This document shows, one piece after another, positions 1-42,371 of a stretch of DNA of 42,371 nt. The position numbers and the translations under genes were made by a program. The notes beneath the pieces were generated by a model. It did no database searches and was not told the origin of the DNA. It worked only from the letters and a program-made list of their open reading frames with translations. The stretch spans positions 1 to 42,371 of the IMG/VR virus record IMGVR_UViG_2778261056_000006. The stretch is one strand, 5' to 3'. Numbering within the stretch: position 1 is the stretch's first letter; every line of letters starts with the position of its first letter. The stretch comes from a virus (Duplodnaviria > Heunggongvirae > Uroviricota > Caudoviricetes).

Positions 1-243
1 TTAATTTATCTGCTTTTTATCCTCCCACTCTTTGATTGACTCAGAGCGCCAGCGGTTAGGGTTGCCGGGCCAGTCAGGGGGTGGGAACGGGCATACGAAG
101 CCCCGAGGCATTGTGTCTGCACTTTGCCATGACCAAAGGGTTTTGCGTGAAATTTTGTAGCGACTGGTCAGGTCTGACGTTACCAAAATATCATCCATAG
201 CTCTCTCCAGTTGCCCGTTCGGGCCATTCAAAATCTTTTTCAA
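1..243 (-). CDS. putative excisionase-like / AlpA-type DNA-binding protein
   Basis: 80-aa ORF with TTG start; small basic protein with winged-helix-like segment (ISRKTLWSW...GNPNRWRSESIKEW) in the xis position left of the recombination genes; assignment by motif recall only. Confidence 0.4.
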   Translation of the reverse strand: MKKILNGPNGQLERAMDDILVTSDLTSRYKISRKTLWSWQSADTMPRGFVCPFPPPDWPGNPNRWRSESIKEWEDKKQIN

Positions 244-482
244 CCAACCTGCCCGGGCAGGGAGCGGAGACGGCGCATGCCGGTCATCGCTGTGGCCACG
301 TAGCTCGCCTTTCGGTTCACCACCTCCACCCAGACTTTCACGCCTTCAACCTTCACCGTATAAGTCTCTTTCATCTTGCTTCGCCCATAGTCGCCATATG
401 TTTGCAAGTGAGCTGCCAGCGCGATGTCGCATGCTTGGCGAGCTAAAGGTGATTGCTTACTTCCTCGATTGATCAGTCGCAT
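240..482 (-). CDS. hypothetical protein
   Basis: 80-aa ORF with strong SD (AAGGAG 7 nt upstream of ATG at 482); its stop overlaps the start of the downstream ORF. Confidence 0.45.
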   Translation of the reverse strand: MRLINRGSKQSPLARQACDIALAAHLQTYGDYGRSKMKETYTVKVEGVKVWVEVVNRKASYVATAMTGMRRLRSLPGQVG

Positions 483-520
483 ATAATCTCCTTGAGGGAG
501 GGTTACCCCTCCCGGTCTCG

Positions 521-1639
521 TCAGGCCACGTATTCCGGTTTCATATCCGCCAGGGTGATGCTGAATTGATCGTGCAGTTCATCGCCTAAGTGACGCTTTG
601 AAGATGCAAGCATGCGCTCGGCTTCAGCGAACCGTTCGGCTGCATGCGGCTCGTCGGGCTGGGGCAGGGATTTAATAGCCTCCTCAACCTTGTTGCGTGC
701 ATCCACTAGGTAATAACGCTTTACGGCTTTGTTTTTCAGCTCGGTGAATAGTGCGGATCCCAGCGTAGCTTTCGCCGTTTCAATGTCGGCACGCAGCGAT
801 TTGGCGCTATCCACGTCCTGAGCAGATTCGATGCGTTCGCGGAAATCATCGGCAAGAGAGTCGACATTTACCGACGATTCCTGTGCGCTTTGCGTGGTTG
901 TGACGGTGTCACCTGAGATATCAGCCAGGCTAACGCGTTGCGGCGTTGGGTTGATCTCTTTTTCTGTGCGCTGTTCAATCTCATCAGGGGTGTACACACC
1001 AAGAACAACTGCAGGGCAATACAGGCGCGCCCAGTATTTGAGTGCCAGATAAGCGATCTGCTGTTTCGGGTTTGATACCCAAAGTGGAGAATTACGTGTG
1101 ATTACGCTGGAGAGGAAAACAGGCTCTCCCCAGGTGATATCACTTTCACCGCGAATAACGGCACCTACCCGTACCGACAGTCCTTGTTCATCAGCACTTT
1201 CCCAACCGCGTACCATTTCTTTCTTGTCGTACGTCCCGCCACCTTTCGCAGGCTTTTTAACGGTTATCTCGCGGCTGCTGGCACATTTCGACCAGTCGCC
1301 CTCGTACTCATAGTGAAAGCGGCCAACGATGGCGTTTGAGCTGGAGATCACCGCATTAACCAGTTGCGCTTCGTATCCCAGGACACCGTTAACCAGGTGC
1401 GTCTTTTGCGCCACGGCGTAAGGGTTCATACCCCACTGCATCGCCTGCATGATGATGGCCATGCAGTCTGCCGGATTGCCGCGGAGGTGCTCAGGCACCG
1501 TTACGGCTGCCTGTGCCATCAACCCGGCGACAGACTGAAGCTGGGTTAAAGCCTGCACGTTGAAAATGGCATTGCTGGCTGAGATCGTGTTTGGAGTCTG
1601 CTGTTCAGCGGTTACGATATTCGTGTTTTCCATCATCAT
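521..1639 (-). CDS. recT: RecT-family single-strand annealing recombinase
   Basis: 372 aa, immediately downstream of recE in the same operon; C-terminal region (NSPLWVSNPKQQIAYLALKYWARLYCP) resembles the RecT signature; three consecutive ATGs follow a GGGGA SD so exact start is ambiguous (1633-1639). Confidence 0.7.
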   Translation of the reverse strand: MMMENTNIVTAEQQTPNTISASNAIFNVQALTQLQSVAGLMAQAAVTVPEHLRGNPADCMAIIMQAMQWGMNPYAVAQKTHLVNGVLGYEAQLVNAVISSSNAIVGRFHYEYEGDWSKCASSREITVKKPAKGGGTYDKKEMVRGWESADEQGLSVRVGAVIRGESDITWGEPVFLSSVITRNSPLWVSNPKQQIAYLALKYWARLYCPAVVLGVYTPDEIEQRTEKEINPTPQRVSLADISGDTVTTTQSAQESSVNVDSLADDFRERIESAQDVDSAKSLRADIETAKATLGSALFTELKNKAVKRYYLVDARNKVEEAIKSLPQPDEPHAAERFAEAERMLASSKRHLGDELHDQFSITLADMKPEYVA

Positions 1640-1644
1640 TCCCC

Positions 1645-4600
1645 TTATGCCTGAGTACGCAGCGCTTCAAGGCGGCGCAGGTCGAAGTCGTTCAGTTCGT
1701 CGGTGTAGTCAGCAGTGATTGGCGCTGGCCATTCACCTGTGTCGAATCCGGTTGCGATATTGCGCATCGCTTTGCGGTACTCGAGCATACCCAGCTCCAG
1801 TAGTTCAGCGGATGCCTCGATGATGGCGATCCAGTGGTAGTTCTCGTCTTTGTTGACGAAAATCCAGAAGAACTGATCCAGCGCTGCGGTTTCGCAGTAC
1901 ATAGCCGCGCTCAGGTGATAATCACGTTCAATAATTTCCCGGTGTAGCCTGGCGCGCAGGCTTTCCTGCTTAACATTCCACATGCTGATGGTTTTCAGGT
2001 CTGCACCTATACGCACGCCATCCAGGTCGATCTCAAGGTCAGGGCGCACACGAACTTCCAAGCCCGTCTCCTCGTCAAAACCAAAGTAGCTCACCTCAAC
2101 GGCTCGGCTAGGGTGGGTCAGCAGCATGCCGGCGGTCGGGTGTGCCAGAAGCGCTTTTTGAATATTCAGCGCGGTGCTCAGCTGCTGGCGGGTGACCAGC
2201 ACTTTTCCTTCCGGGTTATCGCGCCAGGCATCCAGCAGTTCGTCGGCAAATACGGCATCTGGTTTGACTGCCTTCACGGCCTGGATCATGTCTGCTTTGG
2301 TACCGGACACTTTCAGTGGTGCCGGTTTCTGTGCTTCCTGAGCCACAAGGTCAGGGTTGATGATTGCCAACTGCTCCAGCAGCGCGTCACGGCTGCCGCT
2401 GGTTTTAACCGGCGGCGGCAGGGTGGCGTTGTACTCTTTAATGCATGCCTTCATTGCCGTCGCCGTCTGCTTCTGGTCACCATCAATACGCTGGAAGTCA
2501 GCTGGCAGCGCCATATAGTTCTGTGCCGTTTCTTCCAGGTTAGCGCCAAGCGGAACCTGCGGCGGCAGGGTGGCGTTGTACTCTTCCAGTAACACCTTGA
2601 TGTCGTCGGCAGACAGCAGCGCCGGCAGGCTGGCATTGTGCTCATCGATAAAGGCGCGCAGGGTCGCGGCCGTTGTGAATGCGCCTTCAGGGATCACCGG
2701 TTCAACGCTGAATTCTGCGTCCAGTAGTTCAGGCTGCAACGCCAGCGCATGCACCAAGTTGCCCATGTCCAGCACCGCTGAGCGCTCTTTGACGATGGTT
2801 TTCTCTACGTGGCGCGCATTGAAGTACATCAGCGAAACGCGCGCATCTTTCACCTGGGTTGAGCTGATGCCGTTGGCGGCGTGGTAAACCTCGTTTGGCA
2901 GCCCTTCATAGCGGCCTGGCTCGAAATAAGCGGGATAAACAACAGCCGGTTCGTCAGATTGCGCTTCTGGCTCGGTTTGTGCTGCAACTGGTTCGGTTTG
3001 GCTTACAGAATCGCTATTTTTGGCGACAGAATCCGTATTCTGGTTTACATCGTCCTTCTGGCTGGTATCTGACTCTTCACCAGACTCCAGACTGCTTTCG
3101 CCTGGCTGTACTTCATCACCAGCTTGTTTTTCATCACTGACAGTTTCTTGAACCTGCACATTGCTGGTGGTCTCCGTAGCCTTTTTCGTGCCATGAGTTG
3201 CTGAGTTCTGCAGCAAAGCCGTAACGTCGAATATTCCGTTGCCGACATTTTTAACCAGTTCTTGTTCGACTTTCTGCGGTTGTGCTGCCGCTTCCTCTGC
3301 GCGGCGGCGTGCTCCTTCTTCACGCACGCGTTGCAGGTTCTCTTCGTGAGTGCAGAAGGATTTGCGCGGAGACTCCTTACCTTCAGGTTGGGGAATTTCC
3401 TGTGCTGCGGGTTCAGCCTCATGCAACGGCAATAACTCGACCGCGGAATTGAACGCGGCTGTCATGGTCTGGTTAACAAATTCCAGGTGAGCGACAGGAG
3501 TTAAATGAATATTTTCCGGTGCGATACGTACCAGGTTAAAAATAGCCGTGCGGTTAACACCCAGAACGCCTGGCTGATTGCGCAGGATGTTGCTCCATGA
3601 TTTCCATGGTTCTTCTTTTTTGGTCACGATTTCTTTAGCGCGACGAAGAATGCTGCCCGGGATCTCGAAGTGGTTGAAGTCCATAGGCAGAAGGGCACAC
3701 GCAATCTCTAAATCGAGAGTGTCCAGTGTGTGGTGTGCGTCAGGTCCACGGTCAGTGACGTAACCGCCGTCGGCATTAGTGCCGGAATCAGTACGCTGCA
3801 CACTACTGATGCGATTACCGGCGGCCCATTCGCGAACGAGGATACCGCGGTCGATGTGATCTGTAGCGAACCACAATTTCAAAAACTGGATTAAGGTTGC
3901 GAGTTCAGGGATTTTTCCATCGACAGGGAAGACTTTCTTAACGGCATTCACGACTTTATGAATATCGTGCTCAATGGCTTTTTTGAATGCTTCCACATTC
4001 TCAGCTGCCAGCAGCAGGTTCTGGACGTACGCGTCATCGGTGTCCATCTCAAGGCGGACAATCTCATTTTTCTGCCCTGCGTCGATGTGATAGAGATATT
4101 CACCATCACCGATGAACTGAGCCAGTACGCGCTGGCGGAATGGCAGGGTGGCAACAACGATCAGGTTCGGTTGCTGTGTCTGCTGGGATTGCTCTTCGGT
4201 ATCGACTTCACCATCAACGACGCCACCTTCTGCCCGGCCGTTCTCGTCGGTCTGGATACCGTCCTCAACAGTGAGATCTTGACCCGTTGTAACGTCAGCA
4301 GCGTTGCTGGTTTCAGTTTTGAGCAACTGCAACTTACCACTGCGCCAGTCTTCTACCAGTTGATTGCGGTCACCGGCATCGGTGTTCACCCAGTCAGACA
4401 TGAATGCAGCGATCAATCTTGGTTCGTGCTCTTCGTCTGGTGTGAAAATGTCCTTAACCGCCCGAATCATTTTCCACTCAGCATTCAGGCTGAGTTTGGC
4501 GGTCGCGGGCACATCGTTCCTTGCCACAAGCAGGCTATGGAGATATGTATTGCCTTCATCCAGTGACATTTCGCTGGCAGCCAACTGCTGCTCTTTAGTG

Positions 4601-5034
4601 ACGTGGGTTTGGTATTTATCGTTCATCAGATGGACGGCAAAGCGGACCGCTGGAGTACGGTTTTCAACCGGGACAATTTCGGACGCAGTCGCATCTTCAA
4701 CGATTACGGTCGGAGTAGGTGTGTAGGGGGCGTCAACGGAACCAGTAGACACACCAGCGGCTTTTGGCAGCCAGGTGCGCCCATCGTCCTGAAGCTCGTA
4801 GCGATCACACCAGGTAAAATCAACTTCACCTTCTTTCGGCAGGCCGTCGACAACTGGGAAATCAGTGCGAATCGGTTTGGCGTAGTCCTTACCCCGACCT
4901 GTTTCGATACCTGCATCTTCCAGCGCAACATCCAGCATCAGATTGGCGCGAGCCTCGGTTTTAGCAGTGAACCAGACCACTGCATCTTGCTTTCCGGATT
5001 TCTGAGTGGCTTTAACCACATTAAAGAATTCCAT
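1645..5034 (-). CDS. recE: exodeoxyribonuclease VIII (RecE), enlarged variant
   Basis: 1129 aa; N-terminus (SGKQDAVVWF...FPVVDGLPKEGEVDFTWCDRYELQDDGRTW) and mid region (DRGILVREWAAGNRISSVQRTDSGTNADGGYVTDRG) closely match E. coli Rac RecE; C-terminal PD-(D/E)xK-like nuclease segment (RVRPDLEIDLDGVRIGADLKT). Confidence 0.8.
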   Translation of the reverse strand: MEFFNVVKATQKSGKQDAVVWFTAKTEARANLMLDVALEDAGIETGRGKDYAKPIRTDFPVVDGLPKEGEVDFTWCDRYELQDDGRTWLPKAAGVSTGSVDAPYTPTPTVIVEDATASEIVPVENRTPAVRFAVHLMNDKYQTHVTKEQQLAASEMSLDEGNTYLHSLLVARNDVPATAKLSLNAEWKMIRAVKDIFTPDEEHEPRLIAAFMSDWVNTDAGDRNQLVEDWRSGKLQLLKTETSNAADVTTGQDLTVEDGIQTDENGRAEGGVVDGEVDTEEQSQQTQQPNLIVVATLPFRQRVLAQFIGDGEYLYHIDAGQKNEIVRLEMDTDDAYVQNLLLAAENVEAFKKAIEHDIHKVVNAVKKVFPVDGKIPELATLIQFLKLWFATDHIDRGILVREWAAGNRISSVQRTDSGTNADGGYVTDRGPDAHHTLDTLDLEIACALLPMDFNHFEIPGSILRRAKEIVTKKEEPWKSWSNILRNQPGVLGVNRTAIFNLVRIAPENIHLTPVAHLEFVNQTMTAAFNSAVELLPLHEAEPAAQEIPQPEGKESPRKSFCTHEENLQRVREEGARRRAEEAAAQPQKVEQELVKNVGNGIFDVTALLQNSATHGTKKATETTSNVQVQETVSDEKQAGDEVQPGESSLESGEESDTSQKDDVNQNTDSVAKNSDSVSQTEPVAAQTEPEAQSDEPAVVYPAYFEPGRYEGLPNEVYHAANGISSTQVKDARVSLMYFNARHVEKTIVKERSAVLDMGNLVHALALQPELLDAEFSVEPVIPEGAFTTAATLRAFIDEHNASLPALLSADDIKVLLEEYNATLPPQVPLGANLEETAQNYMALPADFQRIDGDQKQTATAMKACIKEYNATLPPPVKTSGSRDALLEQLAIINPDLVAQEAQKPAPLKVSGTKADMIQAVKAVKPDAVFADELLDAWRDNPEGKVLVTRQQLSTALNIQKALLAHPTAGMLLTHPSRAVEVSYFGFDEETGLEVRVRPDLEIDLDGVRIGADLKTISMWNVKQESLRARLHREIIERDYHLSAAMYCETAALDQFFWIFVNKDENYHWIAIIEASAELLELGMLEYRKAMRNIATGFDTGEWPAPITADYTDELNDFDLRRLEALRTQA

Positions 5035-5174
5035 GTGAGATCCTCATTTTTGGGTGTTAGAATCCCCGGACCATTGATAGCGCCCATTGGGTTAACTTTG
5101 GTTTTAATGTTGTTTCCGGTGTAACTTTGGTCGGTGAGGCCGGACATGGCGGGCCCACTTCGGTGGGCTTTCGC

Positions 5175-5462
5175 TTAACTGACGGCTACGATCGCCTCAT
5201 TCATAAAATCTTGCTTGTATGTACGGTAGGTTCCCCAGCCGGCGTAATCGCTATCGCTGATTTTGAGTACCAGCAAGCTGATCTCCTCAATGGCGCAGTG
5301 CGGGCAATCAAACTTGCCAAGCACATAGCCACCGTCGAGAATGACTGTTGTTTCACCGTTTGTAGTTGAGTGAATAACGCCTGATACTTTCTTCTCGCAG
5401 TTGAATGCAGCCACTTCTTTATTCACTGCTTTCAGGTTCATTTCGATTTTTACGATTTCCAT
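5175..5462 (-). CDS. hypothetical early-left protein
   Basis: 95-aa ORF in the leftward early operon between recE and the PL-like promoter. Confidence 0.5.
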   Translation of the reverse strand: MEIVKIEMNLKAVNKEVAAFNCEKKVSGVIHSTTNGETTVILDGGYVLGKFDCPHCAIEEISLLVLKISDSDYAGWGTYRTYKQDFMNEAIVAVS

Positions 5463-5547
5463 AAAATCTCCAGTTGTTAAATTAAGGGTGTAAGAAGCCG
5501 CGCCAAATTAATGGCGAATTTTTCATTTCATATTTCAGGACTGCTAT

Positions 5548-5709
5548 TTAACTTTCGTGCGCCATCTGGTCGTATTCAGCGCATTGCTTAGAGCAATATT
5601 CTTTTTCTTTCTGTGCCAGTTGCGAACCGTTGAGATAGAGAAGGGTGCTCTTGATTACTTCCTCCGTTTTAACCGGCTTGCCGCAATATCCGCATTTCTT
5701 GTCTAACAT
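5548..5709 (-). CDS. small zinc-ribbon protein (YdaE-like position), absent from ORF track
   Basis: 53-aa ORF found by manual translation: MLDKKCGYCGKPVKTEEVIKSTLLYLNGSQLAQKEKEYCSKQCAEYDQMAHES; CxxC...CxxxC motif; strong SD GGAGG 5 nt upstream of ATG at 5709. Confidence 0.55.
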   Translation of the reverse strand: MLDKKCGYCGKPVKTEEVIKSTLLYLNGSQLAQKEKEYCSKQCAEYDQMAHES

Positions 5710-5720
5710 GACATCCTCCG

Positions 5721-6071
5721 CTAGTGGCTGAGTCCATGCCCCAGACCGTTCAGATAAACTTCAACCAGCAAATCCTTGGTGTAAGTCATCTCCACGCCGC
5801 GATGCAGATACAAACGTCCGCGAGCGTTAGCTGATGCCGTCCAGGTTGAGTCTTTGTGTTTGACGAGCATCCCCGGCTGAACTGCGCCGCGGTTTACCGT
5901 CTGTGTACCGTAGTGCTGATGAACCATGATGTTCTCCACTATTGCTGAGTGAACTTCGCTGGTGGTGCCGTGGTGCTGATCTTCACAGTTGAGCGTTTTA
6001 ACTCTGCAGTTCACCACCGCGAAGCTCACTCTGTGCTTTGCCCTTGTCGCCAGGCTGGCGGAACGTTTCAA
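5721..6071 (-). CDS. hypothetical protein, first gene of leftward operon (Kil-like position); start uncertain
   Basis: 116-aa ORF beginning with TTG; internal ATGs at residues 49 and 68 would give a 68- or 49-aa product; directly downstream of the PL-like promoter. Confidence 0.35.
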   Translation of the reverse strand: MKRSASLATRAKHRVSFAVVNCRVKTLNCEDQHHGTTSEVHSAIVENIMVHQHYGTQTVNRGAVQPGMLVKHKDSTWTASANARGRLYLHRGVEMTYTKDLLVEVYLNGLGHGLSH

Positions 6072-6170
6072 ACCTACTGCGCGTTAATCTCACCACCTCA
6101 TTCCGGTTTTCGTATGCCCCGGACGGCTACTTCGTGGGCGTCCTGCTTTGGTGGTTGTGTTGATGGAGTA

Positions 6171-6199
6171 AGTAAAACACCGCTTTACCATTAAGTCAA
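6171..6199 (-). promoter_or_regulatory. PL-like leftward promoter overlapped by operator OL (GTAAAACACCGCTTTAC at 6172-6188)
   Basis: On minus strand TTGACT(-35, 6199-6194)-17 bp-TTTACT(-10, 6176-6171); operator dyad GTAAA-N5-GCTTTAC overlaps spacer and -10; near-identical to the PR arrangement. Confidence 0.5.
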
Positions 6200-6261
6200 G
6201 CAATGCAGATTCAAAAGGTAAAGCATAGCTGTATGTTGGGCGAAATTTATCCAGATTAGAG

Positions 6262-6513
6262 ATGATTGCATCAACTAAAAGTGTGTATGATGAAAAAAAA
6301 CATCATTGGGGGTGGGATGTGGAAAAGTTCTACGTGGGTTACAACGATGTATGTCAGGCGGTAGGTAGAGCGACGCTGAATCTGATATCACATGGAGACG
6401 CGCCAACTACTGAGGCGATCATTTCAATGCTTGAGTCGCTGGGGGATATTGAGAAGAACGATTTTTGGCGGCAGGTGTTCAGGTTTGCTGCTGAGGAAGT
6501 GCGAAAAGGGTAG
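6262..6513 (+). CDS. hypothetical protein (rightward gene between OL and the repressor operon)
   Basis: 83-aa ORF with ATG start, convergent with the repressor operon, ends at a shared hairpin terminator. Confidence 0.5.
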   Translation: MIASTKSVYDEKKHHWGWDVEKFYVGYNDVCQAVGRATLNLISHGDAPTTEAIISMLESLGDIEKNDFWRQVFRFAAEEVRKG

Positions 6514-6518
6514 GCAAT

Positions 6519-6550
6519 AAAAAACCCGGCGCAGTGGCCGGATTATTTAC
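6519..6550. terminator. bidirectional intrinsic terminator between convergent genes
   Basis: A6 run, stem CCGGC(6526-6530)/GCCGG(6537-6541) with 6-nt loop, then AT-rich tail; U-run available on both strands. Confidence 0.55.
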
Positions 6551-7154
6551 TATTCTGAGGTGCAGGTGCAGGTGCAGGTGCAGGTGCAGGTGCAGGTGCA
6601 GGTTGTATTATCTCGACAGGTTTTAGATGAGATTGCACTTGGGGCAACGCGAGAATTACGGCAAGCAATGCTAAAATGGCACCAACCATCCACTGAAGAG
6701 TGGCTGATGTCGTCTTTAAACCATCGATCTGCCCTTTTAATCCTTCGATTTGTCCTTTTAGGCCAGTAAACTCACCATTAACCCCTGAAATCTGAGCTTT
6801 AATTTCCGACATAGAGGTATTCATTGCAGAAAACTGCTGCGCTTGAAAGGCCCTAAATTCAGCCATTTCACGCCGCATCTCGGCGGCCACTACATCCACC
6901 TCTGCTTTGTTCTGAGCAAACTTGGCGTCAAGTTCTTCCCTTGAGATACCCACAGCATCTACCTCAGCATCTTCGCCTTTAACAATGGTTTGACTTTTAG
7001 ATAATGGATTCGTTCTACTTTTCCCCATTTTTGTTAAAATCGGGTTTTTCGGTCGAATATTTACCACATCCGCTTTTTCATGATATGCGGGCATGTGAAA
7101 TGCGTCAACTTTGACGTCAGGCGACGAGGTTTTGCGAATTGAGGCTCCATCCAC
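6543..7154 (-). CDS. membrane-anchored coiled-coil protein with C-terminal (Pro-Ala)n tail
   Basis: 203 aa; heptad-like GLKGQIEGLKGQIDGLK, one predicted TM helix (WMVGAILALLAVILAL), then PAPAPAPAPAPAPAP encoded by a hexanucleotide repeat; GTG start at 7154 (alternative ATGs at residues 21 and 43). Confidence 0.55.
   Translation of the reverse strand: MDGASIRKTSSPDVKVDAFHMPAYHEKADVVNIRPKNPILTKMGKSRTNPLSKSQTIVKGEDAEVDAVGISREELDAKFAQNKAEVDVVAAEMRREMAEFRAFQAQQFSAMNTSMSEIKAQISGVNGEFTGLKGQIEGLKGQIDGLKTTSATLQWMVGAILALLAVILALPQVQSHLKPVEIIQPAPAPAPAPAPAPAPQNSK
6559..6602. repeat. hexanucleotide microsatellite (GGTGCA)7 = minus-strand (CCTGCA)n encoding (Pro-Ala)n
   Basis: Seven perfect tandem copies read directly from sequence, inside the 3' end of the 6543-7154 CDS. 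Confidence 0.9.
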
Positions 7155-7159
7155 TTAAA

Positions 7160-7465
7160 TTAATCCTGCTTTTTAAGTTCGCGCTCAAAGGGTTCAATGA
7201 GACCCGGATCCATAACAGTAGCATTAAGTATTGCTTGAGCCATGTTTTTTGCCATAGACATTGGTAGAGTGACTGAACTAGTAGCCTCAAGAAACATATT
7301 CACCCCAGCTTCAGTATTCGTTTCATCAGGAATGTTCAAGTTGTCGACCACATGTCTACAAAAAGTAATGTGGCAATAGGCATTATCTCCGACATTCATT
7401 CCAGTAGTTATAAAAACATCCGCAAATCCAGCGTTGTAGTCTTTAGATTTTTTGATTTCTGGCAT
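7160..7465 (-). CDS. hypothetical protein
   Basis: 101-aa ORF with SD AAGGAG upstream of ATG at 7465; co-oriented with the repressor genes. Confidence 0.55.
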   Translation of the reverse strand: MPEIKKSKDYNAGFADVFITTGMNVGDNAYCHITFCRHVVDNLNIPDETNTEAGVNMFLEATSSVTLPMSMAKNMAQAILNATVMDPGLIEPFERELKKQD

Positions 7466-7505
7466 ATCTCACTACTCCTTCATTTTAAGATGAAATTGTC
7501 TTGCA

Positions 7506-7916
7506 TTATTCCATATCACCCTTAATCCGCCGCCCCATATACTTGGCGTACAGTTCATCGAGTTCTTTCAATCGTAGAGATACGATCCGCAACATGTTCT
7601 GTTGTTCTTCTTCGTTTGGGAGTTGATTATAGAGTTCCAACAGTCTCCGTTCGTCGTGTCTCAAACCGTCCTTAGCATCCACGTCCTGACCTAGAACCCA
7701 CTCAAGACTTACGCCTAGCGCATCGGCAAGTTTTATTGCTGAGCTTTTTCCTATCGCTCCTCTGACAAACCAGTTGTTGACTGATTGTGCGCTCACACCA
7801 CAGATTCTCGCTATATCCGCTTTGGATATGCGCTTCTTCTCGATGATTTCATTTAACCGCCGAACCTGCGGGTTATCTGTTTGGTGTGTGTTTTTTCTCA
7901 TGTACAAGAGTATCAC
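7506..7916 (-). CDS. XRE-family HTH regulator, paralogue of the prophage repressor
   Basis: N-terminal HTH (ISKADIARICGVSAQSVNNWF), C-terminal segment nearly identical to the adjacent repressor (LELYNQLP.EEEQQNM.RI.SLRLKELDELYAKYM.RRI.GD); ORF starts at GTG 7916, first ATG at 7901. Confidence 0.65.
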   Translation of the reverse strand: MILLYMRKNTHQTDNPQVRRLNEIIEKKRISKADIARICGVSAQSVNNWFVRGAIGKSSAIKLADALGVSLEWVLGQDVDAKDGLRHDERRLLELYNQLPNEEEQQNMLRIVSLRLKELDELYAKYMGRRIKGDME

Positions 7917-7920
7917 TTAG

Positions 7921-8304
7921 CTAATCAGCATCGCCCCTGATTCTGCGATTCATGTACTTGGCATATAGTTCATCGAGTTCCTTCAGACGCAGGGAGAAGA
8001 TCCTTATCATATTCTGCTGTTCTTCTTCCGGTAACTGTCTGTAGAGCTCCAGAATACGTTGTTCATCAGGCTTAAGGCCATCCTTCTCTCCAACATCCTC
8101 ACCAAGTAGCCAGGGGACGGATACCCCAGCAGCATCAGCAACCGCTAATGCAGAACTTTTGCTGATTCTTCCTGTTTTGAACCAACTGGAAACAGCTTGC
8201 TTACTGACGCCAGCAACCCTGGCCATCTCTGTTTTAGAGAAACCTTTCCGGTTCAGTTCTGTAAGCCTGGAGATCAGCCCAGTAGTCATTGTGTTTTCGC
8301 TCAT
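7921..8304 (-). CDS. CI-like prophage repressor (short XRE-HTH type, no S24 peptidase domain)
   Basis: HTH (FSKTEMARVAGVSKQAVSSWF) plus C-terminal oligomerisation-like domain; divergent from the Cro-like gene across an operator region; in-frame ORF extends to 8388 but that would bury the operators in coding sequence, so ATG 8304 (or 8289) is the likely start, possibly leaderless. Confidence 0.6.
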   Translation of the reverse strand: MSENTMTTGLISRLTELNRKGFSKTEMARVAGVSKQAVSSWFKTGRISKSSALAVADAAGVSVPWLLGEDVGEKDGLKPDEQRILELYRQLPEEEQQNMIRIFSLRLKELDELYAKYMNRRIRGDAD

Positions 8305-8313
8305 TTCACTAGT

Positions 8314-8330
8314 GTAAATGATTGCTTTAC
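8314..8330. promoter_or_regulatory. operator site OR-a (GTAAATGATTGCTTTAC)
   Basis: 17-bp dyad GTAAA-N5-GCTTTAC, one of three copies in the window, just upstream of the repressor start. Confidence 0.55.
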
Positions 8331-8351
8331 CAGTAGGTAGGCATTCATTGA

Positions 8352-8380
8352 TTGACTCATTGGTAAAATGATGCTTTACT
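8352..8380 (+). promoter_or_regulatory. PR-like rightward promoter overlapped by operator OR-b (GTAAAATGATGCTTTAC at 8363-8379)
   Basis: TTGACT(8352-8357)-17 bp-TTTACT(8375-8380), followed by SD AAGGAGG and ATG 8402; operator overlaps spacer and -10. Confidence 0.6.
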
Positions 8381-8401
8381 TTTTCCATCTAAGGAGGTCC
8401 T

Positions 8402-8626
8402 ATGACTGGTATTGAGAAAGCTATTCAAAAGTTTGGCACAGGTGCGGCACTCGGAAGAGCGCTTGGATTTTCAAAAATGACAATTTCCAACTGGAAGAAA
8501 ACTGGCATTCCGCCCGATCACATTCGCTCTGTTTTTGAGCTTACGGGAGTCACCCCGCATGAGTTGCGGCCTGACTTATATCCCAATCCAACCGATGCCT
8601 TACCAGTGCAAGAAACGAGGGCATAA
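8402..8626 (+). CDS. Cro-like HTH regulator (YdaS-type)
   Basis: 74 aa; HTH (AALGRALGFSKMTISNWKK) and HELRPDLYP motif typical of Rac YdaS-type Cro analogues; strong SD; divergent from repressor. Confidence 0.7.
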   Translation: MTGIEKAIQKFGTGAALGRALGFSKMTISNWKKTGIPPDHIRSVFELTGVTPHELRPDLYPNPTDALPVQETRA

Positions 8627-8628
8627 CC

Positions 8629-9168
8629 ATGCAGTCACTGTCACTTCATCAAAATAGCGGATATCAACCGGCTGCGATGATAAATCGCAATCAACCTGTC
8701 TCGGTAGATAAACATGACCAGATCCGCGATGCCGTTCGTGCGTGGGCGGGTGTAGATGGTCAGGATGTCGTTTCTGCTCTGATCATCGAAGAGTACCAGG
8801 CTCAAGGGGGAGACGAGATCACTTTCCCTGATGACCTCAGCCGACAGCGTCAGAAGCTTTTCCGCTTTCTGGATAACCATTTCAACAGCGAACGGTACCG
8901 CGAAAACGTTCGCCAGCTGACTCCGGCAATCCTCGCTGTCCTGCCGATTGAATACCGCAATCGTCTGCTACCAGAAGACAACGTAATGGCTCGTCTGGCA
9001 AGGCTGGAGAAGGAAACCAGCGAAGCGAAGATTGCTGTCGCAATGGATGCGCCACGTCATCAGAAGCTGAAAGAGTTGAGCGAGGGGATCGTGGAGATGT
9101 ATCGCGTTGACCCTGGGTTAACCGGTCCGTTGATGGAAATAGTGCAGATTATGCTGGGGGCTATATGA
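8629..9168 (+). CDS. YdaT-like regulatory protein (CII position)
   Basis: 179 aa directly after the Cro-like gene (4-nt gap); position and loose motif resemblance to the Rac YdaT family. Confidence 0.5.
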   Translation: MQSLSLHQNSGYQPAAMINRNQPVSVDKHDQIRDAVRAWAGVDGQDVVSALIIEEYQAQGGDEITFPDDLSRQRQKLFRFLDNHFNSERYRENVRQLTPAILAVLPIEYRNRLLPEDNVMARLARLEKETSEAKIAVAMDAPRHQKLKELSEGIVEMYRVDPGLTGPLMEIVQIMLGAI

Positions 9169-9252
9169 CCGGTTCAAAAATGGCGAAAGCCGCGGTGCTC
9201 GAACACCAACGGCTTTCAGGTGCAAAAACAGTGCGTAATTGCGGAGAACAGT

Positions 9253-10161
9253 ATGTCAAACACCGCTGAAATAATCAATTTCCCAAATAAAACCGAACAA
9301 CCGGGAGGTCGTATGGCCGACCTGTCGAACGGGTATACCAAGGTCGCTAACGAGATCCAACAGCTTAAGCCTCGCCTGAGACTGTCAGGCCGGGAATGGC
9401 AATGTTTTGAGGCGGTGATCTGGCTTACCTACGGCTGGAACAAGAAACAGGACCGCGTGACAAATACGGTTATTGCCGAGCTTACGGGCCTGAGCGATAC
9501 GCATGTATCGGACGCGCTTAAGTCTCTCGCAGAACGCAAAATCATCTTTTCACAGAAGCAGGGCATGATGAAAATCGTCGGTGTAAACACTGACCTTTCA
9601 GCATGGATTTTAGACAAACCGGAAACGGGAAGAAAATTCCCGAAAACGGGAAAATCCTTCCCGAAATCAGGAATAACCTTCCCGAAAACGGTAGACACCC
9701 AATACAAGAACAAGAACAGTATTAAAAGATCTTCGTCCGAGAATTCTGACGAATCCTCTGACGCACGTCTGAAGAAATTTTTATCAACTCATCCTGAAGC
9801 TGCGGTCTACACACCATCCGGTGCGAAGTGGGGCTCTGCTGAAGACCTCGAGACAGCTAAGTGGATTTCCTCCAGGGTGAAGCTGATTAACCCAACCTGC
9901 AAAGCCCCGGACATGACCTCCTGGTCTAACACTGTTCGCCTGATGCGCCAGATAGACAACCGGTCGCACCAGGACATCTGCGCGCTGTATGACTGGGCTA
10001 GCAAACACCACTTCTGGCAGACCAACATCCTGAGTCCCGAAAGCCTGCGTAAGCAGTGGGACAAGCTGACAATGCAGCGTAACGCCGGAGGTGAGCAGCG
10101 CGCTGTCAAGCCAGATCTGGACTTCAACAACACTGACTGGGCCTATGGGGTGATCCGATGA
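9253..10161 (+). CDS. replication initiator, lambda O-like
   Basis: N-terminus (AEIINFP...LSGREWQCFEAVIWLTYGWNKKQDRVTNTVIAELTGL) aligns with the lambda O N-terminal domain; iterons inside the gene; ATG 9253 with GGAG SD preferred over upstream GTG 9220. Confidence 0.8.
   Translation: MSNTAEIINFPNKTEQPGGRMADLSNGYTKVANEIQQLKPRLRLSGREWQCFEAVIWLTYGWNKKQDRVTNTVIAELTGLSDTHVSDALKSLAERKIIFSQKQGMMKIVGVNTDLSAWILDKPETGRKFPKTGKSFPKSGITFPKTVDTQYKNKNSIKRSSSENSDESSDARLKKFLSTHPEAAVYTPSGAKWGSAEDLETAKWISSRVKLINPTCKAPDMTSWSNTVRLMRQIDNRSHQDICALYDWASKHHFWQTNILSPESLRKQWDKLTMQRNAGGEQRAVKPDLDFNNTDWAYGVIR
9616..9696. repeat. origin iterons: four ~14-18 bp repeats (core CCCGAAAACGGGAA) at ~21-bp spacing, followed by an A/T-rich segment to ~9735
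   Basis: Repeat cores at about 9619, 9639, 9660, 9681, each with internal dyad (CCCG..CGGG); they encode the FPKTGKSFPKSGITFPKT linker of the O-like protein, as in ori-lambda. Confidence 0.7.
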
Positions 10162-10847
10162 AATCTCTTGCAGAGCAGATGCGTAACCACGACCGCGAGC
10201 AGATGAGCCGCATGGCCCATAACCTGCCAGAGCAGTACCAGGAGTGCGCGCCGGTCGAGCAGGTGGCGCAGGTATTCAACAAGCTGTTCAACGAGCTGCG
10301 CGCCGCGTTCCCGGCCAGCATGGCGAACTTCCGCACCCAGGAAGACCTGAACGAATTCCGCCGTCAGTGGCTGCTGGCGTTTCAGGAGAACGGGATCCAC
10401 ACCATGGCTCAGGTCGATGCCGGCATGCGCATTGCCCGCCGCCAGGAGCGCCCATTCCTGCCGTCGCCGGGCCAGTTCGTCGCCTGGTGCAAGCAGAGCG
10501 GCGGCGCGCTGGGCGTCAACGTTGACCAGGTGATCGCCGAATACTGGGACTGGCGTAACCGCTCGTTCGAATTCATCTCCAGCGAGCAATTTCCATGGTC
10601 GCAGCCGGTCATGTACCACATTTGCGTAGAATTGCGCCACCGCAGCACCGAGCGCCAGTTAACGCATGGTGAACTGGCACGCGAGGCAGGCGATCTGCTG
10701 GACATGTGGGAAAGGCGCGTCACCGAGGGTAAGCCAGTGCCGCCGGTACGCCGGGCTATTGCCGCACCAGCTGCCGAGCAAGGGCCGACGCCGATCCAGC
10801 TGCTGCTGGCCAAGTACAACCGCAACAAGTCGAACGGGATGGTGTGA
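10158..10847 (+). CDS. replication protein P-like (helicase loader)
   Basis: 229 aa; MKSLAEQMRNHDREQMSRMAHNLPEQY...RPFLPSPGQFVAWC closely matches lambda P; start overlaps the O-like stop. Confidence 0.8.
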   Translation: MKSLAEQMRNHDREQMSRMAHNLPEQYQECAPVEQVAQVFNKLFNELRAAFPASMANFRTQEDLNEFRRQWLLAFQENGIHTMAQVDAGMRIARRQERPFLPSPGQFVAWCKQSGGALGVNVDQVIAEYWDWRNRSFEFISSEQFPWSQPVMYHICVELRHRSTERQLTHGELAREAGDLLDMWERRVTEGKPVPPVRRAIAAPAAEQGPTPIQLLLAKYNRNKSNGMV

Positions 10848-10848
10848 C

Positions 10849-11193
10849 ATGAACATAACAATCCGTGAGCAGGTGCTGGCAGCCCTGCGCAACAACCCAG
10901 GGTTGAACAACGCCAAACTGGCAGGGCTTATCGGCATGGACACCAAAAAGATATCCGGAACGGTGAGCACGCTGCTGGCAGACGGCCTGATCCGCTGCGA
11001 AGGAAAATACGGCCAGCGCCTTTACAGCCTGACCAGCTACGGAATGCGCTTCGCCCCTGACACGATACCTGGCATGAAGCAGGGTAAGTCGAAGTTAATT
11101 CAGCGGACGGACACAAACGTGATCTGCCAGGAGTGCCGCAACAGCGCGGCGATGAGAAGGGTATTGATGGTTTGGGGGAGGGTAGGGGTATGA
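10849..11193 (+). CDS. winged-helix DNA-binding protein (nin region)
   Basis: 114 aa from ATG 10849 (2 nt after P stop); the ORF track's upstream extension from 10666 lies inside P and is discounted. Confidence 0.5.
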   Translation: MNITIREQVLAALRNNPGLNNAKLAGLIGMDTKKISGTVSTLLADGLIRCEGKYGQRLYSLTSYGMRFAPDTIPGMKQGKSKLIQRTDTNVICQECRNSAAMRRVLMVWGRVGV

Positions 11194-11387
11194 AAATCGA
11201 AGATATCAAAAACGTTGCGGTGTTCTTCAATATGAACGGCAAGACAGTAGCGTTACGAATGGATGCTGAGCAGAAGCGGATCGTCGCATTAATGGCGCTT
11301 AACACGGCTGATGCTCGGGCAGAACTGATTGAAGTGCCGCACATGACTTTACCAGCAGACCCAGCCATGGAGGAGGCCGCCCAATGA
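11190..11387 (+). CDS. hypothetical protein
   Basis: 65 aa from ATG 11190 overlapping the previous stop (ATGA); translationally coupled chain. Confidence 0.45.
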   Translation: MKIEDIKNVAVFFNMNGKTVALRMDAEQKRIVALMALNTADARAELIEVPHMTLPADPAMEEAAQ

Positions 11388-11929
11388 GCAACATCGACAA
11401 ACGTGGATTACGGGAAGCAGCGGAGAAGGCGACGAAAGGCCGGTGGGCTGTTGAGTTCGACGATGAGATTTACTCCACTGACGGCGTGAACCATGAGCAA
11501 ATAGCCATGGTATTCAGTGAAAACGAAGCGCGTGATGCTGCATTTATCGCCGCAGCCAACCCCGCCACCGTGCTGGCACTGCTGGATGAGCTGGAAGCCG
11601 CAGAGAAGCGCATAGCAGAACTGGAGGCGCGTTCATTCAATCCAGCAATTCTGGATGTGGTAGCCGAACGTCAGCGGCAACAGTCGGTTGAAGGATGGAC
11701 TCCTGAACATGACAACGCATATCAAAATAGCGAATTAGCAGATGCAGCGGCTTGTTACGCAATTCATGCGCACAACCAAGGTTTCTCCACTCCAGCACAT
11801 TGGCCGTGGTCGCCTGATTGGTGGAAGCAATCAGGAGCACGCTGCGACTTGGTAAAAGCTGGCGCTCTTATTCTGGCAGAAATTGAACGCATTGACCGCG
11901 CCGCTGGCATTGGCGTGAAGGGGGAATGA
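11384..11929 (+). CDS. Ead/Ea22-like protein
   Basis: 181 aa; N-terminal LREAAEKATKGRW and coiled coil LLDELEAAEKRIAELEA resemble the ead/Ea22 family of lambdoid prophages. Confidence 0.5.
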   Translation: MSNIDKRGLREAAEKATKGRWAVEFDDEIYSTDGVNHEQIAMVFSENEARDAAFIAAANPATVLALLDELEAAEKRIAELEARSFNPAILDVVAERQRQQSVEGWTPEHDNAYQNSELADAAACYAIHAHNQGFSTPAHWPWSPDWWKQSGARCDLVKAGALILAEIERIDRAAGIGVKGE

Positions 11930-11930
11930 G

Positions 11931-12134
11931 ATGTCAAAGTCACCAATGAAACTCATGCTACGGGCATGGAACAAAGAGCTTAAAAATCCAGAATGGGGCA
12001 TGGGCAATCGTAAACACCGCAAAGCTTGTGCTCGTGATTTTGCCGGAGCCAGCATAGAAACCGATGCTGATATCCCTAACCAAGCCGAAGCAGATGACCG
12101 CCTGGCGGAAGAACTTACTTACTGGACGGACTAA
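11931..12134 (+). CDS. hypothetical protein
   Basis: 67-aa ORF, compact spacing within the nin-region operon. Confidence 0.4.
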   Translation: MSKSPMKLMLRAWNKELKNPEWGMGNRKHRKACARDFAGASIETDADIPNQAEADDRLAEELTYWTD

Positions 12135-12137
12135 CCC

Positions 12138-12587
12138 ATGACAACTAACCACCCGGCGCACGGTCATGTATCACTCGATCGCCTGCACCAGATACGCGAA
12201 ATACTCAGCAACGCAGCAGCACAAAGCGACGGCGGTAATCTCGGCTACGCAATGGCTGATGCTGTGAAGGTGATTGATGGAGTTCTGGAGTCGATGGCCC
12301 GTGAGCAAGTACGCCGTGAGCATGCTACATGGTCACAGGCTACTTTCGGCGATGTCGGTCCAGTTGGTCCGCTGAAGCACCTTTCCAAAGAAGCGCTCGA
12401 GGCGGCAGCTGAACCAAGTGACCTTACCGAATGGGCTGACATGCAATTCCTGTTATGGGATGCGCAACGTCGTGCCGGTATCAGTGATGAGCAGATTACC
12501 CTGGCGATGGTAGAAAAGTTGGCGGTTAACAAACAGCGCGAATGGCCTGAGCCGAAAGATGGTGAGCCGCGTCTGCACATCAAGTAG
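12138..12587 (+). CDS. DUF550 / MazG-like nucleotide pyrophosphohydrolase-type protein
   Basis: 149 aa; C-terminal EWADMQFLLWDAQRRAGISDEQITLAMVEKLAVNKQREWP resembles the DUF550 domain common in enterobacterial prophages. Confidence 0.45.
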   Translation: MTTNHPAHGHVSLDRLHQIREILSNAAAQSDGGNLGYAMADAVKVIDGVLESMAREQVRREHATWSQATFGDVGPVGPLKHLSKEALEAAAEPSDLTEWADMQFLLWDAQRRAGISDEQITLAMVEKLAVNKQREWPEPKDGEPRLHIK

Positions 12588-12640
12588 ACTCTTATGGATA
12601 ATTGAACCCTAATTCATTATGAACATAATAAGGAGTCCTT

Positions 12641-12961
12641 ATGTCTTACATAATGCCTGAAAAAGGCCAAATGAATGAATATGGAATTGAGGCTTTCGGG
12701 ATCCCGCTTACCAGTAGGCATGGAGTTGCGATGGAACTGTCTCAAATGCTACGTTTTTCTTACTATGTAGCTTCAGTTGGGCTTGTAAAATGTATTGAAA
12801 GTGTCTTCTATGATTCAGGCTCTTGCTGCTGTAATTTTGAATTTATTCCCGGGTTTAATGAGTATTCGGAGGAGGCAGAAAAAATTAGACAGTGCGCGCT
12901 ACGTTCGATTGGGCAATTTGAATGGTTCGGTATGATTGAACACGGCGACATCAACGGCTAA
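12641..12961 (+). CDS. hypothetical protein (AT-rich island)
   Basis: 106-aa ORF with SD AAGGAG, in visibly AT-rich DNA, followed by its own intrinsic terminator. Confidence 0.5.
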   Translation: MSYIMPEKGQMNEYGIEAFGIPLTSRHGVAMELSQMLRFSYYVASVGLVKCIESVFYDSGSCCCNFEFIPGFNEYSEEAEKIRQCALRSIGQFEWFGMIEHGDING

Positions 12962-12989
12962 GTGTTTAACTCCAATAGCAAACGAATAA

Positions 12990-13014
12990 AAGCCTCTAAG
13001 TTAGAGGTTTTTTA
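12990..13014 (+). terminator. intrinsic terminator
   Basis: Stem CCTCTA/TAGAGG with 4-nt loop followed by T5. Confidence 0.6.
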
Positions 13015-13216
13015 TGTCTGAAAGGTAGCATTACCAAGTCTATGGTTGCCTAGCTCAGTCAGGCTTGTATTTGGTTGCTTAGCAATCAACTCATGCGACA
13101 TGAGCGGGATCTTTCTAATCATCATTTTCGGTAAATGATTTTGGTTGCTTGGTTGACAAAATCGAGAAAATGCGAAAATATATGGTTTACGAATTCCAAA
13201 AAAAGCGAAACTTGAA

Positions 13217-13867
13217 ATGAGCGACAACCAGTTAGCACCTTGTTGGGAATTTCAGCCTTACCTTGCTGAAAGCAATGTTCGTCAGTTGTTAGCGGAAATT
13301 GCTAATGTACTCGAGCAATTGTACTACCACAAACACACACTGGACAGTAACTGGTCCGAAGGTGTAAGGGCTTATGATTGGGTCAGAAATCATTTGATTC
13401 AAAGTGAAGGGACACTGCCGGGTCTGGAAATGGTTTCGAAGGGACTGGATTATGTGGTTGCGTTAAATAAAGTGCCGCTGCAGTTCTCCAAAGATTGCAT
13501 TAATAACCCGAAGAAGAAGCATCGCCTTCTTCGAAATAGGGTGGAGCATGAGCAACTTTCATTGTTCGGTGAAACTGAAGCCGAGCAAGATATTACATGG
13601 CGGATCATCGCCGAACCATTTTTATCCGATGAAGAAGATGGCGAGCTGGAATCAACATTGCCTCGCTGGGAAGTGGCTTTAGTTGGGTTTAACGCATATG
13701 GTGCCCAGATCAGTATGGTTTCACACCAATCTACTGCTTCAGCGCCGCTTATGTCTCTTGATACCAACACTCTTCCGGATGAAGCTGAGATTGGCAAAGC
13801 CTCTCTTCGCCGCCGTAAAAAAGATCAAGATTTGGATGTGAGCAGTAATGGAACATCAAGTGAATGA
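13217..13867 (+). CDS. unknown protein, candidate effector/toxin partner of the downstream HTH-peptidase
   Basis: 216-aa ORF with no motif I recognise; 3' end overlaps the next gene by 20 nt; preceded by TTGACA -35-like element and 12-bp direct repeats TTTGGTTGCTT. Confidence 0.55.
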   Translation: MSDNQLAPCWEFQPYLAESNVRQLLAEIANVLEQLYYHKHTLDSNWSEGVRAYDWVRNHLIQSEGTLPGLEMVSKGLDYVVALNKVPLQFSKDCINNPKKKHRLLRNRVEHEQLSLFGETEAEQDITWRIIAEPFLSDEEDGELESTLPRWEVALVGFNAYGAQISMVSHQSTASAPLMSLDTNTLPDEAEIGKASLRRRKKDQDLDVSSNGTSSE

Positions 13868-14951
13868 CTTTGCTGAGTATCGTGGGGATAAGCTCAAATT
13901 AGCCAGAATGGCTGTTGGGCTCTCCTGCGAAGAGTTAGCGGAGAAAATTGGTAAAACAAAACAATTCGTTAGCAAATTGGAAAAAGGGTTTAAACCATCA
14001 GAACAGTTGTTAGAATTAATCTCATCTGCGCTGATGATTAAATCTGATTTCCTATTTACTGAACGAAAATATGCTTTAGAAAGCGATGTTTGCCATTTTC
14101 GGAGTAAAAAATCGAGAACCCAAACATTAACCAATAGTGTTCTGGCAAGGGCGGAGATTCTTAACATTATAATCTCTGCCGTTGAGGGAGAAATCGAGTT
14201 TCCTGATGTTTTCATACCTGAGCACCCCGGTGCTGAATTGCTGACTCCAAATGATATTGAACGTGTAGCGGAAGACTGCAGAAGAGCATGGAACTTAGGG
14301 CTGGGACCTATATCCTCAATGGTCAAACTGGCTGAGAGTTTGGGGGTTATTGTTGCTCATGTGACAGGAGTGGATGACCGCGTAGATGCTTTTACTGTTC
14401 ATAACAACAGGCCAGTAATCATCCGAAATAACGTCAAAAAGAGTATATGCAGATTCCGATCAGATTTAGGTCACGAATTGGGGCACTTGGTTATGCACGA
14501 AGGTATAACCACAGGAGATAAAGTGACTGAATCGCAAGCGGATCGTTTTTCAAGCGCGTTGCTAGTTCCTCGATTGTCCTTTATTAAAGAGTTTCCCCGT
14601 ATACGAGGAAGACAGTTCGATTGGAACGCCCTAGTTGAGTTTAAGCTTCGGTGGAAGATTAGTCTTAAAATGTGCATTTACCGAGCAACAACTCTAGGCC
14701 TGCTGACGCAGGAGCAGGCAAGAACAGGTTATATGCATTTGAACTCTAAAGGATATACGAAAGTTGAACCAGGAGATGAATTTATTCGCCCGGAAGAACC
14801 GAGTATGTTAGCTGAGGCGATTGAAATGCTGGATGATGCAACATGGATGAGCATTCTCATGAAAACTGGTTTAAGCCAGGAGTTGGTTAGGGAGTTATTC
14901 TCGGTAAACCGCCCACTGTCAAATCCAAGAAATCTACTTCAACTGGTTTGA
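13848..14951 (+). CDS. fused XRE-family HTH + ImmA/IrrE (COG2856, Peptidase_M78-type) zinc metallopeptidase
   Basis: 367 aa; N-terminal HTH (LKLARMAVGLSCEELAEKIGKTKQFVSKLEKG); HExxH zinc motif HELGHLVMH in the C-terminal domain. Confidence 0.8.
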   Translation: MEHQVNDFAEYRGDKLKLARMAVGLSCEELAEKIGKTKQFVSKLEKGFKPSEQLLELISSALMIKSDFLFTERKYALESDVCHFRSKKSRTQTLTNSVLARAEILNIIISAVEGEIEFPDVFIPEHPGAELLTPNDIERVAEDCRRAWNLGLGPISSMVKLAESLGVIVAHVTGVDDRVDAFTVHNNRPVIIRNNVKKSICRFRSDLGHELGHLVMHEGITTGDKVTESQADRFSSALLVPRLSFIKEFPRIRGRQFDWNALVEFKLRWKISLKMCIYRATTLGLLTQEQARTGYMHLNSKGYTKVEPGDEFIRPEEPSMLAEAIEMLDDATWMSILMKTGLSQELVRELFSVNRPLSNPRNLLQLV

Positions 14952-14967
14952 CTCAAAGCTTGTAATA

Positions 14968-14994
14968 AACCCGCTATATGCGGGTTTTTTCTTT
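14968..14994 (+). terminator. intrinsic terminator
   Basis: CCCGC-tatat-GCGGG followed by T6. Confidence 0.7.
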
Positions 14995-15113
14995 CTGGTA
15001 GCGCGCTGTGGTAACGCTGTGCCTCCAGCGCTCGCTGAGGCGCTGGTGCGTGCTAATTTGCCGGAGCTTTGTCAGCAGAAACAAATAGCGGCGTAATAAA
15101 ACATTGCTAATTC

Positions 15114-15141
15114 AACCCGCTACGGCGGGTTTTCTTTTTTT
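15114..15141 (+). terminator. second intrinsic terminator with the same stem sequence
   Basis: CCCGC-tacg-GCGGG followed by TTTTCTTTTTTT; coordinates approximate. Confidence 0.6.
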
Positions 15142-15203
15142 AATACTGACAGAAAATTAACAATTTGTGCTCTTAAAACGTTGATCATTTCCGTGCATAG
15201 GTA

Positions 15204-15223
15204 TACTGTATAAAAACACAGTA
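15204..15223. promoter_or_regulatory. LexA box (SOS operator) upstream of dinI homologue
   Basis: TACTGTATAAAAACACAGTA, a near-consensus CTGT-N8-ACAG site, 19 nt upstream of the dinI ATG and overlapping the likely -10. Confidence 0.8.
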
Positions 15224-15241
15224 CATGCAATGGAGGCTATT

Positions 15242-15475
15242 ATGAAAGTTGAATTAACCATTGATCGCATGAAAGAACTTCCTAAAGGCGCAGTACCAGC
15301 ACTGGAGAAAGAACTGCTTAAGCGCCTGAATGATCACTATGACAATTGCAGGCTCACAATCCGCCGTGCCGGGTCCGATGGGTTAAGTGTTTTTGGTGGT
15401 GACAAGGACGATAAAAAGAAAATTGAATCAATCCTCCAGGATACCCGGGAAAGCGCTGACGACTGGTTTTATTAG
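15242..15475 (+). CDS. dinI: DinI-family protein
   Basis: 77 aa from ATG 15242 (SD GGAGG 5 nt upstream); aligns along its length with E. coli DinI (…LSV.G..K.DK..I..ILQ.T.ESADDWF). Confidence 0.85.
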   Translation: MKVELTIDRMKELPKGAVPALEKELLKRLNDHYDNCRLTIRRAGSDGLSVFGGDKDDKKKIESILQDTRESADDWFY

Positions 15476-15478
15476 AAT

Positions 15479-15505
15479 TGCGCTTAAGGCTGGCGCGCAT
15501 TTTTC
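15479..15505 (+). terminator. possible weak terminator after dinI
   Basis: TGCGC...GCGCA stem with long loop followed by T5; weak. Confidence 0.3.
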
Positions 15506-15592
15506 AGAATACCGCAATTTGCGTAACCCTCTGATGCTGCTGCCGACAATCTTTAATCGCGTCTGTTAGTCGCTCGAAGGGAGAACATAAAT

Positions 15593-15841
15593 GTGAGTGA
15601 TTCAGCTTTGCAAACGTCAGAAGACAACTGGTATGACATTGTAAGAAGGTCTGACGGCTGCGTGGTGTTTAGCTTTCCTTCATCGGGCAGGCATCTAATT
15701 TATCGCGTCAATGGCATGGTTTCTATGCGGCCTTTGCTGGATGATGAAGAGGTCTTTACTCCTAATGGTTTTATGCAATTTATCCGCCGTCTCGGCTACC
15801 GGGTAACACCACCTTCTGATAATATGAAATCAACGGTCTGA
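15593..15841 (+). CDS. hypothetical protein downstream of dinI
   Basis: 82-aa ORF with GTG start and SD GAAGGGAG; no recognisable motif. Confidence 0.45.
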   Translation: MSDSALQTSEDNWYDIVRRSDGCVVFSFPSSGRHLIYRVNGMVSMRPLLDDEEVFTPNGFMQFIRRLGYRVTPPSDNMKSTV

Positions 15842-15875
15842 ACAACCGTAACCTACTGCGCCACGGAGAGAAACC

Positions 15876-16475
15876 ATGGCGCACGAACTACAACTCATTA
15901 AGCAGTCCTCAGGAATTCTGATCCCCGCTACGCCGGAGACCAGCGATATTCTGCAATCAAAAATCAAACTTGGTGCCGTATTGGTAGCCGAATTTCGTCA
16001 GGTGAGGAATCCAGCATTCCATCGCCGTTTCTTTGCGCTCCTGAATCTCGGGTTTGAATACTGGGAACCCACCGGTGGGGCGATTTCTTCCAATGAACGT
16101 AAATTGGTGACCGGGTACGCTAAATTCCTCGCGGCATTTGGTGGAAACGAAGGCGCACTGCTGGATGCTGCCGAGCAGTATCTGGACCGTATCGCCGATA
16201 AGCGCGCCGGTAGTATCAGCATCTGCAAATCCTATGACGCATATCGTGCATGGGTGATCATCGAGTCTGGCCACTACGACGCCATACAGCTTCCCGACGG
16301 CACCCTTCGCAAACACCCCCGCAGCATTGCCTTTGCCAACATGGACGAAACCGAGTTCCAGCAGCTGTACAAAGCCGCGCTCGATGTTCTGTGGCGCTGG
16401 GTATTGTCCCGGGCATTCAAGGACCAGCGTGAAGCGGAAAACGCCGCATCGCAGCTCATGAGCTTTGCGGGGTGA
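15876..16475 (+). CDS. hypothetical nin-region phage protein (possibly DUF1367-type)
   Basis: 199-aa ORF with SD; family suggestion from recall only. Confidence 0.5.
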   Translation: MAHELQLIKQSSGILIPATPETSDILQSKIKLGAVLVAEFRQVRNPAFHRRFFALLNLGFEYWEPTGGAISSNERKLVTGYAKFLAAFGGNEGALLDAAEQYLDRIADKRAGSISICKSYDAYRAWVIIESGHYDAIQLPDGTLRKHPRSIAFANMDETEFQQLYKAALDVLWRWVLSRAFKDQREAENAASQLMSFAG

Positions 16476-16681
16476 TGGCGATGAAATATTCCTGGTTCCA
16501 CCATCACGAATGCACAACCGATCAGGCCGACGAGCTGGTGGCCAGTTACCGTCGTCGTGGCGCCACGGTAGAACGTAGCCTGAATCGCGACAACATCACC
16601 TGGACTATCAGCGCAAAATTGCCTGAATGCGAGCATCCGGCGCGTACACCAAGAACCTTTCGACAAAAGGTCTGGGGGTGA
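16472..16681 (+). CDS. hypothetical small protein
   Basis: 69-aa ORF whose start overlaps the previous stop (ATGA). Confidence 0.4.
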   Translation: MMAMKYSWFHHHECTTDQADELVASYRRRGATVERSLNRDNITWTISAKLPECEHPARTPRTFRQKVWG

Positions 16682-16683
16682 TT

Positions 16684-17295
16684 ATGGCTAAGTTACCGCG
16701 CCGGAAGTGCGCCAACAAGGAATGCCGCCAGTGGTTCAATCCAGTACGCGACACGCAGACCGTCTGCGGTTATGAGTGCGCCAGCGCCGTCGGGAAAGAG
16801 CAGACCAGAAAAGCCCGGGAGGCTGCACAACGCAAAGAGTCTGCCAAGCAGCGCGCCACTGAGAAGAAAGAACGTGCAGCCTGGCGCCAGCGTAAAGCTG
16901 CAGTTAAGCCGCTGAAGCACTGGATTGACCTGACGCAGCGTGCCGTAAATGACATTTGCCGCGAGACGGAGTTGGCGGAGGGGCGGGGCTGTATTTCCTG
17001 CGGAACTAAAACGGCGTTCGCCTGGCATGCTGGCCATTATCGGACTACGGCAGCCGCTGGGCATCTGCGCTTCACTCGCTTCAACATCCATCTTCAGTGT
17101 GATGTCTGCAACGTCTACAAATCCGGGAATATCGAAGCATACCGAGCCGCGCTGGTGGAACGTTATGGCGAAGAGCTGGTACTAGCGCTCGAGAACAATA
17201 ACGCTCCGCATCGTTGGACTATTGAAGAACTGAAGGAAATCAGACTGACCGCGCTGGCTGACCTGCGCGCGCTGAAAAAGCAGGAGGCAGCATGA
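16684..17295 (+). CDS. ninG: NinG / Rap-family recombination protein
   Basis: 203 aa from ATG 16684; Cys-rich pattern (CANKEC...CGYEC...CISCG...CDVCN) and position before Q match lambda NinG. Confidence 0.7.
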   Translation: MAKLPRRKCANKECRQWFNPVRDTQTVCGYECASAVGKEQTRKAREAAQRKESAKQRATEKKERAAWRQRKAAVKPLKHWIDLTQRAVNDICRETELAEGRGCISCGTKTAFAWHAGHYRTTAAAGHLRFTRFNIHLQCDVCNVYKSGNIEAYRAALVERYGEELVLALENNNAPHRWTIEELKEIRLTALADLRALKKQEAA

Positions 17296-17429
17296 CATTC
17301 GAATCCTATTTTGCCGATCACCTCCGCGTTCGTTGGCAACGATTGCGCTTATACCACTTTCCGGGCTCTGTGCTGACGGATTACCGAATACTGAAGAACT
17401 ACATCAAAACCATAGGCGGTGCAGTATGA
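17292..17429 (+). CDS. small ORF between ninG and Q (45 aa), absent from ORF track
   Basis: ATG 17292 overlaps the ninG stop (ATGA), strong SD AGGAGG 4 nt upstream, stop overlaps the Q-like start (ATGA); MTFESYFADHLRVRWQRLRLYHFPGSVLTDYRILKNYIKTIGGAV. Confidence 0.35.
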   Translation: MTFESYFADHLRVRWQRLRLYHFPGSVLTDYRILKNYIKTIGGAV

Positions 17430-18115
17430 ATACTCAATTTCTCGAATACGTGCGCCAGCAGTTGATGGTGGCCACCGCCGATTTAAGTGGTGCGACGAAA
17501 GGGCAGTTGATGGCGTGGCTTGAAAACGCGCAGTTCGATACGGGAACGTTTAAACGTAAAAAGCCTCGAGTGCTGGATGAAGTGACCGGGGAAATGATTA
17601 CGCTGGATAACCCGCCAATACCGGGCAAGCAGTCGCATGCCAAGGGTTCGCATATTCCCCTGGTGCAGCCGGTTGAATACTCCAGCGCATCGTGGCGCCG
17701 CGCACTGATGTCACTCGAAGAACACCAGAAAGCGTGGCTGCTATGGAACTATAGCGAGAACGTGCGCTGGTGCTATCAGGTGGAAATCACTCAATGGGCG
17801 TGGGCAGAGTTCCGGGAGCAGCTCGGCGCGAAGAAGGTGGCCGGCAAAACGATGGAGCGCCTGAAGAAGCTTGTCTGGCTCGCGGCTCAGGACGTGAAAG
17901 CAGAGCTGGCAGGGCGTGAGATGTACGAATATCAGGCGCTGGCGTCGCTGGTTGGCGTAACGCCAAAAAACTGGTCAGAGACCTTTACTGACCGCTGGGT
18001 TGAGATGCGCAGCATCTTCCTGCGACTGGATAGCGGGGCTTTATTGCAGGTTACGCGATCACGTTCACAACAAAAGGCGACAAATTTAGACTCAAGTCTT
18101 GCAAAACTGGATTGA
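17426..18115 (+). CDS. putative late-gene antiterminator (Q-like)
   Basis: 229 aa from ATG 17426; synteny (after ninG, before a promoter/terminator pair and the lysis genes); no Zn-finger Cys cluster, so family is uncertain. Confidence 0.5.
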   Translation: MNTQFLEYVRQQLMVATADLSGATKGQLMAWLENAQFDTGTFKRKKPRVLDEVTGEMITLDNPPIPGKQSHAKGSHIPLVQPVEYSSASWRRALMSLEEHQKAWLLWNYSENVRWCYQVEITQWAWAEFREQLGAKKVAGKTMERLKKLVWLAAQDVKAELAGREMYEYQALASLVGVTPKNWSETFTDRWVEMRSIFLRLDSGALLQVTRSRSQQKATNLDSSLAKLD

Positions 18116-18180
18116 AACGCATATATTTCATGTAAATCTGATATCGTCGCCATAGCTTCGTAGGTCGACAAAGAATTAAG

Positions 18181-18207
18181 AACCCGCCATCGAGCGGGTT
18201 TTTTGTC
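18181..18207 (+). terminator. intrinsic terminator downstream of Q-like gene
   Basis: CCCGC-catcga-GCGGG followed by T6. Confidence 0.65.
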
Positions 18208-18304
18208 GAAACTTTGTTTTTATATTTGGATTGTTACGTGCATCAAAAAAGATGATGAATAATCCAAAAAAGCCGTTTTTATGAGCTTTTAATCCCTTTT
18301 TTAC

Positions 18305-18334
18305 TTGTCAAATCTGTAATTGACTCGCTATAGT
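18305..18334 (+). promoter_or_regulatory. candidate late promoter (PR'-like)
   Basis: TTGTCA-18 bp-TATAGT, about 35 nt upstream of a terminator hairpin; resembles the lambda PR'/tR' arrangement. Confidence 0.35.
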
Positions 18335-18365
18335 CTGTTTAGTTCTTTATCAAAAAGACTCTTTT

Positions 18366-18392
18366 AAAGCCTCGTTTTGAGGCTTTTCGTGT
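18366..18392 (+). terminator. tR'-like terminator shortly downstream of candidate late promoter
   Basis: AAGCCTC-gtttt-GAGGCTT followed by T-rich tract. Confidence 0.5.
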
Positions 18393-18473
18393 ATTTAAAG
18401 ACCGTAAATCACTACATCTTGTGTTTGTTGTTTTGTTTTTGAGCTAGATGTAGCTATAACGAGGGACAAAATC

Positions 18474-18674
18474 ATGGGCGCTGCAGAATTTTACGAAAAA
18501 GTAGGTATTAAATCAGAGGAACTCCATAAAGGTGAATCTGTACAACACTATGCTATGCGCGTTCTTGCTCAGCAAGACGACCAGGCTATACGTAGTGGTG
18601 TTCTATACTCCTACAGCACTGTAAGTTCAGTTGAAGCTGTAGAGCAACAATCTCATCAACTGTACTCATATTGA
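18474..18674 (+). CDS. hypothetical small protein (Q-lysis moron)
   Basis: 66-aa ORF with SD GAGGG, in AT-rich DNA. Confidence 0.45.
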   Translation: MGAAEFYEKVGIKSEELHKGESVQHYAMRVLAQQDDQAIRSGVLYSYSTVSSVEAVEQQSHQLYSY

Positions 18675-18686
18675 TAAAAGAAGAAC

Positions 18687-19586
18687 ATGCCAAATTGGAT
18701 AGACGTGTTGGGCGAGATGGGTACTATTGCTCAACGTACACCAGCGGATGAGGTTCGCCACAAGTACTTACGAGAGTTGTCGAAGCATACAGGCCGAAAC
18801 GTAATTTCATATTACTCAGGCTTCCTCCAGAAGGGGGGGCCTGGGTTGCAGCATTTAATACAAATGTCAGATGACGATAAAAATGGTCTTATGTCAGCCA
18901 TTAACGGCTTAGACACGTCATTAGGGCTGGATATCTTGCTTCATACCCCAGGGGGAGATATTGCAGCATTGGAATCTATTGGTCATTATCTTCGTTCAAA
19001 ATTTGGGACCAATATCCGGGCAATTGTTCCTATGATCTCAATGAGTTGTGGGACCATGTTGGCTTGCTGTGCCGAACAGATTGTATTGGGCAAACAGTCA
19101 AATTTGGGGCCAATTGATCCGCAGCTTGGTGGTTTATCATCTCATGCGATCATAGAAGAGTATGAGCGAGCTAAGAAAGAGATTTCTGAAAATGCTGCAG
19201 CGATCCAATGGTGGCAATTTACTCTTCAAAAGCTAAACCCGACTCTCATTGGTGAATGTGAAAAGGCTATTGTTTGGGCTAATGAAATAGTACAAAAATG
19301 GCTGTGTACTGGTATGTTTGCAGGTCATGCTAACGCTCAAGATAAGGCTAAGCGAATTTGTGATGAGCTAAACAATCATCATACAACCTATGCGCATGCT
19401 AGACATATTCATCTGGATAAAGCGCAAAGCATTGGTTTGAACATTATGGAGCTGGAGAGCGACCAAACTCTGCAGGATCTTGTGCTGACTATACATCATT
19501 GCTACATGCATTCATTTGGTACGAGTCCTGCTGCGAAAATTATTGAAAATCATAATGGCAGCACGATGATGTGGAATATTCGCTAA
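18687..19586 (+). CDS. SDH-family ClpP/crotonase-fold serine protease
   Basis: 299 aa; LHTPGGD motif and overall pattern typical of S49/SDH ClpP-fold peptidases; sits between Q and the holin. Confidence 0.6.
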   Translation: MPNWIDVLGEMGTIAQRTPADEVRHKYLRELSKHTGRNVISYYSGFLQKGGPGLQHLIQMSDDDKNGLMSAINGLDTSLGLDILLHTPGGDIAALESIGHYLRSKFGTNIRAIVPMISMSCGTMLACCAEQIVLGKQSNLGPIDPQLGGLSSHAIIEEYERAKKEISENAAAIQWWQFTLQKLNPTLIGECEKAIVWANEIVQKWLCTGMFAGHANAQDKAKRICDELNNHHTTYAHARHIHLDKAQSIGLNIMELESDQTLQDLVLTIHHCYMHSFGTSPAAKIIENHNGSTMMWNIR

Positions 19587-19609
19587 ACGATATATCCTCG
19601 AATCACATA

Positions 19610-19636
19610 AGGCCACCTTCGGGTGGCCTTTTTTAT
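19610..19636 (+). terminator. intrinsic terminator
   Basis: 7-bp stem GGCCACC/GGTGGCC with UUCG tetraloop, followed by T7. Confidence 0.8.
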
Positions 19637-19680
19637 TCCCCTCATTCCTGAGAGGACTCACAGCAATAAGAGGGGGCTTA

Positions 19681-20076
19681 ATGTCCGATCCTGTTTCTGG
19701 CACTACGGTCGCGGCTGGTGGCCTGATGGTAGCCAGCGTATTTGGTCTTGCAACCGGTATTGATTATGGCGTGGTATTTGGCGCATTCGCTGGTGCAGTA
19801 TTTTATGTAGCGACAGCGGCAAATATCACACGAGTACGATTGATTGCTTACTTCATGACGTCATTCATTGTTGGCGTTCTTGCCGCTGGACTGGTGGGTT
19901 CAAAGCTGTCACAGGCTACCGGGTATAGTGACAGACCATTAGACGCACTTGGTGCTGTTGTAGTGGCGGCGATGACAATCAAAGTGCTCACATTTTTCAA
20001 CAGTCAGGATTTGGGAAGCCTGTTCAGTATTCTTTCGCGATTCCGTGGAGGAGGGGCCAGCAATGGTAACAAGTGA
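19681..20076 (+). CDS. holin (three predicted TM segments)
   Basis: 131-aa hydrophobic protein heading the lysis cassette; SD AGAGGGGG. Confidence 0.6.
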   Translation: MSDPVSGTTVAAGGLMVASVFGLATGIDYGVVFGAFAGAVFYVATAANITRVRLIAYFMTSFIVGVLAAGLVGSKLSQATGYSDRPLDALGAVVVAAMTIKVLTFFNSQDLGSLFSILSRFRGGGASNGNK

Positions 20077-20344
20077 TCCGTCAGCGATGGTGAATGCAGG
20101 TATTTGTGCGGTCATCGTCCTTGTCCTGATGTTCTACCAGCGTGAAGGGGCAAGACATCGCCCCGCTATATCATTGCTGGCGTACTTCGTTGTGCTGGTT
20201 TATGCCAGCGTTCCATTCCGATATCTGTTCGGCCTCTACCAGGAGTCACACTGGATGGTGGTCATCGTAAACCTTCTTATTTGCGCTGCCGTGTTATGGG
20301 CTCGTGGGAATGTGGCGCGTCTCGTTGATACGCTGAGGCATTAA
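20063..20344 (+). CDS. second holin-like membrane protein
   Basis: 93 aa from ATG 20063 (SD GGAGGAGGGG), three hydrophobic segments, immediately upstream of the endolysin. Confidence 0.5.
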   Translation: MVTSDPSAMVNAGICAVIVLVLMFYQREGARHRPAISLLAYFVVLVYASVPFRYLFGLYQESHWMVVIVNLLICAAVLWARGNVARLVDTLRH

Positions 20345-20961
20345 TGAACCAATCACAATTTCAACAGGCGGCTGGTGTAAGCGCCGGGTTAGCTACGCGC
20401 TGGTTTCCGCACATTGACGCGGCAATGAAAGAGTTCGGCATTGTTAAGCCTGAAGACCAGGCAATGTTTATTGCTCAGTCAGGACATGAATCAGCGGGAT
20501 TCTCTGCGCTGGTGGAGAGCTTCAACTACACCCCAGCCGCTCTGCTGACCACATTTGGACGCCGCATTACGAACTATCAGGCATATATGCTTGGGCGTGA
20601 CAAAGAAAAAGGGCACGTAGCCAATCAGCCAGCCATTGCAAATCTGGTGTACAGCAATCGCCTCGGTAACAAAGCATCAGGCGATGGGTGGAAATATCGT
20701 GGCCGTGGGCTGATTCAGATTACCGGTCTTGATAATTACCGCCGCTGCGGAACGGGATTAAAACTGGATTTAGTCAGTAATCCTGAGTTGCTGGAAAAGG
20801 ATATCAACGCGGCACGTTCAGCTGCATGGTTCTACGCCACCAGCGGATGCCTGAGCTATTCCGGCGATCTGGTTCGCATCACCCAGATCATCAATGGTGG
20901 ACAGAACGGCATTAACGACCGTCGTGCACGCTACGCCAAAGCAAAAGCCGCACTGGTATGA
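20344..20961 (+). CDS. endolysin, glycoside hydrolase family 19 (chitinase-like lysozyme)
   Basis: 205 aa; AQSGHESAGF...YRGRGLIQITGLDNY pattern characteristic of GH19 phage endolysins. Confidence 0.8.
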   Translation: MNQSQFQQAAGVSAGLATRWFPHIDAAMKEFGIVKPEDQAMFIAQSGHESAGFSALVESFNYTPAALLTTFGRRITNYQAYMLGRDKEKGHVANQPAIANLVYSNRLGNKASGDGWKYRGRGLIQITGLDNYRRCGTGLKLDLVSNPELLEKDINAARSAAWFYATSGCLSYSGDLVRITQIINGGQNGINDRRARYAKAKAALV

Positions 20962-20968
20962 GGTCGCT

Positions 20969-21244
20969 ATGGGACTTGAAATGATTATCGGCCTGGCTGT
21001 TGCTGTGCTGGCTGCAATTGCAGGTGCTTTTGGTCTGGGTAAATCGCGCGGTACTAACATCGCTGAGACAAAAGCGGACCAGCAACGCACTGAAGAACGT
21101 GCAACAGCTACTGAAGCTGTTGCTGAACGCCGGGTAGAAACAACGAAAGAGGCCAGCAATGTACAGCAGAGTGTTAACCATATGCTTGGCGACGATGTTG
21201 ATCGTGAGCTGCGCAACAACTGGACCCGCCCCGGTAGTCGTTGA
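20969..21244 (+). CDS. i-spanin (Rz-like)
   Basis: 91 aa from ATG 20969; N-terminal TM helix then charged coiled-coil-like periplasmic region; the ORF track's longer form starts inside the endolysin gene. Confidence 0.55.
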   Translation: MGLEMIIGLAVAVLAAIAGAFGLGKSRGTNIAETKADQQRTEERATATEAVAERRVETTKEASNVQQSVNHMLGDDVDRELRNNWTRPGSR

Positions 21245-21410
21245 TACCGCCTGTGATTGGGTAAAGCCCATCTATCTTACTGACCACGATATTGCCGTTA
21301 TGGATAAGCAGACGAAGCGCGACATCCTAGTGCATAACAAAGCATGGAAGGTGAACTGTAATCCCAAAAAGGTAAAGACGAGCACTCTAAAATTTGTGGA
21401 CAAGCCATGA
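21159..21410 (+). CDS. o-spanin lipoprotein (Rz1-like), overlapping the i-spanin 3' end in another frame
   Basis: Signal peptide with lipobox (LIVSC), Pro-rich mature region with conserved Cys; typical overlapped spanin pair; start may be an internal ATG. Confidence 0.55.
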   Translation: MYSRVLTICLATMLIVSCATTGPAPVVVDTACDWVKPIYLTDHDIAVMDKQTKRDILVHNKAWKVNCNPKKVKTSTLKFVDKP

Positions 21411-21472
21411 AGTACCCGTTATCCTTTCTATAGGATTCCAAAGGAATACCATAGGAAACCAAAGGTAACATT

Positions 21473-21724
21473 ATGGCAAAAACATATTTCCCCATCGAAG
21501 ACTCTGTAGAGTTAGTGACAGCATCTAAACCACACCCAAGTAACACGCATTACAAAGTTTCTCGTGGAACTGAAATCTGGGATGGTGAAAATGTTGAGGT
21601 AATCAAAGTTCAGATGGTTTACAACGGCGAAGTGGCCGGAAGAAGAAGCCCTTCATATCCCGTTGGGACTGATGATTATCAACGTGTCCATTTAGCTATA
21701 GAAAAAATCATCAGGTCAAGATAA
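21473..21724 (+). CDS. hypothetical protein (post-lysis moron)
   Basis: 83-aa ORF in AT-rich DNA followed by its own terminator. Confidence 0.5.
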   Translation: MAKTYFPIEDSVELVTASKPHPSNTHYKVSRGTEIWDGENVEVIKVQMVYNGEVAGRRSPSYPVGTDDYQRVHLAIEKIIRSR

Positions 21725-21730
21725 AAGCAA

Positions 21731-21755
21731 AAGGTCGCTTAGGCGGCCTTTTTTC
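21731..21755 (+). terminator. intrinsic terminator
   Basis: GGTCGC-ttag-GCGGCC followed by T6. Confidence 0.7.
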
Positions 21756-21962
21756 ATCGATAATACATTCACTGGGTTATATCCAATCCCGTGGTTGAGA
21801 GGCATGCTGTATTGCTACTCGACTAACTGCATTACAGAAAGCATTCACTGAGTGCCTGCGATAATGCAAATTGACGGACTCGTCAGAAATCCTTTACAAA
21901 ACATGATGTTGAATTAAATTGTTGCGTGGGTTAGCTTGAGGTTAGTTCACACAGGAGGTCAT

Positions 21963-22205
21963 ATGTCACAATCAGCGCTTGCTACTGAATTAGAACTCAC
22001 TGACGATGAGTTGGATTCCATACCTCTATCACCTGAAGACCTTGAGGAGAATACAGGGCATTCAGGCGATATGGTATATGAGTACTATTTCTATGTTCCC
22101 GATACTACCCCTGAAGATATTCTTAGCAAGAAAGGATGGGAAATAGGTGAGTGTGTTTACTTATCTATTAATGTTTTTGATGACCCGGATTCGGAGCAAG
22201 AATAG
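21963..22205 (+). CDS. small highly acidic protein (DNA-mimic-like composition)
   Basis: 80 aa from ATG 21963 (SD AGGAGG); by eye about a quarter of residues are Asp/Glu with only two Lys; own terminator. Confidence 0.5.
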   Translation: MSQSALATELELTDDELDSIPLSPEDLEENTGHSGDMVYEYYFYVPDTTPEDILSKKGWEIGECVYLSINVFDDPDSEQE

Positions 22206-22221
22206 AACGATAAGCATAATG

Positions 22222-22245
22222 CACCGCCTCCGGGCGGTTTTTTTA
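22222..22245 (+). terminator. intrinsic terminator
   Basis: CCGCC-tccg-GGCGG followed by T7. Confidence 0.75.
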
Positions 22246-22266
22246 TGTCAGTACACTGGAGCGTTT

Positions 22267-22908
22267 ATGGCAACACTCAAAGACCTTTCTCAGCAATTAA
22301 AGAAGGTACAAAAGCAGGTGCCATATGCTACAGCACTAGCTATGACAAAAGTTGTTCGTCAAATAGAAACGGCACAGAAAACAGCGTTCGAACGACATCT
22401 GGAGAGCCCGACACCGTTTACCGTTAAATCAGTTGGTTCGGTGGCGGCAAGGAAGAACAACCTGACTGCAAAGGTTTTTGTCCGCGATACCGCGGCTGGT
22501 TATCTGGAACCATTCGAGTTAGGTGGAGAGCATAAGCTCAATAGCCAAGCGCTATTGAACCCCAAGAACGTCAAGCTAAACAAATACGGCAACATGCCGC
22601 GTAATAAGCTCTCACAGCTCAAAGCAAAGCCAAACGTATTTATTGGTGACGTTGGTGGCGTGAATGCCGTGTGGCAGAGAAAAAAGCCGAAAATCAAAAA
22701 AGGGAAGAAACGGGCAAAACGTTCTCCGAACGGCACGCGCAGAGACAAGATTAAGCAACCTGCACCAAAATTGCTCATTCGGTTTGGAGACGCGCTTCCA
22801 GTCAAACCAACGCTCGGCTATATGGACAGGGCAAACACCATGGTCAACGCATTGTTACCCTCAGCGCTGCACCAGGCGATTGCTGAGGCGATCAGCTCGG
22901 CCAGATAG
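22267..22908 (+). CDS. hypothetical basic protein upstream of cos
   Basis: 213 aa from ATG 22267; Lys/Arg-rich centre (KKPKIKKGKKRAKR); the ORF track's upstream extension is discounted. Confidence 0.5.
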   Translation: MATLKDLSQQLKKVQKQVPYATALAMTKVVRQIETAQKTAFERHLESPTPFTVKSVGSVAARKNNLTAKVFVRDTAAGYLEPFELGGEHKLNSQALLNPKNVKLNKYGNMPRNKLSQLKAKPNVFIGDVGGVNAVWQRKKPKIKKGKKRAKRSPNGTRRDKIKQPAPKLLIRFGDALPVKPTLGYMDRANTMVNALLPSALHQAIAEAISSAR

Positions 22909-22998
22909 CCCCCCAGGGGTTTTGGGTCCTTCCTGAGCCTTTTGTAAGGCACGGGCATTGCGCGCCGCGGTGTTTTCCTAGCTACAACTTTCAGATTT

Positions 22999-23150
22999 GT
23001 GTCCCATGTCCCACCTCTGGCGATCATTACGGACACCTCGCCAGCTCTGGCTATTCCAGTTTATTCCAGTGGGACATTCTGGTGGGACATGGCAAAAATG
23101 TCCCAGGCGAATGTCCCACCCCAGAAAATGTCCCAGGTGATGTCCCATGA
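22999..23150. repeat. cos region: array of at least 8 GTCCCA(N)/TGGGAC motifs in both orientations plus a CTGGCG-N16-CGCCAG dyad (candidate cosB and cosN)
   Basis: Motifs at 23001, 23008, 23069(rev), 23082(rev), 23098, 23111, 23128, 23140, directly upstream of and overlapping the small-terminase start. Confidence 0.55.
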
Positions 23151-23716
23151 CCACGATGAACCAGAGTCAGTACGCACAACATTCAGGTGTGGATCGCAAA
23201 ACAATTGGTCGGTGGATTAAAGCCGGGCGCTTCATTGTGATGGACGGAGACCTGATTGACGTAGAGGCCAGCGATGCGGCATTGAAGAAAAACCGCGATG
23301 GCAAAGACCCGCGCGCCTCGAACGCGAAGAAAAAGAAAACTCCCGTCGTTAGCGATAACGATGATGACGGTGATGAAATCAATAAAACTGTCCGCCAGAT
23401 AATGCTCACTGAAGGGGCAGATCTTTCGAGAGAGGAAGCGGGACGTATCCGCGAGAATTACATGGCCCTGCAGGCAAAGCTGCAGTATGAAAAAGACAGC
23501 GGCCAGCTTATTGAGCTGACAGCAGCCGAGGAGGTTTTATTCAACGCCTTTCGCCAACAGCGTGATGCCTGGCTTAACTGGCCGTCCAGGGTGGCGCCGC
23601 TAATGGCTGCTGATCTGGATGTACCGGCGGACAGGATGACAGAGGTGCTGATTGAACATGTCCACAAACACATCTCAGTCCTCGGAGAGCCAGAGTTTAA
23701 CCCGGCAGAAGATTGA
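23147..23716 (+). CDS. terminase small subunit (Nu1-like)
   Basis: 189 aa; N-terminal HTH (SQYAQHSGVDRKTIGRWIKAGRF) comparable to lambda Nu1; overlaps the start of the large subunit as in lambda. Confidence 0.6.
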   Translation: MTTMNQSQYAQHSGVDRKTIGRWIKAGRFIVMDGDLIDVEASDAALKKNRDGKDPRASNAKKKKTPVVSDNDDDGDEINKTVRQIMLTEGADLSREEAGRIRENYMALQAKLQYEKDSGQLIELTAAEEVLFNAFRQQRDAWLNWPSRVAPLMAADLDVPADRMTEVLIEHVHKHISVLGEPEFNPAED

Positions 23717-25781
23717 GCGTCTTGAATTAAGCGTCCGCAAAGGCTGGACACCCCCGCCGCGTATCAGTGTGCCGCAGTGGGCAGATGACTATCGTAAGCT
23801 GGCAAAAGAGGCTGGGAGCACTTCGGGAAACTGGGAAACATCGACGGTAGAAATTGCCCGCGGACCGATGCTTGCCGCGACGGAGTCCGGGGTTCATATC
23901 ATCACTGTAATGTGCTGTACCCAGTTGATGAAGACAGCACTGCTGGAAAACCTTTTTGGCTATTTTGCCCACCTCGATCCTTGTCCGATACTGCTGCTGC
24001 AGCCGAAAGAAGAAGCCGCTGAACAGTTTTCGAAAGAGCGTATTAGCCCGCTGGTAAGGGTGACGCCGGTACTGCGTAAAATCATCGGTGATTCGAAACA
24101 GAAAAGCTCGAAAGAAACCATTCTTTACAAGGCGTTCACTGGCGGATTTCTGGCGCTGGCGGGTGCTGGTAGCCCTGATAACCTTGCGCGTCGTCCGATT
24201 CGTGTCCTGCTGGCGGATGAAGTGGACAAGTACCCGATAACCCGCGAAGGCGATCCAATTGCGCTGGCCGAAGAGCGTACAGCGACATTTGGCCTGACCT
24301 GGCTGTCTGTACGCGCCTGTTCGCCGACGGTGGAGGATGAGAGCCGCATTGCTGACAGCTACGCCGACTCCGATCAGCGCCGGGCATCTGTGGTTTGCCC
24401 GCACTGTGGCCACCGCCAGTTCCCCGACTTTTTCAAACACGTTCAGTGGCCGAAAGAGGGAGATAAACACCTGACTAAATCGGCGATGCTCTATTGCGAA
24501 TGCTGTGGTAGTGGCTGGTCCGAAGGACAGCGCCTCAGAGCTCTGCAAACTATTCGATGGCATCAGACGCGCCCATTTGAGTGCTGCGGGGAGCGGCACT
24601 CACCGCTGATGGATTATGACCTTGCCTGGCGGGCGGCAGACGAGGGCAGCGTTGAAAAGGTCTGGCAATGGTCAGAGTCGGAACGGCATGCGGTCTATCG
24701 CGCAATCTGCCCCTCCTGTGGAAAGGAGGCAGTCGATAACCACCACGCGGGGTACCAGGCATCCAAGCTTTTCAGCCCCTGGCAAAAAGATAAGCCGTCG
24801 GATATTGCGAAAAAATATATCGATGCGAAGGGCGATCCGGATAAGGAACAGGCGTGGTGGAATACCCAGATGGGGCTTCCGCACCGACCTAATCATGGGA
24901 AACAGCTCCCTGTTGATGTTCTGCTGGCGCGCCGGGAAATATTTCCGGCCGTCGTTCCGGACGGGGTGGCATTGTTAACAGCTGGAGTTGATACCCAGGA
25001 CGATCGCTTCGAAATTACGATCACCGGCTGGGGGAGAGATGAAGAATCGTGGTCGGTCGCGCATGACGTTATTTATGGTGACCTTGAGACGGAAGAACCC
25101 TGGAAGCGACTGGATGCATACCTGAAACAGATCTGGCGACGTGGTGACGGGCGCGGCCTGAATATCATGGCAACGTGCATGGACTCCGGTGGCCACCATA
25201 CGCAGAAGGTATACGAATTCGCCAAAGAGCGTCTTGGCCGTCGTGTCTGGGCAATTAAGGGGGAGTCTGCACAGGGAGGTAAACGCAATCCTGTCTGGCC
25301 GACCAAACGACCATCATCGAAAAGCAAAGCCAGTTTCCGCCCTGTCATTCTGGGGGTTAACTCAGCGAAAGACGTGATACGCGGTCGCCTGCATCTTGAG
25401 CCACCCAAACCTGGCGCCGCCGCTGCGGGTTATATGCATTTTCCTGACGATCGCGATCTCGGGTACTTCAATCAGCTGCTGGCGGAGCGACTGGTTTACA
25501 AAGTCATTTCCGGGCAGCGGTACAGTATCTGGGAAGCAATACCAGGACGAGCTAACGAAGCGCTTGACTGCCTCGTTTACAGCTATGCCGCGCTGTGCGG
25601 TCTCAAACATATGGGGTTAAAACTCAACGTCCGGGCCGCCAACCTCGAAGCCGATCCGGATAAGTTCCTGCCAGCGCCAGTTGGACAGGAAGAAAAAATC
25701 AATTACGAGCTGCCGGGTGCGGTTATTGAAGAACCAGCGCCGGTCAAACGTAAGCGAATATCGCAACTCCTGCCGAAATAA
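23658..25781 (+). CDS. terminase large subunit (lambda GpA family)
   Basis: VALLTAGVDTQDDRFEITITGWGRDEESW and ANEALDCLVYSYAAL match conserved lambda gpA segments; first ATG at 23658 (ORF track begins at TTG 23652). Confidence 0.85.
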   Translation: MSTNTSQSSESQSLTRQKIERLELSVRKGWTPPPRISVPQWADDYRKLAKEAGSTSGNWETSTVEIARGPMLAATESGVHIITVMCCTQLMKTALLENLFGYFAHLDPCPILLLQPKEEAAEQFSKERISPLVRVTPVLRKIIGDSKQKSSKETILYKAFTGGFLALAGAGSPDNLARRPIRVLLADEVDKYPITREGDPIALAEERTATFGLTWLSVRACSPTVEDESRIADSYADSDQRRASVVCPHCGHRQFPDFFKHVQWPKEGDKHLTKSAMLYCECCGSGWSEGQRLRALQTIRWHQTRPFECCGERHSPLMDYDLAWRAADEGSVEKVWQWSESERHAVYRAICPSCGKEAVDNHHAGYQASKLFSPWQKDKPSDIAKKYIDAKGDPDKEQAWWNTQMGLPHRPNHGKQLPVDVLLARREIFPAVVPDGVALLTAGVDTQDDRFEITITGWGRDEESWSVAHDVIYGDLETEEPWKRLDAYLKQIWRRGDGRGLNIMATCMDSGGHHTQKVYEFAKERLGRRVWAIKGESAQGGKRNPVWPTKRPSSKSKASFRPVILGVNSAKDVIRGRLHLEPPKPGAAAAGYMHFPDDRDLGYFNQLLAERLVYKVISGQRYSIWEAIPGRANEALDCLVYSYAALCGLKHMGLKLNVRAANLEADPDKFLPAPVGQEEKINYELPGAVIEEPAPVKRKRISQLLPK

Positions 25782-25789
25782 GGAAAATC

Positions 25790-26053
25790 ATGTTCAACCG
25801 GAACACCAGCCTGCTTGCCGGCGCAATGACTGACGATCAGCTCAGGGATGCGCTTGCGAAAGCTCAGCAGGCGTACATTGATTTAGCAACCGGGAGCCAC
25901 GGTGTTTCGTTTTCCTATACGCAGGGAGACGGGACGCGATCAGTGTCCTATCAGCAAAGCACCCTGGCTGATCTGCTGGCCCTGATTCAACTTCTGCAGG
26001 CGCAACTGGGGATTATCTCTCGTCCCCGGAAACCAGCGAGGTTTAGATTCTGA
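25790..26053 (+). CDS. head-tail joining protein (gpW-like)
   Basis: 87 aa between terminase and portal; size, position and loose similarity to lambda W. Confidence 0.6.
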   Translation: MFNRNTSLLAGAMTDDQLRDALAKAQQAYIDLATGSHGVSFSYTQGDGTRSVSYQQSTLADLLALIQLLQAQLGIISRPRKPARFRF

Positions 26054-27690
26054 TGAATAAAGTACAGATACTGGGCTCTGATGGGCAGCCGTTGCGACAG
26101 CAGCGTCCCTCTATGCTGGTGGGGGGGAGCCGCGTACCTTATGACGCAGCTGACTCTTTCAGCGATCAACTGGCGAACTGGCAACCCGCGCTGTGGTCCC
26201 CGGACAATGAAATTAACATTTACCGGGATCGCATCGTGTCCCGCGCACGCGATCTGGTCCGTAATGACGGCTGGGCAAACGGTGCGGTCACACGTCTGCT
26301 GGATAATGCGGTTGGTGCCAACTTCCGCCCCATCATGAAACCCGATTACCGTGTTCTCAGAATGATCACCGGAAACAAGGCGTTTGATGCGTCCTGGGCG
26401 GAAGAGTACGGAAAAGCACTGGACGGGCACTGGCGGACCTGGAGTAACGATCCTGGCCGGTATTGTGATGTTGAACGAAAACTCACCGTGTCGCAGATGT
26501 TACGCCTGGGATTTCGTCACAAGCTTATTGACGGGGATGCTCTGGCCATTCTCCAGTACAGAACTGACAGGCTTGGTCCCGGAAGAGGGCGTTACGCCAC
26601 CACGGTACAGATTGTCGATCCTGACCGCCTCAGTAATCCTCAGCAGAATTTCGATATGCCAAATGTCCGTGGTGGCGTTGAAATTGATGCGGACGGTGCG
26701 CCGGTTGCTTACCACATCAGGGAGGCCCATATCGGTGACTGGTGGAGCGGGGCTAAAACCATGACGTGGCAGCGTATCCCGCGTGAAACTGACTGGGGCC
26801 GCCCGCATGTGGTTCACGATTTTGATCATGAGCGTGGCGCGCAGCACCGTGGTAACGGCATCCTGACTCCGGTTATTCAGCGTCTGAAAATGCTGGTGAA
26901 GTATGACCAGAGTGAGCTTGAGGCAGCAATTCTTAATGCCATATTTGCCGCTTACATTGAGTCACCCTATGACCCTGCGATGGTTCAGTCTGCCCTGGGC
27001 GAGACCTATGACGAGTCGGAGTTAGGCACTTATCAGGACGGGCGTGTTGAGTTCCATAACGATCGGCGTCTGACACTTCAGAATGGTGCCCGAATGCCCA
27101 TTCTTTATCCTGGTGAGAAAATCACGACGGTTAACGCGGCGCGGCCCTACAGCAATTTTGAAGTCTTCGAATCTGCTGTTCTCCGTAATTTTTCTTCAGG
27201 AACAGGGTTGTCCCCACAGCAGGTCACCCAGGACTGGTCTGACGTTAACTACAGTTCTGCACGCTCCTCGTTGCTGGAGGCATGGAAAACACTGACTCGC
27301 CGCCGGGACGATTTTTCTACCGGCTTCGCTCAGCCCATTCTCACCGCCTTTGTTGAAGAAGTTCACGACAATGAGGATTTACCCCTGCCCGCAGGCGCAC
27401 CTGATTTTGTTGACGCCAGAGCCGCGTATTCTCGCGCGCGCTGGATGGGGCCAGGGCGCGGCTGGGTGGATCCGGTTGCAGAGAAAAAAGGCGCCATTCT
27501 TGGTCTGGATGCCGGACTTTCCACCCTCGAGATTGAGGTGGGTGAAAACGTCGGTGAAGACTGGGAAGAAGTGCTTGATCAGCGCCAGAGAGAAATTGAG
27601 TCATGTCTTAAACGCGGATTACCGCTTCCGAGCTGGGCACAGGCTGACCAGTTTGCGAGCCAGACCATTACCGATCCGGAGGAAAAGTGA
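26053..27690 (+). CDS. portal protein (lambda gpB family)
   Basis: 545 aa; ARDLVRNDGWANGAV and LEAAILNAIFAAYIESPYD align with lambda B. Confidence 0.85.
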   Translation: MNKVQILGSDGQPLRQQRPSMLVGGSRVPYDAADSFSDQLANWQPALWSPDNEINIYRDRIVSRARDLVRNDGWANGAVTRLLDNAVGANFRPIMKPDYRVLRMITGNKAFDASWAEEYGKALDGHWRTWSNDPGRYCDVERKLTVSQMLRLGFRHKLIDGDALAILQYRTDRLGPGRGRYATTVQIVDPDRLSNPQQNFDMPNVRGGVEIDADGAPVAYHIREAHIGDWWSGAKTMTWQRIPRETDWGRPHVVHDFDHERGAQHRGNGILTPVIQRLKMLVKYDQSELEAAILNAIFAAYIESPYDPAMVQSALGETYDESELGTYQDGRVEFHNDRRLTLQNGARMPILYPGEKITTVNAARPYSNFEVFESAVLRNFSSGTGLSPQQVTQDWSDVNYSSARSSLLEAWKTLTRRRDDFSTGFAQPILTAFVEEVHDNEDLPLPAGAPDFVDARAAYSRARWMGPGRGWVDPVAEKKGAILGLDAGLSTLEIEVGENVGEDWEEVLDQRQREIESCLKRGLPLPSWAQADQFASQTITDPEEK

Positions 27691-28553
27691 ATCTACCCCA
27701 TCTGGCCCAGCGATTATTTAACACCCCGCTGGCGCTGCACCCGAGTAAAGCCGAAGTCATCATGGCATCCGTAATGGACCGATTTGGTATCAGTAAAATC
27801 GAATCTTCTCTTGCCATGGAGGATGACTGGTACGGATATGACGATAACCGGGGACGTGAATCCCGTAGTGATCCGGGTTATGACAATGTGCTGGGTGTCG
27901 CCGTCATCCCGATATGCGGAACGCTGGTGCAAAAACTGGGCAGTCTGCGTCCGTACAGTGGAATGACAGGGTATGACGGCATTCGTCAGGCGTTTCTTAC
28001 TGCGATGGAAGATCCCGACATTTCGGGCATTTGCCTGGATATCGACTCACCCGGCGGCGAGGTCGCTGGATGCTTCGATCTGGTTGATGTCATTTACGGC
28101 TCCCGGGGGAAAAAGCCTATCCATGCCATTCTGACGGAAAGCGCTTATTCCGCTGCGTATGCCATTGCCAGTGCAGCGGACCGGATTTCTGTTCCGCGCA
28201 CCGGCGGAGTGGGTTCTGTGGGTGTGATCACCATGCACCTTGACTGGACGCAGCGGATTAAAGATGACGGTCTTAAAGTTACGATCATCACCTATGGATC
28301 CCGCAAGGCTGAAGGTTCGCCGCTGAGAGAGTTGTCAGATGAAGCTCTGGCCGCCATCCAGCAGGACATTAACACCATGGGCGAATTGTTTGTGAACACT
28401 GTTGCCAGAAACCGGGGGATTAGCGCAAAGGTTATAAAAAGTACCCAGGCCGCCTGTTTTATGGCTGCTGATGGCGTTGAAATTGGACTGGCTGATGAGG
28501 TGTGTCCTCCTGACGCTGCGTTCAAAAACTTACTTGAAAAAACAGGAGCCTGA
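27687..28553 (+). CDS. head maturation protease (S49 / ClpP-fold, gpC-like)
   Basis: 288 aa; DIDSPGGEV motif; position after portal; GTG start with SD GGAGG. Confidence 0.8.
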   Translation: MNLPHLAQRLFNTPLALHPSKAEVIMASVMDRFGISKIESSLAMEDDWYGYDDNRGRESRSDPGYDNVLGVAVIPICGTLVQKLGSLRPYSGMTGYDGIRQAFLTAMEDPDISGICLDIDSPGGEVAGCFDLVDVIYGSRGKKPIHAILTESAYSAAYAIASAADRISVPRTGGVGSVGVITMHLDWTQRIKDDGLKVTIITYGSRKAEGSPLRELSDEALAAIQQDINTMGELFVNTVARNRGISAKVIKSTQAACFMAADGVEIGLADEVCPPDAAFKNLLEKTGA

Positions 28554-28554
28554 A

Positions 28555-29145
28555 ATGGCAAAGAAAAAGACGTTTAGTTTTGCTCACCTCATTGGTCTTG
28601 GCCCTTCCGCTTCTGAGGAAGAAGAGGATAAAAAAGCCAAAAAAGCGAAAGCCCGTCGCGCGGAAGAGGACGAGCGCGAAGATGATGCCGATGATGATGA
28701 GCGCGACGACGACGCGGAAGAAGACGAACGCGACGATGATGCTGAAGATGACGGCGATGATCCGGATGCGTCAGAAGATGATGATTCTGAAGACGACGGC
28801 GACGACGATCGCAAAGAGAGTAAGGCGGTAAAAAATGCACGCGCTGCTGAGCGTAAACGCTGCGCCCGTATTTTCGGCAGTAAGCATGCAGCTGCGAATC
28901 CTTCACTGGCCGCGTCACTGGCTTTCAATACCGGGATGAGTTCTGCGGCAGCAATTAATGTCCTAGCCTCTTCGGCTCCGGCCGCAGCCGCATCTCAGCC
29001 ATCCCGTAAACGCTCTCTCGATCAGCGTATGCAGGAAAGCCACCAGGTCCGGCTTAATCCGGATAGCGGACAGAAAGAGACCGGAAAGTCTGCGCTGGTA
29101 AGTAAAATGACCGGCCTCTACAACTCCACAAGAGGAGAGAAATAA
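28555..29145 (+). CDS. acidic low-complexity head protein (scaffold-like, Nu3 position)
   Basis: 197 aa from ATG 28555; long Asp/Glu-rich repeats (DDERDDDAEEDERDDDAEDD). Confidence 0.5.
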   Translation: MAKKKTFSFAHLIGLGPSASEEEEDKKAKKAKARRAEEDEREDDADDDERDDDAEEDERDDDAEDDGDDPDASEDDDSEDDGDDDRKESKAVKNARAAERKRCARIFGSKHAAANPSLAASLAFNTGMSSAAAINVLASSAPAAAASQPSRKRSLDQRMQESHQVRLNPDSGQKETGKSALVSKMTGLYNSTRGEK

Positions 29146-29549
29146 TGGATCAGTTTGGTCAGAATGCGTTTGCGCCTGGCATGAAGAGCGCGCTGTTTGT
29201 TCCGGATCAGCTTGTCGCTGGCACGCTCCAGCTGGTGACTGACACCGGGATCATTACGGGCGGTGCCTTTAAGCGTGGTACTGTCCTGGGCCTGGTGGCT
29301 GCCAGCGGGAAATACACGCAATGTGTGAAAACGGCTGAAGATGGCAGTCAGTTACCCGTTGCTATTCTGGTTGATGATGTTGATGCATCGTCTTCCGATC
29401 AGAACGGCGGCCTGTATCTGATGGGGGAATTCAACCAGCACCGAATTATTTTTGATAACTCCTGGACGACCGCTGACCTGAAAAAAGCGCTCCGACCGCT
29501 GGCTATCTTCCTGAAAGACAGTGACCAGGCACCTGTAACCACCTCCTGA
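29145..29549 (+). CDS. head decoration protein (gpD-like)
   Basis: 134 aa; position between scaffold and major capsid; strong SD AGAGGAGAGA; loose similarity to lambda D. Confidence 0.55.
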   Translation: MDQFGQNAFAPGMKSALFVPDQLVAGTLQLVTDTGIITGGAFKRGTVLGLVAASGKYTQCVKTAEDGSQLPVAILVDDVDASSSDQNGGLYLMGEFNQHRIIFDNSWTTADLKKALRPLAIFLKDSDQAPVTTS

Positions 29550-29646
29550 TTTCCCCCACGGCTCTCCTGACGAATGCTTTAACCGGCAGGGGCTGGCTCG
29601 TTTAAATTTTTTGCCAGCTGCGGCTGGCACTATCAAGAGACTGAAT

Positions 29647-30696
29647 ATGGAAAATGTTTTTGATACCAGCGTGCTGGTGCAGGTTGTTCCTAACCTGAAA
29701 ACCAGTCAGAACTGGCTGCTCGATCGCTTCTTCCCGAATGTCGTGACTTACGAGACTGAAGAAGTGGCGATTGATGTTGATGTCGGCCTGCGTCGTATGG
29801 CGCCGTTCGTCTCCCCGCTGGTGGAAGGTAAGCTGGTCGAATCCCGTAAATACCAGACCAATACCTTCAAACCGGCATACATCAAAGATAAGCGCGCTCC
29901 GGACCTGCGCAAACCTATCCGCCGCCAGATTGGTGAGCGTATTGGCGGGGAATATACCGCTGCCGAGCGCGAAATGCTGAACCTTCAGTTTGAAATGACT
30001 GACCAGATTGACATGATCAACCGTCGTCTGGAATGGATGGCGGCGAGTGCGCTGGTGTCTGGGACCGTAACCGTCGCCGGGGAGGGCTATGAAACTAAGG
30101 TGGTGGATTTCGGGCGTGCTTCGGATCTGACCATCACTCTTAGCGGCTCGGATAAATGGCCACTGACCGTTGCAGCTGGCGCTACCAATACCCAGCCATC
30201 AGATGACATTGAAATCTGGCAGACTACTTTCCTGAAAGAGTCCGGCTCTGTCGCCACGGATCTGGTCTTTACGAATAAGTCATGGCGTGCATTCCGACTG
30301 GATACCACCATCAAGGATAACGCCATTACATTCCCGGCGCTGAGCCCGTTTGGTAACCAGATTAACGCCGGCCCACAGGTAATGAAGGGCGCAATTTATA
30401 AAGGGCGCTGGGGTAACTTTGACCTCTGGTTATATAACGACTGGTTTATTGACCCGCTGGACAACGTCGAGAAGCCTATGATCCCCGATGGCGCTGTCAT
30501 TATGAGTGGTGCCGATCTGATGGGTACCCGCGCCTTTGGCGTTATCCTGGACCCGGCTTTCAACTACGGTCCGCTGGCTTATGCGCCAAAATCCTGGGTG
30601 AAAGAAGATCCAGCCCAGCGTCTTATCCTGATGCAATCCTCCCCGCTGGTTATTCCGAGCCGGGTAAATGCATCCCTCTGCGCAACGGTGGTCTGA
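29647..30696 (+). CDS. major capsid protein (lambda gpE family)
   Basis: 350 aa from first ATG 29647; N-terminus (LLDRFFP) and overall pattern match lambda E. Confidence 0.8.
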   Translation: MENVFDTSVLVQVVPNLKTSQNWLLDRFFPNVVTYETEEVAIDVDVGLRRMAPFVSPLVEGKLVESRKYQTNTFKPAYIKDKRAPDLRKPIRRQIGERIGGEYTAAEREMLNLQFEMTDQIDMINRRLEWMAASALVSGTVTVAGEGYETKVVDFGRASDLTITLSGSDKWPLTVAAGATNTQPSDDIEIWQTTFLKESGSVATDLVFTNKSWRAFRLDTTIKDNAITFPALSPFGNQINAGPQVMKGAIYKGRWGNFDLWLYNDWFIDPLDNVEKPMIPDGAVIMSGADLMGTRAFGVILDPAFNYGPLAYAPKSWVKEDPAQRLILMQSSPLVIPSRVNASLCATVV

Positions 30697-30697
30697 T

Positions 30698-31078
30698 ATG
30701 GCAAAACAACCTAATACCGGGCTGGCTGATGATCTGAATGCAGAAGGATCTGCCAAAGACGGCCTGAGCGTTGACAACCTGAATGCTGGCGATAACACCC
30801 AGGAAAAACAGCCTTTGAGCAAAACAGATGATGCCGAATTGTCTGTTGATGACGATGGTGGTGACGAAAAATCCGGAGACACTGAATCGCAGGAGTATGT
30901 GGTGTTGAAAGGGAATTGCATTCGTCATGACGGGGAGATGTACCGCGAAAATATGCGCATCCCTGTAACCGGCAAAGATGCTGAGCGTCTTCTGCAGTCC
31001 GGCGTTATTGCTGATGTTGATGTGCTTCGTAAGCGAGTTCTTGCTTCTCAGCCATCAGTTTCAGTTACGACAGGGTAA
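30698..31078 (+). CDS. hypothetical head protein (FI-like position)
   Basis: 126 aa from ATG 30698 (2 nt after capsid stop); acidic N-terminal half. Confidence 0.4.
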   Translation: MAKQPNTGLADDLNAEGSAKDGLSVDNLNAGDNTQEKQPLSKTDDAELSVDDDGGDEKSGDTESQEYVVLKGNCIRHDGEMYRENMRIPVTGKDAERLLQSGVIADVDVLRKRVLASQPSVSVTTG

Positions 31079-31082
31079 TGAC

Positions 31083-31442
31083 ATGGGCGTGGACTGGGAT
31101 TCTCATCTTCTGAGTCCGCTGCATGATGTCTTTGGCGATGAGCACGAGTACCGTCCACGTAACGGTACTCCTTTTACAATTAACGGGATTTTTGACCGTG
31201 GTTATGCGCAGGTTGCTGAAAACCTTGATGGCGATTCAGAAATTAACACCTCCAGCCCGATGTTGGGTGTGCGCGATGCTGAATTTCGCAAGCTGGGTAA
31301 ATCGCAACCTGCTGTATCTGACCGGGTATTTATAAAGACGGTCGGTGGTCACATCATCAATCAGTTATTTGTTGTGTCAAACGTCGAACCCGACAGTCAT
31401 GGCGGATCTCGTCTTGTCCTCAATGTGGTAAAACCGCGATGA
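31083..31442 (+). CDS. head-tail connector / head completion protein (FII-like)
   Basis: 119 aa from ATG 31083; pattern (GIFD...EVEPDSHGGSRLVL) resembles lambda FII-type proteins. Confidence 0.5.
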   Translation: MGVDWDSHLLSPLHDVFGDEHEYRPRNGTPFTINGIFDRGYAQVAENLDGDSEINTSSPMLGVRDAEFRKLGKSQPAVSDRVFIKTVGGHIINQLFVVSNVEPDSHGGSRLVLNVVKPR

Positions 31443-31984
31443 ATTCAGCAGCGATACGGCAAATGGTTGTCACTGCACTAACCGGGACAACCAGCGCGGG
31501 CGACCGCGTATTCTCTCCACGCGACTGGTCAACTTCACCAGATATGTATCCTGTGTTGTTGGTTCAGACGCCTTTTGAACAGAAAAAATCACAGGGGCGT
31601 AATACCCCTGCTTTTACCACCCTCACCACTGTCAGGATCACTGGGCGCGTTCAGGAGTATGACGGCGATACAGTGGATGATGGAGCCATGCGGGCAGAGC
31701 TGGCGCTTGAAAGCCTTCGCGAGCAGGTGGAGCGCGCGGTGATCAACAGCTACGAACTGACGCGGAATATTCAGAAATACGCGGAAGTTCGTTCAACCAT
31801 CAATGTTGATTCAGAAGGAGAGGCCCATATGGGGCAGCTTCTTTTCGAGATCGACATAGAGCATTACCAGGGGCCGGAAGATTTTTATCCTGTCCAGTCG
31901 GTTCCCCTTGAGGGCATGGATATTGCGGTCGATATGCCAGACGGCACAGTTAAACCGGGTATCAGCCTCAATCTTCAGGAGTAA
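31439..31984 (+). CDS. putative neck / tail completion protein
   Basis: 181-aa ORF overlapping the previous stop; position between head completion and tail sheath. Confidence 0.45.
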   Translation: MNSAAIRQMVVTALTGTTSAGDRVFSPRDWSTSPDMYPVLLVQTPFEQKKSQGRNTPAFTTLTTVRITGRVQEYDGDTVDDGAMRAELALESLREQVERAVINSYELTRNIQKYAEVRSTINVDSEGEAHMGQLLFEIDIEHYQGPEDFYPVQSVPLEGMDIAVDMPDGTVKPGISLNLQE

Positions 31985-31987
31985 TCC

Positions 31988-32185
31988 ATGTTTGTTAAGC
32001 CGAACAACGGGCTCAGCGTTCGCTGCCCCGTCAAGGGCATCCCATTGCCTAAAGAGGGTGCTGAAGTACCTGACAATATTTTCTGGCGTCGCCGTCTGAG
32101 CGATGGGGACGTGATCCTCTCTAAAAAGGATGAGGGCGCGCCAGAGAAACAATCATTACCTAAAAAAGCGGGAGAAAATGAATGA
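31988..32185 (+). CDS. hypothetical small protein preceding tail sheath
   Basis: 65-aa ORF, tightly packed, overlaps the sheath start. Confidence 0.45.
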   Translation: MFVKPNNGLSVRCPVKGIPLPKEGAEVPDNIFWRRRLSDGDVILSKKDEGAPEKQSLPKKAGENE

Positions 32186-33684
32186 CCGTACCTTTCGCTC
32201 GTGTTCCCGATAACCTGCGGGTAGGGCTTTTCTTCGTTGAGTTTGATAACTCAATGGCGAATAACGCCACTGCCACGCAGCGCACCCTGCTTATCGGTGG
32301 GATGCTCAGTACCGGCTCAACCCCCCCTGGTATTCCGCAGCGAGTTTCCTCTTCGGATACCGTCGGTGAGCTGACAGGAAAAGGGGGAATTCTGCAGGCC
32401 ATGATGGCGGCGTATCAGAAAAATGATACCGCAGCCGAAGTCTGGATCCTGCCGCTGGAGGAAGACTCCGATTCCATGGTGGCTGCAACCGGCACCATTA
32501 AAGTGAGCAGCGCACCGACGGCAACCGGAGTGATCTCCCTTTATATTGCTGGTGAGCGCATTCAGTTGACCGTTGTAGCAACAGATACGGTGGCAGCGAT
32601 CGCCACCTCTCTGGCCGCGGCGATTAACGCAAAAACCACGCTACCTGTAACCGCAAGTGCGACTACGGATACCGTAACCCTGACCGCGAAGAATCTTGGT
32701 GCTACGGGTAATGGGATCGACATTCGCCTGAACTTCCTCGGCTTACCTGGAGGCGAGTCCACACCTGCAGGCCTGGAACTGACGATTACTGCTATGTCTA
32801 ACGGAGTCGGGGCTCCGGATATTACCGGCGAGCTGGCAAACCTGCAGGATCGGACATTCGATTTCATCATCAACCCTTACGACGATACAACCTCGTTGAA
32901 TGTGATGAAGGAGTTCCTGTCAGACACTGGCGGTCGCTGGGCATGGGACAAGCAGCTTTATGGCCATTCCTTTGGTACCACCACCGGGACTTACGCCCAG
33001 CTCGGTACCAAAGGTGAGCTGCGCAATAACCAGCATGAGACCCTGCTGGGCGTAAATAAATCGCCGTCCCCTTCCTGGGCATGGTCTGCAGCTTACACCG
33101 GCGCAGCTGCGGTGAGTCTGCGTAATGACCCCGGCCGCCCGCTACAGTCGCTCGCTGTTCAGGGGGTGCTTGCGCCAGAACTGCAGGATCGCTTTGAGCT
33201 GACCGAGCGTAACAATCTGCTGTACAGCGGCATTTCGACATTTACGGTCGATGACGATGGCACGGTGCGCATTGAAAACCTGATCACCACCTACCAGAAA
33301 AACAGCTATGGCGATGCAGATGACAGTTATCTGGAAGTGGAGACGCTGTTCAGCCTGATGTTTGTGACCCGCTACCTGCGCACAGCGGTGACCAGCAAGT
33401 TTGGCCGTATGAAGCTTGCTGCGGATGGAACCCGATTTGCACCTGGCGCGGCGATCGTCACGCCAAACATTATCAAGGCCGATCAGATTGCCGAGTACCA
33501 GACTCTGGTATGGAACGGTTATGCGCAGGATGCGGAGGCATTCGCAAAAAATATCATCGTCGAGCAGAACGCCAAAAATCCGAACCGCGTCGATGTGCTG
33601 TGGCCGGGAACCCTCATGAACCAGTTGCGCATTTTCGCGCTGCTCAATCAGTTCCGCACTCGGGCTGAATCAACAGGAGCTTAA
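32182..33684 (+). CDS. contractile tail sheath protein (Mu gpL-like)
   Basis: 500 aa; size and position ahead of tube, chaperone and tape measure; SD GGAG. Confidence 0.65.
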   Translation: MTVPFARVPDNLRVGLFFVEFDNSMANNATATQRTLLIGGMLSTGSTPPGIPQRVSSSDTVGELTGKGGILQAMMAAYQKNDTAAEVWILPLEEDSDSMVAATGTIKVSSAPTATGVISLYIAGERIQLTVVATDTVAAIATSLAAAINAKTTLPVTASATTDTVTLTAKNLGATGNGIDIRLNFLGLPGGESTPAGLELTITAMSNGVGAPDITGELANLQDRTFDFIINPYDDTTSLNVMKEFLSDTGGRWAWDKQLYGHSFGTTTGTYAQLGTKGELRNNQHETLLGVNKSPSPSWAWSAAYTGAAAVSLRNDPGRPLQSLAVQGVLAPELQDRFELTERNNLLYSGISTFTVDDDGTVRIENLITTYQKNSYGDADDSYLEVETLFSLMFVTRYLRTAVTSKFGRMKLAADGTRFAPGAAIVTPNIIKADQIAEYQTLVWNGYAQDAEAFAKNIIVEQNAKNPNRVDVLWPGTLMNQLRIFALLNQFRTRAESTGA

Positions 33685-33687
33685 ACG

Positions 33688-34059
33688 ATGGCAGGTGATA
33701 CTACTAACCGCCTGGCGGGAACCGCCTATGTCACTGTTAACGGTGTGACGGTAATGGTGGAGGGCTCGTTTAAATACCAGGCTGCCACCGTAAACCGTAC
33801 CACCCTGACAGGGATGGATGGTGTGCACGGATATAAGGAAAAACCTGTGGCGCCATACATTTCTGCCCGACTGCGTGACAGTGGCGGAACGAATGTGCAG
33901 GGCTTTAACCAGCAGACGAACGTCAACGTGATCGCCGAGCTGGCTAACGGGAAAACTATCATTGGCCGTTCACTCTGGACGGTCAACGTCCAGGAAGTGG
34001 AAAGCGAAGATGCAGTATTTGATGTTCGCTGGGAAGGCCGCGACGTAACGGAGAACTAA
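33688..34059 (+). CDS. tail tube protein
   Basis: 123 aa directly after the sheath gene. Confidence 0.6.
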   Translation: MAGDTTNRLAGTAYVTVNGVTVMVEGSFKYQAATVNRTTLTGMDGVHGYKEKPVAPYISARLRDSGGTNVQGFNQQTNVNVIAELANGKTIIGRSLWTVNVQEVESEDAVFDVRWEGRDVTEN

Positions 34060-34060
34060 G

Positions 34061-34339
34061 ATGGCTGAGATTGAACGCGTTAAAACCATTCCATTAACCG
34101 TAGCGCTGGATGATGCTGCGGAGAAGACCACTTATACGCAGCTGGAGCTGAAAGCACCCACGCTAAGCCAGGCTGAGCAGTTTTACGAGAAACAGGCTGC
34201 GTCAACGTCGCTCGCGGCGATGCGCCTGCTTATTGCGCTGGTTTCCGGTACGCGTGAAAGCGTACTGCAGCCGATGGATTTTCTCGACTTCCGTAAGTGT
34301 GAGGAGTATCTGCTCAGTTTTTTGACCTGGAAGCCCTGA
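34061..34339 (+). CDS. tail assembly chaperone (gpG-like), 0-frame product
   Basis: 92 aa immediately upstream of the tape measure gene; ends just after a TTTTTTG slippery heptamer. Confidence 0.6.
   Translation: MAEIERVKTIPLTVALDDAAEKTTYTQLELKAPTLSQAEQFYEKQAASTSLAAMRLLIALVSGTRESVLQPMDFLDFRKCEEYLLSFLTWKP

Positions 34340-42371: not shown

Follow-up and report, generated by a model that had tools for sequence, protein, structure and literature searches.

Between the lysis and terminase genes of what its gene complement identifies as a lambda-like temperate phage lies a gene for a small, highly acidic protein, which evidently moves among prophages on a self-contained cassette and whose domain recurs, at 42 to 49% identity, in or next to bacterial defense proteins. 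We tentatively propose that this protein counters host defense by acting on Abi-type effectors, a reading that we hold to be possible, though somewhat short of probable. The gene was found in a 42,371-nt stretch of viral DNA, hereafter called the window; the features discussed below are collected in Table 1.

Table 1. Positions of the acidic gene, its cassette elements, and neighboring genes in the window
Feature	Position	Strand	Remarks
Q antiterminator	17333-18115		PF06323, E 1.7e-101
SDH-type protease insert	18687-19586		
Two holins	between SDH-type protease insert and GH19 endolysin		in listed order
GH19 endolysin	20344-20961		
Spanin genes	reach to 21410		
83-aa ORF	21473-21724		own terminator
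Boundary hairpin, ~39 nt: GCATTACAG-[variable 8-bp stem]-CGATAATGC	21829..21867	+	left cassette boundary; conserved
Palindrome TTGACG-N4-CGTCA(A/G), presumed regulator-binding site	21871-21886	.	left arm also -35-like
Predicted sigma-70-type promoter	21909..21937	+	-35 TTGAAT 21909-21914, 17-nt spacer, -10 TAGCTT 21932-21937; conservation
Shine-Dalgarno AGGAGG	21953..21958	+	4 nt before ATG
CDS of the 80-aa acidic protein, stop codon included	21963-22205	+	PHROG 31861; ORF, composition, family, purifying selection, PGAP call
Intrinsic terminator ACCGCC-TCCG-GGCGGT + TTTTTTT	22223..22245	+	stem 22223-22238, T7 22239-22245
213-aa gene	22267-22908		PHROG 1924 'minor tail protein'
cos-like block: direct and inverted GTGGGACAT repeats	~23000-23150		
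Small terminase	23147-23716		PHROG 57
gpA-type large terminase			E 2e-78 and 1.9e-64; with lambda-family portal

To judge by its genes, the window is a Q-regulated, lambda-like temperate phage genome with a gpA terminase and a contractile tail, the sheath gene of which is also present. Three genes (the 83-aa ORF, the acidic ORF, and the 213-aa gene) separate the spanins from the small terminase, and the last of these is followed by a block of GTGGGACAT repeats that resemble the terminase-binding sites of cos. The acidic gene lies ~0.75 to 0.9 kb from these repeats; the initial annotation had placed it just upstream of cos, which is contradicted by the 213-aa gene in between. GC content is 41 to 43% over positions 21280 to 22400, versus 50 to 57% in the flanks, and that of the acidic ORF itself is 40.7%, versus 51.1% for the window. 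An Rfam scan of positions 21200 to 23200 returned no family, its sole match being a chance, miRNA-like one within the cos repeats. We considered a toxin-antitoxin pair with the upstream 83-aa ORF and rejected it: each gene has a terminator of its own, and the two are not co-conserved, with the 83-aa ORF accompanying the acidic gene only in near-identical phages. Nor does the gene have the attributes of a type II antitoxin, as it stands alone in the window between two terminators and its 80-aa product is without a helix-turn-helix (HTH).

The protein (MSQSALATELELTDDELDSIPLSPEDLEENTGHSGDMVYEYYFYVPDTTPEDILSKKGWEIGECVYLSINVFDDPDSEQE) contains 22 Asp and Glu among its 80 residues (27.5%), two Lys, no Arg, and one His (K+R, 2.5%), in agreement with an earlier by-eye estimate of a quarter Asp/Glu and almost no basic residues; its calculated pI is 4.05, and its net charge at pH 7 is ~-20. 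This is the charge profile of DNA-mimic proteins as a functional class, i.e., strongly negative with few basic residues. RefSeq/PGAP calls the same ORF, as a hypothetical protein (WP_016245909.1), in E. coli prophages whose cassette is 100% identical to that of the window; a prophage of E. coli strain 2018-10-1CC (NZ_AP021894.1), for example, carries the cassette. Among seven close homologs, pN ranges from 0.05 to 0.22 and pS from 0.25 to 0.91, from which the protein is evidently under purifying selection. Because dN/dS is 0.04 to 0.18 where computable, synonymous sites are saturated, and the PGAP call is identical, we regard the ORF as a genuine, constrained gene.

Eight close relatives (63 to 99% identity) emerged when 5.8 billion proteins were searched directly, and a profile search of 1.84 billion representatives gave 60 matches at E <= 1e-3, 22 of them below 1e-10. 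The protein itself is matched at 100% in Kluyvera sichuanensis and in four uncultivated viral genomes (UViGs) from IMG/VR, and a second indexed search extended the family to Klebsiella, Pantoea, Ewingella, Aeromonas, Vibrio, Shewanella, and Piscirickettsia. Members share the signature LAxxLxLTxEEL ... E(D/N)TGSSGEMxYxYYFxVPExTPxEILxKKGWxVGxxI, in which W59, G62, and L54 are invariant. Acidic residues are kept at columns 14 to 16, 18, 36, 47, 52, 63, and 73 to 74 and in the tail, and acidity is a family-wide property (18 to 30% D/E in almost all members). The only match in the family libraries is to PHROG 31861, of unknown function (E 1.2e-25, 90.4 bits, residues 4 to 79 against positions 5 to 80 of the 83-position profile).

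The product is predicted to be a cytoplasmic alpha/beta domain of an undescribed family. AlphaFold models built from two alignments are alike (A1, 8 sequences, pLDDT 75.8 and pTM 0.58; A3, 41 sequences, pLDDT 79.8, a moderate confidence, and pTM 0.60): each has two short N-terminal helices followed by a beta-beta-alpha-beta unit, built on a YxYYFxVP / W59 core, and a disordered acidic tail. No Pfam family, Ocr and ArdA included, matches the protein at E values up to 1, and it also lacks the Acb2/Tad1 hairpin of Pfam PF24729; NCBIfam and PADLOC hold no matching entry, no PDB chain reaches an E value below 0.18 with a profile built from 41 family members, and the predicted model has no fold relative in PDB or BFVD. 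In addition, this alpha/beta model, with its three short strands, departs from the all-helical, elongated dimer fold of Ocr. With no library entry and no fold relative, the protein is therefore not Ocr or ArdA, and the earlier classification as an Ocr-like, DNA-mimic antirestriction protein is not upheld, there being neither a Pfam match to Ocr or ArdA nor a sequence relative in PDB. More broadly, the protein has no homology to any characterized antidefense protein. The family motifs and the term 'phrog_31861' were not found in the full-text library searched, nor were the motifs found in the supplements of three antidefense surveys, which may not carry sequences.

Reading from left to right, the cassette appears to consist of a boundary hairpin, a 16-bp palindrome, a sigma-70 promoter, a Shine-Dalgarno (SD) sequence, the ORF, and an intrinsic terminator. 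The boundary hairpin is single in the window and folds at -13.9 kcal/mol (z -3.1). Across 23 loci, it occurs in 17 distinct copies, all of them plus-strand and flanked by accessory genes; an alignment of 15 copies has 97.1% of its cells paired (slid controls, 33 to 43%), and compensatory changes affect 8 of the 14 pairs. In a Kluyvera sichuanensis prophage (L021), homology to the window starts at position 21820, the left flank being different.

The palindrome reads TTGACG-GACT-CGTCAG in the window, with five perfect pairs and a mismatched sixth; it had been recognized previously but assigned to positions 21862 to 21875, and its true location is ~10 nt to the right, at 21871 to 21886. Considered in the window alone, neither it nor the promoter stands out from chance, as there are two palindrome matches at <=2 mismatches, against 2.0 expected, and a generic scan gives two promoter-like sites, against 3.2 expected. 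The question of chance is settled by conservation of both elements across related loci. The exact TTGACG-N4-CGTCAA occurs once per locus in 15 related loci, and all loci examined have it 84 to 94 nt upstream of the ATG, including those whose proteins are just 43 to 50% identical. The arms are constant, and the 4-nt spacer varies (GACT, GGCT, ACGT, AAAT, GCAT, and others). Moreover, this upstream region travels with the gene among phages whose flanks are otherwise unrelated. The palindrome is presumed to bind a regulator. A role as the operator of the prophage repressor is unlikely because the palindrome occurs just once in the 42 kb of the window, apart from a match with two mismatches inside a large ORF.

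The predicted promoter was placed by reading the window sequence and aligning it to the homologous upstream regions; transcription is predicted to start near position 21944. Close relatives (group A, which includes the window) have TTGAC(T/A)-17-TA(T/G)CTT at this site, and those further removed (group B) have TTTACA-17-TGnT(T/G)A(A/T/G)CT, in which the -10 is extended. From palindrome to -35, the spacing is 12 nt in group B, versus 21 to 23 nt (mode, 22) in group A. This difference amounts to about one helical turn and is thus a hint, though one drawn from spacing, that any factor binding the palindrome has to be oriented toward RNA polymerase. The additional 10 nt of group A include TATAAA, such that a second promoter, with the left arm of the palindrome as its -35, could exist in this group. 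The initial annotation had proposed TTGACG as a -35, which is possible for the relatives (TATAAA lies 17 to 19 nt downstream) but not borne out in the window, where the corresponding hexamer is degenerate (TTACAA); the better conserved promoter is TTGAAT-17-TAGCTT. Two other elements it had listed are present as claimed. The SD is strong and closely spaced to the ATG (Table 1), and homologs keep a GGAG-type SD at the same spot. The terminator is a GC-rich hairpin of six pairs followed by seven T's, whose 46-nt context (22205 to 22250) folds at -16.5 kcal/mol (z -3.3); the identical hairpin, AACCGCCTCCGGGCGG, with a T-run lies 3' of the gene in L003, L006, and L039 to L042, and L001 and L005 have different but equivalent hairpins there.

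These features characterize the acidic gene as what is evidently a self-contained, horizontally mobile moron in a low-GC island: it has its own terminator and predicted promoter, conserved across divergent phages, as well as a deviant base composition and a patchy distribution among relatives. The cassette is present in only 8 of 5,426 complete E. coli genomes. Neither the locus nor two family members matched any of 50,697 GenBank phage records (megablast, tblastn), and the family was found only in prophages, UViGs, plasmids, and chromosomes. In most of the marker-bearing loci (~40 prophage and UViG/IMG/VR loci), the order is holin-endolysin-spanin, acidic gene, TerS-TerL. This order is independent of the type of endolysin (GH19, GH108, or T4-type lysozyme) and is kept across at least five unrelated terminase types, both cos and headful (including gpA/DUF1441; Terminase_2 with an unclassified large subunit; Terminase_2 with Terminase_6; and Terminase_4 with TerL_ATPase, HNH). 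Almost all other genes in the lysis-terminase interval are singletons, and the interval is therefore a hypervariable accessory slot. For example, relatives that are 97 to 99% identical to the window have an extra minus-strand gene for a secreted protein in place of window positions 22896 to 22922. In three lineages (L006/L007, L039, and L040), the gene directly upstream encodes an Acb2/Tad1-hairpin protein (in L006, Pfam 65.3 bits, E 5.6e-18). Outside of phages, versions of the domain tagged with a Zn ribbon (an assignment below the Pfam threshold) reside on conjugative Vibrio and Photobacterium plasmids and on a 5-kb mobilizable ColKP3 plasmid, where the gene is the only one besides rep and mob. 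Chromosomal copies in Pantoea lie among housekeeping genes and are without phage markers.

The bacterial defense modules that carry or adjoin the same domain are of three kinds. (i) In Alteromonas sp. a30 (L028), the gene after that for SIR2 (PADLOC E 1.6e-111) encodes a 682-aa HerA (4171-6219), the profile match of which covers residues 5 to 602 (PADLOC E 9.4e-196); the ~80 residues at its C-terminal end constitute the acidic domain and are 49% identical to the protein of the window (E 4e-19). This is the only HerA fusion found. (ii) Five proteins (P0098, P0040, P0057, P0020, and P0028) have the acidic domain at the N terminus and a RiboL-PSP-type HEPN domain at the C terminus. For the HEPN part, P0098 reaches 36.9 bits (Pfam cutoff, 28.4 bits), and P0057 and P0040 stay below threshold; reading the sequences of P0040, P0057, P0020, and P0028 reveals an Rx4H motif in each. 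The island of P0057 includes GmrSD_C, an AAA ATPase, and a Prok-E2/ThiF/JAB gene, and P0098 adjoins a MazE-PIN pair. (iii) P0080 and P0078 consist of an N-terminal HTH-like segment (subthreshold Pfam matches only) and the acidic domain (48% identity), and each is encoded directly downstream of a PD-T4-5-like Abi_2 protein, with a third small gene abutting the HTH-domain gene in these operons. The two PD-T4-5-like proteins (PADLOC 3.5e-16 and 9.7e-28) are only 27% identical to one another and share an RNRxxHHE motif; that of L017 exceeds the cutoff for Pfam Abi_2 (32.3 bits). PD-T4-5 was found experimentally as a single-gene defense that is distantly related to AbiF/D (PMC9519451). In Aeromonas, a stand-alone copy occupies an integrase island next to a DUF4145 protein with weak similarity to PD-T7-4. 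Altogether, the free domain resides on three kinds of mobile element.

What the analysis shows is the gene with its cassette, the family, the sharing of the domain, and these genomic contexts; from them we infer a possible binding partner, an inhibitory effect, a target, and a timing for the acidic protein. When attached to an effector, the domain would be a regulatory module, either autoinhibitory or a sensor, and the free domain of a phage or plasmid would occupy, in trans, the interface used by the effector-attached copy. This interface might be a regulatory or homotypic surface or, alternatively, a nucleic acid-binding site for which the acidic domain acts as a pseudo-substrate; the acidity of the protein would be fitting if the enzyme thus occupied were a DNA translocase or an RNase. 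Such binding would hold nucleic acid-directed Abi effectors off. Inhibition is favored because of the Acb2/Tad1 neighbor, the occurrence as plasmid cargo, the acidity, and the precedent of an orphan antitoxin-like phage gene that counters the DarTG1 defense (PMC11825919). A further precedent comes from a Sir2-HerA of type III, reported to respond physically to the small RecBCD inhibitor Gp5.9 of T7 (PMC13434337). As such, the view of the initial annotation that this is a small acidic antidefense factor gains from the mobile accessory nature of the gene, its Acb2/Tad1-like neighbor, and a domain in common with SIR2-HerA, HEPN, and PD-T4-5 proteins, even as its Ocr-like assignment is set aside.

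Expression would occur at two times. The gene's own promoter would act upon entry of the cos-proximal end of the DNA. In lambda, packaging finishes with the Rz-side end, which is the first to exit the capsid, so that a sigma-70 cassette lying less than 1 kb away from it could be expressed at once. Later, the gene would be part of the Q-antiterminated transcript, with Q-modified polymerase reading through the terminators, and would be expressed again shortly before the accumulation of terminase and structural proteins, which commonly trigger Abi systems.

A broader version of this proposal, which we regard as doubtful, is that the domain is a shared arms-race module: Abi effectors would carry it as a built-in regulator or sensor, and the free copies of phages and plasmids would jam these effectors or else get caught by them, making for a new antidefense family of 'domain-sharing decoys,' equipped with an operator-controlled moron cassette of its own and with a covarying hairpin that marks off cassettes in the lambdoid accessory slot. 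The polarity could also be the opposite, with the domain appended to HerA or HEPN serving as a sensor that is tripped by the phage protein. Also counted against a counterdefense function were the lack of homology to characterized antidefense proteins, the Pantoea copies among housekeeping genes, the absence from the 50,697 phage records, the single HerA fusion, the subthreshold HTH and Zn-ribbon assignments, and the moderate pLDDT of 79.8.

The gene might instead benefit the lysogen. Under this explanation, which we find unlikely, it would be expressed in the prophage state, and its product would serve the host-prophage pair, e.g., as the regulatory or adaptor subunit of a host Abi effector or in exclusion, by binding to a protein from a superinfecting phage. 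The classic moron architecture and low GC content fit such a role, as do the slot's other morons (such as the secreted protein of the 97 to 99% identical relatives, missing from the window), the bacterial homes of the domain in defense proteins and defense islands, and the retention of chromosomal copies in Pantoea. However, an 80-aa domain without an effector cannot defend alone, and the domain also occurs on plasmids, in one case as the sole cargo. Likewise, the neighboring gene is of the Acb2/Tad1-like, anti-CBASS type and not a defense gene, and the contents of the slot are not uniformly defensive. An autonomous promoter and terminator are a hallmark of morons that are expressed by lysogens to the benefit of the host, and were counted against counterdefense for this reason, although the promoter does not contradict a counterdefense reading.

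Less probable still is that the protein is a generic DNA mimic of the Ocr/ArdA type, blocking type I restriction-modification (R-M), BREX, or other DNA-binding enzymes, in which case the HerA and HEPN fusions would be guard sensors that are triggered by the phage protein via homotypic contact. The charge of the protein and its conserved acidic columns are as expected of a mimic, and so is the location of a gene with its own promoter at under a kilobase from the cos-like region; furthermore, defense systems that sense antidefense proteins are an established concept. Set against these points are the lack of any resemblance, in sequence or in fold, to Ocr, ArdA, or another mimic of solved structure, the lack of an association with type I R-M or BREX in any of the genomic contexts, and the pattern of conservation, which is strongest in the aromatic core, the GSSGEM loop, W59, G62, and P46 and therefore suggests a specific protein-protein interface and not only an array of charges. 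Finally, a position between spanin and small terminase that is kept in most marker-bearing prophage and IMG/VR loci could denote an accessory to lysis or DNA packaging, such as a holin/spanin modulator or a cos/terminase cofactor. We think this highly improbable: a fixed slot amid unrelated holin/endolysin types and at least five terminase systems argues against a role in lysis or packaging and for a moron, and the gene is missing from many related phages, is present on plasmids and in defense proteins, and has a promoter and terminator of its own.

Were the counterdefense proposal true, the acidic proteins would make up an uncharacterized counterdefense family of gammaproteobacterial phages and plasmids whose likely targets (SIR2-HerA, HEPN, and Abi_2 effectors) can be named beforehand from domain sharing. 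Such advance naming of targets is unusual for an orphan 80-aa protein and renders the hypothesis directly testable. It would also supply a function for the unannotated extra domain on those defense proteins. Whatever its function, the locus is a clean, portable moron cassette with a conserved putative operator, and its covarying boundary hairpin is found repeatedly between the accessory genes of E. coli, Klebsiella, and related prophages.

Several known systems resemble the acidic gene in part. T7 Ocr (gp0.3) and ArdA are likewise small, very acidic, and carried by mobile elements, and their genes, like the one described here, lie near the first-entering DNA end and have host-type promoters. 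There is no similarity in sequence or fold: Ocr and ArdA are helical or elongated dimers, whereas an alpha/beta structure is predicted here. Moreover, the acidic domain is built into defense effectors, of which, to our knowledge, neither Ocr nor ArdA forms a part. The Acb2/Tad1 sponges are also small phage accessory proteins, encoded adjacent to the acidic gene in three lineages; the two are unrelated in sequence, and the acidic protein has no evident nucleotide-binding features.

The proposal itself has its closest parallels in phage-borne modules that keep a toxin off, as do the T4 Dmd-type antitoxin mimics. The orphan antitoxin that acts on DarTG1 is similarly a free neutralizing module of the phage (PMC11825919). 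In both cases, the homology is to a defined antitoxin of known activity, whereas the role of the acidic domain could be that of an inhibitor or of a sensor, and no enzymatic activity is expected of this 80-aa domain. CapRel-SJ46 is comparable to the HEPN and HerA proteins in that a small extra domain is attached to a toxic effector (domain-HEPN and HerA-domain in the present case). The CapRel domain, which senses a capsid protein, has no homology to the acidic domain, and we know of no free, phage-borne homolog of it.

In its genomic setting, the gene conforms to the lambdoid morons located between Rz and cos (the Hendrix/Juhala concept), with which it has in common its own promoter and terminator, a deviant composition, and presence/absence polymorphism. 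Lambda bor occupies the same slot but is encoded on the minus strand and specifies a lipoprotein acting at the cell surface, whereas the acidic gene is on the plus strand, and its product is predicted to be cytoplasmic and is homologous to intracellular defense effectors.

The acidic gene of the window is preceded by a ~39-nt hairpin element that belongs to a recurrent family. All copies are on the + strand, and every one is situated in the lysis-to-terminase slot, flanked by small accessory genes; their consensus consists of (G/C)CATTACA(G/A), an 8-bp variable stem and loop, and (T/C)GATAATG(C/G). In an alignment of 15 copies, pairing is maintained in 97.1% of cells (versus 33 to 43% in slid controls), and compensatory changes occur at 8 of the 14 pairs. 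Because U-G wobbles are present, the alignment suggests that the structure is formed at the RNA level, and the element matches no family in Rfam. Homology between the window and the Kluyvera sichuanensis prophage (L021) starts at this element, and the hairpin part of the query is all that matches in ~96 other complete E. coli genomes (Nissle 1917 among them). The hairpin may mark a cassette boundary or act in RNA processing or recombination.

Coordinates of features in the window and in compared loci (L handles: prophages, UViGs, plasmids, and chromosomes)
Feature	Locus	Position	Strand	Details
SDH-type ClpP-like serine protease gene	window	18687-19586	+	PF01972, E 2.2e-21
Second stand-alone small gene, 83 aa	window	21473-21724	+	same low-GC island as the acidic gene
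Strong terminator of the 83-aa gene	window	21729-21752		-14.5 kcal/mol, z -3.7
Hairpin element	window	21829-21867	+	~39 nt
Hairpin copies	L001	7866	+
Hairpin copies	L003	8704	+
Hairpin copies	L005	869	+
Hairpin copies	L006	8291, 8645	+
Hairpin copies	L008	8140, 8450, 10315	+
Hairpin copies	L024	6281	+
Hairpin copies	L039	6291	+
Hairpin copies	L041	5543, 6374	+
Hairpin copies	L055	4466	+
PHROG-1924 "minor tail protein" gene, 213 aa	window	22267-22908	+	E 5e-60
Site of ~590 missing bases	window	22895-22923
Extra ~590 bases	L036	6930-7524
Extra ~590 bases	L038
Extra ~590 bases	L021
Extra ~590 bases	L066	5097-5600		E. coli NZ_AP021894.1
Dense direct and inverted GTGGGACAT / ATGTCCCAC repeat array	window	~23000-23150		directly upstream of the small terminase gene
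SIR2-HerA defence system	L028	3113-6219		Alteromonas sp. a30
Three-gene arrangement with PD-T4-5-like protein	L017	629-2141
Three-gene arrangement with PD-T4-5-like protein	L018	5207-6762
Putative Zn-ribbon and acidic-domain gene	L065	2773-3156		Enterobacter roggenkampii 5-kb ColKP3 plasmid
Putative Zn-ribbon and acidic-domain gene	L064	6773-7162		Vibrio parahaemolyticus pVPS91

The spacing between the palindrome and the -35 hexamer was compared between positions 21871-21937 of the window and loci L008, L015, L047, L049, L053, L054, L056, and L060. The gap measures 21 to 23 nt (mode, 22) in the window's phage group and 12 nt in the other phage group, a difference of about one helical turn in the upstream-region alignment, as would be expected if a palindrome-bound factor had to keep to the same helical face with respect to RNA polymerase.

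The acidic domain also occurs in defence loci. In the Alteromonas SIR2-HerA system, HerA ends in the domain as a C-terminal extension of ~80 residues, the only such fusion found in a pattern search of 185,579 species genomes. Two other loci (L017 and L018) have a common gene order: a PD-T4-5-like protein (above the Pfam Abi_2 cut-off in L017 only, not in L018), a protein with HTH-like and acidic domains, and an abutting gene of 119 to 135 aa, with no detectable homology between the two third genes. The domain is likewise carried by plasmids; the 5-kb mobilisable E. roggenkampii plasmid contains, besides its replication and mobilisation genes, only the Zn-ribbon/acidic-domain gene and one other hypothetical gene. 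Diverged chromosomal copies of 74 to 77 aa, without the GSSGEM loop, are present in Pantoea species (L026-L033), in conserved and apparently nonphage neighbourhoods that place them beside cold-shock-like genes and the gene of a small secreted protein.

The 83-aa gene was found, among the compared loci, in near-identical phages only; its product has no family in Pfam, NCBIfam, or PADLOC, and its PHROG match is at chance level. With Q on one side and the holins on the other, the SDH-type protease gene lies in DNA of low GC content (41 to 44% over 19000-19600) and looks like another inserted accessory gene. Isolated just upstream of cos and distant from the tail module at ~31 to 42 kb, the 213-aa PHROG-1924 gene encodes a protein with an additional weak tail-completion/Neck1 match and is labeled hypothetical by PGAP. 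Farther downstream, the arrayed repeats are presumably terminase-binding sites of cos. The ~590 bases missing from the window are present in relatives that are 97 to 99% identical to it. Their minus strand codes for a ~167-aa protein whose N terminus is signal-peptide-like (MGNNIIKITFVAAVLASPIAHAQ...); the window is without this gene. In these relatives, it occupies the same genome place as bor does in lambda.

Follow-up and report, generated by a model that had tools for sequence, protein, structure and literature searches.

The window analysed here is a 42,371 bp stretch of viral DNA (IMG/VR record IMGVR_UViG_2778261056_000006, positions 1–42,371) with the gene content of a temperate prophage that has a contractile tail. 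Its early region is of lambdoid type and encodes RecT, an O-like initiator and an exonuclease VIII-like protein, and the structural genes combine lambda-type head genes with sheath, tape-measure and baseplate genes. In the segment considered below, the gene order is endolysin, Rz/Rz1, a phrog_1924 open reading frame (22261–22908), 238 bp of non-coding DNA, the small terminase subunit gene (terS), a gpA-type large terminase subunit gene (terL), gpW and a lambda-family portal gene. Scans of positions 22400–23400 reveal no sigma-70-like promoter and a single terminator-like site, which is on the minus strand (22586–22600) inside the upstream open reading frame.

The terS gene (23147–23716, plus strand) encodes a 189-residue product that matches phrog_57 (E = 4.6e-36, residues 1–188), the same PHROG to which lambda Nu1 belongs (1.3e-76). 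The sequence AGGTGA (23135–23140) resembles a Shine-Dalgarno sequence for the ATG at 23147, independent gene calls also give 189 aa, and the relatives keep an M-x-x-M N-terminus. TerS has no match to Pfam PF07471 (Phage_Nu1) even at E ≤ 10, and hhalign aligns it only weakly with Nu1 (15.6% probability), collinearly over residues 4–59. The AF2 model, which is of moderate confidence (pLDDT ~76–79), has helices at residues 6–13 and 17–25, a strand at 36–38 and a helix at 39–50, and on this model the N-terminus is predicted to be a winged helix-turn-helix domain. Foldseek matches to the N-terminal model include Pukovnik Xis (4J2N), BldC (6AMA and 6AMK), the gpNu1 DNA-binding domain (1J9I; TM 0.51, probability 0.82) and TerS-related entries, all of them weak (E 0.1–1). 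The best matches are to the small winged helix-turn-helix proteins of the Xis/BldC type, whose biological role differs, and a search of PDB sequences with the TerS profile gave marginal BldC matches only (E ~0.6).

The terL gene (23658–25781, plus strand; 707 aa) starts at the ATG at 23658 according to independent gene calls, within an open reading frame that opens with TTG at 23652. Its product is a gpA-family large terminase, with matches to Pfam GpA_ATPase (2.2e-64) and GpA_nuclease (2.1e-78) and 29% identity to lambda gpA over the full length (E = 2e-60). Compared with the large terminase of Serratia phage vB_SspM_BZS1 (MT843275), which together with Citrobacter phage phiNP is the closest characterised phage, identity is 37% in the N-terminal ATPase part, where the window protein carries a Cys-rich insertion of ~60 aa, and 73% in the C-terminal nuclease part; by these identities TerL is a mosaic protein. 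Packaging of the headful, pac type is not indicated, since TerL is of the gpA type and BZS1 has fixed cohesive ends.

A word search of the window identifies exactly eight TGTCCCA heptamers within 23000–23147, six in forward and two in inverted orientation, which bears out the first-pass annotation of this DNA in its report of at least eight copies of (A)TGTCCCA(N) in both orientations within 150 bp. The heptamer occurs only ten times in the entire 42.4 kb, and dinucleotide shuffles contain a mean of ~5 copies per window; by our arithmetic chance would provide ~0.02 copies in 148 bp, compared with the eight observed, and the words are clustered far beyond chance. They begin with a tandem pair, TGTCCCATGTCCCA (23000–23013, plus strand; forward words starting at 23000 and 23007), which is separated by a 56 bp spacer (23014–23069) from two inverted words, TGGGACA (23070–23089, minus strand; starts at 23070 and 23083, spaced 13 bp). 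Four forward words follow (23099–23147, plus strand; starts at 23099, 23112, 23129 and 23141), the last of which (23141–23147) lies between the Shine-Dalgarno sequence and the start codon and contributes its final A to the ATG at 23147. The array does overlap the start of the small terminase gene, as had been proposed, and that start has the independent support described above. Apart from the tandem pair, the words are mostly in pairs 12–13 bp apart. Two words spaced 7 bp cannot both be read from a single face of the DNA.

Relatives were gathered with the TerS protein (31 genomic loci and 80 IMG/VR loci), and two DNA-pattern scans added more. Column identity, computed over 58 distinct close relatives, is 0.98 for the words, with 1.00 and 0.99 for the two members of the first tandem pair and 0.94–0.995 for the four forward words; it falls to 0.80 for array bases outside the words and to 0.79 for the 56 bp spacer. 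In loci from Ewingella, Rahnella, Yersinia and Hafnia (TerS 65–68% identical) the spacers are unalignable and the words are kept in order, with a tandem pair at bp 47–60 (numbered as below), two or three inverted words and three or four forward words. The divergent relatives extend the consensus of the word to R-TGTCCCA-Y. The number of words ranges from five to nine across the relatives, most of which also have a word abutting the terS ATG, as does a second class of loci in which the word is GGTAACA. The 56 bp spacer cannot be aligned in one group of divergent loci (L010–L014), and its length is 56–77 bp in TGTCCCA loci and 62–74 bp in the long GGTAACA loci, some of which have AT-rich spacers.

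To the left of the array is the heptamer GGGTCCT (22924–22930, plus strand), a candidate cosQ, or packaging-termination element, with a column identity of about 1.0. It is identical to lambda positions 48473–48479, which we take to be lambda cosQ, and recurs in BZS1, phiNP and loci further removed; cosQ is described as a 7 bp, highly conserved element. Between this heptamer and the putative cohesive-end sequence there are 24 nt in the window and 23 nt in lambda. The candidate cosN is the 12-mer GCATTGCGCGCC (22955–22966, plus strand; column identity 0.999). In the BZS1 paper (PMC7556043) the virion ends are reported as 12-nt 5' overhangs, GCATTGCGCGCC, determined with PhageTerm and from the prophage junction, which was amplified by PCR and sequenced, and the BZS1 record (MT843275) annotates cosL at position 1–12. 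The window 12-mer is exactly the BZS1 cohesive end and the flanks on both sides are conserved too, the assignment being borrowed from a relative whose TerS is only 33% identical to that of the window.

We place the predicted nicks at the borders of 22955–22966, with a register that is uncertain by 1 nt. The lambda register (nicks after ACG and before CGCGG) would move both by one base and give an overhang of GGCATTGCGCGC and a cosQ spacing of 23 nt; two-fold symmetry at cosN amounts to 4–5 of 11 positions and fails to separate the two registers. By our count GCATTGCGCGCC shares 5 of 12 positions with the lambda cohesive end, GGGCGGCGACCT, and it is not lambda-like. Contig ends provide no information about physical ends, as the contigs returned are long chromosomal ones in which cos is internal.

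The 33 bp spacer that separates cosN from the first word (22967–22999, plus strand) is rich in T-tracts (column identity 0.87). By both its position and its length it is the counterpart of lambda I2, a segment of ~33 bp between cosN and cosB (bp 18–50; PMC4856287). The two spacers align in part (GCGG.GTTTTC.CTA), and the whole block from cosQ to R3 scores 46 against lambda, compared with 24.7 ± 7.7 (maximum 48) for shuffled sequences, which is marginally above the shuffles. Family-wide, the cosQ–cosN–I2 block is the most conserved portion of the region. Homology to loci with other words in this position stops exactly at the 3' edge of the I2-like spacer, and some matches in E. coli and plasmids go no further than 22998/22999, immediately before the first word. 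All of the 111 testable IMG/VR sites that contain cosN and a double word are closely followed by a TerS gene, including 12 that at first seemed negative and encode a TerS with a VNRKT variant. Copies of cos in satellites or PICI-type elements lacking a terminase were considered and are rejected on this count.

Numbering from base 1 of the inferred cohesive end, the window words are located at bp 46F, 53F, 116R, 129R, 145F, 158F, 175F and 187F (F, forward; R, inverted), with the terS ATG at bp 193. In our own reading of the CGTTTCC motifs in lambda, R3 is forward at approximately bp 52–67, R2 inverted at approximately 105–120 and R1 forward at approximately 155–170, with the Nu1 ATG at bp 191; the opposite orientation of R2 relative to R3 and R1 is established. 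N15 has a single critical R3 that spans bp 48–59 and its distance from cosN is critical, and the critical R3 contacts in lambda and phage 21 are at bp 56 and 59. Because of these correspondences with lambda and N15 we assign the tandem pair (bp 46–59) to the R3 slot and read the layout as a whole as a complex cosB of the lambda type; the inverted pair (bp 116–135) would be the R2 equivalent, and the four forward words the R1 equivalent together with extra sites. The repeats lie between cosN and terS, the first of them near bp 48–60 and the internal site inverted.

The most informative comparison is between the words and the TerS proteins encoded beside them. All 67 distinct loci with a VDRKT-type TerS (GVDRKT[IV]xRW) contain TGTCCCA, and GGTAACA is present in 20 of the 22 loci with a VSRKT-type TerS (GVSRKTVTxW), the exceptions being a truncated contig with only 12 nt upstream and a VSPKT variant with GGTAAAA. 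TGTCCCA and GGTAACA are distinguished by their bases at positions 1, 4 and 5. Further pairs of word and TerS helix are (A)TTGACAC with GMSRQALYNW (L248, the K. variicola plasmid pKP187), TTCACAC with GMSRRAFYNW (L267), GGTAACG with GVSKKTVTQW (L263), TGTTCGCAC with CSDxLVRRA (L260 and L268) and TGTCCGCA with CDEKQVRRx (L262 and L291). A single conserved cosQ–cosN block is common to all of the word classes, and every class of cosB has a double word in the R3-equivalent slot at a fixed distance from cosN. In loci from Raoultella, Edwardsiella, Providencia, Xenorhabdus and E. coli the long layout (two forward words, two inverted, then three or four forward) is rebuilt with GGTAACA, and TerS in these loci is a chimera: in its representative, P0114, the first 40 aligned residues are 83% identical to BZS1 and 50% identical to the window, and the last 53 are 96% identical to the window and 24% identical to BZS1. 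The word and the helix-turn-helix are encoded less than 200 bp apart and simple linkage contributes to their co-inheritance, but linkage alone would neither substitute all eight words together within an unchanged layout, nor fix the distance from the first pair to cosN in every class. The suggestion that the repeat unit defines a distinct packaging specificity is supported by the natural variants, as the same cosQ–cosN chassis bears GGTAACA, TTGACAC, TGTTCGCAC and others, each with a different TerS helix, and the word classes probably differ in specificity accordingly.

The partner site for TerS is placed in the N-terminus of TerL. In both lambda and phage 21 the TerS C-terminus contains the TerL-binding domain. 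From the mosaic relationships we infer three co-inherited pairs: cosN with the nuclease half of TerL, the TerS C-terminal domain with the N-terminal part of TerL, and cosB with the TerS N-terminal domain.

We conclude, with a probability of roughly 85%, that the array is the cosB of a lambda-type cohesive-end packaging signal (cos) in a temperate myovirus prophage. The complete cos would extend from approximately 22924 to 23147 and consist of cosQ, a 24-nt spacer, cosN, the 33 bp I2-like spacer and the eight-word cosB. The proposal that the repeats are cosB-type binding sites for a Nu1-like helix-turn-helix TerS is supported by their location between cosN and terS, the occupied R3 position, the lambda-like orientations, the conservation of the words and the way in which they co-vary with the helix of TerS, which is the probable reader of the words. 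By analogy with lambda, the N-terminal winged helix-turn-helix of the TerS encoded immediately downstream would bind the words, and the tandem pair would anchor the holoenzyme at a set distance, such that the nuclease of the gpA-type TerL would nick the two strands of cosN at staggered positions. Beyond the 56 bp spacer, the inverted pair and the four forward words may contribute further, cooperative contacts and in this way stabilise the complex that stays on the left chromosome end after cleavage, and cosQ would serve nicking at the downstream cos once a chromosome has been packaged. The geometry of the TerS/TerL complex on cos would likewise follow the lambda system.

The similarities to lambda are extensive and include the identical cosQ heptamer at near-equal spacing, the inferred 12-nt 5' extension, the spacer of ~33 bp before the first TerS site, a first site near bp 46–60 followed by an inverted internal site in a forward–inverted–forward pattern, and a TerS that shares a PHROG with Nu1 and is followed by a gpA-type TerL, gpW and a lambda-family portal. 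There are also clear differences. Lambda has three 16-bp R sites whereas the window has eight 7-bp words, the overhangs are largely dissimilar, the window TerS is too diverged to match Pfam Phage_Nu1, and the genes predict a contractile-tailed virion. Furthermore, the window lacks an IHF consensus (I1) between the R3 and R2 equivalents: the best match to WATCAANNNNTTR in the 56 bp spacer has three mismatches, which is the commonest outcome for random 60-mers, and the lambda model in which an IHF hairpin joins R3 and R2 may therefore not apply.

A more elaborate form of the cosB reading, which we regard as tentative and rather improbable as a whole, is an IHF-independent, multivalent cosB in which each of about eight heptamers is read by one winged helix-turn-helix, either of an octameric TerS or of a head-to-tail filament like those of Xis and BldC. 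The wider family would then represent a 'recognition code' series of at least five word/helix pairs on one cosQ–cosN chassis, and cos and terminase would comprise three separable modules (cosB plus the N-terminal domain of TerS, the C-terminal domain of TerS plus the ATPase half of TerL, and cosN plus the nuclease half of TerL). Xis and BldC bind direct-repeat arrays head to tail, and by analogy direct words 12–13 bp apart could support a cooperative filament of this kind. Lambda terminase tetramers contain eight TerS subunits (PMC4856287), a suggestive numerical coincidence with the eight words, on which we do not rely because the relatives have from five to nine.

The words could in principle instead serve as operators for a different DNA-binding protein of phage or host origin, for example one that regulates late genes or acts in replication or partition, with TerS recognising something else. 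Many regulators typically have short repeated sites in either orientation, and the sequence by itself does not name the reader of the words, but this seems very unlikely given the lack of a sigma-70-like promoter nearby, the near-confinement of the words to the array within 42 kb, and the constant distance of the first pair from cosN in every class. It would also leave the tracking of word class with the adjacent TerS N-terminal helix, through at least five classes and a TerS domain chimera, without a ready account.

Similarly improbable is a reading in which the inverted and forward words matter because they fold into a hairpin, of RNA or DNA (23069–23119), that controls terS translation or transcript stability, rather than as protein sites. 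The repeat finder reports a 22-nt palindrome (23069–23090/23098–23119) made up of the inverted pair and the forward words at 23099 and 23112; the predicted RNA stem-loop is stable (−38.8 kcal/mol, z = −3.0) and by our count lies ~15 nt ahead of the Shine-Dalgarno sequence of terS, and the palindrome recurs in relatives. However, complementarity of the bases that separate the words is not maintained in relatives, with matches at 1–3 of 5–6 positions in 12 loci, and the pairing is therefore best viewed as a by-product of word orientation. A hairpin also leaves unexplained the invariant tandem pair at bp 46–59, the two distal forward words and the switch of word with TerS helix, and we reject it as the primary function of the array.

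The spacer within the array contains two further features that had drawn attention. The sequence TATTCCAGT is indeed duplicated (23052–23060 and 23062–23070; repeat finder), and a CTGGCG-N16-CGCCAG dyad is present (23017–23022 and 23039–23044), although it lies inside the array, after the first word pair, rather than preceding the array as had been described. Its 6 bp arms fall under the 8 nt threshold of the repeat finder, and about one such dyad is expected by chance per 150 bp by our arithmetic. The arms have column identities of 0.66 and 0.78, compared with 0.98 for the words, and the dyad is missing from L009 (TerS 88% identical), from L010–L014 and from all GGTAACA loci; it is a chance-level, unconserved feature. 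An SPP1-like arrangement in which cosN coincides with the dyad and TerS repeats flank it on both sides, as do pacL and pacR, has in its favour the words on either side of the dyad, but is the least probable of the alternatives, given this lack of conservation, the position of the cosQ–cosN–I2 block as the best-conserved portion of the region, and the location at 22955–22966 of the 12-mer identical to the mapped BZS1 end. Since the dyad is absent from L009 and the more distant loci and the cosQ and cosN columns are near-invariant, we conclude from the sequence comparisons that cosN is not the dyad and lies ~35 bp upstream of the array. The expectation of a candidate nicking region within 22999–23150 is accordingly abandoned in favour of the upstream 12-mer, with the lambda-identical cosQ heptamer further upstream again.

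With respect to known phages, BZS1 and phiNP share with the window cosQ, the cosN 12-mer, the I2-like spacer and the gene order, including the phrog_1924 open reading frame upstream of cos. They differ in having a short cosB with three GGTAACA words and the terS ATG at bp 75, and a TerS that has the helix VSRKTVTxW and is 29–33% identical to that of the window. A cosB is neither mentioned in the available portion of the BZS1 paper (PMC7556043) nor annotated in the BZS1 and phiNP GenBank records, and a full-text literature search with the double words and the 12-mer returned the BZS1 paper as the only relevant match. Megablast of 22600–23800 against GenBank phages finds nothing, and BZS1 and phiNP are reached only by distant or protein search modes. 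A parallel is provided by lambda and 21, and by N15 and Monarch, which share cosQ and cosN and have different R-site sequences with matching TerS recognition helices, and among which complex multi-site and simple cosBs coexist within one specificity. The window family resembles them in its TGTCCCA, GGTAACA and TTGACAC classes and in its long and short GGTAACA arrays; it differs in lineage and in words, and in having at least five classes on one chassis, with specificities deduced from sequence.

The window cos is a functionally ordinary lambda-type packaging signal with a previously undescribed recognition word, and it leaves the current picture of DNA packaging by cos phages unchanged. This prophage type is nonetheless very common: there are 9,666 blocks of an assembly collection in which exactly this TerS is indexed, and the cos region is present in 55 of 5,426 complete E. 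coli genomes. Its cos is unannotated, and the placement of cosQ, cosN and cosB would give the true virion ends and the correct genome orientation for many Enterobacterales prophages. The natural word/helix pairs and TerS chimeras on one chassis constitute a ready-made system for studying the evolution of packaging specificity, and the pairs could help to predict cross-packaging between prophages or satellites.

The block that the window has in common with related loci (window 22915-22999; L247, L248, L260, L262, L263, L267, L268 and L291) consists of cosQ, cosN and the I2-like spacer, and on this single conserved chassis we find at least five to seven distinct cosB words, the short repeats that are the inferred sites of the small terminase TerS. 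The words include TGTCCCA, which is the word of the window, GGTAACA/GGTAACG, TTGACAC/TTCACAC, TGTTCGCAC and TGTCCGCA. Each is accompanied by its own recognition helix in the N-terminal HTH of TerS, and the correspondence extends to one-base variants of a word, which are matched by one-residue variants of the helix (GGTAACA with SRK versus GGTAACG with SKK). Natural TerS chimeras are also present, represented by the protein P0114 and loci L015-L019 and L247, in which an N-terminal HTH domain of the type found in Serratia phage BZS1 (83% identical) is joined to a C-terminal domain of the window type (96% identical). Their hosts include Klebsiella, Raoultella and E. coli, and the accompanying words are in every case GGTAACA, arranged in the long layout. 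Two further loci (L259 and L290) share this cosQ and cosN and have an ORF at bp 57 instead of TerS and its words; from its Cys/His-rich N-terminal sequence we take this to be a putative HNH endonuclease.

The large terminase (terL, 23652-25781) is itself mosaic relative to that of BZS1: the two proteins are 37% identical across the ATPase part and 73% identical across the nuclease part. The region of note lies at approximately 24500-24740, and the window TerL contains a Cys-rich insertion of ~60 aa (CECCGSGW...FECCGERH...CPSCGKE) that BZS1 TerL lacks.

There is a one-base ambiguity in the nick register at cosN (22954-22967). The register that follows the BZS1 assignment is GCATTGCGCGCC, with a cosQ spacing of 24 nt; the GGCATTGCGCGC register would reproduce both the lambda flanks (ACG|...|CGCGG) and the 23-nt cosQ spacing of lambda.

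Directly upstream of cos is an ORF (22261-22908) that matches phrog_1924 ('minor tail protein') and has weaker similarity to tail-completion/Neck1 proteins. With this location it falls at the extreme right of the virion chromosome, away from the other morphogenesis genes, and this position is kept in BZS1 (p72) and Citrobacter phage phiNP (029). Several otherwise near-identical prophages (L237-L239, L241-L243 and L246) have a 167-aa minus-strand gene between this ORF and cos, ~300-800 bp upstream of terS, which is absent from the window and looks like a moron-type insertion.

At the other end of cos, the last cosB word (23141-23147 in the window) abuts the start of terS. For most relatives, and likewise for the GGTAACA class, this final word follows the Shine-Dalgarno sequence and precedes the terS ATG, either separated from the ATG by 0-2 nt or sharing its A, a placement that might link the expression of terS to occupancy of the word by TerS.

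This type of prophage is very widespread. Its TerS has no annotation beyond 'hypothetical protein', and the exact 189-aa sequence (23147-23716) can be found in 9,666 indexed blocks of the public assembly collection. Among complete E. coli genomes, 55 of 5,426 contain the cos region, and all of these copies are chromosomal.
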